A DNA stretch of 64,000 bases from Mytilus trossulus (taxonomy: Eukaryota). Every line of letters starts with the position of its first letter. The first letter of the stretch is position 1. Below are positions 1 to 64,000 of this stretch, piece by piece. A model generated the notes under the pieces. That model made no database searches. It was not told where the DNA came from and saw only the letters and a list, made by a program, of their open reading frames with translations. The stretch lies in the NCBI RefSeq assembly GCF_036588685.1, contig NC_086376.1, positions 7,254,001 through 7,318,000 of the forward strand, in the 5' to 3' direction. The translations under genes and the position numbers were made by a program.

Positions 1-1
1 G

Positions 2-328
2 AATGGAACGTGGGAGTGTGCCCTATTGGAAATGACGTTCGTGCCTGCTTTCGAAATACCCACGCGCAGGGTCTACCTATGTTCCGACATAGTGAGGGAA
101 GAATCGTACGTCAGAGACACGTATTTACCACTACTTCAATCCGTAGCAGTGCGACGGGACGAGACGATGGAAGTCGTCTTCGAGAGACCACTCTACCGCA
201 CGACGAGAGGAGGCGAGGTGACACTATTGGAAATCACCGTCAGAGACGATAGATTACGAGTGTGCCGATTCAAGGACGATCACGTATTCTGCTTGCTGCA
301 TTTTAGAAAAAGAGTTATAAGAGGATAG
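2..328 (+). CDS. Polinton minor capsid protein (penton, PX-like), 5'-partial
   Basis: Frame 2 is open from base 2: NGTWECALLEMTFVP...VYLCSDIVREESYVRDTYLPLLQSV...FERPLY...LEITVRD...CLLHFRK. This matches the recalled G-W-x-x-L-x-E, Y-x-x-x-D-I-V...P-L-L, F-x-x-P-x-Y and C-terminal LHFR motifs of Polinton minor capsid proteins. Confidence 0.78.
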   Translation, partial: NGTWECALLEMTFVPAFEIPTRRVYLCSDIVREESYVRDTYLPLLQSVAVRRDETMEVVFERPLYRTTRGGEVTLLEITVRDDRLRVCRFKDDHVFCLLHFRKRVIRG

Positions 329-358
329 CGGATTCGATATCGAAGTACATGTATAAAC

Positions 359-508
359 ATGGAATGTCCTACCTGCCATAGACGGTTTTCCAGGAGAGAT
401 GTCATGTTGAGACATTATCGCAATCAGCATGGTAATGGGGATACGCCGCCGCCGCCCGTGCCTGCGGTGGTAAACAACCGCCGCCGCCGCCCGTGCCTGC
501 GGTGGTAG
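359..508 (+). CDS. C2H2 zinc-finger/Pro-rich N-terminus, frameshifted from the downstream ATPase ORF
   Basis: ATG at 359 gives MECPTCHRRFSRRDVMLRHYRNQHGNGDTPPPPVPAVV (C-x2-C-x12-H-x4-H), stop TAG at 506-508. The first copy of a ~35-bp direct repeat reads GTAAACAACCG and the second GTAGAACAACCG, so one missing G separates it from the 493..1776 frame. Not in the supplied ORF track. Confidence 0.75.
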   Translation: MECPTCHRRFSRRDVMLRHYRNQHGNGDTPPPPVPAVVNNRRRRPCLRW

Positions 509-1776
509 AACAACCGCCGTCCGGTCCGTTCCTGTTTCGACACCCGTTTACTATGATCGTTTCGGGTCCGACGTCTTGCGGCAAGACGCATTTCGTGGCG
601 AAAGTCCTCCGAGAAGCGGAAGCGATGTGCGAACCGGCACCGCAGAGAATCGTCTGGCTGTACAAGAGGTGGCAACCCCTCTACGACGTCGTACGAGACG
701 GCGTGCACCCGCCGGTGGAGTTTGTGAGAGGCATCCCCGCCGACCTGGAGAGCGACGACTTCTTCGATCCGAGAGTGCGCAACATGGTGGTCCTGGACGA
801 TCTGATGACCCTCGCCAGCAAAGACACCCGCATCAACGATCTCTTCACCGAAGGAAGTCACCATCGAAATCTTTCCGTGATCGCCATCTACCAGAACCTG
901 TATTTTGGAAAGGACCCCACCCAGAGAAGAAACTGTCATTACATGGTCCTCTTTGACAATCCGATCGATCGACAGCCCGTGGCCACCCTGGCACGACAGA
1001 TGTACCCGGGTCGATCCGAACATTTCCTGCGACAATTCGACGAGGCCACGAGAAGACGACACGGTTATCTCCTTGTCGACGTCAAACCGGAGACCCCCGA
1101 GACGGAGAGACTGCGCACGAACGTCCTGACGGGGGCGGGAGAGGAGGAGGAGACGACCCAAACGGAAGAAGTGACCACGAACGATCTGATCGCCTGCGAA
1201 GAATGCGGACTGGTCTTTGTACACCGCCGCGGACTGGAGGAGCATGCGTGTAGCAGGGAGGAGGAGGAAAGGATCTCCAAGGCGAGGAGGCTCGACAGCA
1301 GCGAGGATACCTCCGAATACGACACGGACGAAGACATACTTCCCATGAGCGACGCAGAACTAGAAGAAGCGTTGGAAGGGTTACCGGTGGACGTACGTTG
1401 TGCCGAAGAGTTACCCGCAGACATCTCGCACCGACCGATGACCTATGTCGTCAGCACGGATACCTGCGATGGACCGGGGAAGCATTGGGTGGCGTTTCAC
1501 TTTCCATCCACGGGACCGGCAGAATTCTTCGATTCACTCGGACGTTCTCCGGAGTATTACCATCGTCGCTTCAGGAACGTGCTCATCGCCAATGGACCTC
1601 AATACAGATTCAGTACGACTCAAGTGCAACCGGGATCATCCGATACGTGCAGACTCTATTGTGTACATTTCGTGAAGATGAGATATAGAAACATTAGCAT
1701 GGAAGACATTGTGAAAGATTTTTCCCCTAGTGACTTGATGAGTAACGACGACAAACTGCTTGCATTGTACGAATGA
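493..1776 (+). CDS. Fused Polinton DNA-packaging ATPase (A32/FtsK-HerA type) - zinc finger - adenain-like (C5) cysteine protease
   Basis: Walker A GPTSCGKT (565-588), Walker B MVVLDD (784-801), LFTEGSHHRNLSVI and GYLLVD motifs, then a CEECGLVFVHRRGLEEHAC finger. The protease starts at Met 1345, with GKHWVA (His 1483-1485), FFDSLG (Asp 1531-1533), QVQ and TC (Cys 1648-1650). Confidence 0.88.
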   Translation: MPAVVEQPPSGPFLFRHPFTMIVSGPTSCGKTHFVAKVLREAEAMCEPAPQRIVWLYKRWQPLYDVVRDGVHPPVEFVRGIPADLESDDFFDPRVRNMVVLDDLMTLASKDTRINDLFTEGSHHRNLSVIAIYQNLYFGKDPTQRRNCHYMVLFDNPIDRQPVATLARQMYPGRSEHFLRQFDEATRRRHGYLLVDVKPETPETERLRTNVLTGAGEEEETTQTEEVTTNDLIACEECGLVFVHRRGLEEHACSREEEERISKARRLDSSEDTSEYDTDEDILPMSDAELEEALEGLPVDVRCAEELPADISHRPMTYVVSTDTCDGPGKHWVAFHFPSTGPAEFFDSLGRSPEYYHRRFRNVLIANGPQYRFSTTQVQPGSSDTCRLYCVHFVKMRYRNISMEDIVKDFSPSDLMSNDDKLLALYE

Positions 1777-1780
1777 ATGT

Positions 1781-1786
1781 AATAAA
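1781..1786 (+). terminator. Polyadenylation signal of the ATPase-protease gene
   Basis: AATAAA begins 5 nt after the end of the TGA stop, where GC content drops. Confidence 0.55.
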
Positions 1787-1953
1787 TGTATATGAAACTG
1801 ACATCTGCGTTGGTATTTTTTTTTTCTATTTGCCCCGGACACGATACGATTAATCGGTGATTGACGTTCACACCTTGAAGAGTTGCCTCCCTTTTTGTAC
1901 CAGAGTTCTTCGATATGATCATGTGACCTTGCCTCGAACGTTGAATTGTCAAT

Positions 1954-4049
1954 GTGCACGAATCTGATCATGGGTACATCACTACATGTGACTAAAAATC
2001 TGTCAATTTCTATTTGTTCCATATGTTGTTACCTGGATAACTGTATATGGCAAAAAAGATTAGAAACCAAGGAATCTGATAATACCAAAGATGGGAGAAA
2101 TAATTCTTCCATGTTTTTTTATTTGAACATTTTTTCCAAAAAAATGTCTAAATTTCGAACCGGAAATGTTACATTCCACCACCTTAGATTTTTAGAAGGC
2201 TCTGTATTAAACATGTTTGTGAATAATGAACAGTGCTTTATAAAATGAATAAAACTGACACATGAATTGCCATTTCTTGCACTACAGTCATATTCTATCA
2301 TTTAGTTCAGTCAGAATATATCGTCAAAAAAACTAATCATGTTCATAACAGCGGTGTCCAATAAAACGTTGGAAGAAAATGTCAAAATTATCTTGAATGT
2401 TTACATTCTTAATTAGAGCTACAACTAAAAAAATCATTGTTAATCTAATATTATCGAGCAAGCAGTTGAATTAAGCACGTAGTCTAAAAAGAACAACTAT
2501 CATTGACCACATTGTCAAAAAGGTTTTCGAGGTGTCCAGTTGTTATGAACGTAAAAATACGTAATAAATCCGTTGTTAGCCATGCAATGTTCTCCCCCAA
2601 AATATGGAATGGAACATGCCAGTACACACAAGGTAATGACATAGTTATCAAATTGATGTAACTACACACAGAGATGTGACCACCTACACAACGTTGGTGT
2701 CCGTCCATAGAATGCGTAGTTATGAACGCAAGAAAAGAAAGAGTAGCTAGTTTTAATGAATTTTCAAGATTCTTGTGAACAGTATCAGTGTCAAATGAAC
2801 TTTTTATAAAAGTATAGTAACTATTAAATAAATGTAAAGTAATTAACAGTGTTATAGTCTTTGCAGTTTGGAAAAATTCAGTTTTTTATACCGACTTGGC
2901 GGAGAGGGTCATGGTTTCCATAGTTTTGAACAAGACATATTTTAAAATTTAAACTTGAAATGAAACTTGTTCAACATTGAAACCGAAAATACAACATCCT
3001 CTTTAAGTCTAAATAATATTTTAATGTCAAAATTGTAAATCTAGGATGTATAATAAACTTTAAATAGAGTAAAGTATGCCGTTCATAACAGTTCTCTAAC
3101 ACTAGCTTACAGTATTGGAGTTATGAACAAATGTTGTAAATCTGTTTTTTAATAAATAAAATGGATTACTGGTGCTTCTTTTAAACATATTCGAAAACAT
3201 TTGATGTCTGATTTTATTTTATCACGTTACACATTTATAACTTTTGGCATGAAGATTAAATTTTCGATATCAGCATTGTTAATAATTTGAAGACACATTA
3301 TTTTTGTGTCTGTTGTTATGAACGATTATTATTTGATTATTTTTATATGATTTTGAGTAATAAATGATAAATTAGTTGTTTTTCCAAGAAATCTTATGTT
3401 GTCTTTAAAAGAGGAGTTGTTGAAATTGCTAGCAATTTGCGACTTTCATTTGAATTTTGGGAAAATGTTTTTGTTCATAACCATGATAACGACGGAAGCA
3501 CAGTTTTGAAATATTGTTATGAACGTTTTAAAAATGTCTATAATCATGGTTTTATTAACAGAATGTAAGTTTTTGTTTAGTCCTTAAGCTATAATTTGGT
3601 ATTGTTTTATACAATAAATTAACCTATAAAGCGATTGAAATGTTTGTTTATTCACACAGGGAACATAATGATAGATTTGAGAACAATATTTCTGTTCATA
3701 ACGGTGTCCAAACATTTTATGTATTTTATTTATTACTGTTTCCCCAAAAAATTACAAAGTGGATAATAGTGTGTTAAGGTTGTTCTTGTAAACAGTATAC
3801 ACACCAATTATTGTACTAAAGTTGACCTGGTATCGGTATTTTGAACAAATAAGGACACTGGTTATGAACATAAAAAATATTTTTCACATTAAATAAAAGT
3901 AAGATACAGATTTTCTACAGCTCTATAAATTTGGAAACAATTACTTTGGATATTGGGCTAAATACATAGCCCATAATATTGGTGATTGAATGACTTTTAT
4001 TTTTCAGATACTCTGTAACATAATGTGACCCATGATCAGATTCGTGCAC
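1954..4049. mobile_element. Non-autonomous 2.1-kb TIR DNA transposon inserted into the Polinton (4-bp TSD)
   Basis: 22-bp perfect TIR GTGCACGAATCTGATCATGGGT at both ends. CAAT is duplicated at 1950-1953 and 4050-4053. Many internal GTTATGAAC/GTTCATAAC motifs; no ORF. Confidence 0.85.
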
Positions 4050-4501
4050 CAATCCAAGAGAGAGATATATATACAGAGTTGCTTCCCTTGTTTTGTACCA
4101 GTTTTGAAGTGTATTTGATGATAATCGATAAAATATATAAATGTTTTCTTTGCTGATTCATATATATGATTTCTGTATTTCGTCTACTTTTCATCGTGTG
4201 AGATATTTGATAATTTTATTTCAATTTCATTTTAGTTATTCAGATTAATTCATAATAATTAATTTTGACATCGTGTATATTTAAAAGGAACTTCGGACAT
4301 CTAAAATTTCAGCAAATACTACTGGACGTATTATTTCGAGGATTTATCTCAATTTATTTATTTGGTATGTATTTTACACAGTTTATCGATGATAAATAGT
4401 GAATAGAAATTACATGCTAATCAGTGATATTAATTAAGTCTAATTAATCTAGATGAAGTGCGTTTCTACATGTATCAATAAACGAACATCTGGATTTCGT
4501 G

Positions 4502-4675
4502 TCAGAGTGATGACCTCCATCTGTTTAAAGAGAGAGAAATTCCCTTTCTCGTTGGGATTAACTTTCCGTCTTTCAGCTCCCATTCTCGCACATCAATACT
4601 GATTTGGTCTTTCCATTCTTTGGCCTGTACAAATCTTTTATTATTTAACTCTATGTTACAACGTGCGTTCTCCAT
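4502..4675 (-). CDS. PC4/Sub1 (p15)-like ssDNA-binding protein, possibly C-terminally truncated
   Basis: MENARCNIELNNKRFVQAKEWKDQISIDVREWELKDGKLIPTRKGISLSLNRW matches the PC4 signature (R-F/Y-V...IDIRE...P-x-R/K-KGISL...W). It stops shortly after the Trp. Confidence 0.75.
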   Translation of the reverse strand: MENARCNIELNNKRFVQAKEWKDQISIDVREWELKDGKLIPTRKGISLSLNRWRSSL

Positions 4676-4689
4676 CTCGGCCAATTGAC

Positions 4690-4726
4690 GAATGATGAAG
4701 TGTTGAAGAAAAACTATCAATTTATA
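4690..4726 (-). promoter_or_regulatory. TATA box plus Inr-like motif upstream of the PC4-like ORF
   Basis: On the minus strand, TATAAA (4726-4721) is followed ~30 nt later by TCATTC (4695-4690), then ATG at 4675. Confidence 0.4.
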
Positions 4727-4923
4727 TTCTCATTTCATAGTGACCAACATTGACACGTTGTATCCAAATAAGTTCATCGGGTGAGGCTGAAAAGTTAGTG
4801 TTACCTCCTCGATCAACATTTGCCTGGTCATATAATCAAATTTGGATTCAGATCGACAATGACTTCGTCGTCGTCGTGTGGAAGTATAGGTTTTCACAGA
4901 TCGTTATGATCAAATAAGTTTAT

Positions 4924-5124
4924 GTGTAATCGAAACGAAAGGTCATGACTTCTGTTGATTGACAGGGAGGGAGGGGCATGACCATATTTATCCGTGCCAG
5001 CGTGCCTACCTTTTTTTCATAGACAGTGTAATCGAAACGAAAGGTTATGACTTCTGTTGATTGACAGGGAGGGAGGGGCATGACCATATTTGTCCCGTGC
5101 CGGCGTGCCTACCTTTTTTCATAG
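4924..5124. repeat. Two ~100-bp direct repeats in the Polinton subterminal region
   Basis: GTGTAATCGAAACGAAAGG...GGGAGGGAGGGGCATGACC...TTTTCATAG at 4924-5022 and 5026-5124 (period 102). Confidence 0.9.
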
Positions 5125-5151
5125 GCCTAAAACTGATCACTCCCTACTACT

Positions 5152-8100
5152 CACTGTGTATCATCGCCACCGGAAATTGGGTACTAACGAAGCGGAGAGA
5201 AGCAGAAAAAAAAAATAAACAAGTTAAGAATTCATTCAATTTAAAGCATTTCCACTCATTTGATGAGGGTGTCGCTTAAGAAATGATTTTCTGATATATA
5301 ATTCTTTTAATTATTAGGCCAATAAGTACAAAATAAATACAAGATTTTGTGTAATACGCTAAAACTTGCCACTTAGTACCGGAAAATTTCGAGGTCTATC
5401 GTCCTCTGTAGCCCCGTTCTCAATATATTGAACTGTTTTTCATTATTTTTCCAGACACGATTTTAGAATATTATAGTGTGGCATCATATTTAGTGAAATT
5501 TGTTGTCAAAAAGATGCATTTTAAAGAATATAGACCACAAAAAATAAATTCTAGGGTACGGCAACTTGCTCGTGTTTAAAAATTTACTGTATGGCAACTT
5601 GTTTTCAACTGTATGGCAACTTGCTAATTTTAGAATAGTTATTTACCGCGTCCTTTCAAAGAAAATAAAGTATTAAGTTCAAATATCTCAGATGGGGGAG
5701 GGGGGGGGGGGGTCTTTTCAAGGTTTAAATTTTTTAAAACTGTTATTTGACTGATAAATTTTAAAAACTTAACTGTTTTCGACCCACTGTCTGTAATCTG
5801 TTTTGTTAAAATTTGCAATGATGTTAACTGTTTATTTGAAATTGAGATTCTTGTTATCTGTTACTTTATACTTAAAGTGTTCACTGTTTTTGACATTATT
5901 TTCTCTGTTAACTGATCTTAACTGTTATTTACAAGAATGACATTAAAATTTGCTGTCCATCTCTTACTTAACGTTGCTTCCGCAAAGGAGTGACATTAAC
6001 AGCATAATTATATGTAACTGTACATGTCTTTAAAAAAATCTTCAGTGAGTATAGTAAATCCTTGATTAAATTGAGAATGGAAATGTCAAAGAAACAGAAG
6101 CTCGACCAAATAGAAGAAACAACCCAACGCAGCGAGAAAATTATGCACTAGGGTGGGTGTCAAGTCACAGATAGGAAAAAAACTAAGAATTGACACTCGT
6201 AATTTTTTAACACCCTCTTTCCTCTTTCCCTTCCCTTCTAATAAATAAGGCTTAATATTTAAGCTATGCATGTGTATATTTATGGAAAGAGAATCGTCCA
6301 TAGATTTGATTTCCAATAGTAATAATGGTGAAATATAATCTCTTTTTTTGTGAAACTATGGCAACAATGAGCAATTATTTGATACCAAATATTGCAAAAT
6401 AGGGGGTTGAACATGTCACAAAGATCTGAAAAATTTGGTCCAAAGGAAAATTTCAATCAATAAGAGTGATACCTTTCCTAATACCATAGACATATATCTA
6501 TCAAGAGGTTAAAAAAATCATATGCATTTCTGCTGTTTTTTTCCATGAAATTGAATTGAAAAGATCGAGCGTCGAATCTTGGTTGAAAAAAAATACAAAA
6601 TTTTTCAAAATGTATGGCGGTACGGATAGGAACGCTTGGACGGTCAAACTGAACAATGGCTTATAAAACATGCTTAAAATAATCTAAATGTTCATATTAA
6701 CCCACTAGGAAGGCTATATTATTATTCAACTATCTAAAAATCAATTCAATTGTACAAAAACGTTCATATTTAGAAAATTCACCATGGCTCGAAACTAAAC
6801 TTGTATGGTATACCTGAAGCTGTCTCCTAAGTGAGCAATCAATTAACTACAAAAGGGGGTCGAAGTTCAATGTTTGTTTCTTGAAACATATAAATGAACC
6901 CAAATTTAAAAAATTAAATAAATACAAGACTTCATAGCTAAGGTTACGGACTCAAGTTGGGTCATGCAGGTGCAACAAATGCGGCAGTGTTAAACATGTT
7001 TAAAGATATCTCATGCCCCTCTTTATACGTCTAACCAATGTAGTTATTTCTGGCTTCTATTTGAAATGTATCCAAAACGTTAAAGGGAAAGGCCACTTCT
7101 TATCCAGCTTAAACCCTGGTCAGTCCTATGACGAAAATAATTCACATGTATATGGAATGTTTGATAAGTTATATCGACCCAGAGTACCTGGATGGAATTG
7201 TGAAAAAATAAAGTACCTTTTCAATTTGCAATTCGTAAATTAACTGAACAGTGTTGGCCTGGTAGAAAAGGCCGAAAAAAAATAGGAATTGGTTCTCAAA
7301 TTGAAATCAAATTTGCTAGTCTAAGAAATTCAGAATGGATCTAAAGATAGACCAAGGCTTCTTTATATCAGCTCAGATGGAGATGAAAGAGTGCTTCAAC
7401 TTGTGACACCTTACATGTTACTTTCTGATTTTACACTGGTTTTGATGATTTAAAATTAAAATCAGTAAACCTTCGTAATTCATTTCAATAAAATCATGTA
7501 AGCAATGAGTCGTATGAATACCCTGACTGCAATGTAACTATAATTTATAAAAGCCCCCGCCATTAAAAAAATGTTCGCGCCCTATAGTATTCACTCATTC
7601 TATCTGTTTGTTACACTTTCCTACGCCATGACGATAACCCAAGTTTTCTTCGATTGATTGACACAAAACATTTACTCAACAATATACATAACCAGAAGAA
7701 GCCTCCCTTTTGGTGTTTGAAGCATTTTCGATTATTCATGACATTCTAGTCTTTTTTCTTAGAGTCAATCACTCCGTCTGCTTTTCCATCAGTTCAATTG
7801 TCTGTCCATGTGTCATTAAAGTTGCTGTTAACTCTTATCAGCATTTAAAATTTGTTGTTATCTGTGTTTGCCAAAATCGAGGTGTTGTTAACATGTTAAC
7901 AGACCCACTACCCCCCCCCCCCCCCCAACCCCCATCTAATTATGCATTAGATAAAATGCATTAGATAGAAACAGACAAAACAATTAATTCGAAATGCAAT
8001 TCACGATTTGTTTCTCCTTACTTTCGATGAAAACAAAGTATTTTCTTAATTCAAAGTTTATTTTTACAAATGAGTCATTTCAGAAATTAAATAACTAAAC

Positions 8101-9210
8101 AATTTTATGTGTCTGTCCGGATTCTCGATCCTGTGGTTCGGTGGTTGTCGTAGCTTCATCTCTTTTTTTTCATAAATTGTTTTGTTATGAGTTAGGCCGT
8201 TCGCTTTCTTGTTGAGTCCTTCCACATTTTTCGTTCGGTGCTTTGTATAGCCGACTATAAGGGACGAGTTTTCGTTGTTGAAGGCCGTACGATAGCATAT
8301 AATTGCTTACATACAGTTTATTTGATCCTGATGGATAGTTATCTTATTTGCTATCATACCACATCTTAACTGTTTTTATCTAAAAAAAACAAAAAAACTA
8401 GCACCAACAAAAGATGAATGGACGGTTTATTTTATTGAACTTACAAAATTTCACCCTAACAACAAATAAGACAACATTTACAGTCGTTAGTAGTATAACG
8501 ATATATATATATTAATGTATTTAGGATAATATGGTTTTAAAAAAAAACTTTTTTACAAAATCGAAAAGCGGAAGGCAACGAGGCCTCCTGAACTGAATTA
8601 ACGGCATATATTTGATAATATTTGATTAATAAGACATGTTGTATGTTTGTAAGCCTGTAAAGCTTTGATATCAACAAAATATCGTCACTTGATATTATCT
8701 AAACAGTGATTAATTTCCTCTTAAAATTATAATATATTGCATGACGCCGTACAGACAAAAGTTGTTATTTTGCAATTCGCCGTACAACGTCCTGCAATTC
8801 GCCGTACAACAAACAAACAGTGTTTTTGTCCATATTCTTTAAAAAACATGTTTTTGACAACAAATTTCATTAAATATGATGCCACACTATAATATTCTAA
8901 AATCGTGTCTGGAAAAATAATGAAAAACAGTTCAATATCTTGAGAATGGGGCTACAAAGGACGATAGACCTCGAAATTTTCCGGTACTAAGTGGCAAGTT
9001 TTGGAGTATTACACAAAATCTTGTATTTATTTTGTACTTATCGGCCTAATAATTAAAAGAATTATATATCAGAAAATCATTTCTTAAGCGGCACCCTCAT
9101 CAAATGAGTGGAAATGCTTTAAATTGAACGAATTCCTAACTTGTTTACTTTTTTTTCTATTTCTCTCCGCTTCGTTAGTACCCAATTTCCGGTGGCGATG
9201 ATACACAGTG
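5152..9210. mobile_element. 4.06-kb non-autonomous DNA transposon with ~385-bp TIRs and CACTGTG...CACAGTG termini (CMC/EnSpm/Transib-like)
   Basis: 5152-~5535 is the reverse complement of ~8826-9210 with few mismatches. Subterminal TGTAYGGC repeats occur on both arms. No transposase ORF and no clear TSD. Confidence 0.85.
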
Positions 9211-9214
9211 ATAT

Positions 9215-9575
9215 TCTTATTAAGAAAAAATCATATCCCTAATTAACTGGGTATTTAAAAAGTCAGAATGCAAGTACATATGTTCAAACTCTTTTATGTC
9301 ATTTTTAAGTAGCAATAAACAAAAGAACTATGTCAATTGGACATGCTTTGATGCTATATATGCATGCACTTGAATTTTTACTTGCAACATCTTTGTTCGC
9401 TTTGGAGATTCCGTATATACGGTCTAGTTATTGGAATTTCAATGGGACTAACTGTGGTGCACCACTTATTTCGGACCTGTTTTTGTATTTCTATGAGCTA
9501 CAATTTATGATTAAAATTAGCAAAGACACACCGAAACAACATTTGATACAAAAATGTAACATTACTTTTAGATAA
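9215..9575 (+). mobile_element. Penelope-like retroelement reverse transcriptase remnant
   Basis: Frameshifted translation resembling ALEFLL-x-NIFVRFGDSVY...GI-x-MGTNC-APLI-x-DLFLY...TFR, typical of PLE reverse transcriptases. Confidence 0.7.
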
Positions 9576-10554
9576 CTCACAAAGCCGACCACTGATGAAG
9601 CCGACAGACTCAGGTATTTCCCCCAAACACAACGGAAAACTGGGCCTTACATTTTTGCTCATGGGTGAGCTCGAATTCGTTTATTTGAAACACGATGTTT
9701 GAAACATTTACAACCAATCTTTGTCTAAATTATCCTTAGGTTTTTATTTAAGTACAAAAAAAGTCAGTTGCAGTGTTTCTTTGGTGTTTTTTTTTAAAGT
9801 TAAGAGCATGTTGTTCACTGGTTGTCGTTTGTTGGTGTTGTTCATAGTTGTTAGACCGTTTGTTTTCCTATTTGAATTGTTTTACACTAGCCATTATGTT
9901 ACCCTTTACAGCTTGCTGTTCCGTGTGAGCCAAGCAGCTATGTTTTACAGGCCGCTATACTTTGACATATAATTGTTAACTTTCAATACATTGTGACTTG
10001 GATGGAGATTTGTTTCAATGGCACTCATACCACGTCTTCTTAGTTATATAAATCTGATTAGACAAAAATGATCAATCAGTATGTCATGATATACATAATT
10101 CTTATGTTCACTAAAATTATCAGATAACTTTTTACAGGAGTCATGTCCGCAAAAAGCATTGTTTTTCTATTTTTTAAGTTGTTTCCTGTGATCAGTCTAA
10201 ACTGTAATAATTTGGTACAACAGAATTTATGTACTCATAAGTTAACCCATAAAGGAGTTATTGTTCGACCGTACCTGTTATTTTCTAACGAATTGTAGCT
10301 TTAATCTGAGACTACTATAACACATATATGTAGTCTCAGCTTTAATGCATATTCATTAAAACTATTCATGATAGCTCGACGACAAAAGATGTATACAGCA
10401 AAAATGACATGTATGCTATACAAGATATACAACAGTGACAAATGACTGAAATCATTTATCGATTCCTAAATATAGAATATGTGGTCCAGACTCCTTAATG
10501 ATTTTCTTTGACAAATTGACTTTTTTGTACGTAGTATTTTTTCATTGTATAATT

Positions 10555-10812
10555 TTGATGTGGTCATTTTTTATAAATTTCCTGTTAACAAAAGTTTAAA
10601 TTTTTCGAAAAACTAAGGATTTTCTTATTACAGGCATAGATTTCCTTAGCCCTTTTGGACACAACTTTTTGGAATTTTGAATCCTCAATGCTCTTCAACT
10701 TTTTAATTGTTTGGCTTTATAAATATTTTGATATGAGCGTCACTGATGAGTCTTATGTAGACGAAACGCGTGTCTGGCGTACTAAATTATAATTGGTACC
10801 TTTGATAACTAT
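10555..10812 (+). mobile_element. Retrozyme-like repeat (subfamily A), partial monomer
   Basis: Same sequence family as 22660-23240; contains a hammerhead core. Confidence 0.75.
10735..10782 (+). ncRNA. Type I hammerhead ribozyme motif (core intact)
   Basis: GCGUCA-CUGAUGA-GUC(UUAUGUA)GAC-GAAAC-GCGU-GUC/UGGCGU. Conserved CUGAUGA (10743-10749) and GAAA, stem II GUC/GAC, stem I GCGUCA/UGGCGU, predicted cleavage after GUC at 10774. Confidence 0.8.
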
Positions 10813-12217
10813 TTGAACACTAATATCAAAAGATGGAAACTATAAAAAGTAAAATTTCGTGAATGTAAAATAAAGGAAAACATCGAACTTTTTGTTTTAG
10901 ATGCTATTTCTTGAGCTTGAAGAGGCTTCTTTCTTAATCTCAAAACATTCCACGAAGATTAATCAAATTTAAGTAATTGGTTAAAACAATGATCTGTATA
11001 ATTGCATACTGCAAATAGATAATTAAATAAATTTGCTTATCAGAAATAAAAAAAAAAATGAAAAAATTGATTCAGACATTTACCTCTTAATCCTTAAAAG
11101 CTAGCTTCTACACATTTTCGCCAAATGCAATGATTGCTTCTTGTTGTGACAAAGTAATTGGTGTGGAGTTAGTGGCAATAGGGGATCTATTAACATATCA
11201 ACAAAAACTTCAACAAATGCAAAAATGCTTATATTTAAGTTAACACAGTGGGTTGAAAACAGTTAACAGTTAAAATTTGAAAAAAAGCGCCAAAATAGGT
11301 ATCCCCCTCCCTCCATCCTCATTGATATCTAACGAAAGTCATGCTTTTTTTTTAGTTTATCCTGACTTTTTTTACCTAAATTGTCGTCCTGACTTTTTTT
11401 TTTTGCAAGAGTCTCATCCTGCCTTTTTTTTTACTCAAAACTCCTGTCCTGCCTATTTTTTTCAAATTTCATCCTAGCCCCCCCCCCCCATAAAAATCAA
11501 ATGGTAGCTCCCTAAATTTTAACTGAAAACTGCAACTCACTCGAATAAAAAACGAAAAGCCCAGTCCATTTATCAATCGCTGTGATATAGAAAAATGAAA
11601 ACGATTACTTTCAAAATTTATCTGTGGATACCTTTTAAAACTTAACATTTAGTGTAATCTGGTCATGTAAGTCCCGCTCGACTGGTCACTATACCGCGAG
11701 ACACTATTTTTCTTTTTAGATTGAAAGAGCTTCAACTCAACAATTTGTATTCTTATTTTCATAACTCAAACAATAAGCATGAGGTGTTTCCTGTTGGATT
11801 CGATCTTTTTTATAATTTCAATCATCTTTTTTTCCCACTGACCTTGACTGCATATTAAAGTTATATAATGGATAAGCTGCGCACTACATATCTGACCTAA
11901 TCTATTTAGAATTCAGAACTATGTTTCAAATTAAACAAATGTTAGCGATTGTTCATCTGCTGACATATTACACAATAAAACTGAATCAGATGTGTTTTTT
12001 TTCGATTATTATCAATTTGGAATGTGCATGAATATTCCGGAAAATTTACCGGAAAAGTTTTGTTTGTTATATCGAACTGGTTTACTAATTTCTTCAGTCC
12101 TATTGCTCAAGGTTGAAATATTTAATTGAATCCAGTAGAAAAGTATTTGCATGCTGAAATCTTCTCCCGGCCTTACATAAACATAATTAGAGGATAAACC
12201 TATGTATTACAGATAAA

Positions 12218-15200
12218 ATGTTTAAGACACCAAGCATCAGAAGTGCAAGACTATTGAAGGTAATTTTAAAGATCCGTATTCAGAATAACAAAACATTCAT
12301 GACAATATTGGGGGTCTTTTCTCTGCATAAATAAGGCACAAAATGTGCACCATAATTCAGTTACCTTGTTTTTGTAACCCCATTGACATAATGGTTACAT
12401 TGTTTACACTCATACAGACTATTTTTGATTAAAAGCTTGAGCACGGATTCCTCTGGACCAACACATTCTTCTTTTTTTTTTTTACATATACATGTACCTG
12501 GCTTCCAAATGAGGGGTGAAATCATAGATCGAAAAATATGTAACCAGAGAGCACGTATCTACTCTACAAATTCATATCATCACCACTGGGATTCGAACCC
12601 CGGTCATTTGGGTGACAGTCAGTGCGTTAACCCACTGAGCCAAAGAATCAATTCCCTAGCTCAGTTGATTAAGACTGGCTATATATGTTCTAGCTGTACT
12701 AAGGGGAAGCAACCCCGCTACAAATACATTGATGTCGGACACCATTGCTAAAAAATAAAAAGTCAAACAGACAAATAATAATACACAGTATACAACATGG
12801 AAAACTAAAGACTAAGCAAATCGAGCCATGAAGGGTAAGCATATCCTGCTCCACATGTCATCATGTGGCACTCGTTGTGTTGCTCATGTTATTACCAACC
12901 CGGTAAATAGTCTAATTAGGTAGGTCACATTTGTGGTGAAAAGATGAGTGAATTGTAGTTACGACATAAGGAACATATTTGATATCATCTGTGAAGGTTA
13001 TATATAACCAACTTAGATGGTGTCCATAATATTTACAAATAGGATGATTTCAACTTCACTATTTTTAACTCTTGGTTTAACAGCTTTTTTGTGATCAGTA
13101 ACCCTCTATCAAGGAATTCATAATAGTAAATACAAGCCTGGGAATATGGTATCAATTGGGAGATATATTTACTAGGTATGCAGGCGCTGCTGGAATGTTT
13201 AAGGTTTGTCATTCGGGAATATGGTGCCAAAGGTTGCAAGGACCACCCTTAAAAAGGCAAATGCCAGAAAGAGCACTAGAGATTTTTCGCTGGTTTATAG
13301 CATCTTAAAGCAGTTAGTCATTGCACAGCACTTATGTGAAATACATCATTAGTCTGGAAGCGAAGCAGAACACCAAAAAGTTTTGATCCTTTGTAAAAAA
13401 TTTAAAAAAATGTTTTTGCTTTAAATAGGATTAATCTGGTCATGTTGGTGTTAAATGTATCTTACGAAAATGAAACACAAATATTTAGCAGTAATTTATA
13501 ATGAATATATGTAGAAGTATGATGTATTTTTTCTTGCATTGTCTTATAGTTGATGGTAAACCATGCTTCTCGAAGACACATTACTGGTAGAGGTGGAACA
13601 CCAATAAACACTATTATTGTTTTTGTACCACAACAAGAGGCCTGGGTGGTAGAAAGGTTTGGCAGATATGCAAGAATTTTAGAACCAGTATGTATGACAT
13701 TCACTATCTTTTTTGGGGACATGTTATCTAAAATTAATTATATTCATATTGTTTACCTTTTATCAAGAATTTTAGCAGAAGATACCAAAGGGATACATTT
13801 AAACTCAGAAGTGGAAAACAAAGTGACAATGCTATGAACGAAATTTTACAAAAAGACAATCAGCAGTACACAAAGCATAACATTGAAAAGTAACAATTGA
13901 GCAACACAAATATTACAATAAACAGGAGTGATTTCATTGCTCTGGAAGGGTCATCCAATGTACAGTGTACAACATGAAATTACTTTCAAGTCAGTCTGCA
14001 TGTTTAGCATGTATTTCAGCAAGACATAATGAAATTTGGTACAGGAAAAACATCTTCAAATAAACATTGAGTTTACCTTTCTGAAAATGTGAATCTGATC
14101 ATAGACCTGCAGAGTGCTTATCTCTGCAGAGTTGATGATGGTATAGGTTCAAATACATGACAATTAGTAAAGATTATAACTGTGATTTGTGAAAATAAAT
14201 ATTAGGAAAAAGGACAAAAAAAGGTTGATATAGATTGCAATAAGTTAGGGTCTTTGTACATGCTGGGATGAAGATTTAGTCACATGCCATATAGCAATAA
14301 AGTTTTATTTTTCACATTTTATAATTATTAAGAATGATCAATATTTTTAGGGAATCAATTTTTTGGCACCAATAGTTCACAAGGTAGCCTATGTTCAAAG
14401 TTTAAAGGAGCTGGCAATAGATGTACCACAGCAAGCTGCTATTACAATGGGTATGTACACAAAGTAAAGGTATTCATAATTCTATTTTCAGAGTTTTTAA
14501 GTTGTTATCCTGAAAACATAAGGAGCTAGGTAAAAATTATATTGCATCAATAATCTCCAAGACAGATTCTATTTTCACTGAAAATGTCACTACAATCTGG
14601 CTCATTGTTTCGAAGTTATTGCCCTTCAAAATGTCTGAAATCTTTTTTGCTAGACTCAAGGTGTAAAATAGAAAAAAAAATAGCAACTAGTATTTACAAA
14701 GAAAGTTCCTTATAGCAGACTCCATGTGAGTGATATACAAAATGTATGTTTTATTTGAGCAGCTAACATGCTTAAGAGGTTATCTTCCTCACTGAAAGTC
14801 TTTCATTGTATCTTCAGAATTTATAAATTTTGTATTTGAATTCTAACACAAAGAGTTTCTTCCATTTTAAGCAATAGTTATATTTATACCGTATTTATAT
14901 TGTTCTATTTTCTTTTTTTAACAGATAACGTTACTCTGAATTTAGACGGTGTGTTATATCTTCGTGTCACAGACCCATACAAGGTGAGTTAAACAACCTA
15001 TTTCTTTCTCATTGGTGTATCTGTTATAAATCATTTAGATTACAACTAATCTGATAGGATTGATAGTTTGAAATATAAAAAAGAAGATGTGGTATGATTG
15101 CAAATGAGACAACTATCCACAAAAGACCAAAATGACACAGACATTAACAACTATAGGTCACCGTAGTGCCTACAACAATGAGCAAATCCCATACCGCATA

Positions 15201-18200
15201 GTCAGCTATAAAAAGCCCTGATAAGACAATGAAAGACAATTTAAACGAGAGAACTAACGACCTTATTTATGTAAAAAAATAAACGAAAAAAAAAATGTAA
15301 CACATTAACAAACGACAACCACTGAATTTACAGGCTCCTGACTTACATAAATAATGTGGCTGGGTTAAACATGTTAGCAGGATCCCAACCCTCCCCTAAC
15401 CTGGGACAGTGGTATAACAGTACAACATAAGAACGAACTATAAAAATCAGTTGAAAAAGGCTTAACTCATCAGATGGACAAAAATACAAGTGGACGTGGC
15501 CGGGTACTGATACATCCCGACACATAAAGACAAAATGAACAGATATGAGAGTACTCGCAGTTATCTGACAGCTAGTTCAAAGCCCCTAACAACTAATAAA
15601 TAAATCATGCATCTAAGACTAAGCCATTTTTACATCAGTGGCATTAAAATACATACAGTGAACCAACATTGTTTGCTTGCAGATCTTTAATAAGATGACT
15701 GTTGCTACTTCTTTTGCGAATATCTTTGTAAAGTTATGCGAGAATTTTTAACCAGATTTTTGTGACAAAAATGTCGGTTATTGATTTGGGGATGTACGAT
15801 GGCCAGGTGGTCGGGCGGGCAGGTGGCAGCCAAATGTTGTCCGTGAATTAACTCATGAACTGTTCAACCAAAGCTTTTCAAATTGAAATATGTTGTTACT
15901 GATGACAAAATTGAGGTCAAGATCAATAATGGTGATTTTCACTTTTTCTGTTCAGGAGTTATGGTTCTTGAAAGATTGAAAAATTATGTTTCTAGTCATG
16001 TTGTTGCAATTGCTCATGAACCATTCAACCAAAGCTTTTCAAATTTTATTATGTTGTTACTGATGACAAAATAGAGGTCTCACTTTCACCGTTTATCAGC
16101 TATGGTTCCTGTGATATTGAAATATGCCAGGACAATAAATAAATGTTAATAAATCCGGTTTGCTGTCAGTCTGACAGCCTCTCTTGTTATCCTGTTGGCA
16201 TGAGGTTCAATTTGATTATAATACTTCTAACCTATTTATGGCTATTGGAAATGCATTTGTTTAAAAATAAAACATATTTCATATTGTTGTATGATTATAG
16301 GCAAGTTATGGTGTAGAAGATGCAGAGTTTGCCATCACACAGCTAGCTCAGACAACCATGAGATCTGAGATAGGAAAAATAGCATTAGACACAGTATTTA
16401 GGGAGAGAGAGACACTCAATGTTAATATTGTTGGTTAGTATGACATAGAAAAACATTGATTTGGATAACATAAAAATTTGAATTATGACAAAAGAGAGAA
16501 ATTATAAAAGGATGATGCAGTACTATTGCTAATGAGACATCTCTCCACTAGAGACCAAATGTCGAAGATTCTTACAAGTTTGTACTAACATGAGCAGCAC
16601 AAGGGGTGCCACATATAGAACAGGATCTGCTAATTCTTCAGGAGCAACTGAGATCACCCCTAGTATTTGGTGGGGTTTGTGTTGCTTGGTCTTTATTTTT
16701 GTATGTTGTGTTTTGAGTACTATTGGGTTTTTTTTCTTTTTAAACCATGGCGTTGCCAGTTTATTTTTGATTTATGAGTTTGAGTGTCCCTCTGGTATCT
16801 TTCACTACTTGTCTTTAACAATTATAGGTCACTGTTCAGCCTTTTGACAATTAGCAAAACACATACTGCATAGTAAGCTATCAAATGCTCTGAAATGAAA
16901 AATGAAAAGCAATTGAAACAAGAAAACTGATGTCCAGATTTATGTTCAAGACAATAAAAGTAACAAGTTATAGTGTATTTTATCTCATCTTTATTATTGT
17001 CAAACAGTAGGAAGATTTTAAGCAATATGAACATTTTTGTCACATTACGCTGTATAATTTGTTTTTTCTTACAGAGGCACTAAACAAAGCAGCTGAAGCA
17101 TGGGGCCTTACATGTTTACGATATGAAATTAGTAAGTAAAAATTTTTTTACGGTCAAGTAACGATTTATGTACATACAACATTTCCTTTCTGACAGTTAT
17201 CATGGTATAGTAACAAATGATATATGGTTATTAATTTAGGTCTGTGTGAGATATTGAGAATTTATACATTTAATGAGTAACTAGATTGTAAGTACACCTG
17301 TAGCAGGATCTGCCTACCCTATGAAGCACCTGATATGGTCCAAGAATTTGAATAGGCTTAGTATTTTTTATCTTGAGATTAGTATGTAGTGTTTTTTAGA
17401 CTTGTTTATCTTTTTGCTGTTTTTTTTATATTGTTTTGAAATTATTACATACACATTAAGATGTTGTTTTACATAAATGTCTTTTTTATATATATATTTA
17501 TTCAAATAATATAGAAAATTAACAAACAGGTAAATTTATAATTTAACAGGAGATATGAAGTTACCGAAGAAAATCCAGGAAGCCATGCAAATGCAGGTTG
17601 AGGCAGAAAGAAAAAAGAGAGCTTCTATTTTAGAATCAGAAGGTAATTTGAACTTTCTTTACAATATTAATTCCTGATAGAAAATGGAAAAAATATCACA
17701 GTATTTGTATATGACTGATTAAAGGATATAGAATGTTTGTTCCAACAGGAACAGATATTACAGTATTGTTTATAAACAAAGTTTCCAGAGGAAGTTCTGT
17801 CCGGCAAATCAAATAAATATTGACACATGAACTGTTCATATTCTTTGTCTTGTAGGCATCAATTTGTGGTGGCTTGAGAAAACATTGTTGGTTCATAGGG
17901 GTTTGATGATATATGAATTTACATTAAATTTATGATTACTGTAAATTCAGAAATTATGCGTGCATTTATTATTGCGATTTTGTCAGTTTAGACTTAAATG
18001 CGATTTTAATTTTTACGATTCTGAGATGAATCCTGTTCAATTCATATAGAATATTTCAAAATGCGAGTCTCAATTATTGCGTTTACAACTCTGTCGCATT
18101 TTTCGCAATAATAAAAACCTCGCAATAATTTCTGAATTTACAGTAAATGGAAACATGAATTAAACAAAAATTGTACCTAACAAACAACAATGCTTTTACT

Positions 18201-21200
18201 GTAACTTGGATGCCTTTAGTTAGTGAGGTTTGTTTAGAAAGGCCTGAATTAGGCAGTGAAAAAGGTTTCACCTATGAATCCATCACAAAGCATACTACAA
18301 AAATAGAAAACCTTTGAAAATGAAACTCTTTTCGCAGGGAAACAGATTTTATGTTTACATTTTGACCAGTACACCTAATCTTCCCAGATTTTGTATCAAC
18401 ATATCTTATATCCATATTTTTCTGTGTAGGTATAAGAGAAGCTGACATCAATGTAGCAGAGGGTCAAAAGAAAGCAAAGATCCTTAATTCTGAAGCTTTC
18501 AAGTTGGAACAGATCAATAATGCTGAAGGTATGTCATTACAATTCAGATTGGTAAACTTTCTGACACTAAACGGTACTGGTACTTATTTTTAAAGAAAAA
18601 GAAATTCAGTATTATACGATTAAGATATGTCTTCAACTTGATGTTGCTTTGTAACATTTTAGATAATTTTCCTTCATAAATTAAAATTCCTCTTGAATTT
18701 ACCAAGTACAAATATAGTGCTAACTTTCTTTGGTCCTTAAATACTTTAAATTTATTTTAATTACATATATTAAAAAACAAGTCTGGAATTTAGCTTAACA
18801 TCCTTTTTCCTGTTTTAAGTTTTTTTTAGAGTTAAAAAAAGAAATGTATGAGTAGGCCAATGATTCCCTAAAGGTTGTTTTGTAAATCTATTTCTGTTCA
18901 AAAGTAAAATAACAAAAGTACAGCAATTTAAGGAAAATTCAAAACCTTAAGTATCTAATCAAATGGCAAAATCAAAAGCTCAAACACATCAAATGAATGT
19001 ATAACAACTGCCATCCTCCTGCCATGGTAATAGGCATTTTCTTATGTAGAAAATAGTGGATCAAACCTGGTTTTATGACTTGTATTCGCATTTGATAGAT
19101 AATCTCTGTGTTAGTGATGCTACATTTTGTAGGATCTTATACTTTTGAAAGTTAAAGCCTTGTTCACACCTTACCGGATAGAACAAACGGACGCCTAACT
19201 GATGAAAATAAAAGTAGTTCGTTTAAAAAATTGTTATCCGTTGGGAGTTCATTGATGTACTGACCCAATAAAACGGATGCGTAATGGATGCATAACGGAC
19301 ATACACTGGATATACAACGTACGAGAAACAGACATGTACCGACAGGAAGGATGTCGAACGTACATCCAACCGACGAGTAATACATAAAACAGATACCTAA
19401 CAGAAGCGTACCGGATAAAACTGATAAACAAGATATATGGAAAAATCAATGGCGACATTAATAACATCTGTTTTATCCATTAAACGTCCGGTAGAAGTCC
19501 GTTGGTGAATTTATCTTCCAGATCTCCAACTGATGTATAACTGACACGTAACCGAAACAAAACGGACGAGTACCGTACAAAACGGATGCCTAACGGACGT
19601 TCAACAGACATTTTATCCGTTGGACGTCCGTTCAAAGTACGCCTAATGGACATGCAACGGATATGGACGGACGTCTAACGGATAAGAACGGATGTCTAAC
19701 AAACATGAACAGATTGAAAAAAAAGTTATCCATTAGGCGTCCGTTCCAGCTATCGGGTAAGGTGTGGCCGAGGCTTACGGGTTGAAGAATTTGAGAAAAC
19801 TACTTATTATCAAAGTGATTATACAAAAATTCAAAAAAAGCAAATCAAATAAGATATTGATATAAATGAATGCTAATAACAGTGATTTGTTTGGTAGAAA
19901 TGTATAATCAGTATTCAATATATTAAATATTGCCTACATTTTGTTTTCATTTCAGGTGAAGCAAATGCTATTCTAGCTAAAGCAAAGGCAAAAGCTGATG
20001 CAATTAATATTGTGGCCCAAGCTATAACTAGTAAGGTTAGTTTCAAGCTTATGCTGTTAGTGTGATGACATTGATAACGTCCAGCCAGGGCATTTAATAT
20101 ATGCAATAAAAACTGTGATTGCTTGTAAAGTTCATTTACATGTATGTATAAAAATAAAAACATGTGGTAGGTTTACCAATAAGAAAATTTTGTACCAGAG
20201 GCTAAATCACTGCAGGCCTTCAACAATAAGCAAAACACATATCTCATAGTAAGCTACAAAAGAGCCTAAAATGGCAGATGTTGGAACAATTCGAAAGAGA
20301 AAAATCAAGGCCTGATTTGTGTGCAAAAGAAATAGATGAAAAACAAATATGATATACAGCAATAAACAACAACCACTTAATTCAGATTTTCATTATAGGC
20401 TAGTAATTTATTAAAGGTAAAAGTAGTTAGATATGATAAGGAAAATAAAAAAAACTAAATGAAATTTTTGCATGTCATGTTTTTTATGCTGAAATTTGGG
20501 TGTTGACTTAGATGCAAAAATTAAACCAAAACATATCTTTTCCGACCAAAGTATCCAAAGCATTTAGTTGTGTGAAATGAATATCCTGACATTGATATCC
20601 ATATATTAAGTGTTTACTAAAACTTTTGTGCTATTTTCGCATATCTTGATCAGTGTTTAAAAATGTTCTCGGCAAATGATTGGTCGAAATTTAATTAAGA
20701 TGTCAAATTTTCTTGATTTCTTATGAAATTTCCTTTTTGTGATGAGATGAAGGAAGGCAACAATGTCTGATGGCGTCACATATAAAGAACACAACTTTTT
20801 TGCAAATCTTTGAAAAGGAAAGATAAAAATTATTAGACCAACAGATGCCACCGCTATGACTTGCATATTATGACATGTCTTCACTCTCAACAGTTGAATT
20901 TTAATTATTTGAAAAGCTCAGCAAGCCTCACACTTCAAATATTAAAATTTTGCTGTCTCTATGAAGAAATATCATAATACACTTGTTGCAATGATGGAAT
21001 CTATATAACCCTAGTCTCCATTGTTATAATGTCTGTGTGATATGTTACAGAATGGTGTAAATGCAGTATCTTACAATGTAGCAGAACAGTACGTGTCAGC
21101 TTTTAGTAATCTAGCTCAGAAAGGAAATACTGTTTTATTACCTGCCAATACTGGTGATGTTAGTAGCATGGTATCGCAGGTAAGCTGAAAATACCTTATT

Positions 21201-21885
21201 TAATCTACTTTTACTAAAGTAGTGTAGGGAATGGGAATCCTAAAAACGTGAATGGAATTAACAAAATGTTCACGACATGTCTGACCTGTGGATTTTGTGA
21301 ACTTAATGTTGAGCATAACTATGACTGTCATTTCTTCATCTGGGGAGGACATTTCTGTATGGAATTCCCCTAAAATAGAGATTTGGTTTCAGTAAATCTT
21401 TCAAGGAATCTACTAAATGTCTTTTTACATGTGGTTTAATTTTGTTGGATTATTTTTTCTTAAGAGATGTTGGTATACATCAGTTAGATAGCAACACTAT
21501 ACCAAAAAATATTTAAAGAAATTTCAGAGGTCAACATATACTCTTTAATAATATCAGAAGTCTATACAACTTGTCAAGCTTTGACATGTTTGAATTGTGC
21601 AGAGTCTGTCATCTAAACCAAATTCTTCCAAAAAATGTCTAGGTGAAATAGTACAGTTGTGTTGAAGAATTTAAAACCAAATTGTTTATATTTCAGGCGA
21701 TGGCTATTTATACCAACTTATCGGAGGCAAACAAAGTGAAACAAACATTATCTGAGAAAGAAGAAGTGAAAGAAGGAAAACAACTATCAGAACCAACAAA
21801 CATTAACGTAAACCCAGAAAGTTGGGATGCGGACAAACACACATTATTTAGTAGTGAACTTGATTCGCCTGATAAACAGAACTAG
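12218..21885 (+). CDS. STOML2: Stomatin-like protein 2, mitochondrial (SPFH/band 7), 11 coding exons, 372 aa
   Basis: Exons with GT-AG boundaries and consistent phases: 12218-12259, 13550-13687, 14351-14450, 14925-14983, 16301-16433, 17075-17131, 17550-17642, 18430-18528, 19956-20035, 21051-21179, 21697-21885. Motifs FVPQQEAWVVERFG, YVQSLKE, DNVTLNLDGVLY, ITQLAQTTMRSEIG, CLRYEIRD, MQMQVEAERKKRA, AEQYVSAF. Basic N-terminus resembling a mitochondrial presequence. Confidence 0.95.
12580..12645 (-). mobile_element. tRNA-derived SINE head / tRNA pseudogene in STOML2 intron 1
   Basis: Minus strand TGGCTCAGTGG (A box) ... CTGTCAC ... GGTTCGAATCC (B box). The anticodon and acceptor stems do not pair well. 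Confidence 0.55.
12750..13200 (-). mobile_element. Penelope-like element 3' remnant
   Basis: Minus-strand YISQLIPYSQAC...EFLDRGLLITKKLLNQE...VKLKSS (PLE RT C-terminus), followed by the GCAGGAT..GCTTACCC repeat tail also seen at ~16620 and 43630. Confidence 0.65.
15073..15620 (+). repeat. Abundant interspersed repeat (AAGATGTGGTATGATTG..AATGAGACAAC family)
   Basis: Related copies at ~8180-8370(-), 9840-10040(-), 20160-20380, 35350-35485, 37950-38210(-), 47440-47660. Confidence 0.7.
15745..16190 (+). mobile_element. Helentron/HINE-like non-autonomous element with an internal duplicated unit
   Basis: T-rich start, short GC microsatellite, two related internal units (TTCAACCAAAGCTTTTCAAATT...ACTGATGACAAAAT), 3' hairpin GCTGTCAG.CTGACAGC then CTTGTT. 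Confidence 0.45.
17939..18143. mobile_element. Tc1/mariner-type MITE
   Basis: TIR CTGTAAATTCAGAAATT at both ends, flanked by TA at 17937-17938 and 18144-18145. Confidence 0.8.
19156..19775. mobile_element. PIF/Harbinger-like MITE with internal AACGGAC repeats
   Basis: Imperfect ~45-bp TIRs (AGCCT...CACACCTTACC.GATAG...AACGGACGCCTAA) and TAA/TA-type flanks. Confidence 0.7.
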
Positions 21886-22659
21886 TCATTATAATTGTGA
21901 TATCATAATAAAAATTCTATGTGCAAATGTATGTGAACTTAACATTGACTTGTCACTTTTTGGAAAGATTTGAACAATTGTTCCCATATCATAGGAAGCT
22001 GTCTTCTCGACTTGGTTTGAATAAAAAAAAAATGCAGTTGAAACACTAAATTTATTTATCTATTTAAAATTGGTAAAGACAGGATTTTAAAGGACCAGTT
22101 AGTTATCAAAATACTTAATATTGAATAATTTTGCATATGTATTTGAACTTTAAACAATTCTGCAGTCTTCATTTATGTACAGCATCCTTAAATAGAAAAT
22201 ATCTCCCTATTAGGTGATTTTGATGAGGAATTGATATTACAATTGTATTTTAAGCACATATGCTGACAATATATATTTTACAAATGATTTTCAAAATGAT
22301 GGTTAAAATAGAAAACAGTATTTTCACTAGACGTTCAAGCTATGATAAATTTCTTTAAGCTTTCCACAAAGTCAGTTACAATTTTTTTTTAAACAGAAAT
22401 TGTTTATGTTTTTTATGTTGGAAATTCAAAGATCCTGTGTTATTTTCACTTTCACAATAATAGAACCAAATGACATTGATTAGGAACATATCCACCGGGC
22501 TGACGTACGTTGAACGTACTTCACCCCGGTAACATATCCAGTGTATAACAATTGTCTCCCTTTGTTGAGTTCAGTTTAGATGTGGAAAAATTGAAGAAAA
22601 TGAGTGATCTAATTTGTAAAAAAACAAAAGCTTTTTTATCTTTGATTTACAAAAGTTAC

Positions 22660-23240
22660 AAACTTTGATTTTTTTTCGAAAAACTAAGGATTTTCTTATC
22701 CCAGGCATAGATTACCTTAGCCGTATTTGGCACAACTTTTTGGAATTTTGGATCCTCAATGCTCTTCAACTTTGTACTTGTTTGGCTTTATAAATATTTA
22801 GATATGAGCGTCACTGATGAGTCTTATGTAGATGAAACGCGCGTCTGGCGTACTTAATTATAATCCTGGTACCTTTGATAACTAATAACACCACTGGGTT
22901 GATGCCACTGCTGGTGGACGTTTCATCCCTGAGGGTATCACCAGCCCAGTAGTCAACACTTCGGTGTTGATATGAATATCAATAATGTGGTCATTTTTAT
23001 AAGTTTCCCATTTACAAAACTTTGATTTTTTTCGAAAAACTAAGGATTTTCTTATCCTTGGCATAGATTACCTTAGCCGTATTTGGCACAACTTTTTGGA
23101 ATTTTGGATTCTAAATGCTCTTCAACTTTGTACTTGTTTGGCTTTATAAATATTTAGATATGAGCGTCACTGATGAGTCTTATGTAGATAAAAAGCACGT
23201 CTGGCGTACTAAATTATAATCCTGGTACCTTTGATAACTA
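22660..23240 (+). mobile_element. Tandem non-LTR retrozyme (356-nt unit bounded by two hammerhead motifs)
   Basis: CTGATGA cores at 22814 and 23170 (spacing 356). The first motif keeps GAAAC-GCGC-GTC (cut after 22845); the second has lost the G of GAAA. Confidence 0.8.
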
Positions 23241-23328
23241 ATTATCTTCTGAGACATTGATTGTAACATTCAATTAATTCAATTTAGCTACTGTTTATTC
23301 AAAATAGTCTGTACTATAATTTTATTAT

Positions 23329-23580
23329 TTTTATGCCCCACCTACAATAGTAGAGGGCCTTTATGTTTTCTGGTCTGTGCCTCCGTCCGCCTGTTTGTTT
23401 GTCTGTGCCTCCGTCCATCTGTCCTGCTTCAGGTTAAAGTTTTTGGTCAAGGTAGTTTTTGATGAAGCTGAAGTCCAATCAACTTGAAACTTAGTATACA
23501 TGTTCCTTATGATATGATCTTTCTAATTTTAGATTTTTGACCCCAATTTTCATGGTCCACTGAACATAGAAATTGAAAGT
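23329..23580 (+). mobile_element. Helentron/HINE-like fragment
   Basis: TTTTTATGCCCC start, short hairpin, GTCC/GTCT microsatellite, then a satellite-like unit. Confidence 0.5.
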
Positions 23581-24499
23581 TATGAATTATTGTCTTCATT
23601 CTACTTGGTATTGATTTTTCAATGAATAAAAGTAATGGATAACAATACACATTTAACTATCAAACATTTTTTAGTGCAATCAAGTTCTCTTATCATTTCA
23701 AGGTCGTTGTCTCACATATGACAAAGTTGAAAAAAGGGAGACAGGTGTTGCTATTCAATTGGCATTGGCAGCAACAGTGCAGGCATCAACAGTGCAGGCA
23801 TCAACAGTTGTGGAATTCTATGCTGAATTCAGTTTGAAAGGAACAACATGTGATAGATCAGTGATTTTTCACCAACTCAGTATTCATCACTTTCATGTTG
23901 GCATGAACATCAATCATATGATCATTTTTGTCCAACTTGACGGAGTCAAAAAGTGAGACATAGATATGCAGTTACTGTAAGCTTCAGTGTCAACAATATA
24001 TTAGTTTGTGATTATGTCTAGTTTATGATGAACCACTAGTGGTGAGTCAGAGATATTTGGTATGCAGTTGTATTAGTATTGGCACATCTCATTACCATGG
24101 TGATTATTTGAACCTGCTCCCTCAGTTATGGTTTATTAACTTTGAAATTTTGCTTAGTTTACATGCATGAGTGTGTTTTAAAGTTTGTTTGAAAGTAACT
24201 ACTTGGGATAAGTCAATTATATTTGGTATGCAGTTGTATTACCATTTGTACATTTTATTTCCATGGAAATTGTTTAGCCATGCATGTCTGTGTAATTTTG
24301 GTCTCTTGTGGACAGTTGTCTCATTGGAAATCATACCACATCTTCATAATTATATGTACATTTAGTCATGGTTCATTGACTTCGAATATTTGCAAACTTT
24401 TATTTTAAAGTGTTGCTATTCTAATTTCAACTTTTGCATTATCGAAATTACAAAAAAGCGAGACACATTTCTGTGATAACAGTTTGTTATTAATTTCCT

Positions 24500-24735
24500 G
24501 TTATAAAAGTAAAATTTGTTCTTAATACTATGAATTTTCTTCTACAGTATTACCAGGCATACATTACCTTAGTCGTATATGGCATAACTTTTGGGAGTTT
24601 TGGTTCCTCAATGCTCATCAACTTTGTACTTATTTGGCTCTTATACTATTTCGCTCCAAGCATCTCTGATAAGTCTTTGGTGACGAAACACGTGTTTAGC
24701 GTATCAAATTATTAGCCTGGTACCTTTGATAACTA
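24500..24735 (+). repeat. Degenerate retrozyme copy
   Basis: CTGATAAGTC...GACGAAACACGTGTTTAGCG...CCTGGTACCTTTGATAACTA; core mutated. Confidence 0.65.
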
Positions 24736-25099
24736 TTGTATACAGTTGCATTAACATGATATCATTTTGACAACTATTTTTAGGCCCTGTCCACTAGGTC
24801 ATGATCTAGCATTTTGTCTGTACATCAATGTCTTTTTTTTAAATTTTACATCTCTCTGAACATTCAGAATCAGTCATCAATAACTTTGTCAACTTTCATG
24901 GAATTATTTGAAATTTTGATAGAAACTTGTTGATGATAAAAAAAAAACATCGAGCAAAATAATGGACGTATGCTGCTGCAAGTGTAGACATTCATAATAA
25001 GAATCAAAATAGGTTATACAAAGTGCGAACATTATTATTTCTTATTGTTAGGCGGAGACATAATTTATGTCTTATAAACAGTGCAACACTATCAGGTTA

Positions 25100-26190
25100 T
25101 AATTTGTGGCAGATAATTATAGATAATATCAAATAAGATGTACATCCAGGAATCATTAGAACTACATCACTCAAGGGCAACACGATTGCAAATACGAAAG
25201 ATAACATTAAAAAGACAAGGCGAAGAACTTATAGTTTGCTTGGTGGAGGATTCCATGGACACAGCGGTCTTGACGTAAAGACATTTGTGAAACTACAAAA
25301 TTTACATCTCGCCATTACTACTATAGGGATTAGAGCGTATACTTCCAACAAGCTCACTAACGCTTCTTGAAAACTTCCAGAAGAAACTCACAAAGCAAAT
25401 ACTTTCTCTACCAACCTGTGTAGCAGACCTAACAGATATACTACACATTGAGGCACAGGTGAATATTTAAGCATTAGGCCTTAAACAACATTTACAACCA
25501 GCCTGACGACAGTGTATAAAAATCACGTGCAAAACGCCAACTACTTGTAAAAAGTGATGGAAGTTCTAGCTGGTTCATTGCTATTAAGCATATGCTACGA
25601 AAGCATGACCTGCATGAGGCAAGTTTGTATTCGAACAACCCAGTTAAGAAGACCGTATGGACCTCAACTATCACGAAGACAAAATACAATCACTGGAATA
25701 GGTCAATAGTTCAGTTACAGCCATAATATTAAGGACTCAATCTTAACAACTAAAAATTTGAGAACCGGAAATATACACTCTCCATTCAAAATCAACTGCC
25801 ACTCTACTATCGATACAGCAAGATTGCCAATAAAATTAAAGCTACTTACAGGCTCGTATATACTTCAGAGCAAAAGAATGATAATGCACAAAGATGAGAC
25901 TGATCCGAAATGTCTGTTATGTGCAAAGGAAGAAGAAAATATAGAACGCGTTATTTTGAAACGTGAAAGCTCGAGAATAGCGAGGAACGCCATATATATA
26001 TTTCAAGAAATAACTACAACACTGAACAAACTAAGAATTAAATTTGATGAACTATCAACGAACGAAAAACTAAATTATATTCTGAACTTAACGCCAAAAG
26101 CTTAAGCAAAGAAACTCTCTCCAGTCAGTGTAATACAAATAGACCGCATTTCTCGACACCTGCTATATCAACTTCATATATCCATTTCAA
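25100..26190 (+). mobile_element. Decayed non-LTR retrotransposon (LINE) 3' RT/zinc-knuckle region
   Basis: Broken frames resembling NIKK-x-RR-x-YSLLGGGFHGHSGLD and KLKLLTGSYILQSKR...CLLC...EENIE (ORF 25758..26105). Confidence 0.7.
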
Positions 26191-28168
26191 GATGCATTGA
26201 TATTGTTGGCTTTTTTTCAAAACTAACTCTACTCTTTTTTAATGGGAAAATATGCGTAATTGTTTTTTTTATCAAATTTTACAAAAAAATTAGAATAAAC
26301 CATGAATTTGACTGAAGCTTCAATTCCAAGAGTCAAACGCTTTTTTGAAATAAGACCCCTTATTGATACATAGATAGACCCTAAAATCTGCACATATAGA
26401 CGTTGTAGACATGAAAAGTGTATAAACGAGTGTTTTTCAGATTGAATTCATGCACAATTACTACTGAGACTGCACTGTTTTGGGGAAAGAGTTGTCTTTT
26501 TAAGAATAATTTTTAGGCATTTTTTTTACAAATTGGATTCTTCTCCAGGGGAAAAACCTTTCTTCTCCGTTAATTTAAGGCAAAAAATACCACTGAGATG
26601 ATATGTGGACAGTTATAAAACTAGTGCGAAGTGAAATTAAAAATAAGCGATTCCATTAATTCAACATCGATAATGGCGTGGTTGGGGGAACCACACACAT
26701 TTCTGGAATCAAGTGAAGTAAACTGTAAAATAAAGGAATTTATGCAAATTGTGTGTGGGTAGGATGTCAATATAAATATGCGCACATCAGATGTCGAATG
26801 GTTGAAGGAACACCAATACTGTATATACAAACCACTCGACTTGAGCATGTAAATATGGTTAGATGCACAATGGTGGAATGAGAGGAGCACTGTAAATAAA
26901 GAAAGCACATGTTCTACATATGCATATGCAAATATTGTTCCTCTACAAAGGGGGTTTAAAGATAAGTTAGATAAGATTAGATAGATGTTAAAAGTCCACG
27001 TTTTATTTTTAAAGTGTTGTTACTTTACAAGACTTTTACATGACCTCTCAGCATTGATTTAACGTCTATGTTAATCATATAAATGGGTGTAGATGGAGGT
27101 TTACAGAATGTACAATTTTTGGGGAAATAAGAATGGAGTGATATGTATGACACCCCCATACAGACCCTTATACTGACACAGAAAGTAACCTACAATTTTG
27201 AGCACATGTATCTATTCAAATCTAAAATTGGGTGATATAGCTATCTATATATCATTGTCACCAGTGATAATACATGTCTCTGATCTTACGTGGTTCAACT
27301 TCAGATAAAGATAGTATTATACACTTCCCGATACAAACTTTTACGACCCCTTGCAGGTTGTACGTACTGGTAGGTAAATAATTGTATTGTTTTTCAGTTC
27401 CACCATTTTGTAATTGACATATATTCAGGGGTTTGGAAAAAAGGGGGTCGTTCGAAGGAGAGTTTGAACGTGTGAAATTGGAATATCCAAGTCTAGAAAA
27501 GACAATTATTGCTGTTTGAGTTAGTTTTTTTTTTAAATAAGGTCCTCGTGCAAATGCTTACAGTAAAACGTCTCTTAATTACTAATTAAAAGATAAAGAT
27601 CTTCAGAAAACATAAGTGATTTTGAAGTTACCAAGAAGTAATATAGACAGATCTTTACTTAGTTTGTCCATACACAATGATTCATAACAATACAGGAACA
27701 AGTCTGCTATTACATGGGTACAATTGGTACACATAGGAATATCTACAACATTCTTATAAACTTAATTTTCGAAACATACATACACATTGTCGATAAGAAA
27801 ATTTAAAGCTTTAATCATGCCATATAACATCTTTCTTTTATAATTACTAATGGCTTTATACAATGTTATATGAGTTGCATCATCAAATAAATCATTAACA
27901 CGACTTTCGAATGATCGTTTTATTAGGTAAGAGAAGTTCTGTTCTGTTTGACAAAATTGTGTGGTAGTGTAGTGTACAGAATAGGAAAACCACCACTGAC
28001 AACTGAAATGAATGCACCATCAAAAGCACTTATTCATTCAAAACATCCATAGAGCACCTATGATTTCTGGGTGTATTATTTTAACTGGTACCTTGACTAC
28101 CATTTCTTGAATCACCTGTTACCTTTACTTATGAAAGCCTTCTTTATTTTCAGTTTAAACTCCCTACT

Positions 28169-29854
28169 ATGGCATCTGCGTACCAGGAACAGTGTTGTAG
28201 TATTTGCGAACTTCAACATATAACAAATAAAGCAGAAGTGTGGTGCCCTGAATGTGACGAGTATCTATGTTCAAATTGTAAAACTCATCATAAACTACAG
28301 AAAGCAACGAGGAGTCACAACACTGTTGTCGTGTCTGATTTGAAAGAGTTGCCTTCGTTTGTTTCTGCTATAAAAATGGAATGCAAAGCACATCATGAGA
28401 ACTACGAATACTTTTGTCCCAAACATGAGATTCCTATTTGTGTTGTATGTGCAGAAGAACATACAAATTGTGGCCAATTCACCATATTGCGGAAATTAGA
28501 AGGCACAAAAACATCACCAGGTATTGTAAAGCTTGAGAAAAATATTAAAGACATACAGCAAAATATAGAGATATTTTTACAAAATCGTCGTTTGAACCTT
28601 TCGATTCTGAAGGATCAGCAAGCGAGTTGCAGAAAAAAAGTCAAAGAAACAAGACTCAAAATTAGCCGACATCTTGATAAGCTAGAGAAGACGGCCATTG
28701 ATGTAATAGAAAATTCCTATATCAAACACAAATCAGAGATCGAACAAATTGTCAATAAATTGAGTGCACATAAAATGACAATAGACGCAATCAAAAGTAA
28801 TATAGATAACATAAAGGACCATGCATCTGAAATCCAAATATTTCTCAGCATTCAAGATATCGAAAAGGAAATAAAAGAGGAAGGAACCCAAATTGTTGCA
28901 ATCTGCCAAAATGAAATACAAGAGATAGAACTTGTCTTTATTCCAACATTAAGCTGCACATCTGGCATCATATTAGAATCGTTCGGAGAGTTGAAAACAA
29001 ATATCAATCCTGCTGGCATAAGCTTCGTCAGGCAAGAAGTTTCAGAAGCACAGCTTTCTATGCAAGGGCCAAATAAAAAGCATATTGATAAAATTTCGGT
29101 TACGAAAAAACTTGGTTTTACACTACCGACTACCATAGGCCAAGCAAAAGTTGAATACTGTTGTAATACTGACGAAGGACTATTTCTTCTGACTGATGGA
29201 GGTCAAAAGAGTCGTATTATAGTGTTAGACTCAGATGGTGCCTTAGTATGTGAAATTCCATTGCAACATATGCCACATGATGTAATTTATTTCAACAAGA
29301 CCTTATATGTATCTAGTTTTTCTTCAAAGACACTGACAAGTATAGATTTCGAAACAACGGAGGTGAAACGGATAATTAAAACGGGTCATAATTGTGACGC
29401 GTTAGCACTTGCTGGGGAGAAACTTTTACTACATTTGCATAACGTTGAGTACAAAATTTATGATCTAAATCTTGTAGAAATTGGTAAAATACCAATTCGT
29501 GTGGAATTTGCTCCGTCTCTTTCCTATTGTGATGAGAAAATATATTTCGCGCAATGGAAAGACAATACAGTTTACTGTCACAACATGGCTGGAATCTTGT
29601 TATGGAAATTTCAAAACGAAGACCTTCGTGCACCTAGTGGAATAGCGATAGACAACTATGGAAATGTCTTTGTTTCTGGTGCTTTTTCTAAAAACATTAC
29701 AATTATTTCCCCGAATGGCGAGCATAGTAGACACATTTTACACTTAGCTGATGTTTTGGACTATCCAACAGCAATCCATTACAATAAGTCCTTAAATCAA
29801 CTGATTGTTTCTTCTAATACTAGTAAACACATATTAGTTTACTACGCATCATGA
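28169..29854 (+). CDS. RING-less TRIM-like protein A1 (B-box1, B-box2, coiled coil, NHL-like beta-propeller), intronless CDS, 561 aa
   Basis: CSIC...WCPECDEYLCSNCKTHH...H and CKAHH...FCPKHEIPICVVCAEEHTNC B-boxes, heptad region, C-terminal repeats such as PSGIAIDNYGNVFV. Splice acceptor TTTCAG ends at 28153. Confidence 0.88.
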   Translation: MASAYQEQCCSICELQHITNKAEVWCPECDEYLCSNCKTHHKLQKATRSHNTVVVSDLKELPSFVSAIKMECKAHHENYEYFCPKHEIPICVVCAEEHTNCGQFTILRKLEGTKTSPGIVKLEKNIKDIQQNIEIFLQNRRLNLSILKDQQASCRKKVKETRLKISRHLDKLEKTAIDVIENSYIKHKSEIEQIVNKLSAHKMTIDAIKSNIDNIKDHASEIQIFLSIQDIEKEIKEEGTQIVAICQNEIQEIELVFIPTLSCTSGIILESFGELKTNINPAGISFVRQEVSEAQLSMQGPNKKHIDKISVTKKLGFTLPTTIGQAKVEYCCNTDEGLFLLTDGGQKSRIIVLDSDGALVCEIPLQHMPHDVIYFNKTLYVSSFSSKTLTSIDFETTEVKRIIKTGHNCDALALAGEKLLLHLHNVEYKIYDLNLVEIGKIPIRVEFAPSLSYCDEKIYFAQWKDNTVYCHNMAGILLWKFQNEDLRAPSGIAIDNYGNVFVSGAFSKNITIISPNGEHSRHILHLADVLDYPTAIHYNKSLNQLIVSSNTSKHILVYYAS

Positions 29855-31269
29855 ATTATAACTTGACAACGAATATCGTTTTGGCTATATAAATTCATTT
29901 TAGTTGTCCTGATATTCTGATTCCAATAATAAACTCGAATATGTCCTTAATTTTGTTGGCAATATCATAAACTGAGATTGTATCGTAAAATATAACTTTG
30001 TTCTTGTAAGATTAATTATGAACACAGTTTAAAATGCTTGTAAGCATTTCTATACGACTTCTGTAAGATTTTAAATAAGACGGGTTTAATCTAATTAAAA
30101 TATATAGTGTTATGTCTATCTTTTGAATACTGGTTAATGAATTCATAACAGTGTGTAATTGCTGTTCTTTATCGCGAAAGCCAATTTGACACTCTTACGT
30201 GTACATAGCTTATGAATATTCATGACTTGATAGATAAGACAGCACGTGTAGCCTACATCTGAGCGTATTCAAGAGATCAATAGCATCCATGTAGTCTACA
30301 TAATTATGTAGTTGATAAAATATAGAATTAGAATAGAAATATAGTTTTTAATATTACATGCGTATCTATCATGTGGAGGACCTCAATCAAGTTATGTTTT
30401 GAATTGTCTAGCTTAATTTGTGTGTACATTTTCCGGAACTGGATATCTCAACAAATTAAATTGTTTTGATACAACACGCCTAATTGTGTAGTAGTTGCTG
30501 GAAACAGTTCACAATGGTTTTTTTTTTCTCCCGGATATATTTCCTTTTTTCTTTTGATTTACATTGATTTCTTGCTGATTGATAAACATTTCTGTTGGTA
30601 TCGGAGGTGGTGAGATGACCAGTACGGTGATAAAAACAGGTGAGACATTTTAGACAACCATAACTTTTCTACAAATATACACTGTGTGGAACAACTATCA
30701 TCAGATACGAAATTTCCAATATCATGTTTGACATGCATCTTTGCAATGTCTGCACTCTACCTTTAACGTTAGGGTTTTGTTTCAATTCTGATCATGGTCT
30801 CTCTATAAATGACAAACCTAAAACTATGTTCATGATCTTTAGTTAGTATATATCCTGATGTAACGTGACTATACTGTACACAAGAACCAGAAAATACTTA
30901 CTGGTACAAATCATCAGCGGGTTTGTAGTACTCACGTTAAAACTTCTGATAGGTAAATGATTAAATACTTTGTAAAAAACTTTTGTAACAAATCATTTGT
31001 TAAATCAAACACAGGTTACACGTTCAGCCAAGAAGTTATGAAAGGTGAAAAAGCCACATTCACATGTTCACTATACCAGGTACACATTACAAAGTTCTTT
31101 TGATATAGGTTTTTAAAATGTACTTGTAAAGGAGTGCAATTCTGTGATATTTCCATCATGCGTTTTTTTTTATTAAAGAATATTCAATTAAAATAACCTG
31201 TCCGTTGTTTCATAAAAAAAAAGAGGTGACACTGATAAATTGTCAAACTTATGTGATAAAACTCCTTGA

Positions 31270-31520
31270 TCCCGTGGTGTAAATAATTCATCATAGATAC
31301 CACGATTGAAATTTTATATTCACGCCAGACGCGCGTTTCGTCTATAAAACACTCATCAGTGACGCTCGAATCAAAACTTGTGAAAAGACCAAAAAAGCAC
31401 GAATTTGAAGAGCATTAAGGACCAAAAATTCCTAAAAGTTATTCCAAATGAAGCTTAGGTAATCTATACCTGAGGTAGAAAAGCCTTAGTATTTCAAAAA
31501 TTTAAAATTTATAATTATGA
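31270..31520 (-). mobile_element. Retrozyme copy (subfamily B) with a near-intact hammerhead at 31321-31367
   Basis: Reverse complement GAGCGTCACTGATGAGTGTTTTATAGACGAAACGCGCGTCTGGCGTG; one mismatch in stem II. Confidence 0.72.
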
Positions 31521-32519
31521 ACATGTCCCTGAAGGGCGTCAAAACCTACACTCCATACACCCAACCAGCGAGTTGGTGGTATTGCTTTGGTACTTCATTG
31601 AACCAAAGCCAAGACAGACTTAATGATTGATATAAGACATTGAGCAATTACATAACTTACAGAATATTGATAGAAATTAAGGAACTCACCATGTGGTGTG
31701 AACAACTTTACCGTTTTGTGTCTAAATGCAAGTCGAATGCATAATTCTACCATCACCAATCATTTCTACCCATTTATGTCTTTTCCTGAATATTATATCG
31801 GGCACTTAGATTCGAATGTAATGTGCATCCGTGATTCTTACAATTTGCCCATACCGATGTTACACAACTGTTTTACTTTATCAATAGGGTTCACTTTATT
31901 ATTTGTACTATATAATAAGAGGCATATCACTTTTTTTGAAAGGAAAATTCGAATCAAAACCCATTTACAAGGGTGGGATATAACTAGTGAGAAGAGTAAG
32001 CAAGAACGTAGCTATGTTTAATAACCAACGATTGTTAACAAGGGGCGAAAGATGACCAGAGGGACATTTAAACTCATAAATCATAAACTGACAATGAAAT
32101 CGCTATCAAAGAAAAAGACAAACAGACAAACAACAGTACACAAAACACAACATAGAAGCAATACAGGTAACGTTTATTAAACATGGTACATTTGGAAAAA
32201 AGTATTTGGAACAACCCTTTAGATTTTCTGTAATGGGAAGCGGAATAAGAGGAAATTTTGAGGATGGAATATTTTTGTTCATCTTCATTGAACGACTCGT
32301 TCATTTCGCTGTTGTGTTAGAATGAATGTAAAATTGGCATAGTCAGTAGGCTTCCAATGAGTTACTGCTCTTTTTATTATTTTCTTCATGTTCATTTATG
32401 TCCATTTTTAATTTCACAGCATCCACAATTGTGTGGCGGACTAATATATATTTTTTTATTACGCCATCTGAGTTCCTCATCTCAATGTTCATTAGGGATA
32501 TTGACCCAACTGATATACA

Positions 32520-34260
32520 AATATAATACAGAGAACATCTAAAGAAGTATGAATACTTTTGTTCCAAACATGAATTCATATCTGTGTCATATGTGTCAAA
32601 GAGCATACAAGTTCTGGAAATTTCACAATGCTGCAAACCTTACTGAGCACAAAAACAGCACCAAATATGGTAGAGCAAGAGCAAAACATAAAAGATATAT
32701 TGCAAAATTTAGAAATATTTTAACAAAATCGCAAGTTAAACCTTTCGAAATTATCAACTAGTCGGATGCATAGAAAAATGAAAAAGTAATGAGGCTTAAA
32801 ATTTACCGGCAAATTGATAATCTTGAGAAGACAGTTATTGGCGAAATGTATAATTTGTATATAAAACCAAAAACCGACGTGGAACAAGTTGTGGACAATT
32901 TGAACGTTATTACCAAAAAAGATGGTCAAAATCCAAAATGATATTGAGAAAATCAAAGACCATACAACTGAAATCTAAACTTTCCTCAGCATTCAAGACA
33001 TATTAAATGACGTAAAATGGGAAGAAAACACAATTAGTCAAAACCTATATAATTTATAGATATGAACTTTCATTTAATCTTTCATTAATCTTAATTAATT
33101 AATTCATACATATGTAAATATCTTTTCCATGCATTTAAACGTAGAACAGACATGTTATAAGTTACCAATACTTAATATAGATTATTACTCTTCTCGGATG
33201 TATTCATTTATCAGTTATGTATGTTTTGTGTATTTATTTATGATATATTGTATTTGCATATATATTATATTTGTATTGTGTTGTGATTTGTTGTGTTTTG
33301 TGTTGTGGTATATTAACCCGACGATTGTAATGCCCTTTGGCGCAATCTGGGGGAGGCTCAAGGTAGTAGGCCGGGACAACAATGGCAAAGAAAAACCAAA
33401 CTAAAATATCAAGAAATTCGCTATTAATTAGTATTTGAAACATCACAATAATTACAATATAATTTCACAGTACCAATTTAAAGTTAAAATCAATTAAAAC
33501 AATAATAAAATACTATAAACAATTAAAATTAAATATATTATAATAACAATAGTAATGACTATTTAATTATACCTTTGATATTAAAGTATTAGTTATTCAT
33601 AAACTTGTTTCATTTTTCCAAAGTAAATTTAAAAGAAAAATAATTTAAATGAAAATTATTTCAGAACTAAGACACTCACCTAAAATATCAAGAAATTCGC
33701 TATTAACATTATAGCGGCTTGATTACTTTATATACTTATTTGTGCGTGTCTTGAGCCTTAACTTATCTATTATCTTTATCTGTAATTATAATGCCTACAT
33801 GTAGTTGACCATTGTCCATAGTTTATGACATAGTTTGTTAACCTTTATCAAACAAAATTAAGTAACATTTGTACTATCAGAAAGTCACTTAGAACAGCGT
33901 GACATTTACTTGAAACAAAAGTCTATTTGTTGTTTCTTATGTTCACCAATTAAACATGAAAGTTTGACTTTAAAGTATATAGTAGTTAAACAATAATTGA
34001 CTATAAAATATTTTTCACAGAAGATTCTACATGTATTAATTAGTAGCTATATGAAATCAAATAAAGTACATTTTTCTATTACAATATTTGTACTGATGAG
34101 CATCATTTGCTCAAAGTACAAAATGTAATAAAAAGAATTGAATTGAATTGAACATCATTATGGAATCATTTGGAGATGCGAAAACACATATATAACGGGC
34201 TGATGTCAGCTTTGTCAGACAAGAATAGCCACCGTGAGGCTCAAATTTTGAGGCCCAAAT
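32520..34260 (+). pseudogene. TRIM-like A pseudogene split by an insertion
   Basis: 32520-33075 aligns by eye to 28380-28940 (YEYFC..KHE...ICVIC, QNLEIF, LEKTVI, KIKDH) with stops and frameshifts. Homology resumes at 34153-34260 after a ~1-kb insert ending in (AATTG)n. Confidence 0.75.
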
Positions 34261-34454
34261 TCTCCAACTTTGTATGGTTTCGATTAACGATTTTTCTTTT
34301 TAAACTTATAAAAACATAGACTTGTAGTATTCTTCCACTCTTGACGAAAACAAAATTTTTCTATAGAAATTTACCTTTTATTTGAAGTAAACATCAGAGG
34401 ATTTATGTTCGAATAGTATTTGTATATGTTTAGATCAATGACGATTAACACAAT

Positions 34455-34920
34455 GATAGGTTGTATAGCACATTGTCTCCTCCATGTAGAAAATAAATCA
34501 GTTGACAAGGGATTTGAACCTGTGTTCTCATGATTCAATCCCGTGTCAGAATGTACAGTTCTCTATTTGTCCCAACCATGAAAAAGTATGATTCAACTGC
34601 GACACTATTGCGGTTGTTATGGATATTTTTTTTTTATCCATTGTCAAGTATAATATGTGCAAAATATGTATCAAAGAGAGAGTTAGCAACCCTCGATTTC
34701 CGTCAGGCAAAAAAATGATAGCATGAGGTTTGCTTAGAACTGCACATTCTTGGGAAACTATTATAATGTCCCTAACTGTACAGTCTGTCACTATTTAACC
34801 CTCAAATGATTGCTATTGCAATTGCATAAAATCAGTAGGTTGTAATTGATTAAAGCGATAGTAGCAATTTGTACATATTCAGAAACAGGAATGTATACTT
34901 TGTATTAAAACCTTTACAAA
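34455..34920 (-). pseudogene. TRIM-like B pseudogene fragment (beta-propeller part)
   Basis: Homologous to 49900-50340; for example SQECAVLSKPHAIIFLPDGNRG versus LQDCTLFCKPWDIAILPDGNRG. Confidence 0.75.
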
Positions 34921-36059
34921 TTTTTTAGCCCCCCTTTTCGTCCCTCTTTCTAATTAATTATATTCGTTAAAAACATTAAATGACATGCGTTTAATTTCTA
35001 TGTATACTATAATCTTTTATAACAGTAATGATAAAAACCCGTTTCCGGGAGTTTCCTGAGACTGAATAGGGATCATAAAAATTGAGCCGAGCGGCGGAGC
35101 GAGTCGAAATATTTTTATCTCTTTAGTGCAATTTATTTTTTTTAAATTTTACTGGGAAACCTTCGGTGAAGAAGATTTCGTATCTACGGTAATATCAGAA
35201 GAGACATGAAACCTTCAGTCCATGGTATTGTTGTATTTGACATGTCCAAGAAACGAACAGAAGTTGATTATGATTGACACGAACTAACTAGTATTGAATT
35301 GAATCTGAAACCCAAATTAAGGACTGAATTTTAGAGATAAATATATAGATATAGGAAGATGTGGTGTGAGTGCCAATGAGACAACTCTCCATCCAAATAA
35401 CAATTTAAAAAATAAAACCATTATAGGCTAATGTACGACCTTCAACACGGAGCCTTGGCTAACACCGAACAACAAGCTATAAAGCGAGGGTATAAGATTT
35501 TCCGAAAAAAATAAACATTTATTTTTCATAACTTTATCATATGGTACAAAAATTATTCCAAAAAATCAATTCGTGTTGGCCACAGGTGATTTTTAAGGTA
35601 TCATTGAAAAAGCTCCAAATTATCTCCCTTTGGTGCAAAACTGCCATTTTGGGGCATTAAAATTGAAATATATTTTTGTTTAACTCATCTGTAACCTATA
35701 TTTTTTATTGTTGTTTTCATATCAGCTGTACACAAACTAGATAATTGTAAAATTTTAGCGATTTCTGTAATCTAGTTCTTTTTTTATTTCGATATGACCT
35801 CTTTTTCTCCTATCAGTTCAACAGAAAATAAGTACTTTTACAAAAATGTATGCTTTTTTCGAAGCCAGATTGTGAGCGTAAATGCCCATTTTTCTATTGA
35901 GTATAAGATAAACTTCATTAATAGAAAAAATATAGCGCAATTCTATATTAAATTAAAAAAAAAATGAGTTAGACCCGCGCGCTCTCTTAAGAAAGGATAT
36001 ACTTACGATTCTGTTGTCAGGTCATTTAAGATTGGTAATTTTTGGCTTTAATCTTGATT

Positions 36060-36582
36060 CACTATAATAGGGTCTTTGCATAGGAACTAAACACGTATAT
36101 TCAAAAACCATTTGTTGGTATGACACGGGTTATTTTCTTCTCATATATATGTTATGATGGTAAGATACTAAACCCCTATTTTCGTTTGTTTCATCTACTG
36201 ACATCAGACTCAGACTGAATCTTAATGTGCGTATTGTTATGCGAGTACTTTTCTACATTGGCTAGATGTATATGGGGAGGATTGAGATATCATAAACATG
36301 TTTAACCCCGCAGCATTTTTGTGCCTGTCCCAAGTCAGCAGCATCTGGCCTTTGTTAGTCTTGTATTATTTTAATTGTAGTTACTTGTGTATAATTTGGA
36401 GTTTAGTATGGCGTTCATGATCACTGAACTAGTATATATATTTGTATAGGGGCCAGCTGATGGACGCCTCCGGTGCGGGAATTTTTCGCTGGATTAAAGA
36501 CCTATTGGTGACCGTCTGCTGTTGTCTGTTTTATGGAGGGGGGTCTCTTTGACATATTCCCCATTTCCATTCTCAATTTTAT
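36060..36582 (-). repeat. Interspersed repeat (AAAATTGAGAATGGAAATGGGGAAT family)
   Basis: Related copies at 46592-46680, 54596-55150, 55885-56140 and a stub near 6068. Confidence 0.7.
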
Positions 36583-36859
36583 ATTTCAAATCAAAGCGTT
36601 AATTTAAATATTCAGCCTTTATGTTAACCATATTGAACATGATTAAACAAAAATTGATAATGACAAATCTTAAAGGTTATATTTAACTATTTATCACAAT
36701 GATCACGTGGTTCACCTAATACAACAGTTTGAAGATACTTCCTTGTACAAAGTACCAAAACATTAGCGGGCAGTTATGGTAGGTAAATGCTTGAATGCTT
36801 TGAAATCATCCTCAACATTTAATGCATAAAACACGTTTGTTTGATCGCATTTAGGTAAT

Positions 36860-37160
36860 AAGTTATCAAAGGTACCAGGCTTATGATGAAATACGCAAGA
36901 CGCGCGTTTCTTCTACACAAGACTCATTGATCAGTGACGCTGATCAACTAAGTTCGAAAGCCAAATAAGTATAAAGTTGAAGCGCATTGAGGACTCAAAA
37001 TTCCAAAAAGTTGTACCAAATACGGCTTAGCTTATCTATTCCTGGGATAAGAAAATCCTTTGTATTGAAATACATCATACTTTTGCAATAGTTAATATAT
37101 AAAAAAATTACCATATAATTGATATTCATATCAAAACGTCAAGTGCTGACTACTTAGGTA
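36860..37160 (-). repeat. Degenerate retrozyme copy (subfamily A)
   Basis: Reverse complement of the 22660-23240 unit; the hammerhead core is disrupted by a 4-nt insertion. Confidence 0.7.
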
Positions 37161-38671
37161 ACGAGTTCAGCAAAGAATTCTTAAAGGTAAAAGCCACATT
37201 TACCTGTTCACTAGACATCTTATAGGTAACGTTTTTACATAGATTTTCAAAATGTTCTTGTAACTTGTAACAGAGTGCAATATTTCCATCTTGCGTTTTT
37301 ATGAATGTAATTCTCAATTAGATAACCTGTTTGTTAAAATATTGCCTTTTCAAATAAAGAAAATAGGGAGTTTTCAAAGCTTCAGAGCGAGGGACGTCGA
37401 AATTGTCTTGTAAGATTACATAATTCTGTTGTCAACCATTCAGTAAATATACCTTTACCTTTAAATGTCAAAAATTTATAAAATAATTCTTTGAATCCTT
37501 AGCAAGACCCTAGTGGCAATTAAATGTTAAACCTCAGACACTCGCACCGAGTTAAGGGAAAATAATTGTGTACTTCACTTAATCAAAGCAATAATAGACT
37601 TCATTATTGAAATCACATGATATTTAGCTTCAATCAACTAATCATAGCATGTGACTGATATTTTCAAATTTTAGTCATTAAAATATAATACTCCTATTTT
37701 CTCTAATGTGTTTATAGGTAGAAAGGTATACTATAACTTTATTTTTTCGAATGTTTTTGTCTGATGGGTTAAACAGTCTGACATTAAAATTGCGTTGCCA
37801 AATTGATAACAACTTTCAGGGGTTGTTTATTTATGAGTATCGCACGACAAGAAAGACTAACAAGTACAGTATTAGCGTCCGGTTAAAACAACAAAATGTA
37901 ATTATCCTGTTCATAAATAAATCTATGGATAAATAGTCATGTGCATGTCCCAAGTCAGCAGTCTGTAATTCAGTGTTTGTCGTTTATTTATGTGTTACAT
38001 ATTTGCTTTTCGTTCATTTTTTTTTTTAATAAATAAGGTCGTTAGTTTTCTCGTTTGAATTGTTTTACATTGTCTTATCGGGGCCTTTTATAGCTGACTA
38101 TGTGGTATGGGTTTTGCTCATTGTTGAAGGCCGTACGGTGACCTATAGTTGTTAATGTATGTGTCCTATTGGTTTTTGTGTGCAATCATACCACATCACC
38201 TTTTTTATATGTGTTGGTTACAATAAGAAATAACATAAATTTTGACTGAAGGATTCTTATCACAAATAAGCACTAAGCGCAACTGGTGCAGCATGTAAGC
38301 GTTTCGTCTTTACTAAAGGCAGGAATACACATAACGTTTGTGAACATGGTATACTTGCAATACTTTTGCAGGGCGTTGTATTCATTCATTTGATCATCAT
38401 GGTATACGGTACAATGTAATATGTTTTAGATTATATCAGAATACTCATTTCTAAAACCCTCTTGTCCATCTCCCCACATTATATCAAATGTTAATCTCAT
38501 AAGGAACAAAACAACAATGTTTTTTTTTTATTCATTTAGAGTTTAATTTGTTGAAGGATAATTTCAAGTGTAGATTTTTTATCCAGATATCCATCCACAA
38601 TTCCTTCATGATACCATCGTGCATCTATTAATCATAAATGTCCTCTTTATTTGTAGTTCCGACATGACAAT

Positions 38672-38856
38672 ATGGCATCTGCGTACCAAGAACAGTGTTG
38701 TAGTATATGTGAACTTCAGCATCTTACCAATGAAGCAGACGAATGATGGCCTGAGTGTGACGAGTATCTATGCTCAAATTGTTAAACTCATCATAAACTA
38801 ACAAAAGCCAGTAGGAGACACAAATCCGTTGAAATATTAAATTTGAAAGAATTGCA
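38672..38856 (+). pseudogene. TRIM-like A pseudogene, 5' stub
   Basis: MASAYQEQCCSICELQHLTNEADE followed by TGA, with further stops. Upstream 38300-38670 is homologous to 44015-44386. Confidence 0.85.
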
Positions 38857-39249
38857 ATCTAATTAAAATATTGATCTCTGGTTACGTTATATATAGAATA
38901 ATCATACATTGTCTCGAATTCTAATATGACGTCCTTATTACGCTTTGTAAACAAAGCCGTGTTCTAATGAGCATAACAAATATGTTTGACACATGCGCAC
39001 GAACTTACTGTGTATTTAACGTTATTTCCATCGTTATCCTTTAAAATGTATACATTTAAGCAGCAGGAATAAACTTTTATTATATTCTTTATAAAACAAC
39101 ATAATATTTACCCTACTTGCAGTTTTTAAACTTATTAGATATGAAATGTAATGCACAGACTCCTCGGGGGAAACTAACGCTCAGTGTAAAATATCGACAA
39201 ATATAATACCTACCCATGTTAAAATGAGCATAGAGCATGACACGAAGGA

Positions 39250-39372
39250 ATTATTTCTTAAATATCAATGTTATTTGTACGAGGCTTAGAAACAGGTAAA
39301 AGCGAGGCTGTGTCGAGCATTTTTACCTGTTTCGAGCCGAGTACAAAATAACCGATTGATATTTCGAGACAA
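39250..39372. repeat. Imperfect long palindrome (Crypton-like non-autonomous core)
   Basis: AAATATCAAT..TTATTTGTAC..GGCT..GAAACAGGTAAAA / TTTTACCTGTTTCGAGCC..GTACAAAATAA..ATTGATATTT around a CGAGGC...CGAG centre. Confidence 0.5.
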
Positions 39373-39808
39373 TGTATGGTTATTCTTTATATGCTGCAAC
39401 TCTTAAAACTGTTCTAAATGAAATATTTAGGGTAAAAACATCATTTTTAAATTTGATGCGGACGACGTAAAATTTCCGCGAACCTGTATGTTTTATTGAC
39501 GTCATAAATAAAACTCTACGGAAACGCATTGTCAACGTCATAAACAAGGTGATATACGGTCAATGACTGTATCTATCTATAATACTAAAATTACGAGGTC
39601 CAATTTGTCAGCCGTCATCACGTAAAAAGGACGAATCAAAGAATTCAACTTTATATATAACTAATATAGTACAAAGGTGTAGTTTAAAAATTACACCACT
39701 CCAGGCCCTTTTGTTTTGCACGTAATTAATATTGCCAATAATTACGAAGATCCGGGTCGAGTCCGATACCGATACCAATAGTATATTCACCTGTTACCTA
39801 ATACCTTA

Positions 39809-40449
39809 GGGTGCTATAAACAGTTTCGTATAAAAATTCCCTGACTAAAAATAACCATGGAGGGAAACCCCTCTTTATTAACTCAATTGGTGCAAAAGTA
39901 TCATGTTTTTTGTGTTTGATTGTAAAAAATAGTTAATTAGCTTTCAATTAAAACAGGTTGAATGATTGAAATATTTTTAAAAATTAAATTAACTTTACAT
40001 GTTTTGAGGGGAGACAACTTTGTAAACATCCTGTTTTTTTGGCAGTGAAAATTGAAAACTTATTTGCAGCCACTGTAGCTCTTTTCGGAGCAGGAAACCG
40101 TACCCTGAAACAAGATTTTTTTGAAAGGCCAGGTAAAAACCTACAAATTTCATACAGTTTTGATTATGAAAAATGTGCATTGATCATGTCTTCATGTCTG
40201 TGCACATGACCTGGTTTCAAGTTTTTTCTGTCAAAATTAGAGCTTTTTTCCCCATGTTCATTGGATGAAATGTTTTTAATATATTAAAAGTACACATTAT
40301 TTTTATTTCATTATAAACTAGAGAACATTCTGATTCCAGTGATATCAAGTTTTATACAAGTATCTTTATTAATCAGTCCACCACTAAGGGTCACTTATGC
40401 ATGGTCCCTAAAAATGTGACGTCATAGAAAAAAACTGTTGATTGCACCC
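39809..40449. mobile_element. PIF/Harbinger MITE nested in the Helitron
   Basis: TIR GGGTGC.AT.AACAGTTT at both ends; TTA TSD at 39806-39808 and 40450-40452. Confidence 0.85.
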
Positions 40450-40509
40450 TTATACGTACCGCATCTGACAGGCGCACCACCAAACGGTGTATTCATGATC
40501 AATTTGCTA

Positions 40510-40835
40510 TATACACGGGTAATAATCACAGGGTTGACACTACTAAATTGTCAAATTGTTTTCTATTGTAGTATTTTAATCAGTAAGACTTTCTTAGATA
40601 ACAATACGAATACTTAAAATCTGGACTAAAAAAAGGCGTATAGGTACAGTTTTCAATTTGTTAGTGGGCATATACACGGGTAATAATCACAGGGTTGACA
40701 CTATACTAAATTGTCAAATTGTTTTCTATTGTAGTATTTTAATCAGTAAGACTTTCTAAGATAACAGAATACCAATACTTAAAATCTGGACTAAAAAAAG
40801 GCGTATAGGTACAGTTTTCAATTTGTTAGTGGGCA
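40510..40835. repeat. Tandem duplication of a ~160-bp unit inside the Helitron
   Basis: TATACACGGGTAATAATCACAGGG...TTGTTAGTGGGCA occurs twice, nearly identical. Confidence 0.85.
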
Positions 40836-42582
40836 TGACGTAAAACAGCGAATCAAAGAATTCAAATGTATTTATAACTAATATAGGATAATGCTATTAA
40901 TTAAAAAATACTCCATTCCAGGACCTTTTGTTTTCCAAATTATTTTTATTACCAATAACTGATAAGTTCCAGTTCGACGGGTTCAAACAGAAAGATTTGA
41001 AAGCAGAGAAAACTGTGTATCGTATAATCGGCATGACTTTATCAGATGACAATTCTTTTACTAAAATAAGGCTTGCGCATAGTTATATACTTTAATTCAG
41101 TCACGGACCCACGATATCACGGGTGTGTTCTAGTATGACATATGAATATACGGTCAATGCAATTTGACTGCTCAAATAGCACAGCTGCAGTATATACTAT
41201 TTTAATTAGATTGTTTATGCGAAATGAAGTCCTCTTGCAATTTTAAACACAAATCTTGTAAACATTACAACAACAACAAGAAAGGAAAAAAAGAAACCTT
41301 CATCACACTTAAGCTGTCCATCTTCCGTTTTGTAGTAGAGTTTTTTTTTATCTCATTTAAAATGATCATATAATGACATATTGCCCTAATTAAACGTAAA
41401 AATTTCATTTTATTTTTGTTTAAAAAATCGTCTGTGAAGCCTGGTCATTTGAGTCATTTTTTGGATACCGTATAATGTTACAATATTTTACTTTCCCTTA
41501 CGTCTCTGTTGTTTACTTACTTGTTCTATACATAAGGTTAAGATAAGTTATAACAACTGTTTACTAGCATCAACGGGGCAAGTATATAAGTCAAGGTTAC
41601 TTTTAGAAACTGAATGCCAACATCAATGGTACAAGTGTTTTAGACTAGTCAATGTTTCTTTTGTATACTAAACGCATGTCTAATGCTGATTGTTTGTAGT
41701 AAAAACACGTTTCGGAAATAACATTTATCTATGTACTTCATTATAAGAAAAACTAGAAGTGTCGAAGCAACACGAATGGCCCCGTCTGAAAAAGTTGAAA
41801 TATCTGCAATGTTAACAACACACGTGGACACAAACATGATGGTAGTCTCAAACATTAAAAATCAGTTCAAAATCTGAAGGCGTATAGAAAAAAATCTATG
41901 ACTTTCAACAATGTTCAAAGTTGTACACCCTTCATTTAGACAAAAATCAGCGGAGCAGAACTAAACTTAAACTTGATCTGTAACTCAACATGGTTAACTG
42001 ACAAACCAAAAATCAGCCTAATATCTAAAGGCGTTTAGAAAAAAGTCAGTATAATGGTTTGTTGCGGAATGGCGGACAAAGTTAAAACTATATGGACGAT
42101 TATGTCCTATTATCAACCTTGAAAGTGCGTTCTCCTATGTTCATTTCGTTATTGCATCCAATGAGATAAATCCTAATCTCTTTTTCTGTTTGACAAAGTT
42201 AACTCTTAAACGTGTATATATTGGCTTTGTTTATCACTAAAGAGACATTATTTATTCGAATGAGTATCTGGTGCGGTACAATTTGTTCCTTAAATATTAT
42301 CATTATAAAAAATTATATGGATACGCACCGAATTTCAGTTTTCAGGTTCAATGATATTTTTAATTTTTCCCTTTTTTACATTCATTCAATTGTATCTGAT
42401 TTTATGCCCTTTATGGGCCCTGTAATTTGGAAAATAAAAATATTCTACTATATTTTCTATTTATTCATTTAAAATGTTTTTTTTTTTTATTAATTAAACT
42501 TGTGTTCACCGTTAAGTACTTATATACTGACATTACATGGTGTCGGAAGCAATGTTAAAAATACAAAACACCCAAACACAGG

Positions 42583-43539
42583 TTAATTGTTTGAAATTCC
42601 CTTTTGCTTGGTATATATGTGAATATCGTACACTGAAATAGACTTTCCATCGTGTGTAGAAATAAACGCTTTTGTTCCCTTATTGTTAAATGTGATAGCC
42701 CATGGCAAAATAACACCATCATCCCTATTGAGTACGATGTCAATAGCACGTCCATTATCACCAACGCGATGTACGTTCTGTGAGCCTCGACCAATAACAC
42801 ACAAATATCCTTGATTATCTCTTGCTATGCCTTCCGGAACTTTTAAGTCCGGATTATCGTAGCGAAATATTTCCTCACCGTCCAGACCAACGTGATAGAG
42901 ACAATGGTAGTCTGTATAGTACACTGAATTATTGTCTCCGCCATGTAGAAAATAAATCAATTGTCCGGGGACTTGAACACGTGTTCTTATGCTTCCGTCC
43001 ATTGCCAGAATGTACAGTTCCCTATTTGCACCAACAACGATAAAGTTCGACACGACTGCGACACCATGACATTTGTTATGAATACTTATTTGTTCTTTGT
43101 CCGTAGTCATGTTCGATATGTTAAGAAACTGTATAGAATTTTCCAACGGAAGAGTTACAACGCCTCGATTTCCATCCGGTAAAATGGCGATATCCCATGG
43201 TTTGCAAAATAAAGTACAGTCTTGCAAAAATTTCCCACTGTCGCTATAAACAAGCAAACGGTTGCTATAGCGATTGCATAAGATTAGTCGGTTGTCATTA
43301 GTTACAGCAATAGCAGGGATTTGTACATTTTCTGAAACAGAAATGTCTATTTGAGACCTGTACAAAAACTGAGTTTTGGTTTCAACAGGTCTTGGTATCA
43401 CCTGTGCTTGTCGTCTATTTTGTGAGAAAGATCTTAGAAGACATGGTTGTTTACATATATTCAATGTTCCTATCGATTGAATTGAGTCTGGTAATCCATT
43501 CTCTGGTTTGAACTCCACACTCACGTCTTTGTACATCAT
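42583..43539 (-). CDS. 5'-truncated TRIM-like B copy encoding only the beta-propeller region (318 aa); pseudogene or propeller-only gene
   Basis: Differs from the C-terminal 318 aa of 49557..51269 at about 5 residues. Homology extends to 43629, with a frameshift near 43600, then switches to a retroelement tail. Confidence 0.6.
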   Translation of the reverse strand: MMYKDVSVEFKPENGLPDSIQSIGTLNICKQPCLLRSFSQNRRQAQVIPRPVETKTQFLYRSQIDISVSENVQIPAIAVTNDNRLILCNRYSNRLLVYSDSGKFLQDCTLFCKPWDIAILPDGNRGVVTLPLENSIQFLNISNMTTDKEQISIHNKCHGVAVVSNFIVVGANRELYILAMDGSIRTRVQVPGQLIYFLHGGDNNSVYYTDYHCLYHVGLDGEEIFRYDNPDLKVPEGIARDNQGYLCVIGRGSQNVHRVGDNGRAIDIVLNRDDGVILPWAITFNNKGTKAFISTHDGKSISVYDIHIYTKQKGISNN

Positions 43540-43629
43540 TGCTTTGCTTTGAATAAGTGTTTCATCATTTGCAAGTCGATGTGCTAAGTTATGTGCAAAA
43601 ATTTGAAAATTTGAGAATCTGACCCATGC

Positions 43630-43830
43630 AGGATCTGCTTACCCTTTCGGAGCACCTGAGATCACCTCTAGTTTTTGATGGGGTTCGTGATGTTTATTCT
43701 TTGGTTTTCTATGTTGTGTCATGTGTACTATTGTTTTTCTGTTTGTCTTTTTCATTTTTAGCCATGGCGTTGTTAGTTTGTTTTAGATTTATGAGTTTGA
43801 CTGTCCCTTTGGTATCTTTCGTCCCTCTTT
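43630..43830 (+). mobile_element. Penelope-like element tail at the truncation breakpoint
   Basis: GCAGGATCTGCTTACCCTT.CGGAGCACCTGAGATCACC...CCCTTTGGTATCTTTCGTCCCTCTTT; related to 16590-16815 and 32040-32160. Confidence 0.65.
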
Positions 43831-44386
43831 CAAAGGTCATAGTGGAAAATCATCAAAAATTGAAGCAGTACTGAAAATGCTCAAAATGGTCCAAAACATG
43901 AAATATTAATTGAACACGAATTTAACATATATCTAAATTTAAATTACAATTCATCAACAAGAGTAAGACGCAGTTTGGGAAACTTGTAAGCTGATAAGCA
44001 GGTACTGTTTTTAACCCTTTATATTAAAGGCAGGGATACACATATTACTTTGATAAACATGGTATACTTGTAATACTTGTCATGCACATTTTTCTTGGCG
44101 TAAAATTCGTTCATTAGTTAATGTACATGCAGTGAAAAGAGATTTGTTTCAGATTATACCACATTAGAAAAAACCTTGTCCGTCTCCCCAACATTCTATC
44201 AAATGGTAATCCGTTAGGAAACAAAAAAAATGTTTCAGTATTCAATTAGAGTTTCATTTTTACAAGATAATTCCAGGTAAATGCCCACATGTGGGTTTCC
44301 TCTTACCATTGTACATCCATTTATTATTATTATTATTAGTATGTTATTATAAAGGTTCTCTTTATTTTTAGTTCTGACATGACAAT

Positions 44387-46072
44387 ATGGCATCTGCGTT
44401 CCAGGAACAGTGTTGTAGTATATGTGAACTGCAGCATATTACAAACAAAGCAGACGAATGGTGCCCTGAGTGTGACGAGTATCTATGTTCGAACTGTAAA
44501 ACTCATCATAAACTAGCAAAATCCAGCAAGAGACACAAAACCGTTGAAATATCAGATTTGAAAGAATTGCCGTCGTTTGTTCTTGCGATAAAACTTGAAT
44601 GCGATACTCACCACGAAAACTACGAGTACTATTGTCTTAAACATGAGATACCTATTTGTGTCATATGTGCCAAAGAACATACAAGTTGTGGAACTTTCAC
44701 AATACTGCGCAAATTAGAAGACATGAGAACTTCATCAAGTATGATAAAGCTTGAGCAAAATGTCAAAGATATACAGCAAAATTTAGAGATGTTTTTACAA
44801 AATCGGCGGTCAAACCTTTCGAATCTTAAAGATCAGCATGAGAGTTGCAGAAAAAATGTAAAAGAAATTAGACTCAAAATCAACCAGCATCTTGACAAAC
44901 TTGAGAAGACTGTCATTGACGAAATAGATACTTCTTACACGAAACAAAAATCACAAGTTGAACTAATTGTCCACGATTTGAGCGAACGAGAAACAAAGAT
45001 GAACACAATTCAAAATCACATTGAGAAAATTAAAGACCATGCATTCGAAATCCAAACCTTTCTAAACATTCAGACCTTCCAAAAAGATGTAAAAGAGCAA
45101 GAAAACCAATTGATTGCAATAGGACAGGATGAGTTAAAAGAGATAGAACTATCATTTCTTCCAGCTTTAAGTTGTACGTCTTGCACTATTCTTGAATCGT
45201 TTGGAGAATTGAAGACGCATACCAAACAGGTTGGTGTAAGGTTTGTCAAGCAAGAAGAATCAGAAGCCCAAATTATTATGCCAGAATCAAATAAAAAAGA
45301 TATTTATCAGATTTCCCTTGCAAAGAGAGTTGACGCCACAGTTTCGACTTATTTGGGAGATGTAGATATGGGAGGCTGTTATAGTATGGATGAAGGGTTA
45401 TATCTCCTGACTGATAGAAGTACAAAGTGTCGCATTTTAGTGTTAGAATCAGATGGCTCTTTGAAGTGTGAAATCCCCTTGAAACATACACCAAGTTCTG
45501 TCGCCAATGTCAACAAGACCATATTTGTGTCAAGTTATTCTTCTCAGACATTAACAAGTATAGATTTTGACACGAAACGGATAAAAAAGATTATTGAAAT
45601 TGAACACAAATGTGATGCCTTAGCAGTTGCTGGTGATACAATTTTACTTCATTTGCGTGAATTAAAATACAAAATTTATGATTTAAATCTCAATGAAGTC
45701 GGAACAATACCGGTGAGTGTTTCACATGCCCCCTTTGTTACTTACTTTGCAGATAAAATATATTTTGCAAAATGGAAAGACAATACAGTCTATTGCTATG
45801 ACTTGACAGGATGCATGATTTGGAAATTTAAAAGTGAAGATATTCGTGAACCACATGGAATTACAGCAGACAATTATGGAAACATATTTGTTTGCGGATA
45901 CACTTCTAACAACATTATAGTTATTTCACCGAATGGCGATTGCAGCAGAACTATTTTCAATGAACCAATGACAATGACTAATCCTTACTCACTTCATTAC
46001 AACAGAGTCACAAGGCAACTGATGGTTTATTCCACAAAGCTCCATAAAGTTTTAGTATTCGATGTGTTATAA
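44387..46072 (+). CDS. RING-less TRIM-like protein A2, 561 aa
   Basis: Collinear paralogue of 28169..29854 with the same length, B-boxes, coiled coil and propeller (PHGITADNYGNIFV). Acceptor TTTTAG ends at 44371. Confidence 0.88.
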   Translation: MASAFQEQCCSICELQHITNKADEWCPECDEYLCSNCKTHHKLAKSSKRHKTVEISDLKELPSFVLAIKLECDTHHENYEYYCLKHEIPICVICAKEHTSCGTFTILRKLEDMRTSSSMIKLEQNVKDIQQNLEMFLQNRRSNLSNLKDQHESCRKNVKEIRLKINQHLDKLEKTVIDEIDTSYTKQKSQVELIVHDLSERETKMNTIQNHIEKIKDHAFEIQTFLNIQTFQKDVKEQENQLIAIGQDELKEIELSFLPALSCTSCTILESFGELKTHTKQVGVRFVKQEESEAQIIMPESNKKDIYQISLAKRVDATVSTYLGDVDMGGCYSMDEGLYLLTDRSTKCRILVLESDGSLKCEIPLKHTPSSVANVNKTIFVSSYSSQTLTSIDFDTKRIKKIIEIEHKCDALAVAGDTILLHLRELKYKIYDLNLNEVGTIPVSVSHAPFVTYFADKIYFAKWKDNTVYCYDLTGCMIWKFKSEDIREPHGITADNYGNIFVCGYTSNNIIVISPNGDCSRTIFNEPMTMTNPYSLHYNRVTRQLMVYSTKLHKVLVFDVL

Positions 46073-46879
46073 ACTAGAGCTTGTAGTACAACAATAATTA
46101 CTTTCATGATACATGTATCTTTATGTACAATTAACACTATATATCAGAATTATATAGTAGTAGGTGCATGTCAATTAAAAACAAATGTTTGTCTTTGTCT
46201 TATACTTTTCTTTATACTATAATTGATATCAAGGTTAAACGAGTCTTAATTAACCAAAAGATGGAATGATCTTGGTTTTTAAAGAAGTTTTAGAATATAA
46301 TGTACAATCGATATTTAAAATAATAAAAGAAGATAAGGGATATGTGGAAGAGATAACAAGTCAACGATACACAGACGAAAATATTACAGACTTAACATAC
46401 GATCTTCAACAATAAACAAGTATCTGTATAAACAATTTTGAAACGACACTGAAGGATTCTTGTAGCGTGCTTTGCTCGAGTGCAGCAAGTCTAATGTTCA
46501 AGCCTCTTTAGAGTCCAACCTTAGATTTGAAATGATTATTTAAATATACACGAAAGAACATTTAAAATGTTACAAATGTTTTCTTTTATCTAAAATTGAG
46601 AATGGAAATGGGGAATGTGTCAAAGAGACAACAACCCGACCAAATAAAAAAAAACAACAGCAGAAGGTCACCAACATGTCTAACTAGCTAGAACAATTTA
46701 AAATCTTTAAATAATTGATATTGACATTTATAATATTAATAATTTATTTTAGAAAAAACAGTCTTTGTAAAATGAATAGACAGCTATTAACACAATTAAG
46801 GTAACGTTTAGCATGGTTTATGTGTTATTTTTAAAAGCTTTGATTACGAGGACTCTTATTCAATATATCATTAAATTGA

Positions 46880-47385
46880 AAGGTAAAGATACCAGGCTTA
46901 TATTTTGTAAGCTAGTTGCACATTTCGTCTACACAACAGTGGCTTATCCAGAATTTTTCATAAATGGGGGCCCACTGACTGACCTAAGAGGGGGCCCGCT
47001 CCAGTCACGCTTAAGTGATTCCCTATATAAGCAACCAAAATTTTTCCCAAAAAGGGAGGGCAGGCCTCCTGCTCCCCCTAAATCTGCCTCTGCACAAGAC
47101 TTATCAGTAGAGCTCGAATTAAACTATATGATAGGTAGACAATGTGAAGTTAAAAATCTTTAAATACCGAAAATTCCGAAAAGATGGTAGACATACGGCG
47201 ACGGTTTATTTACCTGGGGTATAAAACTTAACAGTAATTCTGTTTTTATATACAGTACTTTATAGAAAATGAAACTATTGGTGTCGATATTTCATTCAAC
47301 ACAATAGTGATGACTACTGGTATCAGGCTGTTGATACCCCGAAAATGGAACGTCAAACAGAGGTGGCATTGACCCAATGTTTTTA
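46880..47385 (-). repeat. Degenerate retrozyme copy interrupted by a MITE
   Basis: TTTCGTCTACACAA[insert]CACAAGACTTATCAGT is the reverse hammerhead core split in stem II. Confidence 0.6.
46937..47092. mobile_element. 156-bp MITE with CAG termini and a 5-bp TSD
   Basis: Imperfect TIRs CAGTGGCTTATCCAG / CAGAGGCAGATTTAG; CACAA duplicated at 46932-46936 and 47093-47097. Confidence 0.75.
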
Positions 47386-48034
47386 AAAACAGTTAATTAA
47401 AATGTTTTCTACAGAATCAAAGTTTAAACTATGAAAATTATAAGATGTTGTATGATTTCAAATGAAACATCTATCTACCGGGGATTACGATACATGATGG
47501 TAACAATTTGACTGCAGCTAATAACACTGCCTTTAACAATGAACATAACCTGTATGGTATAGTGATCTATGAAAAGTCCCGGCATGATGAAATGTGATAC
47601 AATTTAAACGAGGAAGCCAAATGATAACTTGTGACATACAACGAAAAACAAACAAACTACACGATTAAAGCCTAAAGGATAATACTTGCTACATATAATA
47701 ATGTGTTGTTGAGTAATGAAAATCACCCTACTGGGTCTGTGGCATGACATAAGAACAAACATTTTGCCAGAAATTGCCAAATATAAAAAGGTGATGTCAA
47801 AGGATACAACATGATATTGTAGTCAAGAAAATGTCCTATTATGTTTTTTATTATCTTTTTAACAACTTTCAAAACTCATGTTAAAACAAACACCTTCACC
47901 ACAATAATCATTAGACAATGTCAAAGAAAAAATCTTTCCTGGACAAGTTTGAATTAAAACGATGGACAGTGAAAAGAAAACCTAATAAAACATAAATCTG
48001 TTATTATTTGAATATGTCAATCATTACCGAATAA

Positions 48035-48818
48035 TACGGAAGCGTATAAGGGACATAGAAAAAATAAAATTGGCAGTGAACTTTTTTTAAGAGTCGAAAT
48101 TTTAACTTTTCTTATCTTGAAAGTTTGACTTTTTAAAATCTCGAAATTTTGACTTTGTTATAATTCGAAGTTTTGATTTTATAAAAAGTTGAAATTGACT
48201 TTAAACTCAAAATTTAGCCTTTTTTCAAACTCGAAATTTCGATTTTTAAACTCAACATTTCCACAGTAAATGGTGGAAACTATAACATGGAATATGGGAA
48301 AACATTTTTTTTTCTGTCCAACATGCATGTTCTTTCCGAATGAAACTCTTCAATATTAAATGCTAATCCATATCTTACTTTAAGAACAAAACCAATTTCT
48401 GAATATAAATTGCCAAAATGCGTGGATGACGCTTTAATAATTTGCGTCCATATACCCCTTCTAAAATTGTTATAACTGAGTTTGAATACTAACATCAAAA
48501 GTCAAATTTTTAACTTCAAAATAAATATTTCGGGATTTTAAGAGATGAAATTCTGAGTTCAAAGTCGAAATTTCTAGTTTAAAAAAAGTCGTAATTTCGA
48601 GTTTCAAAAAAGTCAAAATCTCGAGTTTAAAGTGGAAATTCCGAGTTTCTTTAAAGTTAAAATTTCGACTTTTCAAAAAGTCGAAATTTCAAGATTTTCG
48701 GAAGTCAAAATTTTAAGTTTAAGTCAAAATTTTGGGATTTGAAAAGTCAAAATTTCGACTTTGAAAAAAAAGTTCACTGCCAATTTCATTTTTTCTATGT
48801 CCCTAATACGCTTCCGTA
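48035..48818. mobile_element. Foldback-like TIR element with internal ~22-bp tandem repeats
   Basis: ~60-bp TIR TACGGAAGCGTA..AGGGACATAGAAAAAAT.AAATTGGCAGTGAAC. Arrays of AAAGTCGAAATTTCGA-like units are in opposite orientation on the two arms. Confidence 0.8.
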
Positions 48819-48994
48819 GAAAACAAATATAAAAGGTTTTCTTATACAGATACAGGTTAAAAAATATATGAATAACATAATTTGACGACAAAAAATATCA
48901 GCTGTTAAAATAACTCTCTGCTAAGTATCTTGTGATCTAATGACTTGGGTTACAGTTCATTTTGTGATACTTTCTGTTCCTTGACAAACTTAGA

Positions 48995-49200
48995 GAATTT
49001 TTGAAATACTAAGGCTTTTCTACCTCAGGCATAGATTACCTTAGCTGAATTTGGTAAAAATTTTAGGAATTTTGGTCCTCAATGCTCTTCAACTTAGTAC
49101 TTTATTTGGCCTTTTTAAAAAAAAAAATGTTGATTCGATCGTCACTGATGAGTCTGCGTAGGAACAAAATTTAGTCCTGGTATCTATGATGAGTTTATTT
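48995..49200 (+). repeat. Retrozyme copy (subfamily B) with a deleted hammerhead core
   Basis: GTCACTGATGAGTCT joined directly to GCGTA; the GAAA and cleavage segment are missing. Confidence 0.65.
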
Positions 49201-49556
49201 ACAGAAAATATCAAGGAGCACAATTAAAGAAAATAAGTATCAATTCCAATCTCAATAAACATGATCAGGTTGAGTCATTAATTCACAAAAAATGAAACTC
49301 AACACGTAATAATTTACAGAGTTTTCCGAACAACCACTAATTTCTTTCATAATATATTAATATCGTGTATGACTTTGTTGCTGAAAAATAATCTTCTGTT
49401 CCAGTGTTTTCATTTTAAAAGAAATAAACGTTTGAATTTTTTGTTGAAGAACTTTTGAAATTTTGCCTTTTATTACATTCTAACATTTAATAGGACATTT
49501 AAAAAAGGTCTCGAAAGCAATGTTGGAAATACTATATATAAACACGCAAAATTAGT

Positions 49557-51248
49557 TCAGTTGTTTAAAATTCCCTTTTGTTTGGTATATATGTGAATGT
49601 CGTACACTGATATACACTTTCCATCGTGTGTAGAAATAAACGCTTTTGTTCCCTTATTGTTAAATGTGATAGCCCAAGGCAAAATAACACCATCGTCCCT
49701 ATTGAGTACGATGTCAATAGCACGCCCATTATCACCAACGCGATGTACGTTCTGTGAGCCTCGACCAATAACACACAAATATCCTTGATTATCTCTTGCT
49801 ATGCCTTCCGGAACTTTTAAGTCCGGATTATCGTAGCGAAATATTTCCTCACCGTCCAGACCAACGTGATAGAGACAATGGTAGTCTGTATAGTACACTG
49901 AATTATTGTCTCCGCCATGTAGAAAATAAATCAATTGTCCGGGGACTTGAACACGTGTTCTTATGCTTCCGTCCATTGCCAGAATGTACAGTTCCCTATT
50001 TGCACCAACAACGATAAAGTTCGACACGACTGCGACACCATGACATTTGTTATGAATACTTATTTGTTCTTTGTCCGTAGTCATGTTCGATATGTTAAGA
50101 AACTGTATAGAATTTTCCAACGGAAGAGTTACAACGCCTCGATTTCCATCCGGTAAAATGGCGATATCCCATGGTTTGCAAAATAAAGTACAGTCTTGCA
50201 AAAATTTCCCACTGTCGCTATAAACAAGCAAACGGTTGCTATAGCGATTGCATAAGATTAGTCGGTTGTCATTGGTTACAGCAATAGCAGTGATTTGTAC
50301 ATTTTCTGAAACAGAAATGTCTATTTGAGACCTGTACAAAAACTGAGTTTTGGTTTCAACAGGTCTTGTTATCACCTGTGCTTGTCGTCTGTTTTGTGAG
50401 AAAGATCTTAATAGACATGGTTGTTTACATATATTCAATGTTCCTATCGATTGAATTGAGTCTTGTAATCCATTCTCTGGTTTGAACTCCACACTCACGT
50501 CTTTGTACATCATTGCTTTGCTTTGAATAAGTGTTTCGTCATTTGCAAGTCGATGTGCTAAGTTATGTGCAAATAAGAAAATTTGAGAATCTGACCCATG
50601 CTGTATAACAACGTCTAAATCACTCTTGCTCTTATGATATGATTTCCGCGTGTTTAACAAGTAATCTTTTTCGTGTTGTAAACCTTCCTTTTCTTCTACG
50701 CAGAAATCTTGCAAATTATCGATAATTGATTTTTCGAGACGATCAACATGATCAATTACTTGGCCTTTGAAACTTTTCACCTGGCTTCTAATTTCCTCAA
50801 CATCTTTTTCGAAAGTTTTTCCTGTTTCTTCTCTATTAGTAATTAAAGTATTCAAAGTTTGCAGAAACAATGTTAAATCTTGTGTAAGCATGGACGACAA
50901 AGGTGACGATCTAATCTCTCGGGCTGCGATATCGATCGGCAGTATCGATTTGCATGATCTATGCGATTCTGTCATACAATGGCGACAACATAAAGCTTCA
51001 TGATCGGTGCAAAACAAATCTACTCTACCATCGCCATGCTTAGCACAGTGAGTAATTTTAGACAATGTAGAGGTTGGAAATATTTCTATGAAATCTAAAT
51101 CGACAGTGTGGTGACTCATTAAGAACTTATTTTTCTTGTGGTTTTTCAAACAAGAACTGCACAGCGGTTCTTCGCAATCAAAACAATAAAATTCTGCACA
51201 CACTTTAGAATCCTCTCGCAAACACGATTCGCATTGTCTAGCTTCCAT
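49557..51248 (-). CDS. RING-less TRIM-like protein B (B-box1, B-box2, coiled coil, NHL-like beta-propeller)
   Basis: The ORF is open from the splice acceptor at 51270/51269; likely ATG at 51248 (MEARQCESC). B-boxes CESC...YCFDCEEPLCSSCLKNH and CAKH...FCTDHEALCCRHCMTESHRSC; PWDIAIL and PEGIARDNQGYLCV repeats. Possible upstream donor at 51826. Confidence 0.88.
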   Translation of the reverse strand: MEARQCESCLREDSKVCAEFYCFDCEEPLCSSCLKNHKKNKFLMSHHTVDLDFIEIFPTSTLSKITHCAKHGDGRVDLFCTDHEALCCRHCMTESHRSCKSILPIDIAAREIRSSPLSSMLTQDLTLFLQTLNTLITNREETGKTFEKDVEEIRSQVKSFKGQVIDHVDRLEKSIIDNLQDFCVEEKEGLQHEKDYLLNTRKSYHKSKSDLDVVIQHGSDSQIFLFAHNLAHRLANDETLIQSKAMMYKDVSVEFKPENGLQDSIQSIGTLNICKQPCLLRSFSQNRRQAQVITRPVETKTQFLYRSQIDISVSENVQITAIAVTNDNRLILCNRYSNRLLVYSDSGKFLQDCTLFCKPWDIAILPDGNRGVVTLPLENSIQFLNISNMTTDKEQISIHNKCHGVAVVSNFIVVGANRELYILAMDGSIRTRVQVPGQLIYFLHGGDNNSVYYTDYHCLYHVGLDGEEIFRYDNPDLKVPEGIARDNQGYLCVIGRGSQNVHRVGDNGRAIDIVLNRDDGVILPWAITFNNKGTKAFISTHDGKCISVYDIHIYTKQKGILNN

Positions 51249-53883
51249 TGAGTTTGCATTGGTATGCACCTAGAAAAAAAAAAATATCAATTAAAAAGAC
51301 TTTCATTATCAACTAAAATTAATATACAGGTATTTCTTTGATTTCGTTGCTTAAAAATTACTGTCTACGATATAAAATTGAATGTCTTATGATAACATCA
51401 AAGCTATAGAAACTAATACAATCACAAAAACTATAATTAACTTTGAAACGATTTAAAACAAAATGGTTCGAGTGCTACAGCTTTAAATGTTGGAAAATAT
51501 AGAAACACAAATGTAAGTAGACAAATACGACCTAAAAAAACGTTTATGAATTCATTGATACTTTTATACATTGTTACTTGAATGGAGTTGTCTCATTTTC
51601 ACACATACCACATCTAACCTCTATCTATAGCTTTTTAATCGTAACACAAATATCAGACATATTTGCATCCCTTATTGAACCCGTAATTGCGAAGAAATTG
51701 TTTCATGCTGAAATTGACATTGCACAAAATATAGCTGCGTTACTATGTCTAATAACACAGCTAGTTGCAGTATAAAATGCAGAACACACACGCAGAAGGA
51801 GATTTTAAAGAATAAGTAAGACTTACCGTGTATGAAAAAAATAACCTTTTTAATCATTTTGGATTAATTCAAAAAATATTTTTAAATCCTTTTGATAAAT
51901 GATGCGAATAAAAACAATGTGACTAAATTTGTTCACAAAAAAATTATTTTAAACTCGAAAGACTCGCACGTTCTCGTAATTTGAAGCATGCATCTATAAC
52001 TTGAAAGAACACATCTCTTGTTATTCCAAACCAGCACATTGCATTTTAAGGACACAAAAGTGATTTTATTTTAGTAACATTTATTCGACGCAATTCACCA
52101 TTATGCTCTCATAAATTATTGACGCAAAATCATCACCGAACGGTTAAATAAAAATAGTTAATTGTATTAGTTTCGAGGTTCTAATCTAATTGTCAAGACA
52201 ATTGTTACATAAGAAAGACAATAGATTGCTGAAGAAAATGTCACATGATTATCACCTTGGTACAAACTGATGACACTTTCATAATGTCAACAAGTCAAAT
52301 ACAACCAGTATGAGGTTTTCATTTTCATTCATTGGATGAAAAGTGTAAAGATACGATGCGAATATAAGTCAGAGTCATTTCTTTCATCATACCTTCAAAT
52401 AGGGGAACATCCACAATTACCAGTCGAAGGCGCATTGCCAATAGTTTTCAAAATCAAAGAGTGGAAGGCGCACGTGCTATTGATGCACACTTTTGAGGGG
52501 TCGATTTTTTCCCGCCATGATATACTGTCAATGTGTGCGTTTGCTTTCATAGAGAAAATTGTTAGCAACTATGATTGTCACATGACTGGCAGAGACACTT
52601 TCATGGCCTTTAAAAGTACGTTTGTTTTTTATGAATTAATCTTTTTCATATTTAAACAATCTTATTCAGCTCGCTACCTTCACGCTGTATAAAATGGGCA
52701 AGACAGTTACAACTTTATTGGAAAATAATGAATGACTGTTTAACATCCAGTGACAAATCAAATGCATATACATGATGAGAACATGGTAATGCAATATTAA
52801 TATCAACCCTGTTTTCTTGTAGACCAAGATGATGAGACAATTTTTTTAACGTACTAGTTTCATCGTTACAGTTTGGAAAAGACATGTTAACATAATCGGA
52901 TACGTTATTTTGAATTCAAAAGAATTCTTTCAATGAAATTTTAAACGAGATGTTAACAAGGCAACGAGTTAAAAAGTTAAATAAAATTTAAAAATAATTA
53001 TTAGTAAACATTTAATTTATAAAAAAAGTGATAGAGTAAAATTAAACACCAACAAATACGGGTTGTATTGTTAATTTTGTGCTGTATTTACTCGGACAAG
53101 AAATTTTAGACATATCCTGAAATAACATTTCAAATAATTGTATAATTGAATGATTGTCTCGCGGAATCTTCACAATAATATTATGTGATGACGTCTGAAA
53201 GCAAACGCTGCGTCACTGTTCATTGTTTTAGCATAACTATTCTCATTCCCTAACTTAGGATTTATTTCCATAAAAGAAAGGGGGAACATAATAAATAAAA
53301 CTCAAGTTAGCACTTTCAATTTCATACCAATCCATTTTTTTGTCATCTGTTTTAATTATAATAGTTTGACTGTACTTTTGATCATGACCCGGATACTTGT
53401 TAATATTATAAGTTTTAACAGTTTTAGGATGATCATGTATTTTTATACGCTTAACATGCACCGCGGAAACTACACAGCTACGCCAACTCTGTCCATTCTG
53501 CGTACTTATATGTTGCTATTGCATAAGGGCATGTTTTCCTCTTTCTTTAAAGGACGTCTTTACACTTAATCCTTAGGGTGTGAACTGATCGAAAACTTCA
53601 TTTGAGACTGAAACGAAAATGTAATGAGTCAAGTGATTTCGAACTGATTTAACAGTTAAGCTTTGTTCTAATCTTGTGCGTTTACACCACTGTTTTGTGA
53701 TTTTGTTTAGGGTTCAGTGTCCTAAATCAATATCATGTTTAATAATCCCGTCACATTATTTATATGCCTTTTCCAAGTCAGAAGCATGTAAATCAATGGT
53801 TGTCGCCGGTTGCTGTCAGTCATATGTGTTTTTCGTTTATTGTTTCGTCATAAAACAGGCAGGTGGTTTTTAATTGAATTGTA

Positions 53884-54286
53884 GAGTGGGGCGCCCATAT
53901 TCGCCTGGGAAACAATTTCGCCGTTTTATGATTTTGAGTTGTAAAAACTTCAAAGGATGGCTGAAATGGAAGACATTTACTGGTAAATGATATTATATAA
54001 CAAATATGATTATTTTTTAAAACAGAGACAAAATTGCGGCACCTACTGAAAAGGACGGAAAAACGGACAACGATGTTCGGCCAATTTCCTGAAGAAAAAA
54101 CACGAATTCAAAGAAGTTTTTCTAAGTATTTTTTTGACTGAATGCCACGATTTTCAGTTCTTTTAAACACCTTTAAAATGTCTGCTATTCATCTATAATG
54201 AAATTGATTTGATCAATGTTGTTTAAAGCTGCGGTCATTTGGTTTTAAATGGATGTGTAAAAACGGCGAATATGTGTCCCCCATTG
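53884..54286. mobile_element. MITE with imperfect TIRs
   Basis: TGGGGCGCCCATATTCGCC ... GGCGAATATGTGTCCCCCA. Confidence 0.55.
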
Positions 54287-57200
54287 ACAAAAATTTGGAA
54301 ATTTCAATCACCCTTTAATCTAACTTTTCAGATGATTATATTCAAACCAACACGTTTTCAAGCTTAAGAATATTTTGCATTTGAAGTTATCTTCATATAG
54401 AAATATCAATATACTTCAAAAACATTTAGACCTGAACATAAACTGTAGAAAACATGAAAAGATGTGGCGAAATTGAACACTCCACTCTACCATCTTTCAA
54501 TTCGATGATGTCTAGGCCTTTACTAGCTAACTGCATATAATAGGTATTGACTCGTTGACAAAGGCCGCACGGTAACCTACAATTACTTGCATCAACAAAA
54601 TTGAGAGTAGAAATTGGGAATGTATCAAAGAGACAACAACCCGACCATAGAAAAAACAACAGCAGAAGGTCACCAAAAGGTCTTCAATGTAACGAGAAAT
54701 TGCCGCACCCGGAATCGTCCTTCAGCTGGCCCCATAACAAATATATACTAGTTCAGTGAAAATGAACGCCATACTAATTTCCAAATTGAACACAAAAAAA
54801 ATAAATTAAAATGATACATAACTAACAAAGACCAGAGGCGCAAAAATGCGGCGGAGTTTAACATGTTTATTAGATATCAACCCCCCCCCCCCCCCCCCCC
54901 TATACCTCTAGCCAATGTAGAAAAGTAAACGCATAACAATACGTACATTTAAAATTCAATTCAAGAGAAGTCCGAGTCTGATGTCAGAAGATGTAACCAA
55001 AGAAAATAAACAAAATGACAATTATACATACATAACAACAGACTACTAGCAGTTAACTGACATGCCAGCTCCAGACTTCAATTAAACTGTTTGAAAGATT
55101 ATGATTTCATCATATGAATATCAGGCACAATCCTTCCCGTTAGAGGTTTAATATATTCTGATAGATACAATATAATGTAGCCGTTTTATCGACTTTCATA
55201 CCACATCTCCTTATTGTAAATACAAAGAATCGAAAAAGACATTTTTTAACCTTAAAAGATTAGTAATTATATAAAGCTCTTACCAAATCATTATTTCCTT
55301 ATAATTACCGGAAAAGTAGTACATTTAGTAAGTTATAATATTTACTTGAAACCGTATTTACAAAATGTAAACATTAAAAAGATGACAGCTGTGTCGAAAT
55401 GGTATTTATTATTATCTACTGGCCACTGTTTGGTGAGCTAATCATTAAATTGACAACTTTTTTATTACTTAAATTTAGAAATATCATTATTTTTTTAGGT
55501 TGGACTTGATCATTGATTATTTTATCGGTTGGACACCAAGCTGTTTAACTCATAAGTATGTGTAGTATTGCGAGCTGAAAATTTGACACTTGCAAACTAT
55601 TAATTCGAGATACTTGGTAGTTAAAAGAGATCTGCACAACTTGAAAAACATCAAGACCATAATATTTTGACCACTCGCTCCCACAGTAAAACAAGGATGA
55701 TTTTTTTCACCAACAAACACGTTTTTGCACCTTTGGATTCGATTTAAACACACTTCTAAGTTTTAGTTGATATTCTCTTAATGCTTATCTGTTAATATTT
55801 TAACCACTTGGTTGTAGTATACTGATTGTTGCTTACTTAATGCTTAGATTGAGATATTGAAATCATATTGTTCAGGACTAAAATATAAAATGGAGAATGG
55901 AAATGGCGAATGTGTCAAAGTACAACAACCCGACCAAAGAGCAGAAAACAGCTGAAGGCCATCAATGGATTTTCAACACAGTGAGAAAATCCCGCACCCG
56001 AAGGCGTGCTTCAGTTGGCCCCTAACAAAACTGTGTACTAGTTCAGTAATAGTTGACGTCATACAAAACTCCGAAATATATAAATGAACGAAAATTAAAA
56101 ATCATACCAGACTAACAAAGGTCAGAGGCTCCTGACTTAGGAAATTTTACCACTAAGGCTGGCATTGCAATGTGGATCGGTCGTTATGATTGGTATATTG
56201 ATATTGTTCATATTATTTTTTCTCACGATTATTCAGTATAATTGCAATGAATTGAGTTAGCAAGTACTTTATCAAATCCACCATTTTCTACTTAAGAAAA
56301 TGCCTGTACCAAGTCAGGAATATGACAGTTGTTATCCATTCGTGTGATGTGTTTGAACTATTGATTTTGCCATTTAATTTGGGAATTTCCTTTTTGAATT
56401 TTCCTCGTATTTCAGTTTTTTTGTGTTTTTACTTTTTTCTGTACCAATTGTTCTTCTAAATTACCAGATGCGCATTCCGGTAACAAATGTCTCGATCTTT
56501 AGTGATGCGCTAGTCTAAAATATTAGAAAATCTAAATCTATCAAATAAAATTGAGAGCTTCTCAAGCCAAAAAGGACACATGTATAGCAAAATCTTGGCG
56601 GAGCATCGCACGAGGGAGTTACCTTATTATAGAGGGTTATTTATCGCGGGTGTAAAATTCATACGATTTTCTTTCAATAAGGTAAACGAAATATTTTTGG
56701 GGTTATTATTTTTGCGGATTCAAAAGTTTTATCAATACCTTTACATTTGGCGATTTAAATTGGTGGAATTTATTTTGGCGAGTTTGTTCCATCTTCGAAA
56801 ATAAGCGATCATTTGCACCCCGCGAAAATAATCCGTTATAATGCCTTAAAATCAATTCATCAGATCCATTCAAGGGGAAAAAAAACTAATGTAAAAGTCA
56901 AATCTAGAATGTGGTTGAGAAGAGGATTATTGATTTTCATATTTATACCCAAATGAGCATTGAATAGCAAATTAATAAATGACCCAAAAGTCAGTTTACA
57001 CATTTTAATTTTGTACTATTTTCAAAATCGTATATGTTTAAATAATTTAGAAGTTTTTAAAACTTTATATTATAGTACTTATTAAAACTTGATAATATCT
57101 GATCATTTGTTTTTACACAACTGCGCATTAAAATTAAAATATGTCGTCGTACGGATATGTCCAATATAGCGACAAGATGTATAGGCTATTTATATAACGG

Positions 57201-57805
57201 ACATGATAATTTTATTCTTTACTTATTCTAAAATGGTTTCGAACAGACAGACAGTGGCTACATATGGGACTCGCTATAGTTGGAACTTGCAATTATAATT
57301 CTATTATTCAAATCATACCTTTAATTCCTTTGTTTGTATTCCATAAGGTATATACTAAAGGTGCTATAACATGTACATGTATGCACAAAATAGTTTGATC
57401 CTGATCGATAAACAAGTATTGTACTGTAGTTGTATTACTTGTAATAAGGAAGGAAGGATGCTAAACATACCGGAAGTCGATCAAACCGGTTAAGTAGATG
57501 ACAATCGAAATATTTTGTGTGAACAAAATTATTTGTAAATATTCGATCAATATTAAAAATGATTGTTAAACCAATATATATATTTTTTTTTCAAATAGTT
57601 GCCTTCTAACGCTGGAACAAAACAGTGAACAAGGTAATAAGAAGCGTTGCCGAGATAAAGAGAAATGTTTCACGGAAATTATTATAGTTTATAAACGATT
57701 TTCATTTAAAAAAAAAAGCATAAATAAGGAACGGGGAAATATTACTATTGATTCCTTAGAACGTTATCTGTCAGATAAATAATAGATGATATATAGTTTT
57801 CTGCT

Positions 57806-58150
57806 TTCACGATATCGTAAGATATCGATCATTCACGATGACGTAGGATATCGATTATTCATGATGACGTAGTATATCGACCATTCACGATGTTGTAAGA
57901 TATTGATCATTCACGATATCGTAAGATATCTACCATTCACGATGTTGTAAGATATCTACCATTCACGATGTTGTAAGATATCTACCATTCACGATGTTGT
58001 AAGATATCGATCAATCACGATGACGTAGGATATTGATCATTCACGATGTTGTAAGATATCTACCATTCACGATGTTGTTAGATATTGATCATTCACGATG
58101 TTGTAAAATATCTACCATTCACGATGTTGTAAGATATCGATCATTCACAA
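57806..58150. repeat. 26-bp minisatellite, ~13 copies
   Basis: Unit approximately TCACGATGTTGTAAGATATCTACCAT, head-to-tail with no spacers. Confidence 0.9.
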
Positions 58151-59369
58151 TATGAATTGGCATGACGTATTTGAACTTGAAAAATGTATTCACATCCAAG
58201 AAAATAACACAATTAATAAAAGGGACGGCATTGTTATCAAAGGGTCCTCCTCTTGACATTTGTTGAAAGGTAGCCAGCAGTGAGCTACATGTATAATAGA
58301 GGTGACTGGTCATACCCAGGTGATCACATGTACATTTCACATGATGGTCAAGGCAATCCTAGTGTCGACAAAAGCAGATCTCTTTAACATTCATCGATTG
58401 ACTTTTTTTTCCTCTAAACATCCAGTAACACATATTTGAGGTTAATTTAAATATTCCCCAACACTAGAAAAAGGGAGCAATTTTGGTAAGGCAGATGTTT
58501 TCCTTTGCAGTTCATAACCCGCGAACAAGCATGCAGAGAGAGTAGCAGAAACATGGAAATACAATAATTATCGTATTGATATATAAATTAAAAGATTTTC
58601 TTCCTGATGAAGAACTTTTATCTTAAATTTATACTAACATGCATTTATTATATTGAATAATATGTTTTCCAGAGTAGATTCATTCTTTCTTAAAATTATG
58701 TTTTTTTTACTTAATTTTTGTACATGCACTGATATCTTTTTCCTTTTTTTTCAAAAGATGTAACCAGCTACATGTTAGGCTAATCTTATCACAGCGTTCG
58801 AAATATCTGGTAAAAAGATAAACAAAACTGAAGTTAATGATGTACTTACCGAATAAAATTGTAGACTCACTGCCAGGCAGAATTCCAAGTTTCAAACAAA
58901 ACAAATATTGCTGCACAAATTCAATCATGTCTTTCTTGGCGGCAGAATTTTATATTTAATTTAGATTATTAGATTTAAGAACATTTGTATTTTAGTTATT
59001 AGTGTGCATGAACAATTTTACTAAAATGTAATTTTCAATGGATAAATATTGTGAAAATGCATTTCAAAATTGACAGATTAATTGTAGTAGTGATTTTAAA
59101 GAAGAATTTAAATTGCTATTTTCGAACTCAGTGTTAATAGAATTGATTTCTGTTGTTAGCTCAGTGTATTTTATGCAGATAAAAACTGTTTCTTTAGTAT
59201 TAAAATATTCATTTTACTTGTTTATTTTGCACTATATAAGGGCCTGTCGCAGAAAAAAGGGACAGAACGTCGGCGGCTGTCTGCAGAAATATATATTTGA
59301 CTATTATAAATAAGAACATTTGGATACAAACAAAGCAACTACCCATCAGTGCCCAAATACTAGTAAGAT

Positions 59370-59708
59370 TTCCTGCTGGTCTAGTTTTTATTTCCAGAGG
59401 ATACCACCAGCCCAGTAGTCAGCAATTCTGTGTTAACATGAATTATCATTTTTATTGTCACAATTATATATAAACTGTTTACAAAACTTCGAATTTTTAA
59501 TTACTTTGGGTTTTTTTACCTCAGGAATAGCATTGTTGCATTTTGCAAATTTTTAGGACTTTTTGGTACTCAATGCCCTTCATCTTCGTACTTTATTTGG
59601 CCTTTTTAGCGAATGTTTTACTCGACCATCACTGATGAGTCTTTTATAGACGAAACGCGCGCGGGCGCAAATAAGAAATTTCAATCCTGGTGTCTATGAT
59701 GAGTTTAT
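59370..59708 (+). repeat. Retrozyme copy (subfamily B), cleavage triplet lost
   Basis: CTGATGA(59632)GTCTTTTATAGACGAAACGCGCGCGGGCG: core present but the GTC site is mutated. Confidence 0.7.
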
Positions 59709-59844
59709 CAGGAACCATAGTCACCGTGTCGAATAAAAAAATTATGCACTTGACCATACTCAGTCAAAACAATGTCTTAGTTGCTAATTCATTTTAATTT
59801 TCTATAATTTTATTAACGAAAACTTTATGAGGTTGTTGCACTAG

Positions 59845-60410
59845 ATTTTACTTACCTCGGCTGTGTAATCAATAAGGACAAAGGAGCTGGAAAATATATC
59901 AAATCTAAACTTACAAACGCAAGATGCACTGTTGCAAAACTTCCACACATATGGAATCTTATTACCAAACTAAAAACTATTTTACAATAATGTTTAATCT
60001 GTTCTTCTTTGTGGTTCTGAATGCTGGAAAATAGACGTTACTGATATACGCCTCGAAATTGGATACTATGCACATCAGCTGTCTGAAAAGTTAATATAGC
60101 TGAAGATAATGTTGCAGAACAAAATTCACAAACGAAGAACTACTGAAAATATGCAAATCATAGAAAATAACATTGAAAATTAACCAAAGACGATCTAGAT
60201 TGGCAAGCCATGTAGTGTGAATGCTACACAAACTCATTGTAAAGACAGCAATGTCAGGGAGACCAAGCAACACGTGGCCAACAACAGTAACATCAGAACT
60301 GCAAGATACGGGTTTCACTTAGAGAAACAAACCAATATATTGCAAAGGACAGATATTAGTGAATGGAGTTCGATATGGCTTTTTGTTCCACCAGGGACGA
60401 ATAAAATAGA
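59845..60410 (+). mobile_element. RTE-clade LINE remnant
   Basis: FTYLGCVINKD...IKSKLTNAR...IW...TKLK...SVLLCGSECWK, with stops and frameshifts. Confidence 0.7.
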
Positions 60411-60963
60411 TATGTTTGGCAATACCTGTCTTTTTTTCTTATAATCGGTAGCTAGGAAACGTCTTTTTTCCACTAATCTTTTCCATTTTTGTGTGCAATC
60501 TTTTCCATTTGGTACTATTTGTCTTTGAGGGTTCGCGATGAAGGTAAAGACGGCGTGCACAAAGTTGACGGCAACTATAAAATACGCTTTTAAAAGTAGT
60601 TTTATACAACCGTCTTTTACATGGGAATTTTTTTTATGATAAAATTATGAATACTAGCCATTAAAATCAATATTACTAGTGAGGCTATCAAAATTAAATC
60701 TTTAAAGTATGAAACGAACATAGAGAAAACGACGAAACATGTAACATTGAATAAGCATTAAATAGAGGTTCTGACATAATAGTTACCAAAGGTACCAGGA
60801 TTAAAATGTATACAAATTCAACATATATTCCCAAATTTTCGAATAATAGAATTTTTCGGATTCGGACTATGACGTCCTACAAAATTCAGCGCAAAATAAA
60901 ACAATAACGACCATCGTAGTTCGTTATGTGTAAGAAGTAGTCATTTGGAGGGATTTATGTTAT

Positions 60964-61115
60964 AGATAATGCATACTTTAAGGTTTTTCTAGCATACCGA
61001 GGGGTGTCAGGATTGATCAAATGAAAGACCGACCGGAGGGAGGTCTTTCTTTGAACAATCCTGACACCCCGAGGTGTGTTCTACGACAAGAAAAACCTTA
61101 AAATATGCATTATCT
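60964..61115. repeat. ~150-bp imperfect palindrome (Crypton-like)
   Basis: AGATAATGCATA.TTTAAGGTTTTTCT...GGGGTGTCAGGATTG.TCAAA..AAAGACC / GGTCTTT..TTTGA.CAATCCTGACACCCC...AGAAAAACCTTAAA.TATGCATTATCT. Confidence 0.75.
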
Positions 61116-62222
61116 GACTTATATACCGTCAAAAAATATTAATTTTGTAAAGATTTGTAAAATTTAGTATCCTATTCCACCGAAACAATAAAGTGGGACA
61201 TTCCTTTCTAATGCGTTCAGATTTTAATACGCCCTACGGCTCAATTAAAATGTGAAATAAAACTCACTAAATAATTTAGATATAAACCTTTTAAAAATTG
61301 TTATCCATACACAATAAAAATATAACTGTAACTGCATGAAGTAAGACACAAATGTATTATTACCATTACATTGTACGTTATTTATTGTACCACTTTGCTT
61401 ATGGAAAAATGGGAGGGGTATGTTTTTTTCTATTTGTTATGTTATTTCTATCGCGGAAAAGTGGTTATTTTTTTTATAACAATTTTACTTGAATCGAATG
61501 AAAAATTCAGAAAGATTGTCTTTTGAATAGCAATACATTTTATTAAAAGATAAACAGGATATTATTATATACCCTCCGCACCCGACCCTTTTCAATAGTT
61601 ACGTTAATGTTATTCAATAGAATATAAGATCTTATTAGTTGATCATTTGATAAAATAAATTTAAAAAAGTTAAGAACTGACACGAAGACGAATATAAATA
61701 CATGTAGGTCACAGTATAATTCCCTGTTCAGTGTGTATCGTTCTGAACATGCATGACATATTTGCCACTGGACGTTAAGCAAGCAACCAAAAAATCAATC
61801 AACTTATTCAGTATGACTCAATAAGATTTTCAAAATCTTACACACGAATATGTTAAATCTGAATTTATTTTATGAAAGTCTACATTAAAATTCATCTGAC
61901 ATATATGAAAATGTTTCTTTATTATAGCGACAAATCAACAAAGCTTCACGTTATTTATTTCTAAAATTAAAATGCGGGACTACAATGACGTTTTTTTTAC
62001 ACTTATCATCGATTGAAGTTTAAAACATAAATTTCCAAATCGGCAACAAAAAACTATTTGACGAATAAAGTTTAAAAGTAAATCATAGATTGCATGATTA
62101 TCAAGGAAAATAATGACCTTACACAGGTCATTATGCCTTGGAGCATATATCATTGAAACATGGTATCGTCCGGGTTGATTCTGAAAAAGAATGACCTGCC
62201 GTTCTGAAAGAAAATAACTCCA

Positions 62223-62708
62223 TATAGGCAAATTTCACTCACATCAATTTCACGTGAATTTAAATTCATGTGAATCTCACGTGAAATTCACATCAATTTC
62301 ACCTCAAACGAGCTTATACGTGAAACTCACGTGAAAACATGTTTTGTGTGTTTCACGTGATTCTCATGTGAAACTCGTGTGAATTTCACATGAAAATCAC
62401 GTAAAATTTTTCATGTGAAATTCACATGAATTTTTATAATATAGAGTTATTCAAATAAAATATAAATTATTAAATTAAATTAAAATGATGAAAAACATCA
62501 TTTTTTTTTTGCTGTAAATTTCACGTGATATTCATGTGAAAAATTTAACATCAGATTCATGTGAATCTCAATTCACGTGAAATTCACATGAAAATTTTCA
62601 CGTGAGTTTCATGTACATAAGCTCGATTGAGGTGAATCTCACGTGAAATTTTCATGTCAATATCACGTGAGATTGATGTGAAGTTCATGTGAGCAAATTT
62701 TGCCTGTG
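62223..62708. mobile_element. TIR element packed with TTCACGTGAA/TTCACATGAA palindromes
   Basis: Ends AGGCAAATTT..CTCACAT / ATGTGAG..AAATTTTGCCT, with many CAC(G/A)TG units on both arms. Confidence 0.65.
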
Positions 62709-63079
62709 ATATATCAATTCGAAAATAGGAGAATCGATAAGAAAAGTTATGTAATTGCATTTTTTCTTCTTCGAATAACTTGATATTCCAAATGTGCATA
62801 TCAAGAGGTTTAAAAAAATCTGCACGCCGTCAAAGCATTTGGACGCATGGAATTTATAATGTGTCGTTATTACAGCACTGGGTCAATAATGCAACAGTAC
62901 TATACCGTTGATCGACAGTCATAAATCGATTGAAAGAAAACAAATCCGGGTTGATACAACTGAGGTAAACATATTAAATCTTAGAGGAAACAAAAAAACA
63001 ACAGAAATACTGATTTGCAACAAAAAAAAAACCCCGACAATGCAACACATAGACACGAACTATAAGATAACAACTGCCA

Positions 63080-63700
63080 TTGTCGATACCTTAGCTGGTG
63101 GAATATCAACCCCTGTTAGTATCATCAACACATCATTCATAACTTCGGTACAGACATGATTTAAAACCATCTTCTTTTAAATTGCCGATAATAAATTAAG
63201 AAATTAGTGTAGAAACTCAGGATAATTGGACATGAGATATTTTATGTTCCTTTTGGCCATTTACCTGTTAAAATTATTTGGTTCTGCATTCCTGTCTTTC
63301 ACATATTCGGCTTTGAGACTTCCTAATCAAGTGAAATAAATTAAAAACGCTTGGGAAGCATGTCATTAATAACGTGCTGATTTTATATTTTTAGCACCCA
63401 GTCGATAACACTGCTGGTAGAGTATCCGAGGGTAACAACAGCTCAGTTGTCAATATATCGTTACTGACATGATTTTTTTTTTAATTGTCGGATTATGAGT
63501 TAAGAATTATTAATAAACTAGGTTTCAAATCCTTCTGGCAAAGTTGACCATTTAAGGATTCGGCTATTATTTTTAGATCAGTTCTTAAGCATATTTGGAT
63601 TTGAAATATTTAAAAGCTTTAAGCGTTCCTTATGAAGACTTATCCAGAAAAGCACTTCCATCGTATGAAGTTAATTTAAAGTGTTATTTCAATTTTTACC
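63080..63700 (+). repeat. Highly degenerate tandem retrozyme-like repeat (third subfamily)
   Basis: GCGTTCCTTATGAAGACTTATCCAGAAAAGCACTTC (~63623-63658) resembles a decayed CUGAUGA...GAAA...UUC hammerhead; a related unit lies ~310 bp upstream. Confidence 0.4.
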
Positions 63701-64000
63701 ACATTGCAGTTTTTCACATTTCTTTATAAAACTGTCGCCGCGATATAGATTTTTTGTGCTAATGCGGCGTTAAACGAAAACAATCAATCAATTCACCTTG
63801 TATTATTTTTGTTTTATTCATTTGACTTTCTAGTCTCGATACAAACAAACCTGTGTCCTTTTTTCCCAACAATGTTGTGATAAAAATACTAACAGTTGAT
63901 TTTACGTATACAAGTAAATTGAAACAGTAGTACAATAAATAGAGTACATACACTTTTATATCTATATTTAATAAGCAGATCACAACGATTAATAAAAAAA

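Follow-up and report, generated by a model that had tools for sequence, protein, structure and literature searches.

Maverick/Polinton elements are recognized by (AGT)2//(ACT)2 end motifs, terminal inverted repeats (TIRs) and a 6-bp target site duplication (TSD), and the sections of PMC8097293 drawn on here link these end motifs to protein-primed strand-displacement replication. Non-autonomous Polintons of 11–15 kb have also been described: Table S1 of PMC4028283 lists Polinton-1N1_DR, Polinton-2N1_DR and Polinton-N1, -N1A and -N1B_NV. The table lists no element under 10 kb, and its nearest gene pattern to the one described below is that of Polinton-1_PI, a full-size, 18-kb element with no major capsid protein (MCP) and an inactivated protease. 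Integrase-less relatives may integrate in trans, according to the portion of PMC11296320 used here. On mini-elements of the present kind, the consulted sections of PMC8502044, PMC10294476, PMC11296320 and 10.1101/2023.08.22.554363 contain nothing. A search mainly of the open literature, from which absence from print does not follow, found no account of palindromic, fold-back, bipartite or satellite Polintons or of this gene set. More broadly, Maverick particle formation and adenovirus-like strand displacement in animals are still mostly inferred. Two better-known systems provide points of comparison. Copy-back, or snap-back, defective genomes are found in adenoviruses and other strand-displacement replicons and depend on a helper, and phage satellites such as P4 and the PICIs redirect the capsids of their helpers.

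We analyzed a 64,000-nucleotide stretch of Mytilus trossulus DNA (the window; C4:7254001-7318000, where C4 is contig NC_086376.1). It holds the right part (positions 1–5151) of an element 7,895 bp long. An earlier note on the window had predicted a left end starting AGTAGTAGGGAGTGATCAG and preceded by a 6-bp TSD. Such an end was found at C4:7251257, 2,744 bp upstream of the window: the hexamer CACTGT precedes it and recurs at 5152..5157 (+), directly after the ACTACT motif of the right end (5146..5151, +). Position 5151 is a genuine terminus, since the outermost 1,102 nt of the right arm recur at the left end without a single mismatch. The AGTAGT//ACTACT ends, TIRs and TSD thus provide every Maverick/Polinton end feature. 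The same note had placed pPolB, integrase and MCP genes upstream of the window and had named their absence there as telling against its reading; none occurs in the 20 kb upstream or in the window. The terminal motif, TSD and morphogenesis genes that suggested the right end of a complete Maverick or endogenous virus are real, but with a left end 2.7 kb upstream and no core genes in 20 kb, we reject that explanation as almost certainly wrong. Of the equipment of an autonomous Maverick, the element has a penton, a packaging ATPase and a cysteine protease, and it lacks pPolB, integrase and a double jelly-roll MCP.

What the element forms instead is a fold-back palindrome. Element positions 1–1102 mirror 6794–7895 without a mismatch, and positions 1099–2574 mirror 3222–4697 with two. 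In window coordinates, the outer right arm (4050..5151) has its 1,102-nt mirror copy, free of mismatches, at C4:7251257-7252358, and the inner right arm (478..1953) has its 1,476-nt copy, with 2 mismatches, at C4:7252355-7253830; both copies lie outside the window and were invisible from its letters. Each arm carries a PC4 gene and an ATPase–zinc finger–protease fusion, whereas the single penton gene lies in the unique 647-bp center. There is no unassigned long ORF within the element. The order penton, ATPase–protease, opposed PC4 and ACTACT end is as first described. The inner and outer parts of the right arm are separated by a nested noncoding DNA transposon (1954..4049) with 22-bp perfect TIRs starting GTGCAC and a 4-bp TSD, CAAT. 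This 2.1-kb insertion is present in the right arm only and has six further copies at 98–99% identity; without it, the element genes sit ∼1.3 kb from the end. Two subterminal tandem repeats of 102 bp occupy 4924..5124. From ∼4102 outward, the right arm derives from another mini-element family (the “A” ends): the outer 1.05 kb of this copy has been swapped for the ends of that other small family, and the join is shared with one other copy.

We are nearly certain that this is a young, non-autonomous fold-back derivative of a Maverick/Polinton. The arms differ at only 2 of 2,578 nt, so the insertion is very young, in line with the recent origin first proposed. At a mutation rate near 1e-8 per generation, its age would lie in the tens of thousands of generations, subject to a large error. 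The studied copy is already decaying.

The genes bear out most of what had been read from the letters. Positions 1–1780 have a GC content of 54.0%, whereas 1,780-nt windows across the rest of the window average 32.5% (sd 1.6) and reach 36.5% at most. The ORFs are intronless. The 3′ part of the penton (minor capsid) gene occupies 1..328 (+); its ATG is at C4:7253897, just upstream of the window, and it encodes 143 aa. This penton is indeed compact, and ∼140 aa is normal in the group. Its AlphaFold model (pLDDT 86.8) is an all-beta single jelly roll whose best fold match is an adintovirus protein (TM 0.84, E 1e-9); it also matches a chain of the PBCV-1 capsid, which we take to be the penton. Packing is as dense as claimed: the penton stop codon at 326-328 is followed, after exactly 30 nt, by the ATG at 359. 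The TATAAAC reported before this ATG is present and directly abuts it, but it is absent from the sister subfamily. A TATA-like motif, TTATAAGAGG (315..324, +), is conserved upstream of both the penton and the ATPase starts and may act as a promoter; in the studied family and its sister alike, the conserved form TTATAAGA[A/G]G lies ∼30–40 nt upstream of both starts.

The native 5′ part of the ATPase gene (359..552, +) encodes a C2H2 finger and a (CCG)n proline tract, and in the right arm the frame from ATG 359 is broken inside this proline-repeat tract, near 470. From 553 to 1776 (+), a single frame of 407 aa joins an A32-like packaging ATPase, a C2H2 finger and an adenain-like cysteine protease. 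In the mirror (left) arm the fusion frame has 452 aa, with a new N terminus and start created by the fold-back junction. Profile matches to Pox_A32 and Peptidase_C5 both fall below cutoff; the protease part also matches ASFV S273R (E 8e-6) and adenain (E 0.002). Both arms of the studied copy carry a substitution beside the catalytic cysteine of the protease. We rejected the idea that the fusion is a recent deletion artifact. Full-length relatives at 57–64% identity occur in other records, the closest database proteins being named Mytilus, and the fusion is therefore old. It is also rare among relatives, as most of the best 150 representatives end after the zinc finger. The remaining gene (4502..4675, −) encodes a 57-aa PC4-like single-stranded DNA-binding protein (PF02229, E 9e-15), with its second copy in the left arm. 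The few RNA reads that fell on the PC4 region come from a related element.

This element is one of many. A DNA search of the genome returned 56 matches, 44 of them at 92–100% identity, and we surveyed ∼20 kb around 30 locus groups which, with the studied element, make 31 loci. Both ends and a perfect 6-bp TSD are present at 19 of the 31, with all TSDs different; nine of these copies are linear and ten are fold-backs. The simplest linear copies, 4.6–4.8 kb long, are bounded by TIRs of ∼190 bp and encode PC4, a short zinc-finger ORF, penton and ATPase–protease. pPolB and MCP are absent from all 30 related locus groups, and the sole integrase-like fragment, seen in one group, lies beyond the limits of the element. 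With numerous separate insertions that have the ends and TSDs of Mavericks but not their enzymes, the family counts as a non-autonomous Maverick derivative. Gene-poor derivatives with the same ends have spread too.

It is useful to set these mini-elements beside the systems in the parts of PMC8097293 and PMC4028283 drawn on here. As in Mavericks/Polintons, the ends are (AGT)2//(ACT)2 with TIRs and a 6-bp TSD, and penton, ATPase and protease are intronless. Unlike Mavericks, which span 13–25 kb, the mini-elements are 2–10 kb long, lack pPolB, integrase and MCP, and fuse the ATPase to the protease; moreover, half of their both-ended copies are fold-backs. The Polintons cited above from Table S1 are likewise non-autonomous, by name, and those of Nematostella keep penton and ATPase (PMC4028283). 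However, in the same table the fish ones have no morphogenesis genes, and the Nematostella ones have an MCP without a protease.

Gene order offers a clue to the founder of these elements. Three deeply diverged, both-ended subfamilies (4.6–4.8 kb, 5,726 bp and 3,309 bp) all have the order penton, ATPase, protease, without MCP or pPolB, whereas relatives that have an MCP place it between penton and protease. The ATPase thus appears to occupy the former place of the MCP. In trees built by quick search with a midpoint root, mini-element pentons group together in a single clade (SH-aLRT 99), which falls on the side of the tree where the pentons of MCP-bearing relatives lie. The mini-element ATPases likewise form one clade (weak support, 84), nested among those of capsid-less elements that carry integrase (INT), ATPase and pPolB. 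Taken together, gene order and tree placement make replacement of the MCP by an ATPase the likely origin of the founder. Ends have been swapped between mini-element families. A metagenome contig carries an intact sister subfamily, which shares the right end of the studied family through a crossover inside the protease gene.

The capsid-less elements raise the possibility of a cooperative split genome, in which INT+ATPase+pPolB elements, MCP pieces and mini-elements would complement one another as segments. At least four capsid-less elements with AGTAGTCATCC ends, 9–10 kb long without inserts, and one 5.4-kb element with AGTAGTCATCC ends that carries penton, MCP and protease have the look of such segments. 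However, most MCP loci of the lineage are decayed pieces of Mavericks of the ordinary type, which had an integrase and an ATPase of their own, the ends differ between the supposed segments, and complete Mavericks coexist in the genome. The idea is weakened by these observations, and we consider it improbable.

We favor instead, at a probability of roughly 0.55, a helper-dependent, satellite-like mini-Maverick lineage whose genome is likely copied, integrated and packaged with the proteins of helper Mavericks. Comparison with the intact sister subfamily gives dN/dS values of 0.20 (penton) and 0.18 (ATPase); against ten older loci, pN is 0.21–0.42, with synonymous sites near or at saturation (pS 0.67–0.87). 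These ratios indicate purifying selection between subfamilies. A selected penton in a lineage without MCP makes sense only if particles use the capsid protein of a helper, and packaging with the helper's MCP is therefore indicated. The least certain step is the one that explains the gene content, namely that penton, ATPase and protease would be kept to favor packaging of the mini-genome with that MCP. Many open MCP frames are present in the genome. Several results speak against the favored reading. No polymerase-bearing element with ends matching beyond AGTAGT was found in the genome stretches tested, and a distance of 1.4 Mb or more separates the family ends, of which there are at least 35, from the pPolB matches in the genome, at least 97 in number. 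The results on constraint in the young burst and on RNA, given below, count against it as well, as do the frameshift in the right-arm gene of the studied copy and the substitution beside the catalytic cysteine in both its arms.

A bolder version, which we put forward tentatively, holds that these are old, selected satellites of 3–6 kb, without MCP, polymerase or integrase. Their own penton and fused ATPase–protease would hijack the helper capsid, and they would swap ends to follow their helpers and repeatedly throw copy-back genomes, a record of replication by strand displacement. If this is true, animals have in such Maverick satellites an equivalent of the PICIs and other satellites of phages. 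Like P4 and the PICIs, the mini-elements are small, lack the main capsid gene and keep packaging functions of their own. Unlike them, they are eukaryotic and have no integrase or replicase, and any redirection of packaging by them is putative.

The selection between subfamilies could also have acted in full-length parents that we do not see. It is possible, if doubtful, that the genes are passengers: structure and trans-mobilization would be the same, and each subfamily would be a dead-end deletion product, selection having acted in its full-length parent, whether exogenous or lost. This would require at least three independent deletions keeping the same three genes, as well as a parent in which the MCP had left its conserved position. 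Searches of the genome, of 72 metagenome loci (of which the 38 that reach 2.6 kb and one shorter locus were mapped) and of viral contigs turned up no parent of this kind. The passenger explanation gains from the young burst, which shows no significant constraint. There, variants common to at least two copies give omega values of 0.59 for ATPase–protease and 0.33 for penton, and singletons give 0.78 and 0.68. The constraint on shared variants (22 synonymous, 39 nonsynonymous or stop) and on singletons (112 and 290) does not differ significantly (Fisher p = 0.22). It also gains from the absence of RNA reads on ATPase, protease and penton in both raw RNA runs (∼6% of each), from the short zinc-finger ORF of the linear copies, which resembles the pPolB N terminus at 31–43%, from the spread of gene-poor derivatives with the same ends, and from the non-autonomous Polintons in Table S1 (PMC4028283).

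Other sequence collections were also searched. Viral contigs yielded just one distant ATPase and no free virus with a relative of the fusion, which also counts against the satellite reading. Contigs in two runs guessed to be RNA may be DNA. Contig depth was ∼1.4–2.3 times higher on ATPase than on penton, a kind of depth that cannot rank genes. One DNA run, which may be the assembly's own source, bridges the junction between left flank and element. No empty insertion site was seen in the DNA runs, two of which have no coverage of the flank.

The fold-backs themselves bear on how helper-dependent copies would be made. All ten both-ended fold-backs consist of two joined right ends. In linear copies, a (GGC)n tract upstream of penton and the (CCG)n tract at the ATPase start form an inverted repeat ∼620 bp apart. 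In the studied copy, the fold-back junction lies at an inverted microhomology between a 35–36-nt tandem repeat with (CCG)n (444..519, +) and the (GGC)n tract, with an 11-nt overlap, GGCGGCGGCGG. Among 15 loci mapped, seven switch strand at this triplet-repeat junction, with overlaps of 8–18 nt; five switch elsewhere, some of which may be later deletions of the center, and three have no switch in the mapped stretch. A single clade of palindrome arms is rejected (AU p = 0.00017; 17 rows versus 9), which indicates that fold-backs arose more than once. Two reservations apply: monophyly can also be broken by recombination among copies, and the tree was seen before the test. Among eight palindromes in the tree, the two arms are mutually closest with starred support in five, pair weakly in one and are without resolution in two. 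This pairing suggests that within each element one arm was copied from the other, which is the outcome expected of template switching in the course of protein-primed strand displacement.

Later arm-to-arm gene conversion could mimic such a tree. It is one of the points in favor of a palindrome formed in the chromosome after insertion, or of an assembly or amplification artifact, together with the near identity of the arms and with short-read contigs from four DNA runs, in which the GC-rich junction is not bridged among the pieces listed. We regard this as very improbable. The studied element has its TSD at both ends and the nested transposon in one arm only, the ten fold-backs lie at separate sites with different TSDs, with seven sharing the junction site, and a database protein on a 14.6-kb contig has the N terminus made by the junction.

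Protein-primed strand-displacement replication with template switching is known from adenovirus and is the basis of the mechanism that we propose. The helper's protein-primed polymerase would start at an AGTAGT end and displace a strand. At the microhomology just past penton, it would change templates and return to the end where it began, so that the two arms come out identical, and the helper's integrase would then insert the fold-back product with a 6-bp TSD. Fold-backs at microhomologies with homogenized arms are the by-products that strand-displacement replication predicts. Like copy-back genomes, those described here have one end duplicated in inverted orientation and a strand switch at short inverted homology, and they would share the dependence on a helper. 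Unlike copy-back genomes, they are integrated, inherited and reamplified as families, and the likeness is one of sequence structure.

The mini-Maverick family offers concrete targets for tests of both particle formation and strand displacement, including junctions, particle DNA and linear extrachromosomal palindromes. Screens that require pPolB and integrase, or five core genes, would overlook such mini-elements. Fold-back formation also extends beyond the young family. A bias toward duplicating right ends only, which holds within that family, was rejected as a general rule because two fold-backs in older mini subfamilies duplicate the left end. The capsid-less INT+ATPase+pPolB elements have given rise to fold-backs as well, with seven palindromes of 4.6–8.7 kb, five of which share one center.

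Within the mini-Maverick family, terminus bases 9-19 differ from copy to copy, yet the two ends match within each copy, and this is true of the linear copies as well. The within-copy agreement at these bases suggests that the ends of mini-Mavericks are repaired from one another during replication.

Two loci, L091 and L092, are palindromes of 9-10 kb that bear 'A' ends, PC4, and an unknown 137-aa ORF whose frame is open in L092; their centers contain only penton, and the L091 terminus is doubled. At G000:C7:33.76-33.78 Mb, C11:22.90 Mb, and C11:52.92 Mb, matches to protease, to ATPase, or to MCP come in pairs of opposite orientation, which suggests that conventional Maverick families form fold-backs too.

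Capsid-less Mavericks carrying only integrase, ATPase, and a zinc-finger pPolB were found at G000:C6:20061920-20071962 (L123/L124), at C1:86000527-86009547 (L134), and at L135-L138; their termini are AGTAGTCATCC. P_Pd1.1 in Table S1 of PMC4028283 resembles these elements in size and in its ATPase-only content. ATPase>integrase pairs like theirs are frequent in marine metagenome contigs. This family includes seven palindromes (L139-L145), five of which are 8.1-8.7 kb long, carry integrase and ATPase in each arm, and share a single hairpin center; two of the seven adjoin each other on contig C12.

Termini of the capsid-less type also bound a 5.4-kb element on contig C15 (L097:558-5945) that contains penton, an open MCP frame, protease, and fragments of integrase and pPolB. 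Nested inside it is one end of the mini-Maverick family to which the window's element belongs. An unrelated, AT-rich Maverick family shares a 1,253-aa pPolB frame across ∼25 loci, which represent a recent burst; the termini of this family were not found.

Finally, window 1954-4049 is a nested, noncoding 2.1-kb TIR transposon with GTGCAC ends and a 4-bp TSD. Its transposase may be encoded in ∼9-kb relatives that are 78-80% identical to it (e.g., at C6:35.49 Mb).

Follow-up and report, generated by a model that had tools for sequence, protein, structure and literature searches.

Glycines behind a packaging ATPase fused to an adenain-like protease in Mytilus Polinton derivatives: a candidate processing site

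Can a protease that is fused to a packaging ATPase release its partner by cutting the chain between them? The question is raised by a locus of the mussel Mytilus trossulus, analysed in a stretch of 64,000 nucleotides that is referred to here as the window. An ATPase and an adenain-like protease are encoded there in one frame. A preliminary description had taken five residues at the ATPase/linker boundary, LTGAG, for an adenain consensus cleavage site, and the product for a possible self-processing polyprotein.

The element and its fused gene

The features concerned are as follows, in window coordinates:

1..328, plus strand: 3' part of a minor-capsid (penton)-like gene (tblastn E 3e-8 to the gene of a complete Polinton)
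359..520, plus strand: start Met, N-terminal C2H2 finger and Pro-rich repeats of the fused gene (in one frame with the ATPase in other copies)
478..1953: right arm of a fold-back (inverted counterpart, 99.9% identical, immediately before the window)
532..1128, plus strand: A32/FtsK-HerA-type packaging ATPase, Walker A at 568-591, ending at Leu231 (weak Pfam Pox_A32 match, fold matches)
1126..1140, plus strand: LTGAG junction motif, predicted cut after Ala234 in the xxGx↓G register, the arrow marking the cut (translation and family comparison)
1141..1344, plus strand: acidic, low-confidence linker with an internal C2H2-like finger at 1195-1248 (weak Pfam zf-C2H2 match at residues 254-271, pLDDT)
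1345..1776, plus strand: adenain/vUlp1-like (clan CE) cysteine protease (profile alignment, fold matches)
1483-1485, 1531-1533, 1627-1629 and 1648-1650, plus strand: protease residues His, Asp, Gln and Cys, in that order (alignment)
4050..5151: rest of the right arm, with the terminus ending CTACTACT (tblastn, repeat comparison)
4514-4675, minus strand: 5' fragment of a PC4-like gene, within the right arm
5152..5157: 6-bp target-site duplication CACTGT (matched at the left end, G000:C4:7251251-7251256)

The window copy spans G000:C4:7251257-7259151, with its right end at window position 5151, and has a fold-back structure, its two arms of 1,476 bp being 99.9% identical; the inverted arm upstream of the window carries a second ATPase-protease frame. 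The host genome holds 22 matches to the ATPase at an identity of at least 95%, some of them as inverted pairs. The ends of the element are terminal inverted repeats starting AG, with AGTAGT ends, and 6-bp target duplications were found at five of the six other copies of this family (family A) that were examined, the sixth being ambiguous. Non-folded siblings of 4.8 and 6.1 kb have terminal repeats of ~180 bp and carry the PC4-like gene, a finger-penton-like gene and the fused gene. In the window and eight other 10-kb family-A loci, tblastn returned no match to PolB or the RVE integrase and no major capsid protein gene; the element is therefore a non-autonomous Polinton/Maverick derivative. It has the repeats, the 6-bp duplication and three genes of Polinton origin (ATPase, protease and minor capsid), and lacks the matches to PolB with integrase, and to major capsid, by which an autonomous Polinton is recognized.

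With Polintons, Mavericks and adintoviruses (Polintoviricetes) it shares an A32-like ATPase, an adenain-like (vUlp1) protease, a penton-like gene, terminal inverted repeats starting AGT and the 6-bp target duplication. In the complete Polintons of the host genome, however, ATPase and protease are separate genes, whereas in family A they are fused; the family-A element further differs in the two C2H2 fingers of the fusion, in its size of 3-6 kb, and in having no capsid, polymerase or integrase match. Pfam gave no match for the gene at 1..328, which we take to be a penton gene by its similarity to the gene at that position in complete Polintons; the PC4 label of 4514-4675 is presumptive. Likewise presumptive, and drawn from position and motifs, are the names penton, CARD, major capsid and core-type (PZ) wherever they are used.

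Other structures were observed at this locus and among its relatives. The right arm is split by a 2.1-kb AT-rich insertion (window 1954-4049) that has inverted ends of ~22 bp and a duplicated CAAT; it is likely a non-autonomous DNA transposon of unrelated origin. A direct duplication of ~100 bp (4924-5124; 95%) lies just within the right terminus and has a mirror counterpart at the left end. At least two families include numerous long fold-backs, with arms of 1.5-4 kb (L031-L035, L037, L038, L048, L050), suggesting that the template is switched in protein-primed replication or that an intermediate is palindromic. L101, L103 and L105, short elements whose terminal repeat is related, contain no more than a PC4-like fragment.

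Pfam matches to the 446-aa frame were all sub-threshold (Pox_A32, Peptidase_C5 and zf-C2H2), and the closest named proteins to the fused protein are from Mytilus. Its AlphaFold model has a mean pLDDT of 87 and two confident domains. The best PDB fold matches were the STIV B204 packaging NTPase for the ATPase half and human adenain for the protease half; among viral models, adintovirus adenain matched best (E 1e-10), and A32/IVa2 ATPases were also matched. The Pfam C5 score of the protease half lay below the Pfam cut-off. Its profile matched both ASFV pS273R (E 7e-5) and adenain (E 0.003); in each alignment the His, Asp, Gln and Cys residues coincide, which bears out the earlier assignment of Cys 1648-1650 as the catalytic cysteine. 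The protease half thus has the adenain fold and the catalytic order His, Asp/Glu, Gln, Cys; its glycine-directed activity is putative.

ATPase and protease form one open frame in many genomic copies. A one-off deletion in the window copy was rejected as the origin of the fusion, which recurs in other copies and in diverged lineages. Between lineages dN is 0.08-0.30 and dS runs from 1.4 to saturated, in both domains. The fusion is genuine and old, both domains are under purifying selection, and a known kind of element here shows a new architecture. The exception to the dS pattern is the C-terminal half of the protease, which is nearly identical between lineages A and B (L091:1645-2142 against window 1447-1951), the N-terminal half being saturated at synonymous sites; this near-identity suggests recent recombination inside the protease gene. 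The proteases of A, B and D form one group (support 93). A Met at 1345, where the protease starts, is retained in family A; lineages B and D have none there, so their protease is likely made as a fusion only.

The window copy itself is probably dead or inactive, its frame broken. Its N-terminal finger (359..520) lies in another frame than the ATPase, and its protease differs from its siblings at codons 1453-1455 and 1651-1653, the latter change being confined to both arms of the window element among 14 readings in L001-L022. Any processing would therefore be a property of the family and not of this copy.

Glycines at the junction

Translation of the stop-free frame 436-1776 confirmed that LTGAG stands at the ATPase/linker boundary: window positions 1126-1140 encode L231-T-G-A-G235, immediately after RLRTNV. 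In the AlphaFold model pLDDT is 93 at residues 221-230, then 61 and 43 across the following twenty residues, and below 50 at residues 239-249 and 288-294; given this drop, LTGAG opens a poorly ordered linker. Residues 231-235 are the single match to (M/I/L)xGxG or (M/I/L)xGG in the 446-aa frame. The caution already voiced, that a five-residue motif can arise by chance, was well placed: at least one match appeared in 26% of 20,000 shuffles of the whole frame, in 4.4% of as many shuffles for the inter-domain stretch 231-305, and in 2.3% for residues 231-252, between ATPase and finger. On these frequencies LTGAG alone is weak evidence and its position modest evidence. The leucine adds almost nothing, since it is the conserved last hydrophobic residue of the ATPase (L, F, M or I in 191/219 homologues); the information of LTGAG sits in its two glycines. 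Family A gave 24 matches, with LTGAG in 20, LxGAG in 2 and a broken motif in 2. These copies were rejected as evidence of conservation, being recent duplicates (dS 0.004-0.04 to the window).

The junction was compared across ATPase homologues by scoring GG or GxG within six residues (+1..+6) of the last Leu of the ATPase; of 252 proteins, 219 were anchored and 33 dropped. The fused clade (n=22) comprised 13 proteins with a protease match and 9 truncated proteins. The motif was present in 19/22 fused-clade proteins as compared with 4/176 other long ATPases; among 21 short ATPases the single carrier is a truncated member of the fused clade. Position +3 is G in 77% of the fused clade and in 3% of the other long ATPases. 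A Fisher test on these related sequences gave 9e-20, which overstates the case because all carriers share one origin. In a quick tree of 75 rows chosen from the 219 anchored proteins, the fused-clade ATPases formed a single group of 24 rows (SH-aLRT 88).

The adenain reading had been made to depend on conservation of LxGxG at this position among fused homologues. Taken literally it fails: LxGxG is confined to family A, LxGG occurs in one other lineage, and the strict adenain consensus is found at the junction in 4/22 fused-clade proteins (two lineages), 0/176 long and 0/21 short ATPases. Taken as xxGxG or xxGG, conservation holds, at the 19/22 against 4/176 given above. What stands of the proposed self-processing polyprotein is thus the old fusion, the adenain fold and a glycine motif at the junction; the adenain consensus as worded does not.

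The junction is spelled LTGAG in A, LGGGE in B, [QHN]xGxG in C1-C3 (the commonest form) and VLGTG in D, and these four spellings were kept while the adjacent linker is unalignable. In the codon view, family A is one residue shorter here than the C lineages. Counted by branch, the motif is present in 6/10, and three of the six are one subclade. The branches without it are P0006, P0102/P0216, P0034 and P0026; P0034 and P0026, neither of which is known to carry a protease, fall within the group of 176. P0006, placed loosely near the base of both the ATPase and the protease trees, is a fusion with intact His/Asp/Cys and no GG or GxG anywhere between ATPase and protease. P0102 has IEGGG farther along the linker, ahead of its protease. 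Of the four positives in the outgroup, three belong to one clade, which has QEGxG in the C register in 3 of its 4 rows and no protease in frame. The C lineages have a second QxGCG after the finger, which was disregarded because its Cys probably binds zinc. A search for longer proteins (789-2250 aa) gave two matches, P0251 and P0252, and relatives were found neither in scans of viral contigs nor in the phage collection. The junction is most likely a processing site of a broader glycine rule rather than of the adenain consensus as written.

Related motifs in other Polinton proteins and known proteases

The commonest junction form recurs in other proteins of the complete Polintons of the host genome and one metagenome contig (L071-L089, L043-L045, L099). 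QxGxG or QxGG is present in 7/9 core-type proteins upstream of the capsid gene, in 6/7 small proteins near the polymerase, and in 9/9 polymerase N-terminal stretches of 300 residues. Shuffled means were 0.3-0.4 per group, and 0/2000 shuffles reached any of these counts; the groups were picked after the motifs had been noticed, their members are homologous, and three of the polymerases are one family. In controls (capsid, penton, integrase, ATPase, protease and PW-type proteins) the motif was found in 2/41, capsid proteins alone showing no enrichment for QxG motifs (1/8). The M/I/L form was enriched in no Polinton protein group. QxGxG or QxGG is thus a candidate for the general substrate code of Polinton proteases.

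A hydrophobic P4 is also plausible in the lineage of the fused protease, since a core-type protein bearing IVGSG or IVGRG accompanies those stand-alone proteases (L061, L062, L121) which cluster with the fused enzymes (support 97, protease tree). Elsewhere the core-type motif is IFGGSG (L122) or, in the degraded L123, absent. Nor is the motif linked to a protease encoded in cis: it persists, as QxGG in the polymerase and as MVGEG after the ATPase, in polymerase-integrase elements that lack a protease match nearby.

Two further sets of elements were noted in this survey. Small derivatives encoding a finger-ATPase-finger-unknown helical domain protein and an integrase, with or without polymerase, had no capsid match (L035, L037, L038, L043-L049), and a search of the ESM Atlas with the C-terminal domain of non-fused ATPases gave no match. 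An element beginning with a family-A terminal repeat (94%; L061:1009-5481, at G000:C15:2531009) carries a CARD-like gene, an integrase fragment, penton, a core-type protein, major capsid and a stand-alone protease, and L115 combines the ends and CARD-like gene of L061 with family-A fragments. These two point to an exchange of modules or to a multipartite system.

In adenovirus, adenain-like enzymes usually act on proteins of the core type. The appeal to adenovirus-type glycine sites as precedent proved sound, as far as the accessible text of the sources goes: related proteases cut GX↓G and GG↓X. The sites of the Mavirus protease MVP are GG↓X and GY↓G, and a GK↓G site has been proposed in MV13 (PMC6048507); adenain, which requires DNA and pVIc, cleaves pTP at QRGF↓G (PMC4246237). 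Adenain resembles the protease half described here in fold, in the order His-acid-Gln-Cys and in its xGx↓G and xGG↓x site types, but is a stand-alone enzyme dependent on those two cofactors, with mainly M/I/L at P4 where Polinton motifs mostly have Q. MVP likewise has GG↓X and GX↓G sites, and likely also splits the non-capsid MV13 (PMC6048507, in the portion available); unlike the fused enzyme it stands alone, and it acts mainly on the major capsid protein, at the C-terminal tail. Adomavirus core proteins carry (MIL)xGxG or L(LR)GG, according to the available portion of 10.1101/341131.

Other fusions and polyproteins of these viruses offer partial parallels. The Hexain and Cahain adenain/papain-like fusions of Buck et al. 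(10.1101/2024.03.25.586562) join a maturation-type protease to a virion protein in related viruses, but the partner is hexon (potentially, by frameshift) or a Cah protein and not a packaging ATPase; a cleavage site is not mentioned in the accessible part of that text. The Polinton pPolB, a TP-vOTU-polymerase polyprotein, is also predicted to process itself through an internal cysteine protease, its vOTU domain being the proposed processing enzyme (PMC11071308, in part). There, however, an OTU-family protease is combined with a replication module, whereas here a clan CE protease is combined with a morphogenesis module. An ATPase-protease fusion goes unmentioned in the available portions of PMC3671162, PMC10294476, 10.64898/2026.06.19.733378 and 10.64898/2026.10.13.758929, and the words 'cleav' and 'fused' are absent from that of the adintovirus paper PMC8502044. 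Among the literature matches listed, which cover freely accessible papers, there was no report of such a fusion or of a Polinton QxGxG rule, and the literature searched reported no substrate of a Polinton protease. Polinton virions have so far gone unobserved, according to the part available of 10.64898/2026.06.19.733378.

Whether the junction is cut

The best reading of these comparisons, which we hold tentatively and at a little under an even chance, is that the fused protease releases the ATPase at the junction glycine motif. The element would make one ATPase-finger-protease chain, and the protease, acting in cis or between neighbouring molecules, would cut behind the ATPase and so free the packaging motor from the acidic finger-protease piece. 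The rule would be P4-x-G-x↓G or P4-x-G-G↓x, where P4 could be Q, H, N, L, I or V. Since the element is without a major capsid, polymerase or integrase gene, the freed parts would presumably serve the capsid of a helper Polinton. The junction enrichment counts for this reading, as do the four spellings kept beside an unalignable linker at dS of 1.4 to saturated, the motif counts of 7/9, 6/7 and 9/9 against 2/41 in other Polinton proteins, and the Mavirus and adenain cuts as described in the accessible text of PMC6048507 and PMC4246237. Against it count P0006, with its intact catalytic residues and no site, the survival of the motif in elements without a protease match, and the distribution by branch, only 6/10 carrying the motif and three of these in one subclade. 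In family A, moreover, the P4 residue is the conserved hydrophobic residue of the ATPase and may be buried.

P0006 would sit more easily with a flexible hinge, in which the glycines let the chain leave the ATPase ring and the uncut protein keeps its protease tethered to the packaging motor. A Pro-Gly-Glu turn is frequent at this place in stand-alone ATPases (one, FPGEG, lies in the LTGAG register), and in a clade of one origin inheritance can account for a shared motif. Yet 172/176 other long ATPases continue into a linker without the motif, and the Q/H/N at P4 in the C lineages, needless for a hinge, matches the motif of the core-type proteins; we consider a hinge rather unlikely. It is also conceivable that the junction of family A is a relic of an ancestral QxGxG, one codon having been lost, so that the last Leu of the ATPase falls at P4, the match of LTGAG to the consensus is accidental, and the site is no longer cut. 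The shorter junction of family A fits such a loss. But lineage B, whose protease groups with those of A and D, likewise has Leu at P4 in a different spelling (LGGG↓E), and in family A, which has recently spread to 20+ places, both glycines have persisted although dS is saturated, so that a relic appears improbable.

More improbable still, in our judgement, is a cut by the protease of another Polinton, either the maturation protease of a helper or the OTU-like protease inside the polymerase. Such a cut would explain why elements lacking a protease retain QxGG at the N-terminus of the polymerase and MVGEG after the ATPase, and why a non-fused ATPase clade has QEGxG in the same register (3/4 rows); the processing of pPolB by its vOTU domain has been proposed (PMC11071308, in part). 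The motif is nevertheless far commoner where the protease is fused, and the core-type proteins that share it belong to the class established for adenovirus as substrates of adenain-like enzymes.

The recurring QxGx↓G and QxGG↓x motifs of core-type proteins, polymerase N-termini and the junction itself provide concrete peptides for a single small enzyme domain. Packaging and maturation would be coupled in a new way if the packaging ATPase is indeed produced joined to the maturation protease and then cut free. The retention of the fusion under selection in elements without a capsid gene points to satellite-like behaviour among Polintons. In the widest version, which we regard as distinctly unlikely, mussel genomes would host satellite or multipartite Polintons in which small elements supply a self-cleaving ATPase-protease and penton, others, whose ends are identical or similar, supply capsid or polymerase and integrase, and the products of all are matured at one QxGx↓G-type code, the first substrate rule for the Polinton protease if this holds.
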